Source: Octopus vulgaris
Taxonomy: Eukaryota
NCBI GenBank assembly: GCA_951406725.2
Contig: OX597832.1
Coordinates: 42,904,001-42,968,000 of the forward strand
Direction of reading: 5' to 3'
DNA length: 64,000 nucleotides
Shown: positions 1 through 64,000 of the stretch, one piece after another
Numbering within the stretch: position 1 is the first letter of the stretch
Layout: every line of letters begins with the position of its first letter
The notes under the pieces: model-generated
Told to the model about the DNA's origin: nothing
The model's database searches: none
What the model saw: the letters and a program-made list of their open reading frames with translations, nothing else
Made by a program: the position numbers and the translations under genes

Positions 1-28
1 GTCTTTAAGTGCTTGACTCGAGGCATCG

Positions 29-63
<35 letters not shown>

Positions 64-1201
64 ATTACTTATTTTTAAAAATAAAACCATGATAAATATT
101 GACTGCATCAAATATTGACAAAATAGCCGTAGGGTGTATTTTATCTCTTGACATCTGTAAAAATCATAAATATTCCTCGTTTAAAAATTAATATTTTTAT
201 CTTTTCTCTTCGCCTCCTCAAACCGAATTCTTCCACTCGTAGCTTCAAATTCATTCTTTCTAAGAATTAATACTTCTACATTGATGTGAAGCTAAACATC
301 ATTATTGATTACGAAAACGGAGGACGCTAAAGGGGCGGAAACGGTAAAATATTGAACAATATCGTGCAGTATGTGGTTATGTCCTTTTAATTTCCCAAGT
401 CCAAATCTTGTGAGGATCTGACTAACTTTATTTTTCCTCCTTCAGGGCTCGATAATATAAGTGCTACTAAAGTATGAAAATTGATGAGTCTCACAAGGGC
501 CCTTTCTCAAAATTTATAACCCTGGTAACAAATTTAGAAATCGTTATTATGAGTTATTTCTTCTATTTTATTTGGCATTACCATTCATTTCTTCTTCTGA
601 GGCTCTCGCTTATTTTATTATTTATTTATTTATTCATTTATTTATTTATTTTTTTTTTGCTTTTCTCTTGCTCTCCTATAATTTTTCCCGGCTCAACCTT
701 ACTCTCCTATTTTCATTGCCAGCAAATTTTTTTTTTTTCAACTTCTTTTCTTTTTATCATAATTTTGACATCGAGATTCTTTGTTTCCTTATTTCTCTAC
801 TTTTCCCATTATCAAAAACATTTCCTGGCTTTAAAAAATCTAAAAAAAAAAAATCTCATTATGTACACGAACCATTGAAGGAACTCCCAAGATGCGAGCC
901 TAAAGTCGATTATGTCACATTTTTGCGGAAGACATATCACATATGACCAGCAGCTGCCTAAAATGTCATTAAGGAACTATCTTCCAAAGCGGCATCATGT
1001 TGTTGCTAAAACAATATACAAATGCTAGCCATAAGAAGAACGCCCTAAGATAGAGTAAATGTTAAGCATTACCCTTTTATTGAATGTGTACGTATTAAGT
1101 CATATTAGTGGAAGATTTTCATCAATGATTCCATGTGCAAACATAGCGAGTCTGACAGAATTGTTTTGGAGAAAAACAAAAACAAACGAGCAAACTATAT
1201 C

Positions 1202-1608
1202 ACTTTTACACTTTTACTTGTTTCAGTCATTTGACTGTGGCTATGCTGGAGCACTGCCTTTAGTCGGCAAATCGACCCCAGGACATATTCTTCGTAAGCC
1301 TAGTACTTATTCTATCGGTCCCTTTTGCCGAAGTTACGGGGGACGTAAACACACCAGCATCGGTTGTCAAGCGATGTTGGGGGACAAATACAAACACACA
1401 AACGTATACACACACATACATATATATATATACGTATACATATATACGACGGGCTTCTTTCAGTTTCCGTCTACCAAATCCACTCACAAGGCTTTGGTCG
1501 GCCCGAGGCTATAGTAGAAGACACTTGCCCAAGGTGCCACGCAATGGGACTGAACCCAGAACTATGTGGTTGGTAAGCAATCTACTTACAACACAGCCAC
1601 TCCTACGT
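1202..1608 (-). mobile_element. tRNA-derived SINE family A
   Basis: Matches the 48185-48601 copy: box A/B-like head, internal TA/TG microsatellite, and tail GGCGGTGCTCCAGCATGGCCGCAGTC. Confidence 0.9.
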
Positions 1609-1900
1609 CTAGCTGTCCTACAGAAAGGAATGAGAAACGATTCCGAAATCAGTAAGAAAAATAACATTTGCAACCAGCTGCTTCAAAGTCTTCAATTCTT
1701 TTTCACAATTCCAATTTCATATTTACGCATTTAAAAACAGTTGATTTTTGTAAGTAAATATTTGCACATGGAAGCTTTGATGAAAATCTTCCACTAATAT
1801 GATTTAATATGTACACATTCAATAAATATTTATTCTATCTCAGGGCGTTCTTCTTATGGGTAGCATTTGTATATTGTTTTAGCAATAACATGATGCCGCA

Positions 1901-2270
1901 TTGGAAGATAGTTCCAATGCTAGAACGGGACAACACTGCATAGTGCCAAAGATCCCAGCAATGCCATCACGCTTCAGGACCATCTTCTGCAACAGCCTGG
2001 GTTTCAAGGGCCCACAGCTTTTTAATATTCTCCCAAAGAGTCTGAGGAACTTGCACAAAGTAGATGTAGGGGCTTTTAAATCAAAGCTGGACCTCTTCCT
2101 GTCGAGAGTCCCAGATGAACCTACCTCACTGCAAGAGGTGCAAATGAGGATAGCTATATTTCAAAGTCTATTCTTCATCAAGTGCCACATATTAGAGGAG
2201 GCTCTTAGTAATAACAGTGTAGCACAAAACGGCGGTGCATCAGCAAGGCCGCAGCTCTGAGCTGAAGCTA
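1901..2270 (+). mobile_element. 3' fragment of a CR1/L2-like LINE (end of ORF2 plus 3' tail)
   Basis: NSLGFKGPQLFNILPKSLRN...FKSKLDLFLSRVPDEP is a typical post-RT C-terminus. The tail GGCGGTGCATCAGCAAGGCCGCAGCTC..AGCTGAA follows. Confidence 0.75.
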
Positions 2271-2272
2271 GA

Positions 2273-2421
2273 ATGAGAGGGAATCCACCAAAAGTGAACT
2301 AAGTTGTTCTCAAGAAAAAATTTAGCACACCATGAACATTCATGGTGTGCTAAATTTTTTCTTGAGAACAACTTTTAGTGGCTAGCATAAGGGAGCTTAC
2401 TTTTGGTGGATTCCCGCTCAT
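2273..2421. repeat. Fold-back inverted repeat
   Basis: Perfect 36-bp arms at 2301-2336 and 2339-2374 around a 2-nt spacer. Outer 23-bp arms at 2273-2295 and 2399-2421 have one mismatch. Confidence 0.93.
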
Positions 2422-2548
2422 ATATGTATTAATAATATTTACTGAATCTCAGTTTTTTATGCGCTAAACCATTGGTGTTAAACTGATATTATTAAATTAA
2501 TATACAATTTTTCACCCTCATTTTGATTTTATATATATATATATATAT

Positions 2549-2961
2549 TCTTTACTCTCTTTTACTCTTTTACTTGTTTCAGTCATTTGACTGTGACCAT
2601 GCTGGAGCACCGTCTTTAGTCGTGCAGCTCGACCCCAGGACTTATTCTTTTGTAAGCCCAGTACTTATTCTATCGGTCTCTTTTGCCGAACCGCTAAGTG
2701 ACGGGGACATAAACACACCAGCATCGGTTGTCAAGCAATGCTAGGGGGACAAACACAGACACACAGACATACACGCACACACACATATACATATATACGA
2801 CAGGCTTCTTTCAGTTTCCGTCTACCAAATCCACTCACAAGGCTTTGGTCGGCCCGAGGCTATAGTAGAAGACGCTTGCCCAAGGTGCCATGCTGAGGGA
2901 CTGAACCCGGAACCATGTGGTTGGTAACCAAGCTACTTATCACACAGCCACACCTGCGCCT
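2549..2961 (-). mobile_element. SINE family A
   Basis: Full-length homologue of 48185-48601. Confidence 0.9.
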
Positions 2962-4292
2962 ATATATATATATATATCCGCACCTTTATGAATGCATACT
3001 TACATAAATACATGCATACATCTGAGCATTCTTTCATTCGAGCGTACAAATGCACTTAGGTACATATGTACCAATGAACATCATTTTCAATATTATCAAA
3101 ATCAAGCTGAAGAATAAAATTTCACAGTGACTTTAAACTCACAACCCCTCTGCACTACCATCACCACCACCACCAACAACAACAACAACAAAAACAGCAA
3201 TAGCAAGACAACCAACAAACAACAAACAACAACAACAATAATAACATCGAACACATACGCTGTAAAAAGATATAAGCAAGGAGTGGAAAGCCTAAAAACG
3301 ATTGTAATCTCTCATCTAATGTATACTGTGATGGCAGCTGTGTTGAACGGCAGACGGCGACAAGAGCAGCAACAACAACAATAACAATATTATCAACAAC
3401 AATAGCAACAGCAAGAACGTAAACAACAACAACAACTACAAAAGCAACAAGTACAGCAACAACAAAATCAACATTAACCACAACAGCAACTGCAAGAACA
3501 GCTATAGAAACGAGGATAGTAAAAAAGAATATACGCAACAAACAAGAACAAATGAAACACCGGTGACGATAGCAACCATAATAACAACAATGATAACATT
3601 AGCAACAACAAAACTACAACAGTGGCCCAGTGGTTAAGGCAACGGACTCGCGGTCGTAAAAACGCGGTTTCGATTCCCAGACCGGGCATTGTGAGTGTTT
3701 ATTGAGCAAAAACACCTAAACTCCACGATTCTCCGGCGGAAGGGTGGCAGTGAACCCCACTGTACTCTTTCCCCACAACTTTCTCTCACTCTTTCTTTCT
3801 ACTTCTGCCACAAAGCAGAGGAACCATGATGTAACCCACTATGGTGTGCTAAACTTTCAAACCTTAGTCTGAATTGCGAATCCTCTGTACCCCAGGATGG
3901 TTCAGCTCTCCACCCGTTAAAAAGCCACCGTTTACGGAATGAGGATAGCGACGTAGCTTTCGCGCTCGTGCAACCGCCAGTCAATCGTGTCTGGTGGGTG
4001 GATCTTCAAGTTGCTACACGCATTCTTAGTAGCTTAGAGTAGACTCAAATTAGATATTATCCTTTGTGGCGAATGGCAAGAGTCCTGATTGGAAGAAGAA
4101 GACGCCAACAACAATATTAATTGTCAACAAAAACAGAAATAGTAACCTTTTGAAGACATTAGTGTTTGTTTTGGTCGTTCTTTCTACCAGGTCGAGCGAA
4201 CACATGAAGGCCGGCTCTTTAACTTGTATTCACGAAACAAGTGGTGGGGGCGAAACACAGACATGACACAGAAACACACACACACACACACA

Positions 4293-4341
<49 letters not shown>

Positions 4342-4529
4342 GATGAGCTTCTTTCAGGTCCCGCCAACCAAATTCACTCACAACGCTTTGGGTCGCCCTA
4401 GGTTACAGTAGAAGACAGCTGCCCAAGGTGCCATGCACGGGGACTGAACCCGGAACCATTGGTTGGGAAGCAAGCTTCTTACCACACAGCCATACCTGAG
4501 CCTATACGTATATATACATGCATATATTT

Positions 4530-4992
4530 TTTATTGCTCGCAGGGGGCTAAACATAGAGGGGACAAACAAAGGAATCGACCCCAGTGCGAAACTGGTACT
4601 TATTTAATCGACTTACTTATTTAAGGTGGCGAGCTGGCAGAAGCGTTAGCACGCCGGGCGAAATGCGTAGCCGTATTTCGTCTGCCACTACGTTCTGAGT
4701 TCAAATTCCGCCGAGGTCGACTTTGTCTTTCATCCTTTCGGGGTCGATTAAATAAGTACCAGTTACGCACTGGAGTCGATGTAATCGACTTAATCCGTTT
4801 GTCTGTCCTTGTTTGTCCTCTCTGCGTTTAGCCCTTTGTGGGTAGTAAAGAAATAGGTACTTATTTAATCGACTCCGAAAGGATGAAAGGCAAAGTCGAC
4901 CTTGGCGGTATTTGGACTCAAAACGTAACGGCAGACGAAATACTTCTAAGCATTTCGCCCAGCGTGCTAACGATTCTGCCAGCTCGCCGCCT
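4530..4992. mobile_element. Family B SINE (plus, 4624-4855) inserted into a family B SINE (minus)
   Basis: 19-bp TSD GGTACTTATTTAATCGACT at 4595-4613 and 4856-4874. The core GCCTTTCATCCTTTCGGGGTCGAT resembles the Nin/Deu SINE domain. Confidence 0.85.
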
Positions 4993-5032
4993 TATACATG
5001 TGTATACAGCTCGCCGTTTATACATATGTATA

Positions 5033-5340
5033 CCGTGACCACCGTGACTGACCAGGCTATCAGATGTTGTTACACATCGCTGGTCACAATGTGCTTCGCA
5101 TTGTTTTAGCCTTCAAATGACGCCACCCCGCTGGCTAAGCAAGAAGGCCAACAGAAGAAAGAGTGTTAGAAATTTGTGGCGAAAGAGTACAGCAGGGATC
5201 GCCACCACCACCCTGCCGGAGCCTCGTAGAGCTTTAGGTGTTTTTGCTCAATAAGCACTCACAACGCCCGGTCTGGGAATCGAAACCACGATCCAACGAC
5301 CGCGAGTCCACTGCCCTAACCACTGGGCCATTGCGCCTCC
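5033..5340 (-). mobile_element. tRNA-derived SINE family C with tail type 1
   Basis: Head GGAGGCGCAATGGCCCAGTGGTTAGGGCAG...GTTTCGATTCCC with box A and box B. Closely similar to 52881-53192. Confidence 0.9.
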
Positions 5341-5951
5341 ACACATATCTATACACACATGTGTATAAACATCAAACTTAGAGGAAGTCGGTTACGCAAT
5401 CCCATTAATCCTGGAAGCTACCCAACCGAATACGGTAAATACTTTAACGAGCTCCATAAATCAAGCCGAGATTCAAATTTTAACCCACTCCAATCCATTA
5501 CAACCCATTACAAACTCGTCCATTGAGACGTAAAGATCCTCACGCAAATGAAAATATAAGCTTTAATGCTGCATTGCTTTAAACATTTAGGGTAACAGTC
5601 TTAAAGTAGTAATGATACAGTAATTACTAAAAAAGTAATATAGTAGTTATAGAGGTGGTTTGGTGTGCGGATACAGAGGTCACGAAGCCGTTTATAGATT
5701 GGTAGAAATCACTGACATCCAAAGAGCTTAATTGATGACCTGGTTTCGATTTGATGTTATGGCTATTTGGTTTCTTTTGCATCACGTGTTTATTAGCAAC
5801 AATATTGCTTATTTTACAATTTTTGTTTTGCTGTTCATCCAGGGAAGGAAGGGCAGCGCACACAAACCCCTCATTTTTCAAGGCCCCCGACACTTGTAGG
5901 AGGGGTGCAGTCTGAAATCAAAGACCATACTGGAATGTCTACGACAGTATG

Positions 5952-6255
5952 GTACAGTAAACGTCGCCCTTTTCAAGCCTAGCCAGGCTTCCTGGTTTCT
6001 GTGGTGTATGTGTTCCCCCCCAGCTGGATGGGACGCCAGTCCATCGCAGCGTTACTCAAGAAACAGGAAGAGAGAGTGAGAGAAAGTTTTTGCGAAAGAG
6101 TACAACAAATGTCGCCACAACTCCCTGTCGGAGCCTCGTGGAGCTTTTAGGTCTTTTCGCTTAATAAACGCACACAACGTCCGGTCTGGTAATCGAAACC
6201 GCGATCATCCGACAGCGAGTCTGCTGCCCTAACCACTGGGCCATTGCGCCTCCAC
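5952..6255 (-). mobile_element. SINE family C head with tail type 2 and a 13-bp TSD
   Basis: CTACGACAGTATG at 5939-5951 and 6256-6268. The tail matches 16690-16790. Confidence 0.85.
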
Positions 6256-6519
6256 CTACGACAGTATGAACGCTGCTTAATATATCCAATGGCGGGAGGC
6301 TTCGATCTGGCAGAATCGTTGGCGTGCCGGACAAGATGCTTATTGGCATTTTTTCCGTCTTTACGTTATGAGTATTTACAGAAACGCTCACTCACAAACA
6401 GACATACATATCTACGTACATAAATACACACACATACAAGCATAAATAATGATTTCATTACACATTTTTCTCTCTAAGCAGTGAGTCAGCAGAATCTCTC
6501 TAATTTCAAATCACGTCTC

Positions 6520-6970
6520 ACCACGACCATCACTACCACCATCACCACGACCATCACTACCACCATCACCACGACCATCACTACCACCATCACCACGACC
6601 ATCACTACCACCATCACCACGACCATCACTACCACCATCACACCACCACCACCACGCCACCATCACATCCACCACCATCACCACCACCACCACCACTACC
6701 ACTACCAACACCACCACCACCTCCACCACCATCACCACCACCACTACCACCACCACCACCACCACCACCATCACCACCACCACCGCCATCACCGCCATCA
6801 CCGCCACTACCACCACCAAAACCACCACCACCACCGCCACCGCCACCACCATCACCACCGCCATCACCGCCACCACCACCGCCAAAACAACCTCCATCAC
6901 CGCCACCGCCGCCACCACATCCACCACTACCACCACCACCACCACCACCGCCATCATCATCACCACCACC
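6520..6970. repeat. (CAC)n-type tract starting with a 24-bp minisatellite
   Basis: ACCATCACCACGACCATCACTACC about 5 times, then degenerate CAC/CGC/CAT units. Confidence 0.95.
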
Positions 6971-7295
6971 TTTAAGATGGTGAGCAAAGTTCAAGTTCCG
7001 CTGAGATTGACTTTGCCTTTCATCCTTCCGGGGTCGATAAAATAAGTATAAGTTGAATACTGGGGATCGATGTAACCGTCTTGGCCCCCGCCTCCAAAAT
7101 TGCGGGCCTTATTTCAAATTTGGAAATCAATATATCCAAAGACCAAGTGGTAGGCTTAAACGTGGTAGAGTCAATCGTAGTGTGTGTGTGCGTGTGAGTG
7201 TGTGCATGTATGTGTGTGTGTGTGTTTGTAATGTAATATAATATGATATAATATTATATTATATAATATTACATATATACTTATATATATATATA

Positions 7296-7490
7296 TATCT
7301 TTTATTCTTTCACTTGTTCCAGTCATTAGACTGTGGCTATGCTAGAGTACTGTCTTGAAGGGTTTGTGGAGTTTTTAAAGTTTGGTGCTTATTCTATCGC
7401 TCACTTTTGCCGATCTGCTAGGTTACGGACACATAGACATACTAACCCCAGTTGTAAGGCTGTGAGGTGGGGACAAGCACAGACACAAAG

Positions 7491-7531
<41 letters not shown>

Positions 7532-7600
7532 CATACACGCACATACACACACATTATACATACATACATACATACATACATACATACATACATACATACA

Positions 7601-7636
<36 letters not shown>

Positions 7637-7647
7637 TATTATATATG

Positions 7648-7681
<34 letters not shown>

Positions 7682-7694
7682 AATATATATATAA

Positions 7695-7742
<48 letters not shown>

Positions 7743-7879
7743 GACAGGCTCGTTTCAGTCTCTGTCTGCCAAATCCTCTCACAACGCTTTGATCGTCTCG
7801 AGGCTATAGCAGAAAACACTCGCCCAAGCTGCCACACAGCGGGGCCAAATTTCTTACCACAGATCCACGCCAGCGCCTA
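7296..7879 (-). mobile_element. SINE family A, diverged, with an expanded internal microsatellite
   Basis: Both halves of the family are recognisable around a (CA)/(TACA)/(TA) expansion. Confidence 0.75.
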
Positions 7880-8573
7880 TTGTATTCATAAGAAAACCAT
7901 ATCAGCATGCATCTTGCAAAATAGATCTTATACCTCTTATATTTGCATCCAATATTTTAAGTCATATTCTACTCCCATATATTACCCGTTCCTTACCCAT
8001 TCCTTTTTTATGTCTATCCGTATACATGAAAAATATCCATTCTAAATTCTCATAAAAACCCATATAATTAAATTAAACCAACCAATTATTTATGATGTTA
8101 TAATAGCTTCCTACGAAATAACCTGCTGTTACCATAAATATTTATCCCGTTTATCATCTCCACTAATTCCGATATCCTTTGACCCTTTCACCGCATAAAC
8201 ACTCATTTCGACATTATCCTGCAGGTTATAATGCGATAGATTTATAACGGAATTATAATTTATAGTATTGGACTATCCATATAATTCGCTTCTCTAATTC
8301 GCTTGCCGTTGTATTTTCATTACGTGAATTTTACTTGTTTCCGTCATTGGACTACGACTATGCAGGCCCATAGCCATCTACTTATTCTATCGGCTTCTTT
8401 TGTCGAAACGGCTAACTTATGGGGACGTAAACAAACCAACACCGGCAGTCAAGCGGTGGTAGAGAAAAATACAAACACGCGCACACATGCGCACACACGC
8501 GCACACACGCGCACACACGCGCACAAATACCCATATGATATTTTTCGTAACTAATGTCTTTTATTTAGCTATA

Positions 8574-8966
8574 GGCGTAGGAGTTGCTGTGTGGTAAGTA
8601 GCTTGGTTACGAACCACATGGTTCCGGGTTCATTCCCACTGCGTGGCACCTTCGGCAAGTGTCTTCTACTATAGCATCGGGCTGACCAAAGCCTTGTGAG
8701 TGGATTTGGTAGACGGAAACTGAAAGAAGCCTGTCGTATATATGTATATATATATGTATGTGTGTATATGTTTGTGTTTGTCCCCACAACATCGCTTGAC
8801 AACCGACGCTGGTATGTTTACGTCTCTGCAATTAAGAGGTTCGGTAAAAGAGATCGATAGAATAAGTACTAGGCTTACAAAGAATAATTCCTGGGGTTGA
8901 TTTGCTCGACTAAAAGGCGGTGCTCCAGCATGGCCACAGTCAAATGACTGAAACAAGTAAAAGAGT
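8574..8966 (+). mobile_element. SINE family A
   Basis: Full-length homologue. Confidence 0.9.
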
Positions 8967-9658
8967 ATAATTTGTGGGTGGTTTCGCAGCTATTTCTAGC
9001 ATATGTAGCGACCACGTAGGAGTTCCATCATTTGGCCGTTGTTTTGTAATCGCGAAGGGATAAATAACTGTATTGTAAACATCGATAAATCGATAAACGC
9101 TTGTATTGAAAACATTTCGGAGCTGTGTTCCCTAATTCACACATAATCCAATTATTGCACATGCGATCGTAAAACATCGTGAAACAATACCGAAACGTCG
9201 TAAAACACCGTTGAACATCGAGTAACTTCGTGCGAGTTCGGTTATTACGCTATTATCGAATTGCGCATTCATGTTTGTTTCCTACGTTGCTTGAAAGGAG
9301 AAGAACTATTAGAGGCCAATGGATAAATTTAATTACTGTATTAAATGCCTAAGCGTATCATACAAGCTCTCACATTTAACATAATATGCGCGGGCACACA
9401 CAAACGCACACGCGCGCATGCACATTTTACGGCATACTACACATGCTGGTTAATGGATATTTTGTTTATATAAGTGCAGGCAAGATTTTGTGGTTAAGAA
9501 GAAAGCTTAGCAATCACGTGGTTCAAGTCCACTGCGCAGCACCTTGGACAAGTGACTGGTAATATAGCTCTGGGTCGACCAATATTTTCTTAGCAAATCA
9601 GGGGAAAGCAAATTGTATAGAAGCCCCCCCACACACACACACACACATCTATATATAT

Positions 9659-9794
9659 AGGCACAGGTGTGGCTGTGTGCCTTTTAAGAAGCTTGCTTCC
9701 CAACTACTTGGTTCTGGGTTCGGTCCCACTGCGTGGCACTTGGGCTTATTTTTTTCTACAATATAGCCTCGACTGAAACTGAAAGAAGCCCGCC

Positions 9795-9858
<64 letters not shown>

Positions 9859-10100
9859 ATGTATGTATATGTATATGCATCTATGTGTGTGTGTGTGTTT
9901 GCATCTGTGTTTGTCCCCCATCGCCGCTTGACAACCGGTGTTGGTGTGTTTCTGTTGCCGTAGCTTTGTGATTCGGCAAAAAGTAACGATAGAATAAGTA
10001 TCAGACTTTAAAAAACATGTCCTGGGGCCTTTCAAGGCGGTGCTCCAGCATGGTCTCAGTCAATCGACTGAAACGAGTAAAGGAATAAAAGAATAAAAGA
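9659..10100 (+). mobile_element. SINE family A, diverged; a second head fragment lies at about 9470-9625
   Basis: Head, body and tail are recognisable. Confidence 0.8.
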
Positions 10101-10124
10101 ATATGTATGTGTACGTTACGTGAT

Positions 10125-10418
10125 TATGCGATTGACCAGACTCTCCGATGTTGCTATACATCGATGCTCACAATGCGCTTCTGCATGGTTTCAGCTCTTG
10201 AATGAATCCACACGCTGGCTAGGCGAGTAGGCCAACATTCCCACCAATCGGAACGCTACTCAGTCGCAGGGTTACCCATTTGCAGCTGAGCAGACTGGAG
10301 TATCATGAAACGTAATGTTTTGCTCAAGAACACAACGTGCAGCCGCTCTGGGAATCGAAACCAAGAGTTCACGATCGTGAGTGCAACACGTCCAACCACT
10401 AGTCCACGTGTCTTCACA
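10125..10418 (-). mobile_element. SINE with variant head D and tail type 1
   Basis: The head and core are shared with 16790-16925, and the tail is shared with 5033-5140. Confidence 0.7.
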
Positions 10419-10569
10419 TGTATACTTTCTTTTACTTTCTGTAAAACACTGACAAACTTGGCGCTAATAAAGTTTGTTTAGAAAGTGTTCTCACTTTTCA
10501 AAAGCTAAAACTTAGCATTATAAAAGGACGGTATCTACTGACAGGGGCGCTCAGCCGAAATTTTGAGAG

Positions 10570-10845
10570 GTACAGGGTGGATCTTTACCCTTTGAACGTC
10601 AGATTGAGAAATTATTTTTTGTAACTAAACATTTTCAAACTTCGGACACCGGTAGAATGTGTCATATAAATCATCTTTTACTCTTAGTGTTGTTGAGGAA
10701 AGTTTATATTTTCAAAGTTATTTCGTGTTAAAGTTGTCGTATTTCGGTAATTTCAACCAATCAATGACGTGTATTCAACTGAATAAAATTACTGCTGTTG
10801 TTTGTCAACAACAACTTCCGGCGGTGTATATTTCGTTTGATCCCC
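10570..10845 (+). repeat. Unclassified interspersed repeat; a diverged minus-strand relative lies at about 13530-13690
   Basis: GGATCTTTACCCTTTGAACGTCAG...GTAACTAAA...GGTAGAATGTGT matches the reverse complement of 13590-13690. Confidence 0.55.
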
Positions 10846-11358
10846 TTCCTCACTTGACAGCCAATGCTGGTTGTTTTTATGATAATTTAGGGGTTTGTCA
10901 AAGAAAAAAAATGCCGGACAAAAAAAGAATCAGACTTAAAAAGTAAGTAGTGAAATCGGTTTGTTAGACTAAAAGTCACTCGAGTTGGTGCCACAGCATG
11001 GCCGCATTCCAATAAACTGAAACTAGTAAAAGACAAATGATAAACATATTGGTTATCTGTCGAGTGTCTTGAGTTCATCAACCAGTCACAGGTTTTGCTT
11101 TTTTTAAACCTGCAGGGTATCCAAAAATCACATGCTTCGTCAAGTAACTTCAACGGCGCGTCCGGTTCACCTACTCGCTAACGAAACCCAGCGTGCAACA
11201 AGAATTGGGTCACACGTTGCCAGCAGCGCTTCCGAGCGACCTGACATAAATAAGTACCCATGCATGGACAACATCAACAAGGACACCAGAGAAAAAAGGA
11301 TCGACAACATAGCACCACCAGCAACAACAAGAAAAAGAACAAGAACAACAACAACAAG

Positions 11359-11406
<48 letters not shown>

Positions 11407-11808
11407 AATAAAACCAGTGAAAATCTGAATGACGCCAACATCACCAACAACGAATCAAAGAGTTTTTCTGACGCGGCTGGTTCATAGAATAGAAATGTTT
11501 CTGTTAGCTCTGGATGGAAAAATAAATTAAAGAATTCGCTCAAGACAAAAAATTTTGTTAATTCTGAGCAGGGTAAAAGCAGCGGTAATGGTGCCTCTTG
11601 AAATCATGGAAGAGCGGCAGTGAAAAACAGTTTATTACAAATGTAATACAGATACAAACATAGACTTACCCACATATGTACTCCAATTTACGACTAAACA
11701 CAAAATATATGCTCCATTTACATACACGCATATATGCACACGCAAGCAAGCATAGACACACACAGATAAAATATATATATATATATATTTCATATACATA
11801 GACACGAG

Positions 11809-11866
<58 letters not shown>

Positions 11867-11978
11867 TAGTTATAGATATATAACTAATGTAGGATAAGAC
11901 TTTTTTCGAAAGAAAATTTTTATCAATGGCCAGCATATCAAAAGATACCTTTAAAGGTTAAATTTGTAAATAACTTAT

Positions 11979-12021
<43 letters not shown>

Positions 12022-12362
12022 GCATGTCGCGTGCACATGCACTGAACTTACGCATGTGCGCACACATAGTCAAATATTTCTATTCACACTCATATATGCA
12101 CACACCTGTATTCACACACATATATTCACACACGCGCAACTATTCACTCACACTTGGGCACACATATGCACATTCTCTCTTTCTCTAGCACGCATGATCA
12201 CACACAAACAAACACACGCACAAATACGTGTACGAGTATCTTGAACTGCCTTCATTCAAGCAAGAAAAACCTTAAAACCTTTGTGACTGTTAGTGATCGG
12301 TCTTTGAATTCTGTTAAGAACTTCAATTAATAGGAAGAAGCGTGAATACACAGAATACACAG

Positions 12363-12412
<50 letters not shown>

Positions 12413-13371
12413 ACACACATTCACACACACACACATACACACACACACTCACATACACCCCACGCACATACACACACTACGTGCATACACACTCTCACAC
12501 AAACACACATACACATACATGAACATACACAAACACGCACACACATACACACGCTCACGTGCACACACATATGCACATATACATACATGAATACACACAC
12601 ACACACACATACACCCCACGCACATAAACACACTACGTGCATACACACTCTCATACAAACACATACACATACATGAACATACACAAACACGCACACACAT
12701 ATACACATACACGAATACACACACACACACACACACACATACAAAAGCATTCACAGTAGAACATGCAATCTTTGATATTCTATTTGCGCAACAACTTCCC
12801 TTTGTAAAATGTAATGATGTTTTCATTTCCGGTTCATTTGCAGAATCGGTTTGTGGCTGAATTCTTTGTCTGACCCTCTCTTCTGAATTCTACTTCTTCT
12901 TCCTCTCATGAAACACAAAACACATTGATTCAGTCACGCTTCACTGAAGCTGAAAAGCAACGTAATAACTCGCAGTCAATGCAAAAAGTGTTGCGTATGC
13001 TTCGCTGTGTTCCATCACTGAACATTCAGAAATTCTGTAACAACAGAAGGAAAGAAAAAAACAATATCAATAACAGCAACAAAAAAAAAAAAAAAAACAA
13101 TATCAGTGACAAAGGCAACAGTAATGATCCTTTTTTCCAATAGGCACAAGGACCTGAAATTTTGGGAAAGGGGTTTTCGGTTACATCCACCCCAGTACAC
13201 AACTGGTACTTAATTTATCGACTCCGAAATGATGAAAGGCATAGTCGACCTCAGCGGAATTTAAACTCAGAATGTAGCGGTTGACGAAACACCGCTAAAT
13301 ATTTCGCCCGGCGTGCTAACGATTCTGCCAGCTCGCCGCCTTATAACAACAACAACAACAACAACAACAAC

Positions 13372-13419
<48 letters not shown>

Positions 13420-14389
13420 TTTCAGCAAAGTGCTGCTGAAAAGCTGCATACAGTTCTCTCAGAGGATTCGTTTGACCTTTAGGAGTGTCTCCCGGTTCTC
13501 TAATACTACGCAGGCCATGTTCCACTAAAAAAAAAACAATAAATATCTTACAAACTATAGAATTTTCTCAATAAAGCCAAGAGAAAAATATATTTTATAA
13601 ACACATTCTACCAGTATACAAAGTTTTAAATTTTTTAGTTACCTAGAAATTATGTTAAAAAAACTGCCGTTGAAACCGAAAAGATCCGCTGTTCTTTCTT
13701 TTTCTGCTCATGGTCATATTACCTATATACGCGTAATGACTACATTTGTCGTAACGTGCAAATTGTTATGGAAGGGTCCTAACCACCCCTGTTGACCAAA
13801 GTGGACTAACACATTTCAATAAAATAAAGGATTAGCAGTAGACACTGCTTTTTTTTCTGTTCCGTTTCATCATTTTTGATCCCTGTTGGACGTGGGTCGC
13901 ATTGTTGGTTGTTTGTTGAAGGTCTCCCCTCGTGGGTGTGCCTGCGATTGTTGATTGTTGAATGCATGCATACATACATGCATACATACATACATACATA
14001 CATACATACATACATACATACATACATACATACATACATACATACATACATACATACAGGCTACAAATGATCACGCTATCTGGGACTATGAAAATCGGCA
14101 AGATCTTCTTAAGATTTAAAAGATGATGGTTTAAACAAGATACTTTCCTTCACAACCTTGCTACCAAGTAGGGGGTCGGTCAAAATTTACTTTAAATGAA
14201 GAAAATGTGAGTATAAGCATGGGAATATGTACATAAAACGAAACATACAAAACTGCACGTATACATATCTACATACATACAAAAATACCATGTTGTTGAT
14301 GTTGCAATTCCAATGAAGGACCGCCGAATCTAGGTTAGAAACCGGTTCTTTCTCTATTAGCAAGAAATCTTGAGATAAAATTGAATAAT

Positions 14390-14900
14390 GACATACATAG
14401 ATACATACATGCATGCATACATACATACATATATACATACATACATACATACAAGCATGCATACATACATACATACATACATACATACATGCATAAATGC
14501 ATACATACATGCATACATTCATACATACATACAAACATGCATGCATGCATACATACATACATACATACATACATACATACATGCATGCATACATACATAC
14601 ATACATACATGCATACATACATACATACAAACATGTATGCATGCATACATACATACATACATGCATACATGCATGCATGCATACATACATACATACAAAC
14701 ATGTATGCATGCATACATACATACATACATACATGCATGCATGCATGCATACATACACGCATACATACATGCATACATACATGCATACATGCACGCATAC
14801 ATACATGCATGCATACATACATACATACATACATACATACATACATACATACATGCATACATACATGTATACATACATGCATACATACATACATACATAT
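14390..14900. repeat. (TACA)/(TGCA)n tetranucleotide tract; similar tracts at 13970-14057, 18672-18990, 24826-25047, 25250-25670, 28856-29300 and 59560-59760
   Basis: Directly visible. These are the source of the YIHT and MYVC ORFs. Confidence 0.95.
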
Positions 14901-15392
14901 AATATAATATAAATATTACACATACGTACAAACACACAGCAACTTTATATGATGTCGAAGCGTGTGTATGTTCGTATGTATTTATGAATGTGTGTATGTA
15001 TGTGTGTATGTGTGTTTATGCGAGTAGATGTGGAGCAATGTCCATTTTGCTCAATAATTGAACAGCCTCCGCGGCAACAAATGTCGACCAGTCTCATATC
15101 CTATTCTTTACCGTATTACATGCGATATCTGCAGCTATAATTACACGATATTGCTTACAATGTCAATATTTTATTAACATATACACCCGTACCCGTACTT
15201 ACTTAGAAATTTAGAAACATATACATACGAAAATGACGTAAGTCCATACACACACACACACACATATTTATATAGGTATCAAGCTACAAGCTATCTCCGC
15301 CTCTCTCTCTCTTTCTCTATTCCCTTGTTGAGTTCTTTTCATATTCATTACCTAATACATAGACATACACAGACATATTATATGTATGTATG

Positions 15393-15452
<60 letters not shown>

Positions 15453-15918
15453 TACATATACATATATACATATAAATGTCCATCTATATATTGTATGTAT
15501 ATATATATATAGATATATATATATATATATATATAATCAAAATAAGCAACAAGGATATCCAAGTTAGAGTAGTACAAATGTTTCATGCTACTTCATTTTA
15601 TTAAACACTGTAAGTATTACATCAGTTTTAAAATGTCGAGCAATCTTCAGCCACATATAGAACTTTCCAATTAAACGGACAATGCACATTCTTATCCATA
15701 TTTCATTTGCCAACATTATAAAGAGGGTAGATATACAGACAGAGAGTTAATTTCATTCTTAAGAACCTGATAGTTGTATGTTCATTCTCCGTCTCTGAAT
15801 CTAAATTTTGCTGAACTTATATACATATATATACATATATATACATACATACATACATACATACATACATACATACATACATACATACATACATACATAC
15901 ATACATACATACATACGA

Positions 15919-15966
<48 letters not shown>

Positions 15967-16634
15967 AATGCTTAGCGGTATTTCGTCTGCCGTTACGTTT
16001 TGATTTCAAATCCCGTCGTGGTCGACTTTGCCTTTCCTCCATTCGGGGTCGATGAATTAAATACGAGTTGAGTACTGGGGTCGATGTAACCGACTGGGCC
16101 CACCCTAAACATTTCGGGCCTTGTGCCTAGAGTAGAAAAGAATATATGTGTACCGAATATAAAGAATACAAAGAAGAAACAGACATACACAAACAAAAAA
16201 ACATAAAAATGAAAAAAACGATAAGCCGATCAATAAATACGGATACATATCAAAGTATTAATACTTTCGGACACACAGACACACACACTTTCACATACAT
16301 GCGCTCATACATATACATTAGCGGAAATGGTGCATAAAAGCTGATAGACAGATAGACTTTAATTAACATGTACCAGTGCGCTTAGCGCCAAATACAATAC
16401 AACAATGCGCATGCTTAGACTAAATGATTGAAACTAATTCATTCCCATAGATAGAGATGACTACGAACACACACACACATATGTCTATATACACACTATG
16501 CTTATGCATGTATATACATAAGTACATATTTATAGATGTGTATATGTATATATATATGCATGTATGTATATATATATATATGTATGTGGTATCATCTATC
16601 TTCATTTATGTTTGTATATATGTATGTATGTTTG

Positions 16635-16666
<32 letters not shown>

Positions 16667-16689
16667 CCTATCTTTATATATATATAAAT

Positions 16690-16925
16690 GCACCCTTTTA
16701 AAGCCTAGCCAGGCTCATGGGCACGGTTTCCCGGTTTCAATGGCGTATGTGTTCCTCAGCTGGACGGGATGCCAGTCCATCGCAGCGTTTGCCAGCTGAG
16801 TGGACTGGAGCAACATGAAATGAAGTGTTTTGCTCAAGAACACAACGCGTCGCCCGGTCCAGGAATCGAAACCACAATCTTACGATCATGGTGTTGACAC
16901 CCTAACCACTAAGCCACGCACATCC
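16690..16925 (-). mobile_element. SINE with variant head D and tail type 2
   Basis: tRNA-like head TGGCTTAGTGGTTAGGG...GTTTCGATTCC and core GTGTTCTTGAGCAAAACACTT. Confidence 0.8.
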
Positions 16926-17013
16926 ACACACGCACATCCATACACGCACACATATATATATATGATGAGAGAGTAAGAGAGAGTGAGAGAGAGAGAAAGA
17001 GAATGAGTGACAC

Positions 17014-17071
<58 letters not shown>

Positions 17072-17334
17072 ATACACACATACATACACACATGTACCGC
17101 ATACCATTAGTCGGTAGAAGAATATGCTAGAAGGTACTTGGTTAATGTCCCACGCAATAATATCGAAGACAGAAAACACTGAGTGCCAAGCGATTTACTC
17201 AACCACGTGCATCAAATAGAAGAAAGACATTTAATATATAAATAACAAAAAGACTTTTTCCTTTTAGAACTTACTGTCACTGGTCGCAGCAAATATGGTC
17301 ACTCAAGCGTGGTTCCAAATTGCACAGCAAATTG

Positions 17335-17484
17335 CTCATCAGTGGCTTCCCAACCACATGGTTCGAGGTTCAGTTCCATTTTGGGTGGCGCCTACGGCCC
17401 GTGTCTTCTACTATAGCCACGGGCTGACCAAACCCTTGTGAGTGGATTCGGTAGACGAAGACTGAAAGAAGCCACTCATATAAA

Positions 17485-17532
<48 letters not shown>

Positions 17533-17805
17533 TGTGTGTGTGTTTGTGAGTGTGTGTATGTGTGTGTGTGTGTGTGTTTGCGTGTGTGTGTTTTTCTATA
17601 GGATGTTTCCCACTGCCGCTTGAGAACCGGTATTATTCTGTTGGCGTGACCGTAACCTAGCGGTCCGTTATGAGAACCCGATATAATAAATACCAGCCTA
17701 AAAAAAGGGGCACTGTGGTTGGTTCATTCGTCTAAAGAAACGTGTTTAAGTTGGTGCTCCAGCATGACCGCAGTCTAATGACGAAAGCCAGTGAGACAAA
17801 AGGTG
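17335..17805 (+). mobile_element. SINE family A, diverged
   Basis: Recognisable body with a (TG)n insert and the GGTGCTCCAGCATG tail. Confidence 0.75.
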
Positions 17806-18092
17806 TAAGACATACAAACGCATGCTCATACATACATGAAAGAAACGCGTATAAAAGTATATAATACATGTGTGTGTATAAATACATGTGTGTGTATGTA
17901 TGTCTGTGCATGCGTTTCCGTCTATATGTGTGTGTACGTATTGATATTGAATATATTATCATCGTCACAGAAAAGAGCAAACATTGAGCATGAATAATAA
18001 AGACTTGCATATTATTTTGAATGTGTAAATCTATATCCGCTTACGTATAAATATACGTACATGAACAATAAATTCCATGCATACACATCTGT

Positions 18093-18157
<65 letters not shown>

Positions 18158-18220
18158 TACACACCAAGAAATACACCCACTGAATCCCTTATATGTACGT
18201 ATATATGTATGAACCTATGC

Positions 18221-18263
<43 letters not shown>

Positions 18264-18384
18264 AATCTATCTATCTATCTATCTCGATATGTATGTATAT
18301 ATAAATATATATATATATATTCACTTATATATGTATATGTATATGTATGTAAATATATTTATACATACATGCATATATACACAC

Positions 18385-18428
<44 letters not shown>

Positions 18429-19561
18429 TCATATATATATATATGCATATACACACATATACACACACGCATGTATACACACATACAACACACACACACT
18501 CACAGAAATATACATATGAAATATAAAATGTATACACCCACACGCCTATATATCTTGAATGACAGTATAAATGCATAATTATCTGTTAATTAATCTATAG
18601 CCACGGAAAGAGCCACGCATAGGAATATACATAATACATTTACATATGCAACATAAACACACACACACGCATATACATACATACATACATACATACATAC
18701 ATACATACATACATACATACATACATACATACATACATACATACATACATACATACATACATACATACATACATACATACATACATACATACATACATAC
18801 ATACATACATACATACATACATACATACATACATACATACATACATACATACATACATACATACATACACACACAAACATACATACATACATACATACAT
18901 ACATACATACATACATACATACATACATACATACATACATACATACATACATACATACATACATACATACATACATACATACATACATACACAATCAGAC
19001 AGACAGACAGACAGGCGGAGCTTGAGCCTATGTGTATAATTTTGCACTATTGTACGTATAGTTCTCCCTTGTATACGCATATATGTGCATAAATGTGTTT
19101 ACAGGCATATACAGACACATGCATATATATTACACAACGTTTATACACTCACGTACGCATACATATTTATACACGCTTCTCTGCTGGTATGTGTGTGTAC
19201 GTGTGTTATTTGTATGTATGTTCGCGTGTGATTGTATTCGATAGAAACTCATGTGATACGAATCGAGTAAACCACCAGAACGTAGATGTTGGTCAATTAT
19301 GGCGAAACTACTGAATGTACTAAACCCAGTGACCTTTTAGTATTTCTCGGTAAACAGATGTTATCAGAAGTGACGGTGGGAGTGTGGGATGTTGTTGAGT
19401 AGGCGTGGCTGTGTGGTGAGTAGCTTGCTTACCAACCACATGGTTCAGGGTTTATTTTGTCCCAGAGCGTGGCACCTTGGGCAAGTTTCTTCTGCTATAG
19501 CCTCGGGCCGACCAAGGCCTTGTGAGTGGAGCTGGTAGACGGAAACTGAAAGAAACGTGTC

Positions 19562-19600
<39 letters not shown>

Positions 19601-19772
19601 AAATTTAGAGGATTGACCACTAAAAGTGGACAGCCTGTATGCTAGATATAGACGTCAAAATTGCCAATTTCCAAGGAGAAATTTTGTATGTAAAAAATTT
19701 TAATCTTCGAATTTAAAAAAAAAATATGCTAGGCCACTGGTTTTAATTGATTAATATCAATTTCTACCCTTA

Positions 19773-19819
<47 letters not shown>

Positions 19820-19979
19820 TCATCATCATCATCGTTTAAGCTAGCATGGGTTGGACGATTTGACTGAGGACTGGTGAACCAGATGGCTGCACCAGGCTCC
19901 AATCTGATCTGGCAGAGTTTCTATTGCTGGATGCCCTTCCGAACGTCAACCATAGTTCTTACAGTACACGAAATATTTT

Positions 19980-20201
19980 ACTTTTTACTCTTTTATTTGT
20001 TTCAGTCATTTGACTGCGGCCATGCTGAAGCACCACCCTGGAGTGTTTTGTCGAGCAATTCGATCCCCGGGACTTATTTTAAAGCCTAGTATTTATTCTA
20101 TTGAGCTCTTTGCCGAACCGCTTAGCTACGGGGACGTAAACACACCACCACTGGTTGTCAAGCGATGATGGTGGGGGACACAAAGACATACACACATAAA
20201 T

Positions 20202-20264
<63 letters not shown>

Positions 20265-20425
20265 CATACGACGGGCTTCTTTCAGTGTCCGTCTATCAAA
20301 TCAACTCACAAGGCTCTGGTCGGCCAGAGGCTATAGTAGAAGACACTTACCCAAGGTGCCATGTAATGGGACTGAACCCGGAACTATGTCGTTGGGAAAC
20401 AACCTTCTTACCACACAACCACGAC
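19980..20425 (-). mobile_element. SINE family A; a plus-strand 5' half lies at 19400-19565
   Basis: Homology to the family. Confidence 0.85.
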
Positions 20426-21693
20426 TTTAATTATTTGTTTAATGCAGTTCCAAATAATATTTAATTATAAAAAAATATAATAGGATATTTTAAACATCGA
20501 ATGGCAAAAAGGGTCCATCCGTGTAAAATAGGAATCAATGGGGTCCACTTAAAAATATGGTTGAGAAACATTGTTCGAAATGAAGGGGTCATGTTATTTT
20601 GCATGACATTTTTATATCTGATGCAGGCAAAGTCACGTGGTTAAAAAGTTCGCTTGGCCTCCATTGTTATCTGATTTCGATACCATTGCGCCAGGCATTA
20701 ACTAAGTGGCTTTTAACATATACTTCTACTGATCAATGGAATATGTGGAATATTGCAGTGGTTTTGCGACTAATGGGATGCAAGTTGGAACTTGATCAAG
20801 CTTAGCTGAGTCAACTGGGAGAGTGGGTCTGATGTTAAAGGACTGGAAACCACATGAGACACCAGAATCCCCAGTGATGATGCATAATCAGTGCAACCGA
20901 AAGATACGTCTTGAAACAAATATTTGGTGTAGACATAGCCACGTGGTCAAAATACTCCCTTGGCATTCACTGTTTTCCGGTTTCGATTTCACTACGAGAG
21001 ACATGAACCAAGTGTCTTTTAACATACACTCCTACTGACCAATGGTTTGTCAGTGCAGCTGACCAATGGCTTGTCAGTGCAGCTGACCAATGCTATGAGA
21101 ACGAAAATGACTAATGCATTAATTTATCACTGACTGAGTCAATTGAAGTTCTTCGTGACTACTGACGGGAAAAATATGAAAATTACCACCAGAAACCATT
21201 CTAATAATATCTATAATTAGATATTTTAATAATTTCGATAAATATGGGAGAAATATCCGGACATATTTCATCAGATAGTTATACGACATTATATATATTC
21301 TCTCATGCGTTTCAGCTCCAAGGCTTTGGCCATGCTGGCAAATCACCAGAATCATCATCTTTTCAAATGCTATACTGTATATATCAATGTATCTTAACTA
21401 TTGTTTCTTTCTGGTGAGTGGTGTCACTGTGACCTTTTCCCAATGCTGTATGTCTTAGCACATACATGTGGGCCAGCTGGCAGAGTTGGTATCGCGTCGG
21501 TTATAATGCATTTCGTCCGTCTTGATGTTCTGAGTTCAAATCCCGCCGAGGTCAACTTTCCCTTTTATCATTTCGGGGTCGATAAAATAAGTACCAGTTG
21601 TCCACTGGGGTTGATGTAACCGACTTATTCCGTTCCTCTGAATTTGCTGGCCTTATGCCAGAATTTGAAACCAATATCTTGATACATGCATTA

Positions 21694-21985
21694 TATGTGG
21701 TCTGATCAATAAGCATCTGGACTGTTGCTATAGTAACGAAGCTATATCGAAGAGAGTGAAGCCGCTTGGCATAGATTGACCTTGAACTCTGCTGTACATG
21801 TGCACTGAGTGTTAACGTTCTAGCTCACTTCCGCTATTTACAGCAGTGCTTGGAAGGAAGGTGTGTAGCATGTGATCGCTGCATCAACCGTGATAGAGCA
21901 AGTCGAGCAGAGAATCAGCATCAAATTTTGCCAAAAGCTTGGCAACACCTTCTCAGAGGCCTATGCAAAAATTTCAAAAAGCTTT
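21694..21985 (+). mobile_element. Mariner 5' fragment (TIR-like start and transposase N-terminus)
   Basis: Starts TATGTGGTCTGATCAATAAG and encodes EQRISIKFCQKLGNTFSEAYAKI. Confidence 0.7.
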
Positions 21986-22429
21986 CCTCGTTCTTGACAC
22001 AATCAAGGAAATCTTACGCAGACGGAATCTGTGAAGAAGTCCGTCGTATATTCACATAGGTGTATATATGTTTATGTGTGTGTTTGCATCTTGGTATTTT
22101 TCACTCAGCTCTTGACAAATGGTGTTCACGTCCTAGTAGCTGAATGGTAAGACAGAAATAACCGATGAAACATTCTAGACATAGAATTCACTACTGGGGT
22201 TCATTTGATCGATTAAATTTGCCAAAATGGTGTTCTAGCACGGCTGCAGGCCCAGTGACTGGAAATATGTAAAAGTAAAATAAATGTTAGATGTGCATAC
22301 GGACATGAATAAGCACACGAACAAGCACATACACACACATACACACATGCACACACACATATATATCAAATATATTTATTTATCAATCAATCAATCACTC
22401 AGTCTATGTATGTGTGTATGTATGTATGC

Positions 22430-22483
<54 letters not shown>

Positions 22484-22533
22484 ATATATATATATATATA
22501 TATATATCTTTGCCTCTTTTTCTCTCTCGATAT

Positions 22534-22592
<59 letters not shown>

Positions 22593-23125
22593 GTGTGTAT
22601 GTGTGTGTGACACATTCGAAATTAGTTTATGTATGTTTTTGCATAAATGACAAGTTTAGTCCCATCGTCATTCCAGTTGGTCGGCTTCAGCATCAACAGA
22701 CATTTGGCAATTATTAGAGCATTTACGTCATCAGACAGTTGGAAGAATGGAAATTTAAGATCTCAATAATTCACTAACCTTGTTTATACTATTTGCATAT
22801 TTTACATGAATAATTTGCTCCTAGTTTACTGCTAAATGTAGAATAAAGGAATCTCATTGGAGAATGTAAAAGTGCTTTAGCTGTCCTCTGGTTCATGTGA
22901 ATACAAATGATGACAGGAGAATCACATGCCTGAAACTGACAGAGAACTTGATGAATCAGATAGCTAAATGAGGTCTGTGGGACCAAAGGAATCAAATTTT
23001 GCTTTTTTGTATTTTTGAAGTTCCATGGAGTATTGGCAATGGGTTGGTTGCATAATTTGAGAAATCTGACAAAATTGCCTTGTAATATTTTTTTCGACTC
23101 TTTACATTGGAAATTTATCTGAAAA

Positions 23126-23524
23126 CTAGCAGTATCGCCCGGCGTTGCTCGGGTTTGTAAAGGAAATAACTATATAAGCATTTTTAGAGATGTAAAGTAT
23201 AATAGCCATCTCAATATGGCTAACCACAAAGGGGGCGTGGTGTTACTGTAGCTTTTTACGTTCTGAGATTTAATAATAAATTTTTAGAGAGTTACTTCCC
23301 TTATATATGCCAAAAATGCATTAAAAATGGGAAAAATTGATGGTAAATTTGTTTTAAAATCGTAGACTCATCGTAGACGCGCGCTAATACCCAGAAGAGC
23401 TCGATATGAATCACGACTATAAGATATCCGGTTTTGGTTAAACTGCACCGCAAAATGTGGGAGTAGTTAGGAATCTAAATCGTACGAGACAGACAGCACA
23501 CAACCTCACTTTTACATATAAAGA
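23126..23524 (-). mobile_element. Non-autonomous Helitron (399 bp)
   Basis: The minus strand begins TC, ends CTAG, has a subterminal hairpin CCCG-AGCAACGC-CGGG, and sits between host A and T with no TSD. Confidence 0.85.
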
Positions 23525-23674
23525 TGTTGCAGTAAGTTTGAAAATACTGTTGAAGTACTAAGACATTGTAGGAAGGAATATCAAACAAAACTACTAATGT
23601 GACTTACAGCACTCGAATTAGAAGATAAATTTGAAGGGGATGGAACTGTTTCGAACGTCCACAGGATACGTTAC

Positions 23675-24075
23675 GGCGGCGAGCTGGCAGAAACGTTAGC
23701 ACGCCGGGCGAAATGCGTAGCTGTATTTCGTCTGCCGTTACGTTCTGAGTTCAGATTCCGCCGAGCTCGACTTTGCCTTTCATCATTTCGGGGCCGATAA
23801 ATTAAGTACCAGTTACGCACTGGGGTCGATGTAATCGACTTAATACCTATGTCTGTCCTTGTTTGTCCCCTCTGTGTTTATCCCCTTGTGGGTAGTAAAG
23901 AAATAGGTATTTCGTCTGAGTTCAAATTCCACCGAGGTCGAGTTTGCCTTTTATCTTTTCGGGGCCGATAAATTAAGTACCAGTTACGCACTGGGGTCGA
24001 TATAATCGACTTAATCCCTTTTTCTGTCCTTGTTTATCCCCTCTGTGTTTAGCCCCTTGTGGGCAGTAAAGAAAG
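23675..24075 (+). mobile_element. Family B SINE followed by a tandem 5'-truncated copy
   Basis: Full copy at 23675-23905 and a second copy at 23906-24075. Confidence 0.9.
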
Positions 24076-24772
24076 TAGAAAGATTAATTGGAGCATTGTT
24101 TTTTTATGGGACTGCCATTGGTCCCTATTTCCTTGTTGCTATAATCTATCTGCCAAACATTTAAGAGGACTTTGAAGATGTGGAGTACTATTTCCAGTAA
24201 GGTGGGGACCACAGCATGGACCTTCTTTAATGAGATTTTGCCAAATAGGGGAGATTGGAGGAAGCGGTTCAGTAGTATGTCTTATGCGTTACAAAACTGG
24301 TACAAACTTAGCAACAGTCGACGAATTGAGGGTAGCCATTGAAAGACAATGCGCACAGGAGTTTTCAGGAGAGCCTGGATCAGGACAACCATCAGTTCAA
24401 CAACAGGCATTCATAAAAGTAAAATAAGGATTTAATTCTTGTACAAAACTAGTACAGAATTGGCAACTGTCGATGAATTGTGGGCAGTCATTGAATGATA
24501 ATGAGTTCAAATCCCGGTGATATGATGTTTGTGATTCCACTGCTTCGCATTTTTAGAAGAGCCTGTATCTGAACGGTCGACAGTTTAAAAACAGGCATTC
24601 GTAAAATACAATACTATACATTAAGTTCTGTCTGTAGATTTTATATTTTGAAAATGAAATGTATTTTTATAAACACTAACTTTTGTAAGCATTCAACGTG
24701 TGTGTACACTTTTTGGGATACCTTGTGCGTGTATGTGTGTATGTGTGTGTGCATTAAAAGATAGATAGACAG

Positions 24773-24805
<33 letters not shown>

Positions 24806-25259
24806 TAGATAGATAGATAGATAGATACATACATACATACATACATACATACATACATACATACATACATACATACATACATACATACATGCATACATAC
24901 ATACATACATACATACATGCATACATACATACATACATACATACATACATACAAACATACATACATGCATACGTACATGCATGCATACATACATACATAC
25001 ATACATACATACATACATACATACATACATACATACATACATACATACAGGGATATGTATGTATATACGTTTGTATGTGTGTAAGGCGAACCAGAAATAT
25101 AATAAATAATATCGTTGTCACTAACAACCATTAAGTGTGATGTGACATGACTAACCTCACCGTAGAGTATCCAGACTTAACAATTTCCCTCTCCCAGTTG
25201 TTCTCACTCCGTCTCTCTCCATCTCGTTTGCTATACTTCTCTCTCTGTATCTATGTATG

Positions 25260-25291
<32 letters not shown>

Positions 25292-25375
25292 TGTATGTAT
25301 GTATGTATGTATGTATGTGTATGTATGTATGTATATATGTATGTATGTATGTAAGTATGTATGTATATATGTATG

Positions 25376-25409
<34 letters not shown>

Positions 25410-25509
25410 TGTATGTATGTATGTATGTATGTATGTATGTATGTATGAATGTAAGTATGTATGTATATATGTATATAAGTATGTATGTAAGTATGTATAT
25501 ATGTATGTA

Positions 25510-25545
<36 letters not shown>

Positions 25546-25697
25546 TGTATGTATGTATGTATGTATGAGTGTATGTAAGTATGTATGTATGTATGTATGT
25601 GTGTATGTGTGTATGTATGTATGTATGTGTGTATGTATGTATGTATGTATGTATGTATGTATGTATGTATGTATCTATCTATCTCTCTATCTCTCTA

Positions 25698-25768
<71 letters not shown>

Positions 25769-27700
25769 CTTACGTCCTTCTCTGTCCTACTGCGCGTTTA
25801 TAAACTTACGTGTAATGCTCTCTCGGGATTGATTGGCCGTTCCGGGGGTTTGTTTATTAAGCGCACACAGAGCAACGTCACAAGCCATTAGCGGTCAGTG
25901 ATTGAGCATGTAAGGACCTAAAGTAAGTGATCGATAACTAGTGATAGATTTTAAGCTATTTACTTTAGATACATGATGCTTGTTGGAGCAGTTGTAGCAT
26001 TTACCGAGTGAATTTTATTACATTACGTGTTTTATATTATATTATATTGTATTGTTATATTATGTTACATAATATTTTAGAATATACTGTATTGTGCATT
26101 ATATTCCATTGTATACTATAGTATTGTATACTATATAGTGTATTATTCCTGTATTTTTAACTGGTTTCAGTCAATAGATTGTTGTAGCCATGCTGGAGTC
26201 ATTTCTCTGAAGGTTTAGCTAATTGTATTGACCTCTGGTTATTTTATTGACCTCAAAACTTCCTAAGTACATTTGCACGTACGCACCACGAACGCACTTA
26301 TACATACTCACACGCTTATATGCATGTGTATGTGTGTGTGTATGAATATGTAAGTGTATGTATGATTGTGTCTATGTTTCTATATATGTATGCGCGTATT
26401 GGGACTCAGGCTTCGTCTGATAGTTAAATATTGACATGTGACATGGAGACTAAATCACAAATACAAATACAAAATATGGCGACGATAAACTTCCGGTGTG
26501 TTTTCAGCTGATTAATGATTTTTATTTATTGAAAAGTTTCTCCCTCCTTTAAAGTAGTAATGCTAACCCCAACCCTAACCCTGACCATAATCCCAACACT
26601 AAATACATATTGGACTATATATGACATGCAAACCTTCTATCGAAATTACCCAATTGTCATTCCACCCAAGTCACGCTTGTTGGCTCTATAGTTCCCAATC
26701 AGATCGCACAACCGCCGCGTGTGTAGCGCTGGGTTTTCTGTCCCTCATATTATCGACTGTAGCTTGCCCCAGGGTTTAGTGTTGTCCCTTAATTTCTTCC
26801 TTAAGTCATGAATGTCACTGTTACTCAGATAACGCTAGCCTTCCTTCTTTCCCTACTTCCTTCTTTAATTCTCCCCAACCAAGCATCATCCATTCGCGTC
26901 TTACACACTGTGTACTAAACACATCCTAATCTCATAAACAAGGACTCTGAAAGCGTCTTTAAACTAGTAGCTGCAAGCAAAGGGTTGGTGATGGTATTTT
27001 CAGAAGTTTATTATAATAAAAGTATCACCAATACGATCTCTCACCAGAGGCAAAGGAGGCGCCTTGGAGAGGTCACTCGAAATGAAAGAAACAGCACCTC
27101 TGTTTCTTTCGAATAATCTAAACACGAACGATATATTGTATAATGTTGTCGTTGATAGACTGTCAAGAAAGGGTGGGGCGCTTTTGATCTTAATTCTAAT
27201 TTGCAACCAGAGATCATTAAGGACAGTACAAGAAAAACCAACAACCCCAATCGTTACCACTATCATCGATCCCCAACGTTTCCATTATCGGGACTTTCAC
27301 CACAACGACTACATTAAACCTATCCTCATCAGTACAGATCACCACTAGCACCAACAACACCACTACCACCACCACCGCCACCACCACCAACACAACCACC
27401 ACCACCACCAAATCACAACAATAACAACAACAACAGACATACCAGCAATAAACGCACTGTCTGCAACGTGTTGTAGTTATGAATCAACAGCAGAGCTACG
27501 ACGACTGGTGCAGCCGTTGCCATGACGAGTGTTGTTGTTTCCGAAGGAGGGAGAGTGAGGAATGACTGTCTTTGTTTTGAGTCAGTTCTGTAGACTATTG
27601 TAGAAATATCAACGGTTGCACACATAGACTTACACGTACACATACACACATATAGGTTATGTCTCTGTGTCACATCATACATATATATATATATATACAT

Positions 27701-27745
<45 letters not shown>

Positions 27746-27781
27746 TATATGCAGATATATATATGTATAATTATGTATATA

Positions 27782-27837
<56 letters not shown>

Positions 27838-28040
27838 TAAATATATACATATACATATATGTATTTGTTGATATATATCTGTATATATTTATGGATATAT
27901 ATATATATATATATATACAGTGAGAGAGAGAGAGAGAGAATTATGCGGAAATGCAAATTAGACACATCAAATATATTATGCACGTATGTATGTATGCATG
28001 TATGTATGTATGTATGTATGTATGTATGTATGTACTACAC

Positions 28041-28170
28041 CTTCTGCGGAAGAGCGTAGGCTCGAAACGTTAACAACATTTTCAATTCCCAAGCATTATG
28101 CTAATACATCTGTTTGTTTTCTACACCACCTGAACGCGTCTTTCGTTTTTTTTTCGTGAATTCTTCCCTT
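28041..28170 (+). mobile_element. Truncated copy of the 56455 family with a hammerhead remnant
   Basis: CTGCGGAAGAGCGTAGGCTCGAAACGTT, with downstream similarity to 56510-56635. Confidence 0.55.
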
Positions 28171-28232
28171 ATATATGTATGTATGTATATATTCATAGAT
28201 GGATGGATGGATGAATGGATAGATGGATAAAT

Positions 28233-28288
<56 letters not shown>

Positions 28289-28312
28289 ATATATGTGTGT
28301 CTTTATGTAGAC

Positions 28313-28386
<74 letters not shown>

Positions 28387-28390
<4 letters not shown>

Positions 28391-28600
28391 AATGTGACCG
28401 CGTGTGTACCGCTGGCGATTTTTTTCCCTCTGTCTTCCCTTCTGTGGATCTTTCCTTCTCCTATGTTTCCAACGAAGAGCTTCGCTCGAAACGTTTAACC
28501 CTCCTTCTTTCCTTCTTTCCTGAGCGTCCAATAACACTATACTTGTTCCACGTCCTCGGGTTGTTGTGTTTTTTTGTGCTTTCTTGTTTGGATTAACTTT
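28387..28600 (+). mobile_element. (TA)n-embedded element with a degenerate hammerhead motif at 28465-28499
   Basis: High similarity to the reverse complement of 52198-52400. The motif GTTT-CCAACGA-A-GAGC TTC GCTC-GAAACGTT has G5 mutated to A. Confidence 0.7.
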
Positions 28601-28618
28601 ATATATATATATATATAT

Positions 28619-28696
<78 letters not shown>

Positions 28697-29271
28697 GCAA
28701 ATATATCTGAGTATTTGTGTGTAATTTGCATTCGCTTTATTGTCCTCTTGCAACCCGATGTAAATTCATGTATTCTATCCGCTTTCTTCCTTTCTGCATT
28801 TCTTTAGTTGTAACCTTCATTCATCTTTGGCTGTGCTTTGTATTCGAAGTCTCCTCATACATACATACATACATACATACATACATACATACATACATAC
28901 ATACATACATACATACATACATACATACATACATACATACATAACTACATACATACATACACACACACACATACATACATACATGCATACATACATACAT
29001 ACATACATACATGCATACATACATACGTACATACATGCATACATACGTACATACATGCATACATATATACATACATACATACATGCATACATACATACGT
29101 ACATACATGCATGCATACATACATACATGCATACATACATAAATACATACATACATACATACATACACACACACACATACATACATACATACATACATAC
29201 ATACATACATACATACATGCATACACGCACACACACACATACATACATACATACATACATACATACATACA

Positions 29272-29302
<31 letters not shown>

Positions 29303-29492
29303 CTTAGCTTTCAGCCTTCAATATCCAATATCTTCGCGCGTTGACAAGAACGAGATATAAGACGCCGTTATCTAGCTGTGGGATGTTGAACAAATAACGG
29401 ATAACTCAATTAGACATTTCACACATTTTCTTACTATTCTGTTTTGTACTATCTTATATTTATTGTATTTTCCCCTTCCTTTATCCATGTTT

Positions 29493-29579
<87 letters not shown>

Positions 29580-29816
29580 GTCTGTCTATCTATCTATATA
29601 TCTTTCTATCTTTCTCTCCCTTCTCTTTTTGTGTGTGTCAATGTGTGTGAGTGTATGTGTGTGTGTGTATAGATATATATATTTCCACCTCTACACTTTC
29701 CCTCTCTTTCCCACTTGCTTCACTTTTACCTTCCTCTTCTGACTCTTTCACTTTGTTTCTCCACTCCCTCTGTTCCTTCGTCCCCTCTCTCTCACTCTCT
29801 CTCACTCTCTCTCACC

Positions 29817-29886
<70 letters not shown>

Positions 29887-30420
29887 CCATTCTTTCCTTC
29901 TCTCTATACTTCGTCTTCCCTACAACGTGGCCAGTGACCAGTGAAGGCGGTGTTGTTGTTTTTCGCTCTGTCTTTGACCAGACTGGTCATGCTAGTCAGA
30001 GCTCCTGCTACGTACTTCAGAACATATTCCTACGCAACCCCATTAAGATCCCCCGATAGCTGCTCTTTCTGTTTTATTTGTGGTATTTGTATTATCTTCT
30101 TTTTTTTTGTTGTATATAGCCGTAATAAATCGTGGCGTTATATATACATAATTCTTTGTTGTATTTATATAATGCCTTTTCTGTTTCTGTCTCAATATAA
30201 ATTCGCTAGTTTTTTCCTAGTAGCTTAAGCACTGGCGCCTACAAGATTGAGTAGTCTCAAGGATAATGGCGTGAAACCACGATGACTGACGAAGAAAATT
30301 CAGCTGCGAATATTCTGTGTATTGTGTCTTTGTCTGTATTCTCCGTCCGTTATTTTTTCGTCTAGTTTCCCGTTTGCTCTGCTTTCGCCATATCTTTTCT
30401 CCTTCCGTTCAACCCTTGAT

Positions 30421-30460
<40 letters not shown>

Positions 30461-30512
30461 ATGTATGTATGTATGTATGTATGTATGTATGTATGTACGT
30501 ATATATATAGAA

Positions 30513-30599
<87 letters not shown>

Positions 30600-30805
30600 T
30601 ATATTACCTCCCGTTACTTGTCAACTTGTCAAATCATTCACTCGTGAATTTCATTACAAACAACATGAACCAAATTTCTTCTTCAGAAAAAATATATTTT
30701 CATATAAATTAAACATTATATCATGAATAGCGATTGCGAAACCGGTCGATACATTAAAAATTATATCATAACCATGTAAGCGTGCGTATTTTCCTTTTTT
30801 AATTT

Positions 30806-30867
<62 letters not shown>

Positions 30868-32318
30868 GAGAGGCACACAAATATATGTCACCAATCAGAG
30901 ATCCATATATGTAATTATATATGTATGTATTTATGTACGTGCATAATAATAACAATAATAATAACCAAACACAAACATGATCACATTCCCATGTGGAAGT
31001 ATATATATATATACGTATGTAAATAAGTATGTATTTCGGTACATTTCGTAAGAACGCATGTAAGTACATTATACATTCAGAATTAATTTTTTTATTTCTA
31101 TATTTACTTATTTTCCGCTCTTCCGGGACAAACAAGTTAAGACAAAATGGCCAACCACAAACAAATGATATGAGCAGTGAAGGAAGAATAGCTCAAAGGT
31201 AGAAAGCAATTTGCGATCGGCTTTCTTCTCTTCACTGTCCTCTCGTGTCTTCTAGTTCTAGTTCTTCTTCTTCTTCTTCTCTTTGCTTTGTTTCATTCAG
31301 ATGACGGCTTTGTAAAATGAGTAACTTTTTTCTTTTATATGAGTCTTTTCTATTGTCTCTGTCTTCCTTTCGTTTCTCTCCTTTCGTATACTTTTCTTTC
31401 ACATCCTTTCCTTATTTCAAAGTCTTATTCTTTCTCTTATTCTCTCATCCCCCTCTCTTTATTTTCTCTCCCTCTCTTTCTCTCTCTCTCTCTCACTCTT
31501 AATTCTTTCTTTTTTCTTTTGAGTTATTTCTTTAATTTGTTTTGTGGTTACGGTTATCTTTTTCCTTTTTTGTTTCATCTGTCTTTCGTTTCCTTTAATT
31601 TTCTTATCTTTGTAACTCCCTCAATATACATCCCTTCCTCCTCTCCTTATCCTCCTCTTCCTCCCCTCGTCGCCCTCCTCCTCCTCCTCCTCCTCCTCAC
31701 TCTCCTCGTTATCTATTTACGTCTTTTCAATATTTTCGTGTATTTATCAGTTTATCTCATTTGTTCTTCTCATATTTTGTCTTAGTTTTTTTCATTTTGT
31801 TTTTACTTAGTTTCCCATTTTCCTATTTTCTCTCATATCTTCTCTTTACCGTTCTCTTTCATTCTTTTCTTTTCTCCCTAATTTTCTTCTTTCCTCCTTT
31901 GTTCAATTCTGTCATTCAATCTTTACACATCGTTCGTATTTTTGTCTCTTTTATTTCATTCATCGCAAATTCATTTAGCTTTGTTTAATCCCACCAAACA
32001 GTCTTTCTGATCTCTACATTATTTATATTCCAATACTTTCTTTACATAATGATTTCTTTCTCTGCATTACACACATCCATAAATCTAAAGCGAAGAGATC
32101 TGCTAGATTAAATGAACCCCAGTACATTACTGGTGCTTGATTTACTGTGATGTAGAAAAGATAAACCTCGAAAGAACTTCATCTGGGAACAGTGCCATAA
32201 ATTATGGGTTTCTATGACAGGCTACAAGTTTCAATATTTTTCTGGGCTCTCCTCTTTCGACAATACAATATCCCACAATTCATTCGCAGTATCAGATAAA
32301 AAATAAGACTACTGAATG

Positions 32319-32349
<31 letters not shown>

Positions 32350-32393
32350 TAATTATAATAATAATAATGATAATAATAATAATAATAATAATC

Positions 32394-32455
<62 letters not shown>

Positions 32456-32477
32456 TATAATAATAATAATAATAATA

Positions 32478-32566
<89 letters not shown>

Positions 32567-32578
32567 TAATAATAATAA

Positions 32579-33371
32579 GAAAAGAACAATCCCTGATGCA
32601 GTACCAGACAGTTGCGCTCGTGGCTTCTGATCTGAACTGATTGGAAGTGTTATCATGTACATTGTTTTGAAACGTTAGCACGCCGGGCGAAATGCTTAGC
32701 GGTATTTCGTCTGCGTTACGTTGTGAGTTCAAATTCCGCCGAGGTCGACTTTGCCTTTCATCCTTTCGGGGTCGATTAAATAAGTACCAGTTACGCACTG
32801 GGGTCGATGTAATCGACTTAATACCTATGTCTGTCCTTGTTTGTCCCCTCTGTGTTTAGCCCCTTGTGGGTAATAAAGAAATATGTACATTGTTTTGTCT
32901 TGGTATAAAAGATGGGCTACAGCAAATATTCTGCTCAATACCACAGATTTGCTTGTCAGTTGTTTGACCGTAACCAGTTGATCAAGTTCGTTAGTGGCTG
33001 ACGATATGTGCATCTCTGATCACGAGCAGAAGTAGTGGGGGAGCATCATAGCCATGTGTTGAGAGGGATTCTTTGGGGTTTGAATAGTTCACCTCTCGAA
33101 ACATGGGTGGTTCTTTCAACATCCTTAAACAACCCTTATTCAGGGACCGTTTGAGCGGGATGGGCTACTCAACCTGAAGAAAATTCTAACTGGGCCCCAC
33201 CTGCAAGGTCATGTGCTGTTTATCTTGATATGAGATCACCATGTCGCGCACATATGGTTGTTATGCATGTGCCTGGTGTACCTTTATCAGACGGGTAGTC
33301 ATGATGGGTATATTGGGCTTCGTATATTTTACCCCAGTGTCACTTTGATGGCATGCTCTGCTCTCTCACTC
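32579..33371. mobile_element. Non-coding element of about 570 bp embedded in a (TAA)n array, carrying a nested SINE
   Basis: Complex sequence with sharp ends between (TAA)n at 32320-32578 and 33372-33420. I see no recognisable ORF. Confidence 0.6.
32670..32882 (+). mobile_element. Family B SINE (Nin/Deu-like core), slightly 5'-truncated, with a 15-bp TSD
   Basis: ATGTACATTGTTTTG is duplicated at 32655-32669 and 32883-32897. Confidence 0.9.
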
Positions 33372-33422
<51 letters not shown>

Positions 33423-33644
33423 TCGTTTCTGCTACAGGGCAGGGCCTGAAATTGTGTGTGTGTATGTGTGTGTGTGTGTGTGTGGGGGGGGGGGGGGTTA
33501 ACCCGATTACATCGACCTCAGTACTCAACTATTACTTAATTTATTGACCCTGAAAGGATGAAAGATGAAGTCGACCACGTCGGAATTTGAACTCTGAACG
33601 TGAAGACGGACGAAATGCAGTTAAGTATTTTGCCCGGGATGCTA

Positions 33645-33765
<121 letters not shown>

Positions 33766-33803
33766 TAATAATAATGAATAATAATGATGATGAATAATGT
33801 TGT

Positions 33804-33856
<53 letters not shown>

Positions 33857-34249
33857 GGGATAGTGCTACTCTGATGTGCTCGTACATCCAGAGTCCAACA
33901 AGCAAGCGTCTTCGTTATATTCGAGCATAACGTTTCTGAGATAGTGTAAGGAGCTGTAGATATCTTCTGCAGCGAGGAGTCGTTTCCGCTTCCAGAAAGA
34001 AAATATATATTATTCTTGCTAAAACTGATCGTCAAAGATAATTTAACCAATAAAATCTTGTTACTATTTTTCTTGGTTTGTAGAATTATTTTTGGTGAAC
34101 GAGGTTTAAAGATATTTATTTAGCTGTCTTGTTCTGATGCCAAAATATACTTTTCCGCCATATTTGCTCGTATTTTCTGTTTTATATTTCATATTTTGTA
34201 CATTGTTAGAAACACAAATATAGATAAATAGATAGATAGATAGATAGAT

Positions 34250-34286
<37 letters not shown>

Positions 34287-34475
34287 GAAAAGATGAGGAA
34301 GAGAGTAAGAGCAAAAGAAAGGGAGATAGAAATAGTAAGAGTGGAAAAGCAGGTAATATGGTATCTGTGTGTTTATGTGTATGTGTGTGTATGTGTATGG
34401 TGTGTAGTGAGAAACTGAGAATGACAGGAGAGAGATGGAGAGAGATAGAGAAAGAGAGAGAGTGTGTGTGTGAGG

Positions 34476-34511
<36 letters not shown>

Positions 34512-34612
34512 GACACAGCGGGAAGGAAAGAGAGAGAAGGAAAGAGAGAAGACAAGTGTTATTCAGCAAAACTTTGTTTTCCAGCTATTTTGATCCGAAT
34601 AGATAATAAAAT

Positions 34613-34683
<71 letters not shown>

Positions 34684-34715
34684 ATACTAATACTAATACT
34701 ACTACCACCACCACC

Positions 34716-34779
<64 letters not shown>

Positions 34780-34832
34780 TCACTACTGCTGCTGCTTCTG
34801 CTGCTGCTGCCACTACTACTATTACTATTACA

Positions 34833-34891
<59 letters not shown>

Positions 34892-35282
34892 GAACAAAAA
34901 CTAATGATAATAAAAATATGAAAATTTAGGAATTAATAACCTACATGGAAATGGTGCATAATATTTATATAAAGTTTATATTGTGTATTTATGTACGCAG
35001 GTATCTGTGTGTATGTATGTATGTATGTATGTATGTATGTGTGTGTGTGTGTGTATGCATATATGAATGCATGTGTGTGTATGCATGTATATATGTATGT
35101 ATGTGTGCCTGTTTGTATAGTATATATTACGTATGCATATCTACTTGATACATGGATACCTAAACACATACATACATACATATTTACACAAACACATATA
35201 CACAGACATTTCCATACACATTCATATATATATTTATACATATATATATTCATACATACATACATATACATATATATACATA

Positions 35283-35413
<131 letters not shown>

Positions 35414-35739
35414 GTATATATATATGTGTATATATATATATAGATATAGATATATGCTAATGAGATTACATGTTGTTCGGCCCTACACGCTGGTGGAATA
35501 TTTGCATTTTGCGCCAAAGATATTTTTTCTCCCCTCTCCTTTTGATTATAGTCTTGAAAATAATTCTGCTCGTTGGTGCCAAACTGCTAATAACAGACCT
35601 CTTGTACTCTCCAAGTGATCCACAGTTGTCTGCCTGGGTAATTGGTGCATTTCTTACCGCTTCGCTAATTCTTTGCCTTGTCCCACCCACCAGTTTCCCT
35701 CTTTCCTTTTTATCTTTCTCTCATTCACACACACACACA

Positions 35740-35823
<84 letters not shown>

Positions 35824-35983
35824 CTATCTATTTCTTTCTCATACACACGCTATATCACCATCTCTAAGTCTCGCTTTCTCTCTTTCTCTCCTCTCCTCGA
35901 TTCTCCCCACTATCTTTCTATCTATCCGTTTAAATTCATAATTTGCGTTCAGGAACATATGTACTAATATCTGTGCATCATTA

Positions 35984-36060
<77 letters not shown>

Positions 36061-36221
36061 AATATGTATGAGTATGTATGCGTGTCTATGCGCATATATA
36101 TATATATATATATCTTCCTATTTACACCCATGCGCACACACATACTCGAATATATTTACATTTACATACAAAGAATACAAACTTATATTTATTTAAGTTT
36201 CGATGTATAAACACGCACACG

Positions 36222-36255
<34 letters not shown>

Positions 36256-36572
36256 CACACACACACACTTAAGTAAGCACTTAAGTGCAACAAAAGATGG
36301 AAAAAATAGTACTCGAATACCAAATGTAGAATAATATGCAATTTTATTAATTTTTTAATGCTGAAAAATTCTTCCCAAATTCTTACTCTGAGTAAGAGTT
36401 CATGAAAAGCTTAAGAGTGAAGTGGGGGAACACATAAATCTGTGTTACTCCTTGACAGAATAATAGGCCGTATGGCTATGGGAAAGTTGTAGATTTGATT
36501 TCGAATCTGAGGTAGGACTAAGAGATAAAGATAGATAGAGAGAGAGAGAGTGAGTGAGCGCGCGCTTGTGTG

Positions 36573-37310
36573 ACTAGCGTGTTGCTAGAAATAAGAGCCA
36601 AATCATTCTAATGTTATAGTAAACGCACATGAATGAAAGTATATACAATAACAGGGACCATAATCGTCGGAAAAGTGCCGATCAAGAATTCTTAATACTG
36701 GCGCGTCAGTTTCGGCAATTTCCGTTGCCTCAGCAGTTAAGACAACTCGGCTTCGGCTCTTTCCGGATTCGCTTCGCCAATAGTATTTATATTTTCGTCA
36801 TCCACATAATTGGATGATTTACCGATTCGCTAATGTGCACATATAAAATTAATATAAACACCAGTTTATAATATTTCACCAAAAAGAATTACAAATGTCA
36901 CTTTTCGGATGATTATGATCCTTGTTAGTATATATATTTTTATTCGTGTACGCTAACTACCGCATTAGAGTGATTTAACTCTTATTTCTAGCAATGTAGG
37001 TGCTTCGCAACACCTACATTGCAAATTGTCGTTTATGTTAATTTTATATATACACATTAGCGAATCGCTAAGTCATCCAATTATTTGGATGACGAAAGCA
37101 TAAATGCTAATGACGAAGCGAGTCCGGAAAGAGCCGAAGCCGAGCTGTCTTAACTGATGGGGCAACGGAAATTGCCGAAACTGACGTGTCAAAGAATTCT
37201 GGATCGGCACTTTTCGGACGATTGTGGTCCCTGTTCGTGTATAAGTTTTCCTTCATGTGCGTTAACTAGAGCATTTGAACATTTAAGCTCTAATTTCTAG
37301 CAATGCTGGT
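36573..37310. repeat. Long imperfect inverted repeat (arms of about 285 bp), MITE-like or foldback-like
   Basis: 36573-36859 is the reverse complement of 37031-37310 at roughly 80-85% identity by eye. The spacer holds a third diverged partial copy at about 36899-37001. Confidence 0.88.
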
Positions 37311-38012
37311 AATTCTTAATACACTAGTCACATTTAGTGGCATCTATAATAATAAATGCCAAAACGAATTTCTGTGTGTCAGTATGTCACACTTTGACGC
37401 CCTCTCTCACTATTCAGTGACACTTCCGCTATTCCTCGTGATGGGGTGACAGCAATAGTAGGCATAGAGACGGTGGTAGGTTGACGGTTGTGATGGTAAT
37501 GGGGTGATAGTATTAGTAGGAGCTGTGGGTGTGATAGAGGTGGAGGCGACGGCAACGATGGTGCTGGTGGTCAGCCAGGGATGACGGTGATGGTAAGTGA
37601 TGTGACGACAATGGTGATGGTGGTGGAGTAAGCGATGTGAAAGAGAGTGGTGATGGTGGTGGAGGGGAAGGCGGCGAAGTCAAAGCTATTCATGGTGGTG
37701 GCATCAGAAGTCTGAATGGTGTGTGTATGGCAGTTGTGGTGGCGATGCTGGTAGTCCCGGTGATGGTGATGGTTGAAAACAGTCAACAGTAAAAGAGAGA
37801 AAGAAAGAAGTTAGACAGAAAAAATATTGTATGGGAAGACAAAAAATGTTTATCATGCAGCTTTGCAATGAGTTCCAAGTCGACAACTTATATCATTGTT
37901 TTGATGAAAATCTAATATATACTCAATGCATGAAGTGTCTTTATTGGGCCTTGGGCCCAATAAGGAGCCTTCCACAGGAGCTAGCTTAAAAGCCGCCAAA
38001 TAGTGCGGCTTA

Positions 38013-38048
<36 letters not shown>

Positions 38049-38074
38049 TGTATGTACGTACGTACGTACGTATG

Positions 38075-38126
<52 letters not shown>

Positions 38127-38248
38127 GAGATAAACCCACTATTAGGCAAATCAAACGGTGAAAATCATAAGCCAATATATAGAAATAAAATTAATTAAAA
38201 AAAATATCTAAAAAATATAAAATATAGAATATAAAATTCTAAATTAAA

Positions 38249-38280
<32 letters not shown>

Positions 38281-38772
38281 CGAGCAAAACACACCCATCC
38301 AATCGACGGTGCTGAGTTGTTAAAAATTTAAACCAAATTTTATCAAATAAATATTTATATTTATAAATATATATATGTGTGTGTGAATACGACGGGCTTC
38401 TTTCAGTTTCCGTCTACCAAGTCCACCCACAAGCATTTGGTCGACTCGACGCTATAGCATAAGGCACTTGCCCAGCTTTGGCTGTAATAATTTAATAGTA
38501 CAAAATATAAATCGGCTCACATTGAATCGATTTAGGTATCAGATATATCCCAAAGTCTTGTGCTAACACAATTTGTCCAAAACAACCAATCCGCTTGGAA
38601 ATTAAGCAGAACAGAAAGCTAAAATTTCAATGCAGGGAAGTAATTAAATACAAAGCGAGAGAAGGTGGAAAGACAGAAAGCTCAGATGAAATATGATTCA
38701 TATTTGTAAGGTTTATTCCCGTATTAAAGATGTGGTATTTATTTTACTTAATGTCTTTGTGTTATATATATA

Positions 38773-38991
38773 TGGAGGCGCAATGGCCCAGTGGTTAGGG
38801 CAGCGGACTTGCGGTCGGAGGATCGCGGTTTCGATTCCCAGACCGGGCGTTGTGTGTGTTATATTGAGCGAAAACACCTAAAAGCTCCACGAGGCTCCGG
38901 CAGGGGATGGTGGTGATCCCTGCTGTACTCTTTCACCACTCTAAAAGGCGGTGCTCCAGCATGGCCGCAGTCAAAATGACTGAAACAAGTA

Positions 38992-39022
<31 letters not shown>
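38773..39022 (+). mobile_element. SINE family C head joined to the family A (CR1-like) tail, then poly(A)
   Basis: Head at 38773-38940, then AAGGCGGTGCTCCAGCATGGCCGCAGTC...GACTGAAACAAGTAC and an A-run of about 30 nt. Confidence 0.85.
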
Positions 39023-39026
<4 letters not shown>

Positions 39027-39676
39027 GTGTGTGTGTGTATGTGTGTGTGTATACACACGTGTGTATGTCTGTGTAAGCATATATATATATATACTTATGT
39101 ATATGCATATATGTGTATGTATAAATATATATATAAATATGTTTGTGTGTGTATATATATATATACCGACACGTTCGAATTCACAAACGGTGAAATGCAT
39201 GTGTGAATGTATTGGTGTGTGTATGTGCGTGTGCGTGTGGAAACAAGTACTATCATTTTGAATATGCAAATGAGGAAATAAATATTGTGTGATTAGCATG
39301 CATTATTTGTGCCTTTCTTGTGCTGTACTATGAATATTATTACCTCCATCATTCCTCTTTTATTTTTATGGGAAATTCCTTAGAGTATATATATGTGTGT
39401 GTGTTTGTTTGTGTATGTATGTGTGTGAGTGTGTGTGTGTGTGTGTGTATTGGGCACTAATATTTTTTTCATGTCAAATGACATAGCACATTACAGTTGA
39501 TCCTTATAGGAAATGCATGGTGAGTCGCGGAGAGTGTGTTGTAACCGAATGACCAATAAACTATAATTTATGTCTGCCAATATAGTCATTGCATTATTAA
39601 TTTTTTTTCATTTGTACTATTCTGCACGTTGAAATTTGGTACGGATTTTTCTAGATCTTCTTTCAGTGTCTCGACG

Positions 39677-41998
<2,322 letters not shown>

Positions 41999-42165
41999 TA
42001 TGTTTGACTTTTGCTTTATATTTGTACAAGTTGGCTCCAAGTCTCACCCAGAGACCTCAAGAGACAACAGGGTTGGAAGTTCATGTTGTTGTTATGCCTA
42101 GTGTGCCATATATTTGGGGGGTGGGGATGTTGTACTAATGAATGTCTAAAAAGAAAAAAAAAGGG

Positions 42166-42196
<31 letters not shown>

Positions 42197-42226
42197 CGAA
42201 AATTATGTTTGTTTTAAACCTTGAGA

Positions 42227-45223
42227 TTACATAGAGAGTATTTTGCGTAGGATATGAGCAGTTCCCATGAGCACTATCTTTTGAACTTCTGCCATTTTTG
42301 GGTTTCCTGGTATCTGAGTTAGGTAGCTATCAGCCCCTTTTGCTATCATTCCCAGGGCACCTATGACAACAGGTATTGTTTTAGTCTTCAGCTTCCACAT
42401 TTTGCTGATTTCTATTTCAAGATCTTTATATTTGCTCAGTTTTTGGTAGGTCTTGACAGATACGTTTATATCGATTGGGACAGTCATATCAATGAGGAGG
42501 CATGTTCTTTGTTTGAAGTTTTTCAATATGATGTCTGGCCTATTTGCATCTATCTTCCTGTCAGTTTGAATGGTGAAGTTCCAGAGGAGTGAGATGTGGT
42601 CATTTTCAAGCACTGGGGGTGGTTTGTGTTCCCACCAGTTTTTTTCATGGGGCAAATCCAGGTTTTTACAGATTACCCAGTGAATATATTGTGCAGCTCT
42701 ATCGTGCCTGTTGAGATACTCTGTAGGCGCTAGAAGACTGCACTTGGAGACCACATGGTCAATGGTTTCATTTTGTTGCTTGCATACACGACACGTTGGA
42801 CTGCTTCTGATCTTTAATATGTTGGCCTGGTAGTTTCTTGTTGGTAGGCATTGATCTTGAGCTGCTATGATAAACCCCTCTGTTTCAGATTTTAAGCCAG
42901 AGGCCATTAGCCATTGATGGGTCAGGGCTTTGTCGATATCTGCATTATTCGCTCTCTTTGGGTATTTGCCATAGAGAGGTTTTTCTTGCCATTTATTATT
43001 CAGAATATCTAAGGCCGCAGTTTTGGCACGGGTTTTCATGCGCCTAGCTTTTTCTGTGCTTGTTTCTTGTATATCTATCTCTAATTCCGAAATTGGTTGT
43101 ATTCGGAATTCACTTAGATATTCCTTTGCCTGTTTTGTGACTGAGTATGATGCTTTCTTGTTTTCATGTTTTGAGACAAGTTTTAGCATCCAGTCCTCAG
43201 AGTTTTTCAGGTAGGTGTCTAGGCCAATTGTAGCAATCTTCATTGTTATTGCCAGTTGCAAAAGACCACGGCCTCCCTCTTTTCTTGGCAGATAGAGTCG
43301 TTCTGTATCTGCCTTAGGGTGGTGCATTCTATGCATTGTCAACAGTTTCCTTATTTTTCTGTCGAGCTGACATATTTCAGTAATTGACCAGTTAACAATA
43401 TTGAAACTGTAAGTCACGACTGGTATAGCTAATGCATTGATTGCTTCGATCCTGTTTCTTGCATTCAGCTCTGTCTTGAGTATTGCTCTCACTCTTCGAT
43501 AGCATTCTCTCCTGATCCTTTCCTTCATCTCTGAATGCCTTATTCCGTTCCCTTCAATTATCCCTAGGTACTTGTAGCTCTCCGCTGGGTCTAGTTCTTT
43601 TATGACATTCTGTTGGTCAAGGTTAACGTTAGATGTTTCTGTCATTTTTCCTTTGATAAAGGTAGCCTTTGCACATTTATCGAGGCCGAATTGCATTCTG
43701 ATGTCGTCACTGAATTGTTTGACTATCGCTAGTAAGCCCTTGAGTTGTTGATCATTTTTTGCAAAAAGCTTTAAATCATCCATGTAAACGAGATGATTTA
43801 TATTTTTATCAAACATTTTATACCCGTACTGCGCGTCATTGAGCAGCTTTGAGAGAGGTATTAAGGATAAACAAAAGAGGAGTGGTGACAGTGAGTCACC
43901 CTGGAAAATGCCACACGAAATTTTTACATCACCAGCATTTAGGGATTCACTGTCACTGTTCAGAGTTAGTGTGGTTCTCCATGATCTCATACTTACAGTC
44001 AAGAAGTTTCGCAGAGTTGGTGCTATCTTATACATTTCAAGGCATTTCCTAATCCAGCTATGTGGTAGGCTATCAAAAGCCTTTTTATAGTCTATCCAGG
44101 CTATTGATAAGTTTTTGTGTCGTTTGTGACAATCTTCTAAGATCATCTTATTGATGAGTAGTTGGTCTTTACAGCCGTAGGATCCACGTTTACATCCTTT
44201 CTGTTCATTAGGGAATATGCTGCTGTCTGTTAAAAAACTATAGGTATATTCCGTCAGGACAGATGTTAGTGTTTTGTACATAGTTGTTAAGCAGGTTATG
44301 GGTCTATAGTTTTTTGGTTCATTTGTTTCTTCACTTTTTGGAAGCAGGAATGTTAACCCATTAACTAGCCAAGGAGGCATCCTACTAGGGTGTTGCAAAA
44401 CATCATTGTACAGTTCTGTTAGCAGTTCATGGCTCTCTGGGAAGGCATTCAGCCAGAAGTTAGGAATTTTATCCTTTCCTGGAGACTTCCATTTGCTTGA
44501 CCTCCTGAGAGCAGATCTTATATCTTCTACCTTGACACCCTCCCACTTTTGCTCTTCTAAGGGGTCCAGTTCTGTAGATATTCTGTCAATCCAGGGGGCC
44601 TTTTCGTTGTGTGTTTTTTCTTCTGCCCAGATTTTATTCCAAAATCTCTGCACTTCTTCTTTTGATGGTACAGACCCTGCAGTAAACGCTGTTTTTCCTA
44701 TCTTCCTGTAAAAATTCTTGGTATTATTTTTGAACATGTTGTTGTCCTTGAAAAATCTAACACGCTTTTCATACCTCGCTATGCGGGCAGCTTTGGCAGA
44801 TACCTTTTGTTTGATGGTTTCTATGGTGGCATCAATATCAAGTATAGTTTTCATATTGTATTTTTTCAGTAATTTTTGGGTTTTTGTAGGTTTGGTAATC
44901 TTGTGAGCCTTAAGGTTTTTCAAATATTCAATGTCAGATCTAAATATTTTAATTTGTTGTTGCAGACGCTCTTGCCAAGAAGGCTTTTTGTGGGACTGTT
45001 GCCGTTTTCTAATCTTTACACCACATAGGATCGTTGAGATTTTCGCGGATGCATAGTATAGGTGGTTGAGGTTTGTGATATCAACATCATTAACTGAAAT
45101 TATATCCTTAAGTGCAAGCCGGATTTTACCAATTATTTTCATGTTTTGGTTAGAGTTGCGGATTTTAGGAAGTGTATCACGCTCATCCATGCTGGTTTCT
45201 TTAATTTTCAGCCATTCAATCAT
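42227..45223 (-). CDS. Reverse transcriptase plus CCHC zinc finger plus restriction-like endonuclease (998 aa; C-terminal part of the element ORF)
   Basis: RT motifs KSPGKDKIPNFW, NYRPITCL, WIDYKKAFDSLPH, GIFQGDSLSPLLF, YMDDLK and YKYLG. Zinc finger CRVCKQQNETIDHVVSKC followed by RHD. RLE core RPDIIL...IDMTVP...KLSKY. Confidence 0.95.
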   Translation of the reverse strand: MIEWLKIKETSMDERDTLPKIRNSNQNMKIIGKIRLALKDIISVNDVDITNLNHLYYASAKISTILCGVKIRKRQQSHKKPSWQERLQQQIKIFRSDIEYLKNLKAHKITKPTKTQKLLKKYNMKTILDIDATIETIKQKVSAKAARIARYEKRVRFFKDNNMFKNNTKNFYRKIGKTAFTAGSVPSKEEVQRFWNKIWAEEKTHNEKAPWIDRISTELDPLEEQKWEGVKVEDIRSALRRSSKWKSPGKDKIPNFWLNAFPESHELLTELYNDVLQHPSRMPPWLVNGLTFLLPKSEETNEPKNYRPITCLTTMYKTLTSVLTEYTYSFLTDSSIFPNEQKGCKRGSYGCKDQLLINKMILEDCHKRHKNLSIAWIDYKKAFDSLPHSWIRKCLEMYKIAPTLRNFLTVSMRSWRTTLTLNSDSESLNAGDVKISCGIFQGDSLSPLLFCLSLIPLSKLLNDAQYGYKMFDKNINHLVYMDDLKLFAKNDQQLKGLLAIVKQFSDDIRMQFGLDKCAKATFIKGKMTETSNVNLDQQNVIKELDPAESYKYLGIIEGNGIRHSEMKERIRRECYRRVRAILKTELNARNRIEAINALAIPVVTYSFNIVNWSITEICQLDRKIRKLLTMHRMHHPKADTERLYLPRKEGGRGLLQLAITMKIATIGLDTYLKNSEDWMLKLVSKHENKKASYSVTKQAKEYLSEFRIQPISELEIDIQETSTEKARRMKTRAKTAALDILNNKWQEKPLYGKYPKRANNADIDKALTHQWLMASGLKSETEGFIIAAQDQCLPTRNYQANILKIRSSPTCRVCKQQNETIDHVVSKCSLLAPTEYLNRHDRAAQYIHWVICKNLDLPHEKNWWEHKPPPVLENDHISLLWNFTIQTDRKIDANRPDIILKNFKQRTCLLIDMTVPIDINVSVKTYQKLSKYKDLEIEISKMWKLKTKTIPVVIGALGMIAKGADSYLTQIPGNPKMAEVQKIVLMGTAHILRKILSM

Positions 45224-45234
45224 GATTTGATTTT

Positions 45235-46047
45235 TTAGCTCATGTAGTTCTCTGTTGGGTCAATATTTGTGTGACTTTCTTTATCTATTTGATGCTCATC
45301 TGTCTTAGTGTTTATGATTGGTTCAGGGCGTATTTCACTTTGCCTATCACTTATACTAACTCTTTCAATCCTCTCTTCGTTTTTATCCGCCCTGGGCTGG
45401 TCTATAATCATTTCCTCTGTATTATCTTCTCTAGCTGCAGCTTCGTTCATTTTATCCGATATTGCTTGTCTAACCTGATCAATCTCTACTTCAGTCAGTA
45501 ATTTCTTTTTTATAATGTTTCTTCTAACATTGGCAAGCTTGTTACTGTCTATGTAGGGTCTTACTTCAGGGTGTTTCTGTCTCCAGTTTAAGTATGCTTG
45601 TACAGTGCTAGACTTATCTGTGGGGAAATATATGGCATGGTAGAAGGCCTCAAGAACTTCTTTATTATCTTCCCTAGACCATTTTTCCTTCTTTTTCTTT
45701 TGATTATTTGGTGATGAGCATGGATGGCCATCTGTTGGAATATTCCGGTTGTGGGGTTCGTCCAGCTCCTGTGTGTTGGGAAGATTTGATCCAGTAACTG
45801 ATTTTTCAATCAGGATTTGGTTCAATTTTCGGGTACGTGGTCTTTTGTAATCCGCGCAATGACCAATGCGGTTTATTGTTTGATTTGTTGACCTTGAAGC
45901 ATGACGAGCATCCATTCTTATATTAGGAGATGGATCTGTCAGTTTAGGGTTCACTACATGTAAGCATTGCTCATAGCGCCGCTTCTTAAGACTAGCAGAT
46001 CTATATTCGTCTGTATTTTTTTTGTTGATAGTTTTATCTCCGGACAT
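45235..46047 (-). CDS. N-terminal 270 aa of the retrotransposon ORF, separated from the RT part by a -1 frameshift
   Basis: Segment KKEKWSREDNKEVLEAFY...NKLANVRRNIIKKKLLTEVEIDQV resembles the N-termini of RLE-type elements. The downstream frame is open from 45259 (PNRELHELKNQIMIEW), overlapping this ORF at 45238-45259. Confidence 0.75.
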   Translation of the reverse strand: MSGDKTINKKNTDEYRSASLKKRRYEQCLHVVNPKLTDPSPNIRMDARHASRSTNQTINRIGHCADYKRPRTRKLNQILIEKSVTGSNLPNTQELDEPHNRNIPTDGHPCSSPNNQKKKKEKWSREDNKEVLEAFYHAIYFPTDKSSTVQAYLNWRQKHPEVRPYIDSNKLANVRRNIIKKKLLTEVEIDQVRQAISDKMNEAAAREDNTEEMIIDQPRADKNEERIERVSISDRQSEIRPEPIINTKTDEHQIDKESHTNIDPTENYMS

Positions 46048-46180
46048 TTTTTTTTTTTTTTTTTTCCTTTCCTCCTCTTCCTTTCTTCAAGGCTTACTGT
46101 GTCTGTATTAGTTCGAAATAATGAGAATAAAATACGGAGAAGGAAACGAAAAGAAAGGGAAAAAGACGGGATCTGTCAGT

Positions 46181-46490
<310 letters not shown>

Positions 46491-46749
46491 TTATCACTAT
46501 TTTACATCATCTACCTCAATGTATATGTATATATATATATATGTTGCTCAGCTGCTCATTTTACTTTTTATATACTTATATATATTCACAACCTTGTCTG
46601 TGCCGTTACCAGCTTCTTCCACTCGCTAATCTGAAAAGCTCAAACATGTGTGTGTGTGTTCTTCCTTTACAATTGAATAAATAGATCTACTTCAATGTTT
46701 ACTGGCTGATGTCTGTCGGCTTTATATCCTCTTCGTTTTCTTATCAGCC

Positions 46750-46850
<101 letters not shown>

Positions 46851-46982
46851 TATGTATATATATATATGCATGCACATATATATATATATATATATATACA
46901 TACATATATATATACATACATATATATATACATACAGACATATATACACACGTATATACATGCATACACACACCACACACTC

Positions 46983-47020
<38 letters not shown>

Positions 47021-48029
47021 TAGCTCTATTATTAAGGAATGCGACGCCCAAAATTTTTTGAGGTGTGTCAACAATGTAGTAAAAAGTTTTGAAAATCTCA
47101 GACGTAAAGGTTTATTTCTGCACTACTGGCTCAGTTCTTGCCGCCCAACAATTTGCAACATTTGGTTTTTAATGTAAATAAAATATAGCAGAAAGATAAA
47201 AAAAACCCAAAAAGTACTATTAATAAAAAACTAAAACAGCAAGCAAATTGGAGTAAGTGTCTTCAATTGAAGTTTAAGGAGTGACATTTTAGGCTCCGTT
47301 TATCTTTAATCAAGCAAAAAATCACTCAAAGAAAACAACATTGTCGCAGAATAAGAGAGATTAAAATGTGGCTATGTAAAAAAGTTAAATGTGGAAATCA
47401 AACGAAGAAGAACCAAAATAAAAGAAGAAAGCGATATTATTTAAGAACCGTTTTTCTAAACAAAAAATGTTGAAATTTGTGTTTTAGCGAAACTGTATAA
47501 GAAAGAGTAGGAAATATTTGAATGAAAAAATTATATGGGAGTGTCTTAGTAAACGTTGAGGTTAAAATATTGTTTAGATGAAATTTGTCCCCAGTGGGAG
47601 TTTAAAATAATAGTAAGCATAAGAGGACAGTTTTACACAATTAACGTAAAAGATTAAAAAACATTGAAGAATCTATTAGCAAAGGAATTATTTACGGTTA
47701 GTTGCGAATGCAGAATGTGAATACAATACACAGAGTACATTCTCCTGCGGCAATACAGAGATACGATTAATTCTTGATGTGTAAACAATATTTCTATAAA
47801 GGCGGAAATCTCGCGAGAATAACGTATCTTATGTTGTTTTATTTTTAAATGAAAATATTATTGCTTTTTTAATAAATGTTTGTTGTTTGTTTTTCAATGA
47901 TATCTCATGAATTTCCTATCGTTTATTTCTTTTAATATATTATTGTCCCTTGTTAATCATTGTGTTTTATTATTATTATTATTATTATTATTGTTATTTA
48001 AGTTTTTGTTGTTTTTTGTTTTGTTTTGT

Positions 48030-48138
48030 TTACTGACACGGGGATCGTGGGGGGCGGCGTCCATGGCTCCTGCAGGCCCCCCGCGATCGGTGAAATTGAT
48101 GTTGTTAATGTTCCGTTTAAAGTGCTGCAAGTCGATAC
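48030..48138 (-). other. Candidate host exon on the minus strand
   Basis: GC-rich unique island. Acceptor tctttcgtgcag|G, open frame GIDLQHFKRNINNINFTDRGGPAGAMDAAPHDPR containing GCCATGG, and possible donors GTCAGT or GTAAAC. Product not recognised. Confidence 0.4.
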
Positions 48139-48184
48139 CTGCACGAAAGATATGAACAAAGAAAATATTACAGAAAGTCAACGT

Positions 48185-48601
48185 AGGCGCAGGAGTGGCT
48201 GTGTGGTAAGTAGCTTGCTAACCAACCACATGGTTCCGGGTTCAGTCCCACTGCGTGGCATCTTGGGCAAGTGTCTTCTGCTATAGCCCTGGGCCGACCA
48301 ATGCCTTGTGAGTGGATTTGGTAGACGGAAACTGAAAGAAGCCCGTCGTATATATGCATATATATATGTGTGTATGTGTGTGTATATGTTTGTGTGTCTG
48401 TATTTGTCCCCCTAGCATTACTTGACAACCGATGCTGGTGTGTTTACGTCCCCGTCACTTAGCGGTTCGGCAAAAGAGACCGATAGAATAAGTACTGGGC
48501 TTACAAAGAATAAGTCCCGGGGTTGATTTGCTCGACTAAAAGACGGTGCTCCAGCATGGCCGCAGTCATATGACTGAAACAAGTAAAAGAGTAAAAGAGA
48601 G
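48185..48601 (+). mobile_element. SINE family A, well-preserved copy
   Basis: Head GGCGCAGGAGTGGCTGTGTGG...GGTTCAGTCCC; ends in (GTAAAAGA)n. Confidence 0.92.
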
Positions 48602-48759
48602 TAGTGGGAGGGAAAGAATATTTGTAGTGGTTAACGAGGGACCTGGAAAGGACTGAACGCAACGTGCTAGCATTTCTGCCGTCTAGCCAATAATAATGGG
48701 TTCAAACTTTGACAGGGAGTCAGCCGTTTTTTCGGTTTTTAGGGGAGGGAAAGTCCATT

Positions 48760-49890
48760 AGACCAGCCCGCAGTACTTTGAATGGTACTTCTTATACGTT
48801 CAGGATCCAAATTCCTGCCCAGTCAGCCTCTCCTTTCAGGGTCGATAAAATAAGTACCAGTTTAGCACTGGAGTCGATTTCATCGTTTTAGTACCTTCAC
48901 CGAAATTGCAGGCCTGGTGCCAAAATGTGAGACTAATATTGGTGATAAAAAACCAAAGTCGACATCGGCGAAATTTGAACTCATAACATAAAGACGGACA
49001 AAATGCTGCTAAACATTTTGTCCGGCGTGCTAACGATTATGCCAGCTCGCCAACAACAATAATTAACCACTATCAGATTCTCTAGCATGCCGGACAAAAT
49101 GCTTAGAGATATTTCGTCCGTCCTTACGTTCTGAGTTCAAATTCCTTCGAGGTCGACTTTGCCCGTCATCCTTTCGGGGTCGGAAAAATAAGAACCAGTT
49201 TAACACCGGGGTCGACGTAATCGACTTACCCTTCCTTCAAAATTACTGGCCTTGTGCTAAAGCGTGAAACCAATATTAACAATATCCATGACATCACAGT
49301 TACCACAACCACTGTCAACATTGACCCAACCACAAAATCACCAACGCTATACCTTGTAAAACCCATTTCTTTACTACCCACAAGGGGCTAAACACAGAGG
49401 GGAGAAACAAGGACAGACAAACGGATTAAGCCGACTACATCGACCCCAGTGCGTAACTGGTACTTATTTAATCGACCCCGAAAGGATGAAAGGCAAAGTC
49501 GACCTCGGCGGATTTTGAACTCAGAACGTAGCGGCAGACGAAATACCGCTAGGCATTCCGTCCAGCGTGCTAACGATTCTGCCTGCTCGCCGCCTTGTAA
49601 AAACCATCCCCATCATCACCACCAACACCATTTACTACTATACCAGAATGACACTAACAAAGAAACAGAACCAATATTAGTCTCACATTTTGGCACCAGG
49701 CCTGCAATCTCGGTGAAGGGAGACTAAAACGATGAAATCGACTCCAGTGCTAAACTGGTACTTATTTTATCGACCCCGAACGGAGAGGCTGACTGGGAGG
49801 AATTTGGATTCAGAACGTAAAGACGTAGGAAACACCGCCAAGCAATTTTTTTTTTGTTCGCCGTGCTAACGATTCTCCAATCTCGCCCCG
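48760..49890. mobile_element. Cluster of family B SINE copies and fragments in alternating orientation
   Basis: Plus copies at about 48795-48935 and 49075-49275. Minus copies at about 48955-49050, 49365-49595 and 49680-49890. Confidence 0.8.
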
Positions 49891-50542
49891 TTCAAAAACT
49901 TGCACCAATATCACCACTGAACAATACCATCATCAACATCACCACCGACAACCAAAGCAGCAATAATACCACCATTTCCACTAACACTACCGACATATAC
50001 AACGAGCACTCCCTCACGAAACAACTACAACAGCAAGAAGATACATTGCGACAAATGTCAGGCTAAATTACATAAACCTGAAATTGTGAAGCGTTCTGTG
50101 AAATATGTCGTCGTTTGAGCGGGCAATTGAGATAATAAACCGCTTTAATCTGCCATATTGTTTCGACGCTTTTACCCACGTTCTCACCCAATTTACAGAA
50201 GCTATTTTGCTGTCGATGCAGCTATTTCGCACTATTACTACTACTACTACTACTACTACTACTATTACTACTACTACTACTACTACTACTATTACTGCTG
50301 CTACTGCTGCTGCAGTCTCTCACTGCAGTCTCACATCAGCTCTGAACGAGTAAACCTATGCTATCCAGGTAGGTTAGTTGCTAGTAGATATTTTAGTAAT
50401 TATAACTATAATAATCCTCTCTATTATAGGTAGAAAACCTAAAATTTTAGGGTGTTGGTGGGGCTAGTCGAACACATCATCCTCAGTGCTCAAACTGGTA
50501 CTTAGTTTATCAACCCCGAAAGTATTATTATTATTATTATTA

Positions 50543-50868
<326 letters not shown>

Positions 50869-52111
50869 AAGTAGTAGTAGATGATGTTGATGACGTTGCT
50901 GCTTGTTTATTTGTTTGTTTGTTGAGCGAAGCGGTCTTCGTGGGGGAAGTCCGAAACTTTTCGTATAAAGGACAAAACGATTACAACAATTAAAGTATGC
51001 TTTTATTTGATGTGACTGCTTGCATGAAGGCTTGGAGGGACGGTAACCGATGCACACGAGTCGATCCAAACACTCAGTTTTCGGTGATGTAATAGAGGTC
51101 AATCATTATGACGATAATGAGTTGGGCGACCGAGGCGACGAGGAGGAGGAGGAGGAGGAGGAGGAGGAGAAGGAGGAGGACGACGAAGACTGAAGAATCA
51201 TGGTGGAGTTAAAGGTGTCAATAAGACGAAAATACTAGTGTTATTTATGTTGGTGGTAGTGATGATGTTAGGGGTGGAGTTGGCGGTGGAACTGTACTGT
51301 GGTGGTGGTAGTTATGGAGACGATAATGAAGGTGGTGATGATGAATATAAGATGATAATGATGTCAATGACGATGATGGTGATGATGATGACGAGGAAGA
51401 GGCGAAGGAGGAATTCGATGATCAATTTAATGATGGCAGTTGATGAAGATAGTGAACATGATAACGATAATGATGACGATGACAACGATGATGATGATGA
51501 TGGTGGTGGTGGTAATGGTGGTAGCAGTGATAATGTTGTTAGTGGTAATGGTGGTCGTGCTGGTGGATGTTGTGACGATGATGATGATCGTGATGATGAT
51601 GATGGTGGTCATCGTCGTCGTCGTGATCGTGGTGGTCGTGGTGGTCGTGGTGGTCGTGGTGGCGGTAGCAGTGATGGTGTTGTCAGTGGGAATGGTGATC
51701 GTGCTGGTGGATGTTGTGGCGATGATGATCATGATCATGATGATCATGATGATGCATACCCCACACCTTGTTGTGAGCAAATCATTATCAGCGCCACAAA
51801 CCGGGGCGTGGCGCGAACACTATTGTTTTGTAAATAGTTAATTAGTTTAAAGCTTGCTTAATTGAATATTTTAATTAGGTAGTTTTACAAAGGCAAACAA
51901 TTAATTACTGATGCTTTCCTCCTGTCACGCTGACAATGAAAACGACGCAGTTTAATTAGTCTGATTTAGAAGGATGGCACAGAGTTTATATAGCGAACAA
52001 GACGGAAGGGTCATCGGTTCAATACCTGTCATTAGCACTGTGTGTTTGCATCTATCATGGAAACAATTTCTATCTCATGAATTCACAGCAATCTCAAATG
52101 GTATCACAAGG

Positions 52112-52202
<91 letters not shown>

Positions 52203-52295
52203 ATCCAAACAAGAAAACACAAAAAAACACAACAACGCGAGGACGTGGAACAAATATAGTATTATTGGACGCTCAGGAAAGAAGGGAAGAAGGAG

Positions 52296-52331
52296 GTTTT
52301 AACGTTTCGAGCGGAGCTCTTCGTCGGAAAC
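52296..52331 (-). ncRNA. Minimal hammerhead ribozyme motif
   Basis: Minus strand: GTTT-CCGACGA-A-GAGC TCC GCTC-GAAACGTTA-AAAC. Stem III overlaps the palindrome AACGTT. Confidence 0.6.
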
Positions 52332-52440
52332 ATAGGAGAAGGAAAGATTCTGAGAAGGGAAGACAGAGGAAAAAAAATCGCCAACGGTACACACGAGGTC
52401 ATATATACTTTATTTAAAGCAGCAGAAAATTCAACAAAGC

Positions 52441-52478
52441 CTGTTACTCTGAGTTTCACGTTCCCGTTCGTCGGACAG
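52441..52478 (-). ncRNA. Type I hammerhead ribozyme motif
   Basis: Minus strand: CTGT-CCGACGA-ACG GGAA CGT-GAA-ACTC A GAGT-A-ACAG. All three stems pair, the C3-G8 pair is kept, and the cleavage triplet is GUA. Confidence 0.75.
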
Positions 52479-52880
52479 TTTTTGCTATATATATATCAGC
52501 ATTGATATAAAGATAAATAAATCCAAGTGCAGGTATGGGTGCTTGATACTAAGTTTGCTTTCCAACCACGTGGTTCCGGGTTCAGTCTCATTACTACAGC
52601 ACCGGGCCGACCAGAACCCCGAGAATTAAATTCGGCTGACGGAAACCGAAATGAACCCCGTCATATATATATGTGAGCATTTGTGTGTGTGTGTGTGTGT
52701 GTAGGTAGGTATGGCAACGACACCCCGGTCTCGCGCCATTTCCGCTCTAACCGGTCACTCTTTACAACACTTCTCTGTGTTCGGATTGTCCTTGCACATA
52801 CACACATATAAATATATATATGTACATACATATATATACAAACACACACATGCAACACACATATGAATATATAGATATAT

Positions 52881-53192
52881 CACCGTGATCACCGTGACCG
52901 ACCAGACTATCAGATGTTGCTACACATCGCTGGTCACAATGCGCTTCGCATTGTTTTAGCCTTCAAATGACGCCACCCCGCTGGCTAAGCGAGCAGGCCA
53001 ACAGAAGAAAGAGTGAGAGAAAGTTGTGGTGAAAGAGTACAGCAGGGATCACTCCCCCCCCCCCTGCCGGAGCCTCGTGGAGCTTTAGGTTTTTTTGCTC
53101 TATAAACACTCACAATGCCCGGTCTGGGAATCGAAACCACGATTCTACAACCGCGAGTCCGCTGCCCTAACCACTGGGCCATTGCGCCTCCA
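52881..53192 (-). mobile_element. SINE family C with tail type 1; a plus-strand 5' part lies at 3620-3797
   Basis: Homologous to 5033-5340. Confidence 0.9.
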
Positions 53193-53739
53193 CATATAGA
53201 TATATAAATGTATGTATGTCTACACTTACACTGTACGCAACATCCTACTCGGCACCGTTAGGATCGGAGTGTTACCGAATAACCGAAAGTTCCGGATATC
53301 TAATCATCACTTTTTCAATTACCATATCGCCTTACAAAAGTCATTAAAATCCCATCTATGCATCTTGTATTATCATAAATGTTCTGAATAGATTAGAAAA
53401 GAAGGAAATTATGAGAAACAAAGTATAATTTAAGAATAGAACATTATAATGCAGATGCATTAACCGCAGTAAAATAAAACTCTGCATTGTACTTTGAGAT
53501 GCAACGGTCCATTTTAGATACAATGGAAATTTCCTTTCTTTTCATAACGAATAATTAATTAACACAAATCAGCAAAAATTCCTTTTGACTCTAACAACTT
53601 ATTTTTTGTTCAGTTTTATTTTTCTGAGAGCCGGTTGATATATAGTTCCAGTGATTAGAATACCGGATAAGAGGGGGCTTATTGTTATTGGTTTTGAAAT
53701 TGGTATGCAGATGTCTGTCTTTTTCAATGTTGCATAATA

Positions 53740-54304
53740 TTGGGTTGTCCGGAAAGTTCGTGCCGATGTTTAAAGGAAAGAAAAAGGTCGATAAATACTT
53801 GCTATTACATTTTTAATCAACCAAATATGAACCATTTTGTTACACAATGCGTCTCCATCTTTCCTTTAACTTGAAAATACCCTCTTCCCAGAATTGAGGT
53901 GGTTTCATGGCAAAGAATTCATCAAGGTATCTTTTTACGTCATCCAAGGAATTGAAATTTTTACCATTAAGACTAATCTGCAGAGACCTGAATAAGTGGA
54001 AATCGGAAGGAGCAATATCTGGTGAATATGGAGGGTGGCGTTACACATCCCAGCCAAGCTGCAGCAATTTTTGTCTGGTTCCCAAAGCATCAAGTGCTGA
54101 AAATGAACTTTCTTACCTTCCATTTTAAAGGGTTACAGAATCAACATAGGTTATACGAACATAAACCGTCTTTCACGAAAAGATAGCTTAAACTGTGCTC
54201 TAAATGGAGGTGTAGTCAAATCCTCGTTTATGGACTCAATCATGTTCTAAAATAAATCGAAATATAAGCTACTATAAATCGGCATGAACTTTCCGGACAA
54301 CCCA

Positions 54305-54305
<1 letters not shown>
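53740..54305 (-). mobile_element. Internally deleted non-autonomous mariner element
   Basis: 28-bp TIRs TTGGGTTGTCCGGAAAGTTC(G/A)TGCCGAT with TA on both sides. The transposase N-terminus MEGKKVHFQHLMLWE is joined to the C-terminal PPYSPDIAPSDFHLFRSLQ in a different frame. Confidence 0.92.
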
Positions 54306-54356
<51 letters not shown>

Positions 54357-54374
54357 TTATGTATATATATTCTT

Positions 54375-54850
54375 TTTTTACTCTTTTACTCTTTTACTTG
54401 TTTCAGTCATTTGACTGCGGCCATGCTGGAGCACCGCCTTTAATCGAAGCAACTCGACCCCGGGACTTATTCTTTGTAAGCCCAGTACTTATTCTATCGG
54501 TCTCTTTTGCCAAACCCCTAAGTGACGGGGACATAAACACACCAGCATCGGTTGTTAAGCGATGTTGGATAGGACAAACACAGACACACATACATACACG
54601 CACATATACATATATAAACATATATACGACGGGCTTCTTTCAGTTTCCGTCTACCAAATCCACTCACAAGGCTTTGGTCGGCCCGAGGCTATAGTAGAAG
54701 ACACTTGCCTAAGGTGCCACGCAGTGGGATTGAACCCGGAACCATGTGGTTGGTAAACAAGCTACTTACCACACACAGCCACTCCTGCGCATATATATAT
54801 GGTATATATAGCTACTTACCACACACAGCCACTCCTGCGCATATATATAT
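54375..54850 (-). mobile_element. SINE family A with a local duplication of its 5' 30 bp
   Basis: Full copy; GCTACTTACCACACACAGCCACTCCTGCGC occurs at both 54761 and 54811. Confidence 0.9.
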
Positions 54851-55288
54851 ATATATATATTTAAATGCATACGTTCACACACACACATGCAAGCGCGCCT
54901 ACGTACACATACACATAGAGATGAGTGCGTGTCATGCTGACGCGCTAGCATATATTTTATTATATCTGCAGCTACTTTCAGTTCTTGGCTATTTGGTTGG
55001 CAATAATTTGTATCACATGGTCGTTTGGCATGGACAAATGAAGTTTCTTTTGCCCTGTCCTGTCACAGTACAGAATTAGGCAATTTAATCTCGGATATGC
55101 AAAAAATATTCTATCTTAATTTCTCTTTCTCTCGCACACATATACAGAATGTCAATCTGACCCAAACATTGCTGTTGTTCCAACTAATGTAATTGGTTAT
55201 GTTTGTTTGTTTACATGTGTTTGGACACTATCTGTCTATCTATTTACTTATTTATCTACCTCCCTACCTCCCTACCTCCCTACCTGTA

Positions 55289-55360
<72 letters not shown>

Positions 55361-55426
55361 AATCAATCAATCAATCTAGCTATCTAACTATTTATCTATC
55401 TCACTATCTATTTGTCTATTTATCTA

Positions 55427-55458
<32 letters not shown>

Positions 55459-55481
55459 TCTACCTATCTATCTATCTATCC

Positions 55482-55574
<93 letters not shown>

Positions 55575-55810
55575 CTCAAATGCTTACCTACCTATCTACT
55601 TATATATCAATTTATCTATTTACCTACCTACCTACCAACATGCCAGCCTATCTATCTAGCTAACACGATCCCTATTGATCGGTCCCACTTTTTTATCTTT
55701 TTACACGATCCCTTTTGATCAAAATTTGCCCACCCCCTTTTTCCCCAAAAGAAAAGCTCTACTTTGTACTTTGTCCCTTCTGCGTTTACCTCTGCGTGGC
55801 CAATAAAGAA

Positions 55811-55852
<42 letters not shown>

Positions 55853-56260
55853 TTGTATATCTTTTGATCTATCTGTGAGTCTGCCTGCCTGCTTGTCTGT
55901 CTATTTATCTATCTGGTATGTAGATAGTGTTGTAATCCAAGCTGTGTCCTCATGGAGCACACCTCTGCATTCCAGTTCTTCAAAGTAGTATGTAGATGTT
56001 ATATTTGTGTGAGGCAAGCATACGAGTTGAAAATTGCAGGAAAATAGCATTTGCAAATCCAGACAAATCCCTGGGGGCAATCTGTAGCTGTCCAAACTTG
56101 GCTACTTACTCAGATCAATATCAGCAGTCCATTAAATCTAAATGGAATTTACAGTTCACCCGCGGTTGCACTACGTGTTCGATTAGTAAATCCAAAGTCT
56201 GCTTTGAAGTGTTTCGAAACTTATATATATGTGTACATAATATATATATGAATGTGTATG

Positions 56261-56302
<42 letters not shown>

Positions 56303-56314
56303 CTTATATGTATG

Positions 56315-56346
<32 letters not shown>

Positions 56347-56454
56347 TATATATATATACATACATATATACACCCACATTTATATATATATGGGTACATA
56401 ATATATATATATGAATGTGTATGTGTATATATACATATATTTGTGTATGATAGA

Positions 56455-56635
56455 TCGTTAGCTCCTACACGCATTTTTTTCTCTCCTTGTTTTTTTTCTG
56501 TGTATCTTTCTGTCAAAGAGCGTAGGCTCGAAACGTAAAAGATTTTTTCTATTCCTGAGTGCTATACTAATACATTTGTTTATTTGTACTCCACCTGCCT
56601 TCGTCTTTTGTTTATTTTTGTAAACTTTCCCCGTT
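56455..56635 (+). mobile_element. Microsatellite-embedded element with a degenerate hammerhead motif at 56504-56543
   Basis: ATCTTT-CTGTCAA-A-GAGC GTAG GCTC-GAAACGTA-AAAGAT. The stems are intact but the core is mutated. A homologous truncated copy lies at 28041-28170. Confidence 0.6.
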
Positions 56636-56728
56636 ATATATGTACATGTATGGATATACATGTATTTATTTATATACATATCTTTGTAGACACACATGTA
56701 CACGGACAACACCACAAGCATACGCGCG

Positions 56729-56771
<43 letters not shown>

Positions 56772-56908
56772 GTGTGTGTGTTTGAGGTGTTGGTGAGGTG
56801 TATGCCTGAACTTCGAAGGAACCATGAAGAAACCGAACCTGTATCGATATTTGCATTTTCAATCAATGTTATTTTCTAGTTGCTTTCTTACGAAACAACT
56901 GCTGCTAT

Positions 56909-56941
<33 letters not shown>

Positions 56942-57645
56942 CGACCACGACAACGACGATGACGACGACGATGATGATGATGATGATGCTATTGTGCTGC
57001 TGCTGCTGGTGGTATTCTAATTACAGTCTTTTAGCCCCCATATATCAAGTCAAGCGATCACATAGATAATCCCTTCGTCTCATTGATTTATCGGGGAAGC
57101 CCGTTTTTATGTAGCATTGTTTTTGGCATTTATAGAAATTCGACCTGAGACTGGTTCATTGTATATTCCAAACTTTATTGGAATTTTTTTGTTTCTGAAT
57201 TTTCATAAAATCCTGCCTGTTTGCGCCAGACGGATCGTAGCAATAGCTTTCGAGTGTGCTAAATGACGCGATTCTTTTAGGAGTTTCGATTAGACATTTA
57301 AAACACATGACTTCTGTCACTTGCACGAAAGTCGGATTGGCAGAATCGTAAGAACTTTTGAAAACAATGCCTTAGGGTACTTGTTCCGGGTCTTTATATT
57401 CTGAGTTCAAATCTAGCCGATGTTGCTATTGCTTTATACCCGGCCTGTGGTCGATATACGAAATACCAGTTTAGTTACTAAGATGGCGGCATCGGCTAAC
57501 CCCTTTCCCTGAAAACTGTTGATTTTACGTCTAAATTAAAAACAATAGGCGCAGGCTTTGCTGTGTGATGAGAAGCTTGCTTCCGGTACAGCTTTTGTCT
57601 GTTGGATTGTTGGTTTTGTTTGGTACAAAACACAGACACAAAGAC

Positions 57646-57693
<48 letters not shown>

Positions 57694-57937
57694 CATATAT
57701 ATATACATATATTAAAATTACTAAGTCTCTCTATTTTTATTTTTATTTTTATAAGAATGCCATATTAGTATGGCGATAACTATTATTTTCCGGGAACGCT
57801 GCCGCTGTTCTCTTTTAGAGAGACTTAGTAATTTTAATATTTCTATTATTGAAAACAAGTGGATGTATTCCACCGAAACTAGGTAAATAAAACCATCGAA
57901 CAGAGATTGTCGGAAGCGACACCTACTGGCTGGCTAC

Positions 57938-57979
57938 GCTGCATTGAAAAGGGGCAATACCCCGAAACGCGTCTGTAGC
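57938..57979 (+). ncRNA. Minimal type I hammerhead ribozyme motif, copy 1
   Basis: GCTGCA-TTGAAAA-GGGG CAATA CCCC-GAAA-CGCG-TC-TGTAGC. Stem I is 6 bp with one GU pair, the core has the compensatory U3-A8 pair, stem II is 4 bp, stem III is palindromic, and the GUC cleavage site ends at 57973. Confidence 0.75.
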
Positions 57980-58299
57980 TGCCGGTCAAGTAGTGTGGAG
58001 CGACTGACCTCCCTTGTTCGAAGGTTATATGGATACAGTTTGTGTATCAAATAGCTAACTTAAGGCGATGGCCTCATGGAGCTAATAAGCGGACAGCTTT
58101 ATTCTTATTTTTATAAGAATGCCATATTAGTATGGCGATAACTATTATTTTCCGGGAACGCTGCCGCTGTTCTCTTTTAGAGAGACTTAGTAATTTTAAT
58201 ATTTCTATTATTGAAAACAAGTGGATGTATTCCACCGAAACTAGGTAAATAAAACCATCGAACAGAGATTGTCGGAAGCGACACCTACTGGCTGGCTAC

Positions 58300-58341
58300 G
58301 CTGCATTGAAAAGGGGCAATACCCCGAAACGCGTCTGTAGC
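58300..58341 (+). ncRNA. Minimal type I hammerhead ribozyme motif, copy 2
   Basis: Same sequence as 57938-57979, offset by 362 bp. Confidence 0.75.
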
Positions 58342-58504
58342 TGCCGGTCAAGTAGTGTGGAGCGACTGACCTCCCTTGTTCGAAGGTTATATGGATACAG
58401 TTTGTGTATCAAATAGCTAACTTAAGGCGATGGCCTCATGGAGCTAATAAGCGGACAGCTTTATTCTTATTTTTATAAGAATGCCATATTAGTATGGCGA
58501 TAAC

Positions 58505-58575
<71 letters not shown>

Positions 58576-59094
58576 GCATGTACGTACGTATGTAGGCATG
58601 TATATTTCTCATCGTTACTATAAATAGTCGACTTTGCTGCTCATCCTTTCGGGGTCGATTAAATAAGTACCAGTTGAGTACTGGGGGCCGATGCAATCGA
58701 CTTATCCCCTCTCCCAAAATGGCTGCCGTTGAGTCAAAATTTAAAATCGTTGTTAGCGCTCATCATTTTATGTCATACTTCATCCATCACATCCTATGAT
58801 CAACGACATACGTAGGACCTACATTATCCATCCAGTAATTCCCTTTTCTATGTTCAAAACAGTCAGGAGTTAATAAAGAGAAAGTTGGCTGCTACTTCTA
58901 GCAACCGGCGTCATGGAGAAGTGTTCTAGTGACTATTTGGCTGGATCAGTTGTTGCATAAGATCCAAGTCTGAATAAATTAAGGGGAGAAACGCATTGAT
59001 AGTACAATATGTACAACGTAACCTTTAACATTGATGCATTAGTAGACTGCAAACATACAGGACATATTCGCCATATACACATACACACACACGC

Positions 59095-59127
<33 letters not shown>

Positions 59128-59424
59128 GATGCATTCAATCATGTGACTATACGCATTACGCATGTGTGTATATATAAATGTTGTAAGTATATATATGTGC
59201 GTGTATGTGCGCCCGTTTGTGTGTGTATAAAGATACATCTGAGCTCATTAATTGATAAACACATAATAGGTAAAATATTGATATATATGCTTTTAAAATG
59301 TGTGCCTTCCTCTCTTTCTTTCTGTACATGTGTGTGCATGCGCGTGAGGGGGTGCGTGTGATATAGACATATATTCGCGTATACAGACACACACAGTCAG
59401 ACACACACATGTATATATGTATGT

Positions 59425-59456
<32 letters not shown>

Positions 59457-59655
59457 TATATATATATATATTTAAATTATATATATAATATATATATATA
59501 TATTATATATATATATATATTATATATATATATTTAAATTATATATATATTTATATATATATGTATGTATGTATGTGAATATGTATGTATGCATGTATGT
59601 ATGCATGTATGTATGTATTTATGAATGTATTTATGTATGTATGTATGTATGTATG

Positions 59656-59686
<31 letters not shown>

Positions 59687-60194
59687 ATATTTATGTATGT
59701 ATTCATGTATGTATGTATGTATGTATGTATGTATGTATGTATGTATGTATGTATGTATGTATAAATGTGCAACCACAACATTGTATGAGCGTGGGTGTGT
59801 AAGTAAATGTATAATTCAAGTATGATTTCGAAACTTATAGCTATTCCCTTTCTCTCTCTATTTTATGCGGTGGCGTCATATGTGTGTGTGTGTGTAAGGG
59901 AGAGAGACAGAGAGAGAGAGAAAGTGAAAGAGAGTATGCGTGTGTGTGTGCATGTGTGTACATAAAAGTATTCATAAATATACACGTACATACACGCATA
60001 TATGTGTGCATATGTATATAGATGTGCGTCTGTATATATACATACAAACACACACAAACACATATATATATACACATATATACACATAGACATACGTACA
60101 TACATACATACATCCAAATACATATGCATGCAGAAACACACATACACGCATATATATATTTACACACACACACACATACACACACACATACACA

Positions 60195-60263
<69 letters not shown>

Positions 60264-60327
60264 CATATATACATGCACGTATATTATATATATATATATA
60301 TATGTATGTATATATATATGTGTATAT

Positions 60328-60361
<34 letters not shown>

Positions 60362-60370
60362 ATGCATATA

Positions 60371-60427
<57 letters not shown>

Positions 60428-60524
60428 CTATATATAAATATATATAAAATGCTGATACAATTATAGATTTATACATATATATATATGTACATGCATACAC
60501 ACACTTACATACGCATACATATAT

Positions 60525-60578
<54 letters not shown>

Positions 60579-61446
60579 GAAGCACACATATAAGCATAGA
60601 TTTATTTTGTGTATATCTTCATTATGTATGTTTACAGAAATGAAAATAGAAAATCTATAAAAAGGGTATAAAAAAAACCCAGAAAAGAAACGCCAATTAC
60701 AAGAGCAAAGACAACAATAAAAACAACAACAGCATCATCAGCAGCATCAGCAGCATCAACGATTACGATATCTACAACAACAACCAATTATCTTTACTAA
60801 AGTTACGCAAAACACACACACACACACACAAAGCATAAAAAAAAATTAATAAAAAATGATTTACGCACAAAAAGAAGCGAACCAATAAAACCTAGAATTC
60901 TCCCGAAATTCACAAGTCTTAGAACTCGTCTGATTGCACAGATGTGAGTCACCGTTAATGTTAACAGTTGTGTCTTCATTTATTACTACAGCGGTGTTGT
61001 TGTTGCTGTTATTGTAGCTGTTGTTGCTTCTCTTAATATTTCTGTTCGTGCTGTAGTTTTACTTTCTTTTATATAACGTTTTTTTTTCTGTATCCCACAA
61101 TATATCCGCCATTTTGATATTGTTTCGTCGTAACTGAGAACAGTTTGAAAGAAGTGAATGATAGCGTAATATACCAAGCTTCTATGAAGTGTGGGCGAGT
61201 GGTGCAGACGGTCAGAGCATGAATTTTCCTTTCATTATTACAATGAAGTGTAAGGCGGCGATCTGGCAGAGCCGTTAGCATGTCGGTCAAAATGCTGAAC
61301 GGCATTTCGTCCGTCTTTAGTTTCTGGGTTCAAATTTGACCGAAATTGACTTTGCCCTTCATCTTTTAAGGTGTAATCGACTTACCCCATCCCCCAAATT
61401 TCAGGCCTTCTGACTTTAGTATTAATGATTATTATTATTATTATTG

Positions 61447-61604
<158 letters not shown>

Positions 61605-61626
61605 GTTGTTATTATTATTATTATTA

Positions 61627-61829
61627 CAAATTTTCTTCCGTTTCTCGCCGGGTGTTTTCCATACACCTAGGGCAGAGAAGCTCATTGTATGCATTCCCAG
61701 ATTACACACGCAAATTCACAGATAAAAATATGTATTTAAAAATTTTTAAATAAATAAATTCATGGATGGATGTTGTTTTCACAGCGATAATGCTCTTCTC
61801 AGTACATGAGCCGTTCCAGTGAATACGAT
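61627..61829 (-). mobile_element. 5'-truncated stub of an R4/Dong-related LINE in (TAA)n
   Basis: Minus strand 61829-61779 encodes IVFTGTAHVLRRALSL*. The 3' UTR is similar to the 50543 stub (CCCTAGG...ACAC(T/C)CGG). (ATT)n flanks both sides. Confidence 0.85.
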
Positions 61830-61851
61830 TATTATTATTATTATTATTATA

Positions 61852-61885
<34 letters not shown>

Positions 61886-62627
61886 GCTACTTTCTGAGTT
61901 CAAATTCCGTCGAAGTACCAGTGAAACACTAGGGGTCGATGTAATCGTCTATCCCCGATAGAATAAGTACTAGGCTTACAAAGAATAAGTCCCGGGGTCG
62001 ATTTGCACGACTAAAGGCGGTGCTACAGCATGGCCGCAGTCAAATGACTGAAACAAGTAAAAGAGTATCGAGAATAATATTATTGATTATGTTATCCCAT
62101 TCTTTAAGACGATATTGCGTGAATTGAGGGAGATTTGGTTGCTATTTCTAGCAGATCGATCATTACTTAGAATATCCTGAACATCTAGAAGTGGAGAGAG
62201 AAAAGACATGTCGGAGAGACATTTGGACACTCTGCTATGCTAGCAGTAATTACGTATATGATTAGTTAATTAATTCGTTCATAATTAATTCATCATTACT
62301 TCAGGCTGTTTGTTGTGTCTTTCAATGTTTGACATATCGATATATCGATATTTTCGAGTTACCTTCTTTCTTGGCAACTTAAAAGCATACACGCACGCAC
62401 GCCCGAGAGCAAACACATACACACACAACCACACACGTGCACACACATGTACTCACACATGCACGCACGTACGCATATTCACACAAACATATACACACAC
62501 GCAGACATGTGCAGATATTCACACACTGTTATGTGTCTGTGTATGTAAGTGTGTATGAATGTGTGTGTGTGTGTGCCTGTGTATGTGAATGTGTGGTTGA
62601 GCGCGTGTAAATATATATATAGAGAGA

Positions 62628-63346
<719 letters not shown>

Positions 63347-63567
63347 TATACTACGAGGTTATGAATCCTGCAGACAGGTGTAATAGAAGAGTAATCCTCA
63401 AGTAGCAGCATAGTGATAAAAGCGTGACATAAAGGGCGTTTGTATTGAAGTCAACAATCGGTCAAGCAAGCTTCTAGGTAGTTTTCGTCGACCTGGATTC
63501 AGTTTTGATTCGATTTGCAATGACAAAAGTGTTGCCTTACAAGCCTTGCAGTCGAATCAATCCTGTG

Positions 63568-63644
63568 ACATCCTGATCACGAAAGGAATTTCTGATCTAT
63601 TTACCTATGTCTGTATCAATATCTGTCTATCTACCTGGCTCCTT

Positions 63645-63682
<38 letters not shown>

Positions 63683-63826
63683 CATATATACACACACATA
63701 TATATATATACACATATATATATATGTGTGTGTACATGTAGAGACAGAGAGAGAGAGTGAAAGAGAGACAGATATTGATACAGACATAGATAAACAGATC
63801 AGAAATTCCTTTCGTGATCAGGATGT
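63568..63826. repeat. Inverted repeat with 61-bp arms around a microsatellite core
   Basis: 63568-63628 versus 63766-63826 shows 2 mismatches. The inner (TC)n and (GA)n tracts are also complementary. Confidence 0.92.
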
Positions 63827-64000
63827 ACATAGGTACCTGTATGTATGTCTATATATATATATATATATGTATATGTATGTATATATATATATATATACAT
63901 ATATAGTAGAAGACACTTGCCCAAGGTGCCATGCAGTGGAACTGAACCCGGAATCATGTAGTTTGAAAGCAAGCAACTTACCACACACCCACTTCTGCAC

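What the first reader, a model, noticed from the sequence alone, without database searches (positions are those of the whole stretch)
52198..52487. Two different hammerhead motifs in tandem in a (TA)n-embedded element
Seen on the minus strand: CTGT-CCGACGA-ACG GGAA CGT-GAA-ACTC A GAGT-A-ACAG (52478-52441) and GTTT-CCGACGA-A-GAGC TCC GCTC-GAAACGTTA-AAAC (52331-52296). Both share the unusual CCGACGA core (U4C) but have unrelated stems, which argues for conserved structure over chance. Stem III loops are too small for a monomer, suggesting dimeric folding as in Penelope-like element hammerheads. Double cleavage would excise about 145 nt.
Basis: partly seen in the sequence, partly recalled or inferred. 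Interest (0 to 1): 0.7.

Follow-up and report, generated by a model that had tools for sequence, protein, structure and literature searches.

The report
Stacked Penelope retrotransposon hammerhead remnants
Two short DNA pieces, each with a hammerhead self-cutting RNA motif bearing the same uncommon core change, sit back to back in a TA repeat; they are likely leftovers of two different Penelope-type jumping genes that landed separately and are predicted not to cut as a pair, so this is mostly ordinary.

Summary
Both type I hammerhead motifs are real and beyond chance (3 descriptor hits in 64 kb; 0.075 per shuffle), but they are not one bipartite element. HHR1 lies in a 78-nt piece whose helix I and helix III match published Hydra-clade Penelope-like element (PLE) hammerheads. 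HHR2 lies in a 206-nt piece that recurs at 28.4 kb without HHR1, behind a different hammerhead module. It fits the minimal PLE hammerhead consensus and matches a motif 3' of a GIY-YIG PLE in locus L002. A TATATAT remnant separates the pieces. A double hammerhead between HHR1 and HHR2 is excluded in silico (1-bp cross helices, +34.5 kcal/mol penalty), whereas a 362-nt tandem elsewhere in the window folds into one with no penalty. Best reading: two independent, 5'-truncated PLE 3' ends stacked in a (TA)n target, probably inert; release of a 144-nt RNA is unlikely. What remains of interest is the U4C core in two PLE types, apparently family-level in one. Cleavage and genome-wide families were not tested.

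The parts
52486..52496 (.). Short (TA)n upstream flank, probable target remnant
   Evidence: Sequence
52408..52485 (-). Module 1: 78-nt piece read as the 5'-truncated 3' end of a Hydra-type PLE; ends in AATAAAG, 33 nt after helix I
   Evidence: no second copy in the window by blastn or nhmmer; motif matches Hydra-clade rows
52441..52478 (-). HHR1: type I hammerhead, U4C core, helix I 4 bp, helix II 3 bp, 9-nt near-palindromic helix III segment, predicted cut after A52445
52401..52407 (.). TATATAT spacer between the modules; overlaps the first bases of module 2
52199..52404 (-). Module 2 (family A): 206-nt pyrimidine-rich PLE 3' end or pLTR piece, Neptune-like
   Evidence: 92% identical sibling at 28392-28597 with the same 3' end; similarity stops near 52404
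52298..52330 (-). HHR2: minimal type I hammerhead, U4C core, unpaired A, helix II 4 bp, palindromic ACGU, helix I 3 bp, predicted cut after U52301
52115..52198 (.). (TA)n array of 42.5 units directly after the 3' end of module 2
28392..28597 (+). Second family A copy: keeps C4, has G5A and a broken helix I (decayed), has no HHR1 upstream, lies between (TA)n arrays
28034..28169 (+). Family B hammerhead module (U4 core, decayed), upstream of the 28.4-kb family A copy in the same microsatellite tract
56450..56635 (+). Second family B module: 6-bp helix I, same helix II and ACGU, core decayed

Best explanation
The locus holds two hammerhead-bearing pieces separated by a TA remnant, and they are likely the 5'-truncated 3' ends of two unrelated Penelope-like retrotransposons (a Hydra-type one with HHR1, a Neptune-like one with HHR2) that likely inserted independently into one (TA)n microsatellite and are predicted to be nearly inert here. 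Mechanism, by step. Shown: both motifs, the TA spacer, the separate occurrence of module 2, and the lack of cross-pairing between the motifs. From established PLE biology: a GIY-YIG endonuclease nicks TA-rich DNA, the RT copies the RNA from its 3' end and usually stops early, leaving a short hammerhead-bearing 3' end. Inferred: in the parent elements each ribozyme works as a homodimer, in which two tandem copies pair through the palindromic helix III and swap helix I arms, then cut after H17. Inferred for this locus: each motif lacks a partner in cis, carries the activity-lowering U4C and has short helices, so at most slow cleavage with a same-family RNA in trans would occur.
For: Module 2 recurs at 28392-28597 (15 differences in 202 nt, same 3' end, both followed by (TA)n) without HHR1, and similarity ends near 52404. 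That copy sits behind a different hammerhead module, family B, in its own microsatellite tract. HHR1's helix III segment is identical to that of Penelope-3_HM; the ACTC-N-GAGT pattern occurs in 5 of 25 Hydra families and a 9-nt segment in 19 of 25; its helix I equals that of Hydra-2_aMil (PMC8557442 File S2, counted by eye). HHR1 lies 33 nt from its module end; Hydra families range from 25 to 350 nt, 10 of 24 within 25-45. Almost all Hydra families insert into (TA)n. HHR2 matches the minimal PLE consensus except at U4; 29 of 56 listed motifs have the same ACGU (PMC4209133 Fig. S3, counted by eye). L002 holds the same core, helix II and ACGU about 100 nt after a GIY-YIG ORF (Pfam E 6.5e-5) preceded by a CxxxxCxxC linker. 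Double hammerhead energies: HHR1 with itself -16.8, HHR2 with itself -1.9, HHR1 with HHR2 +9.5 kcal/mol. Forcing the HHR1-HHR2 fold in cis costs 34.5 kcal/mol; the 362-nt tandem control costs 0.0. In the 293-nt transcript helix I pair probabilities are below 0.01 for both motifs.
Against: No coding sequence is attached to either module, so both clade labels rest on motif likeness only. Module 1 has one copy in the window and module 2 two, so boundaries rest on little data. The two family A copies begin within about 10 nt of each other, which fits a defined non-autonomous unit as well as random truncation. The TA spacer is only 7 nt. Two adjacent motifs sharing U4C and C7 is not explained by independent insertion: 0 of 26 Hydra rows and 0 of 56 minimal-motif rows have C4, though those searches were built on the canonical core. 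Covariation among the four window copies is not significant (1 compensatory pair; 178 of 500 shuffles as high). Folding energies omit tertiary contacts and Mg2+.
Confidence: 0.8

Rival explanations
1. Chimeric unit: a family A element once captured a Hydra-type 3' end (template switch or read-through) and the pair was inserted here in one event, perhaps as a small subfamily, with no joint ribozyme function.
For: Same orientation, a 7-nt junction with TA microhomology, and a shared U4C/C7 core. PLEs often insert into or next to existing PLE copies (PMC6765202, passage).
Against: The only other family A copy lacks module 1 and has different upstream bases. A second stack in the window pairs family A with family B instead. 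The junction is itself (TA)n, the reported target.
Confidence: 0.11
2. One reading: a functional bipartite element whose two different hammerheads both cut and release a 144-nt RNA that could circularise like a retrozyme.
For: Both cores are complete apart from U4C, on one strand, 144 nt apart. U4C was reported to keep enough activity in vivo for viroid infectivity (PMC3088659, passage). HHR1 can form a weak monomer.
Against: The motifs cannot partner each other. HHR2 has no monomeric helix III and a 3-bp A-U helix I. Described non-LTR retrozymes are tandems of one unit, about 170-400 nt (PMC7229834). The 144-nt piece would not contain a whole ribozyme of either family when circularised (inference from the coordinates). 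The nearest Pol III-type A/B box pair on this strand is about 650 nt upstream, and a T4 run at 52429 and a T8 run at 52377 lie between the motifs.
Confidence: 0.05
3. Module 2 is not a truncated autonomous PLE but a short non-autonomous PLE derivative (solo pLTR or retrozyme monomer) of defined length; module 1 is still a separate insertion.
For: Both family A copies start within about 10 nt and end at the same base. Retrozymes are proposed to derive from PLE pLTRs and occur as monomers (10.64898/2026.07.22.740005).
Against: Only two copies; no tandem of family A in the window; the hammerhead is the minimal PLE form. This differs from the best explanation only in the source of module 2.
Confidence: 0.03
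4. Chance resemblance to hammerheads.
For: No Rfam hit; no folding signal; 2 of 3 pattern matches in bacterial genomes were chance hits inside ORFs.
Against: Shuffle control; near identity to published PLE motifs; four related copies keep helix II and ACGU unchanged.
Confidence: 0.01

Closest known systems
Hydra-clade PLE hammerheads (Craig et al. 2021, PMC8557442; Penelope-3_HM, Hydra-2_aMil, Hydra-2_aJap)
   Same: Type I fold, 9-nt helix III segment ACTC-N-GAGT, helix I equal to that of Hydra-2_aMil, position near the 3' end, (TA)n flanks.
   Different: HHR1 has U4C (0 of 26 listed rows do) and a 3-bp helix II; no ORF is attached; it is not the motif of Hydra-1_Obim.
Minimal PLE hammerheads, min-HHR (Cervera and de la Pena 2014, PMC4209133); nearest by eye: Acropora digitifera Neptune motif
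   Same: Unpaired base after A9, G10.1-C11.1, palindromic ACGU, short helix I, U-rich upstream flank, mostly solitary copies.
   Different: U4C in both family A copies (0 of 56 listed rows); A-U-only 3-bp helix I in this copy.
Non-LTR retrozymes (PMC7229834; 10.64898/2026.07.22.740005)
   Same: Short non-coding unit with a type I hammerhead, PLE-related.
   Different: Retrozymes are tandems of one unit; here the two motifs and their flanks are unrelated and cannot dimerise. The 362-nt tandem at 57.7-58.5 kb is the retrozyme-like object in this window.
U4C viroid hammerhead variant (cited in Perreault et al. 2011, PMC3088659)
   Same: Same core change, reported to lower activity in vitro but permit infectivity.
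   Different: Viroid context; there is no evidence here for the tertiary contacts thought to offset such changes.

Membership tests
Hammerhead ribozyme (type I) | Core C3-U4-G5-A6-N7-G8-A9, G12-A13-A14, A15.1-U16.1, H17 | tested here: inconclusive
   All positions met in both motifs except U4, which is C; U4C is a known natural variant of reduced activity.
Hammerhead ribozyme (type I) | Three helices around the core | tested here: met
   HHR1 4/3/3 bp as a monomer or 4/3/8 as a homodimer; HHR2 3/4 bp with helix III only as a homodimer. Not the favoured fold in the 293-nt transcript.
Hammerhead ribozyme (type I) | Match to an Rfam hammerhead model | tested here: not met
   the relaxed-descriptor motif at 36736 and the 362-nt tandem motifs were missed too.
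Hammerhead ribozyme (type I) | Self-cleavage after H17 | not testable with these tools
   Needs an in vitro assay.
Hydra-clade PLE (module 1) | 3'-proximal hammerhead with 9-10-nt self-complementary helix III segment | tested here: met
Hydra-clade PLE (module 1) | Insertion in (TA)n | tested here: met
   TA on both sides; the 3' side is 7 nt only.
Hydra-clade PLE (module 1) | RT with RWK and DKT motifs, CxCX5C linker, GIY-YIG lacking CCHH | not testable with these tools
   The 78-nt piece has no ORF; no PLE protein match in 122 window ORFs; no eukaryotic genome collection on hand.
Neptune/Nematis-type PLE (module 2) | min-HHR consensus with palindromic 15.2-16.2 | tested here: met
   this feature is shared with Poseidon and other clades, so it does not fix the clade.
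Neptune/Nematis-type PLE (module 2) | RT followed by CX2-5CxxC linker and GIY-YIG | tested here: inconclusive
   Absent from the window. Linker and GIY-YIG are present in L002, whose motif matches HHR2 over 28 nt only; the RT-like frames of L002 gave no Pfam match.
PLE in general | Partial tandem (pLTR) giving a homologous dimer partner | tested here: not met
   Neither module is duplicated in tandem.
Non-LTR retrozyme | At least two consecutive homologous units, each with a complete hammerhead | tested here: not met
   Definition; the two modules are not homologous.
Non-LTR retrozyme | Expression as linear and circular RNA | not testable with these tools
   No RNA data.

The most novel reading that the evidence does not exclude
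A propagating chimeric mini-element that joins hammerheads of two PLE clades, both tuned down by the same U4C/C7 core, each cutting with a same-family RNA supplied in trans, so that a 144-nt RNA is released only when both families are expressed. A milder and likelier novelty (about 0.3 probable, interest about 0.4) is that U4C is a fixed, working core in both a Hydra-type and a Neptune-like family of this host, missed by canonical-core searches.
Probability: 0.05. Interest if true: 0.65.

Novelty: new member of a known kind. Interest (0 to 1): 0.25.

Why it matters
As read here it matters little: PLE hammerheads in truncated 3' ends are reported by the thousand in animal genomes, and stacking in (TA)n follows from a shared target. 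Its use is practical. It shows C4 in both copies of one PLE family and in a second motif type, which canonical-core descriptors and Rfam miss, so hammerhead counts in such genomes may be too low. It also supplies natural constructs for asking whether C4 (with C7) still cleaves. If the chimeric reading were true it would be a two-family coincidence detector, which I did not find described in the searches made.

Tried and rejected
Rfam at gathering and E-value level: no hammerhead hit. Folding z-scores: uninformative; 6 motifs folded, z from -2.06 to +1.27. Further copies of module 1 in the window: none (blastn; nhmmer, one weak hit at E 1.8). Further family A/B copies: none beyond the four in the profile. 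PLE RT or GIY-YIG in the window: 0 of 122 ORFs scanned (121 stop-to-stop frames of at least 60 aa and under 15% masked, plus one); the only RT match is the 1010-aa ORF at 42.2-45.3 kb. Covariation: four window copies not significant; adding L002 gave 3 compensatory pairs in helix I, with 12 of 500 shuffles reaching the score and 32 of 500 the pair count, but L002 was chosen by a pattern that fixed the core, helix II and part of helix III, and five related rows prove little. No covariance model was built: too few sequences. Genome-contig scan: 3 matches; L001 and L003 lie in long ORFs of GC-rich contigs and were dropped as chance. The second, inverted PLE copy in L002 runs off the fetched stretch before its hammerhead would appear, so its core is unseen. 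Host identification through the RT ORF failed: 3 of the 120 listed hits named an organism, all arthropods at 41-49% identity. Supplements of PMC8557442 and PMC13282606 hold no exact match to the HHR1 or HHR2 12-mers searched. Lunse et al. on small PLE hammerhead variants is not held and may already describe U4C. A duplication origin of the two motifs was rejected: no similarity outside the core.

Full report
Setting. The window is AT-rich animal-type DNA, 28.5% masked as simple repeats, with SINE-like repeats and one long RT ORF. It looks like octopus DNA to me; that label is recalled and comes from no call, and a protein search did not name the host. Octopus genomes do carry (TA)n-targeting PLEs: Hydra-1_Obim and Naiad_Obim are listed in PMC8557442, and PLEs cover 6.83% of O. 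vulgaris in 190 families (PMC13282606 supplement).

Observation. Both motifs are present as described. A strict type I descriptor returns only these two in 64 kb; a relaxed one returns 3, against 0.075 per shuffle, and 0 of 40 shuffles give a same-strand pair within 300 nt. HHR1 has helices of 4 and 3 bp and a 9-nt segment ACUCAGAGU that pairs with a second copy at 8 of 9 positions. HHR2 has an unpaired A after the core, a 4-bp helix II and the palindrome ACGU. Its cleavage site is better placed at U52301, giving a 3-bp helix I; the relatives at 56.5 kb (6-bp helix I) and in L002 use this register. The sibling copy has C where this copy has A52297; a C there would give a fourth pair, so this copy may have lost one (inference from two copies). 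Rfam sees neither motif.

Two modules, not one element. Self-comparison shows the HHR2-bearing 206 nt (52404-52199) again at 28392-28597 on the other strand, with 15 differences in 202 nt and the same 3' end before (TA)n. Upstream of 52404 the copies diverge: the 28.4-kb copy has six other bases and then (TA)n, while the 52-kb copy has TATATAT and then module 1. Module 1 (52485-52408) has no other copy in the window. The 28.4-kb copy is itself preceded, about 220 nt upstream in the same microsatellite tract and on the same strand, by a module of a related family B (28034-28169), which recurs alone at 56450-56635. So the window holds two stacks of unlike hammerhead modules with different partners. 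That is what independent insertion into a shared (TA)n target predicts. All six modules examined end at TA-rich sequence (4.8% of positions are followed by a TATATA-like hexamer), but I set some boundaries by the TA itself, so this is weak evidence.

What each module is. HHR1 matches Hydra-clade PLE hammerheads in File S2 of PMC8557442 (26 rows, 25 families, counted by eye): 19 of 25 families have a 9-nt helix III segment, 5 of 25 have ACTC-N-GAGT, Penelope-3_HM has the identical nine bases, and Hydra-2_aMil has the same helix I. The motif lies 33 nt from the module end (one search printed 30 because I had set the end three bases short; one search shows the last bases). [quoted passage not shown] Almost all Hydra families insert into (TA)n. 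HHR2 fits the min-HHR consensus of PMC4209133 at every position but U4, and 29 of the 56 listed motifs share ACGU. A pattern scan of genome contigs gave 3 matches; two are chance hits in ORFs, and L002 is an animal-like contig carrying decayed PLE copies. There the same core, helix II and ACGU lie about 100 nt after a frame that matches GIY-YIG (E 6.5e-5) and has a CxxxxCxxC linker, the mark of Neptune, Nematis and Naiad elements; the RT-like frames precede it, as in Neptune and Nematis. By eye the L002 motif differs from the A. digitifera Neptune motif at two positions. The likeness of L002 to module 2 is confined to 28 nt, so 'Neptune-like' is a lead, not membership. No PLE protein is encoded in the window.

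Can they work together? In a double hammerhead the palindromic helix III segments pair and the helix I arms swap between partners (geometry from established knowledge; dimer model in PMC4209133). HHR1 and HHR2 give 1 bp each way. Energies of the two-strand double hammerhead are -16.8 kcal/mol for HHR1 with itself (cofold MFE -19.2), -1.9 for HHR2 with itself (MFE -24.7) and +9.5 for the mixed pair. In cis the mixed fold costs 34.5 kcal/mol over the MFE and the HHR1 monomer 10.4, whereas the 362-nt tandem at 57.7-58.5 kb adopts its double hammerhead as the MFE. Helix I probabilities in the 293-nt transcript are below 0.01. PLE min-HHRs showed no cleavage as monomers and low cleavage as dimers, and in a Poseidon element ribozyme mutants did not affect insertion in vitro and no RNA-seq reads ended at the site (PMC11167929). 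The nearest Pol III box pair on this strand is about 650 nt upstream and T runs lie between the motifs; Pol II read-through was not assessed. The 144-nt excision is therefore improbable. These are nearest-neighbour energies without tertiary contacts.

The U4C core. This is the unexplained residue. It is in HHR1, HHR2 and the 28.4-kb sibling, but not in the two family B motifs, the two at 36.7/37.2 kb or the two in the 362-nt tandem: 3 of 9 motifs, 2 of 5 families. Two of two family A copies argue for a family-level trait; HHR1 is a single copy, so a private mutation is possible. C4 creates a CpG, which decay would tend to remove rather than make (general knowledge; the sibling shows a CpG-type change at G5). 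L002 has it too, but the pattern required it. None of 26 Hydra rows or 56 min-HHR rows has C4, though those searches were built on the canonical core. U4C is known from a viroid, with reduced activity in vitro and enough in vivo (PMC3088659), and one virome survey already uses CYGANGA in its descriptor (PMC13481778). Searches for hammerhead with U4C (1 paper), with CCGA-type cores (18 papers, none on PLEs by title) and with octopus (5 papers, 4 listed) found no report of a U4C PLE family. Lunse et al., the paper most likely to have one, is not held; I saw only its title in a reference list.

Papers seen. PMC4209133: parts 1-2 of 4 of the text and parts 1-2 of 3 of the supplementary PDF. PMC8557442: abstract, sections 3, 6 and 11, passages, supplement parts 2 and 53 of 59 and three searches. 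PMC3088659: passages and section 8. 10.64898/2026.07.22.740005: part 1 of 5 and passages; supplements closed. PMC6765202, PMC11167929, PMC7229834, PMC13481778: passages. PMC13282606: passages and one supplement search.

Verdict. Real PLE-type hammerheads; two separate remnants stacked in (TA)n (confidence 0.8); new members of a known kind with a mildly unusual core. Interest 0.25. The most novel reading left open, a propagating two-clade chimera, has probability about 0.05.

Noticed in passing
window 57713-58510 (+): 362-nt tandem (2.1 copies, 99% identical) between (TA)n arrays; each unit has a type I hammerhead with the U3-A8 core variant, 6-bp helix I, 4-bp helix II and palindromic ACGCGU (C3-equivalent at 57944 and 58306). 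The double hammerhead is the MFE fold. Looks like a young non-LTR retrozyme or pLTR tandem and is the best candidate for an active ribozyme in the window.
   Followed up: partly
window 36560-37305: Nested inverted repeats, PLE-like, with a third hammerhead family on both arms: 36736 (-) with A6C, helices 6/5/4 bp and monomer-competent; about 37152 (+) with A9G and a deletion.
   Followed up: partly
window 28034-28597 (+): Second stack of unlike hammerhead modules (family B, then family A) in one microsatellite tract; both decayed.
   Followed up: yes
window 42227-45259 (-), upstream frame 45235-46086 (-): Uninterrupted 1010-aa RT ORF (Pfam RVT_1, E 1.9e-27) between long (TAA)n arrays; its C-terminal motifs look like a restriction-like endonuclease of the Dong/R4 type (label recalled). 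Best relative 63% identical.
   Followed up: partly
window 52497-52500 and 52111-52114: The outer flanks of the two (TA)n arrays form a short inverted repeat (4 bases beyond the TA units); chance or a fold-back event.
   Followed up: no
window 52500-52662; 53193-52880 (-); 51967-52026 (+): SINE-like repeats around the locus: a multi-copy family next to module 1, apparently facing away from it, and two elements with Pol III A/B boxes.
   Followed up: partly
L002 2170-3290 (-) and 4034-5206 (+): A contig filed in a bacterial genome bin holds two inverted, decayed PLE copies, a (TACA)n array and a U4C minimal hammerhead; probably animal DNA in the bin.
   Followed up: partly
window 62836-63270 (+) and 53750-54000 (-): Short frames that resemble mariner transposase ends (recalled); the first gave no Pfam match.
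   Followed up: no

Follow-up and report, generated by a model that had tools for sequence, protein, structure and literature searches.

The window analyzed here, the whole 64-kb stretch of DNA, is of animal type and rich in microsatellites (172 tandem-repeat rows); this microsatellite load and the SINE-like repeats resemble those known from octopus. By repeat detection and self-comparison, a tandem array of 775 bp was delimited on the plus strand at positions 57736 to 58510, with a period of 362 bp and 2.14 units. When each base was compared with the base 362 positions further on, the sole mismatch within the array was at 57742. From 57743 on the units match fully, in agreement with the two identical 362-bp units plus a partial third described in an initial annotation of this DNA, and the (TA)n reported to follow the array indeed begins past 58510. 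The dimer of that layout stands, but the partial copy is better placed first than last. In the most plausible reading of the array, a 51-bp piece truncated at its 5' end (57736 to 57786) precedes two full units of 362 bp each (57787 to 58148 and 58149 to 58510), because its right end falls on a motif that also ends at least one other copy of the family.

The locus is most likely a recent insertion of a noncoding, many-copy repeat. The GC content of the unit is 41%, no stop-free frame of 110 amino acids overlapped it in an open reading frame (ORF) scan, and no 14-mer of the unit recurred elsewhere in the 64-kb window.

Several other elements were noted in the window. A near-intact non-LTR retrotransposon lies on the minus strand at 42227 to 46086, with a 1010-amino-acid stop-free frame (RVT_1, E value of 1.9e-27; weak zf-RVT) and an overlapping 283-amino-acid frame upstream. 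Its protein has 837 relatives at an E value of 1e-50 or lower (best identity, 63%), some of them arthropod-named, and the element is putatively of the TAA-targeting Dong/R4 type. It is flanked by (TTA)n arrays at 39679 to 41997 and 46227 to 46488, the first of which extends over 2.3 kb with about 770 copies; the GC content across 40001 to 42000 is 3%. A SINE-like repeat to the right of the tandem array (58620 to 58715) has 16 further matches in the window at 79 to 91% identity. An ORF on the plus strand at 62836 to 63270 had no Pfam match at an E value of 0.001, and its second half presumably resembles a mariner transposase fragment.

Hammerhead motif and folding of the unit

A type I hammerhead had been proposed at 57938 to 57979. 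The motif was recovered on the plus strand at exactly these coordinates and again 362 bases on, and a custom descriptor located the TTGAAAA core with its U3-A8 pair as well as the palindromic CGCG stem III. Stem I has 6 bp (57938 to 57943 with 57974 to 57979) and is followed by the core at 57944 to 57950 (U3, A8), a 4-bp stem II (57951 to 57954 with 57960 to 57963) with the 5-nucleotide (nt) loop CAAUA, GAAA at 57964 to 57967, CGCG at 57968 to 57971, U16.1 at 57972, and C17 at 57973. Beyond an internal loop, stem I resumes for about 15 more pairs (57920 to 57934 with 57981 to 57997). With this extension, the first hammerhead covers 57920 to 57997 (core, 57944 to 57950 and 57964 to 57973; predicted cut after 57973), and the second, identical to it, covers 58282 to 58359, with its core from 58306, C17 at 58335, and the predicted cut after 58335. 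In both, the hammerhead boxes N3-UGA-N-N8-A and GAAA are present, positions 3 and 8 are Watson-Crick complementary, and the cut site fits NUH. The internal loop of stem I has a U at position 1.7 (57980), loop 2 is closed by A57959, and these two bases might make the conserved loop 1-loop 2 contact. A conserved reverse Hoogsteen pair is described for hammerheads (PMC6155905). U3-A8 is reported as a natural covariation, with U3-A8 cores active in vitro (PMC3088659).

The descriptor, which was composed after the motif had been seen and permits any Watson-Crick 3-8 pair, found exactly two type I sites in the 64-kb window. Its relaxed form matched 5 of 5,000 dinucleotide shuffles of the unit and its strict form none of 5,000; across 40 shuffles of the window, the mean numbers of sites were 0.15 and 0, respectively. 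Over 57720 to 58510, Rfam returned no hammerhead and a single match (RT-2, E value of 0.97), and there was no hammerhead among its 140 matches over 50000 to 64000, a miss likely due to the variant core and the tiny stem III.

A second look-alike of the core was observed on the plus strand at 57849 to 57885, also repeated 362 bases on, with TTGAAAA, a 5-bp hairpin, GAAA, and GUA. It was rejected as a ribozyme: its stem I is out of register, there are two or three extra bases before stem II, and the descriptor misses it. A57878 within it is variable (25 to 32% of depth). The look-alike starts exactly at the commonest 3' end of the family and is possibly a decayed ribozyme or a chance occurrence. 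A degenerate U3-A8 hammerhead pattern was also found at 36 metagenome and 2 viral loci. In none of these 38 loci do stems I and II occur together with a palindromic stem III, none has a BLAST match to the unit, and all were judged to be chance.

Folding of 57910 to 58010 gave a z score of -4.13, equaled by none of 200 shuffles. When 57900 to 58400 was folded without constraints, a double hammerhead was obtained. Its stem III is formed by the palindrome ACGCGU and pairs between copies (57967 to 57970 with 58334 to 58331, probability of 0.83 to 0.99), with a within-unit pair probability of 0.0. The strands of stem I are likewise exchanged between copies (57979 with 58300 at 0.99 and 57974 with 58305 at 0.80). 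It is therefore predicted that stem III is too short for a single unit and that the ACGCGU palindromes of two ribozymes would pair with each other, with stem I strands exchanged. Since stem III pairs only between copies in this prediction, multimers would cleave and the monomer circle would be spared. The best reading of the unit is a retrozyme-type unit with a predicted dimer-dependent hammerhead, as suggested earlier.

The predicted 362-nt monomer runs between the two predicted cuts, from 57974 to 58335 on the plus strand, the same coordinates as those first annotated. Its circular fold is a branched rod with a minimum free energy of -122.1 kcal/mol (z score of -7.05), compared with -105.0 kcal/mol for the minus strand, and 63.5% of the monomer is paired. 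The linear fold had a z score of -7.32. Neither form was matched by any of 100 shuffles.

Family copies, variation, and RNA hints

Most sampled words of the unit (85 to 95% of 39) were present in 20 of the 24 public sequencing runs listed (13 studies, 7 organism labels). Four of the 20 positive runs were compared: X1 and X2, which are genome-sized, and X9 and X15, which are RNA by guess. None of the runs listed is on record as RNA, which speaks neither for nor against expression. Contigs matching one unit numbered at least 3,714 in X1 (counted from about 76% of the run), 1,774 in X2, 31 in X9, and 22 in X15; summed contig depth is not a copy number. With thousands of contigs and varied flanks at their loose ends, the 362-bp unit is a high-copy dispersed family. 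We regard the existence of a hammerhead-bearing dispersed retroelement as very likely.

Among the best 24 of 189 loose ends, the recurrent ones past 57846 to 57849 run on as (AT)n (40 and 14 contigs in X1, 14 in X2, and 2 in X9). At 57845 and 57848, single contigs of X9 and X15 pass into other sequence, and the match of one X15 contig stops at 57782 and gives way to a TA run. In one X1 contig, 57809 and 58029 are joined on opposite strands, the inverted anatomy described below, probably at another locus. A 1,999-nt contig (X15 record 16) shares only 57930 to 58026 with the unit and may contain either a sister family or an autonomous partner.

Unit-to-unit junctions were also crossed by contigs: 93 and 29 records overrun the unit ends, and pieces span 57849/57850. 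This bears on two explanations of the dimer itself. A single unit could have been written twice during assembly. The units differ by just one junction base, and in the four compared runs the left junction of this locus is without read cover and no listed piece crosses the whole stretch, all of which would suit such an artifact. It is nevertheless highly improbable, given that unit-to-unit continuity occurs in reads from other samples and that the 2.14 units have distinct, mechanism-shaped ends; the family and its hammerhead hold whatever the local copy number. Alternatively, one unit could have been inserted and then duplicated locally by slippage or unequal exchange, as in the birth of satellites, a route discussed in 10.64898/2026.07.22.740005 and in keeping with the near identity of the units. 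We consider this improbable, though less so than an artifact, since tandems are not peculiar to the locus and the hammerhead is predicted to require a second copy. For the preferred reading, copying of a tandem from one RNA, the units of the locus are informative: the two do not differ at any of the 16 sites that are polymorphic in the family, which points to a single template.

These sites were taken from the best 40 of 61 variant rows. Sixteen variants, each at 4% or more of X2 depth, were kept (X2 has 18 such variants), and 24 listed rows, being rarer, were left out. Judged by the circular fold, 7 of the 16 are unpaired, 8 keep their pair, and 1 (57813) breaks it. For the same substitution kinds, 5.07 pair-breaking variants would be expected (P = 0.006), a value that is optimistic because independence between sites was assumed and the fold is that of the window's own copy. 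Among the rows listed, no core position reached 1% variation in X1 or X2, and stem variants at 57941, 57961, 57982, and 57986 preserve pairs. One compensated pair was also noted: in X9 record 31 and in X15 record 16, both aligned over 57930 to 58026, A-U replaces G57933-C57982 (phase taken from matching depths). These two records belong to a diverged sister group and also carry changes within or next to stem II and the GAAA box. Their stem III is shorter yet still palindromic, X15 record 16 having lost 2 bases.

Contigs identical to the unit extend over the cut site in X15 (record 14, 226 bases) and X9 (record 30, 115 bases); DNA carry-over into these two runs is possible, and contigs do not separate circles from read-through. 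In X15, 16 A>G and 2 T>C differences were counted among 45 places (binomial P = 0.0013, post hoc), an excess of A>G over the 4 of 33 in X1 and X2 together (Fisher P = 0.034, post hoc). X15 record 15 (57893 to 58026; depth, 7.2) has 21 differences, and all 7 of those listed are A>G. Among them are 57956, 57957, and 57959 in loop 2 and 57966 in the GAAA box; at 57957, A>G has no depth in either X1 or X2. This single contig hints at ADAR hyper-editing of the hammerhead strand. Because the ribozyme fold leaves these bases single-stranded, such editing would point to a duplex with an inverted copy and not to the folded circle. Repeats are reported to undergo hyper-editing commonly, and at a very high level in octopus (PMC5625713); a literature search on editing of retrozyme RNA found nothing relevant among the papers listed.

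Insertion ends and the mobilizing enzyme

The array lies between TA repeats. On the left, a (CA)n and then (TA)n microsatellite at 57630 to 57712 is the likely target site, and on the right, (TA)n extends over 58510 to 58576. With (TA)n on both sides, a target site duplication (TSD) cannot be delimited. Next to the left flank, 57709 to 57733 is a perfect inverted copy, on the minus strand, of the 25 bp at 57816 to 57840. It faces outward into the (TA)n and can be extended to 57703 (31 bp at 93.5%). The inverted piece is the 3'-terminal part of the family, a sequence that is missing from the right end of the array. Neither this piece nor the TA repeats on the left flank figured in the initial annotation. 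The junction between the inverted piece and the array (57734 to 57750, plus strand) has three short T5A repeats and includes the mismatch at 57742; we infer slippage or filler there.

Two CTATTAT motifs on the plus strand mark the ends. The insertion ends in (TA)n at the first (57780 to 57786, repeated at 58142 to 58148 and 58504 to 58510). The second, at 57843 to 57849, is the commonest 3' end of the family among the loose ends listed. The implied tail is 54 to 63 bp.

The tandem with an inverted 5'-truncated copy next to it, the tail confined to one end, and the microsatellite target are all insertion marks of the kind left by Penelope-like elements (PLEs). Descriptions of PLEs include partial tandems, a neighboring copy that is inverted and 5'-truncated, and a one-end tail of 30 to 40 bp (PMC8557442, PMC3846280), and Naiad PLEs, reported to be without canonical hammerheads, favor (TA)n as a target (PMC8557442). 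In Octopus vulgaris, 31 recently active Penelope-like families have been reported (PMC13282606). In the 64-kb window, no PLE ORF was found among stop-free frames or with a crude scan for RT and GIY-YIG motifs, and the array itself is without the RT and GIY-YIG ORF of an autonomous EN+ PLE. Overall, the element was probably mobilized by a PLE.

Another reverse transcriptase could in principle have moved the unit, for example that of the restriction-like-endonuclease LINE at 42227 to 46086, an RT ORF flanked by microsatellite in the same window. The surroundings of that element are (TAA)n rather than (TA)n, and it has no BLAST match to the unit above noise, which makes a mover of this kind very hard to credit.

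A closer competitor accepts the PLE but dispenses with the small circle. The unit would be the pseudo-LTR (pLTR) of an autonomous PLE, and the locus a heavily 5'-truncated insertion made through template jumps on linear RNA. PLEs show inverted and tandem anatomy of this kind, Xenopus retrozymes are reported to be homologous to pLTRs (10.64898/2026.07.22.740005), and the 1,999-nt X15 contig has no more than 57930 to 58026 in common with the unit. However, the entire 362-nt monomer folds into a closed rod whose pairing is kept by variants, and the helices of the hammerhead are of canonical size, unlike the minimal motifs of metazoan PLEs. In addition, the loose ends (24 of 189 rows, 30 letters each) lead into (AT)n, a diverged unit, or unrelated flanks, with no recognizable ORF. 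We consider a pLTR origin unlikely, although it is the least unlikely of the alternatives.

Proposed cycle and comparison with known retrozymes

The reading that we prefer is a chain in which a self-cutting tandem RNA yields a 362-nt circle that is copied into (TA)n in trans by a PLE, and we put its probability as a whole at roughly 70%. Read-through transcription of a tandem would be followed by dimer-dependent cleavage, predicted to release the 362-nt monomer. A host ligase would then close the monomer into a circle; mussel and axolotl units have been circularized by RtcB in vitro (PMC7229834). Within the RNA, a TA-like motif, here presumably the CTATTAT ending at 57786, would serve nicked (TA)n as the priming site. 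Copying would go 2.14 times round the single template, carried out by a PLE reverse transcriptase/endonuclease in trans. The opposite nick may prime near the usual 3' end of the family and copy 25 to 31 bases, which would give the inverted piece. For the cleavage step, it is relevant that only one of nine predicted Xenopus retrozyme dimers was reported to cut in vitro (10.64898/2026.07.22.740005).

A more speculative extension, which we regard as unlikely, joins a young cephalopod family and priming by Penelope RT at TA-like motifs in the circle to editing by ADAR of catalytic and loop adenosines as an off-switch. If this were true, the "tail" that is optional in Penelope insertions would reflect the choice of priming site inside an RNA circle. 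The family is young and abundant, and end-mapping in one genome could directly test PLE mobilization and circle templating.

The 362-bp family likely belongs to the metazoan non-LTR retrozymes, a kind already known and common. As described in PMC7229834, these are noncoding tandem units of 150 to 450 bp, each with a single type I hammerhead, whose GC content is below 50% and whose monomer is self-paired. The octopus array has the same features, with a 362-bp noncoding tandem unit, a GC content below 50%, and one type I hammerhead in each unit. Units of 220 to 245 bp in coral, 350 to 390 bp in mussel, and 330 and 350 bp in axolotl are given in the same work. The octopus stem III, one pair with a palindromic tetraloop, fits that described for axolotl HHR_Amex1, which cleaved well only as a dimer (PMC7229834). 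Two consecutive units with complete hammerheads also characterize the "putatively active" elements of 10.64898/2026.07.22.740005. The octopus unit differs from the retrozymes of PMC7229834 in its U3-A8 core within a canonical-size hammerhead and in being bordered on both sides by (TA)n and carrying an inverted 3'-end piece. It has no discernible TSD at this locus; TSDs of metazoan non-LTR retrozymes, where they occur, exceed 4 bp. Those retrozymes show expression of both linear and circular monomer RNAs, whereas the octopus unit is known from its sequence and predicted fold.

Among the papers listed by our literature search, there was no description of a cephalopod retrozyme, though supplements to PMC7229834 and PMC4209133 or repeat libraries may list one. 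Cephalopods are absent from the main text of PMC7229834, and the words "ribozyme" and "hammerhead" are absent from the main text of the 2026 Octopus vulgaris repeat annotation (PMC13282606).

The initial annotation had also drawn a parallel with the minimal hammerheads of PLEs. That of Schistosoma mansoni (PMC4209133) shares the U3-A8 pair, the palindromic stem III, and predicted action as a dimer, and this part of the parallel holds at the level of prediction. The minimal type itself was ruled out by the canonical helix sizes: the octopus motif has a stem I of 6 bp with a long extension, a stem II of 4 bp, and no extra base between positions 9 and 10.1, whereas the minimal PLE hammerhead has a helix I of 4 to 5 bp, a helix II of 7 to 8 bp, and an extra base at 9/10.1 (PMC4209133).

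PLEs were previously named "a strong candidate" mover of animal retrozymes (PMC7229834), and in 2026 retrozymes and PLEs were tied by phylogeny (10.64898/2026.07.22.740005). That link is built on co-occurrence and pLTR phylogeny, mostly in vertebrates, whereas the one proposed here is built on integration anatomy, and no named PLE was tied to the unit by sequence. Like EN+ PLEs (PMC8557442, PMC3846280), the octopus family shows partial tandems, an inverted 5'-truncated copy, a one-end extension, and microsatellite targets; unlike them, it is without an RT or GIY-YIG ORF, and its tail is 54 to 63 bp rather than 30 to 40 bp. The finding extends the known retrozyme family and opens no new one. 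It supplies a natural U3-A8 hammerhead of canonical size, and the PLE-type integration marks on ORF-free hammerhead tandems bear on which enzyme moves animal retrozymes.
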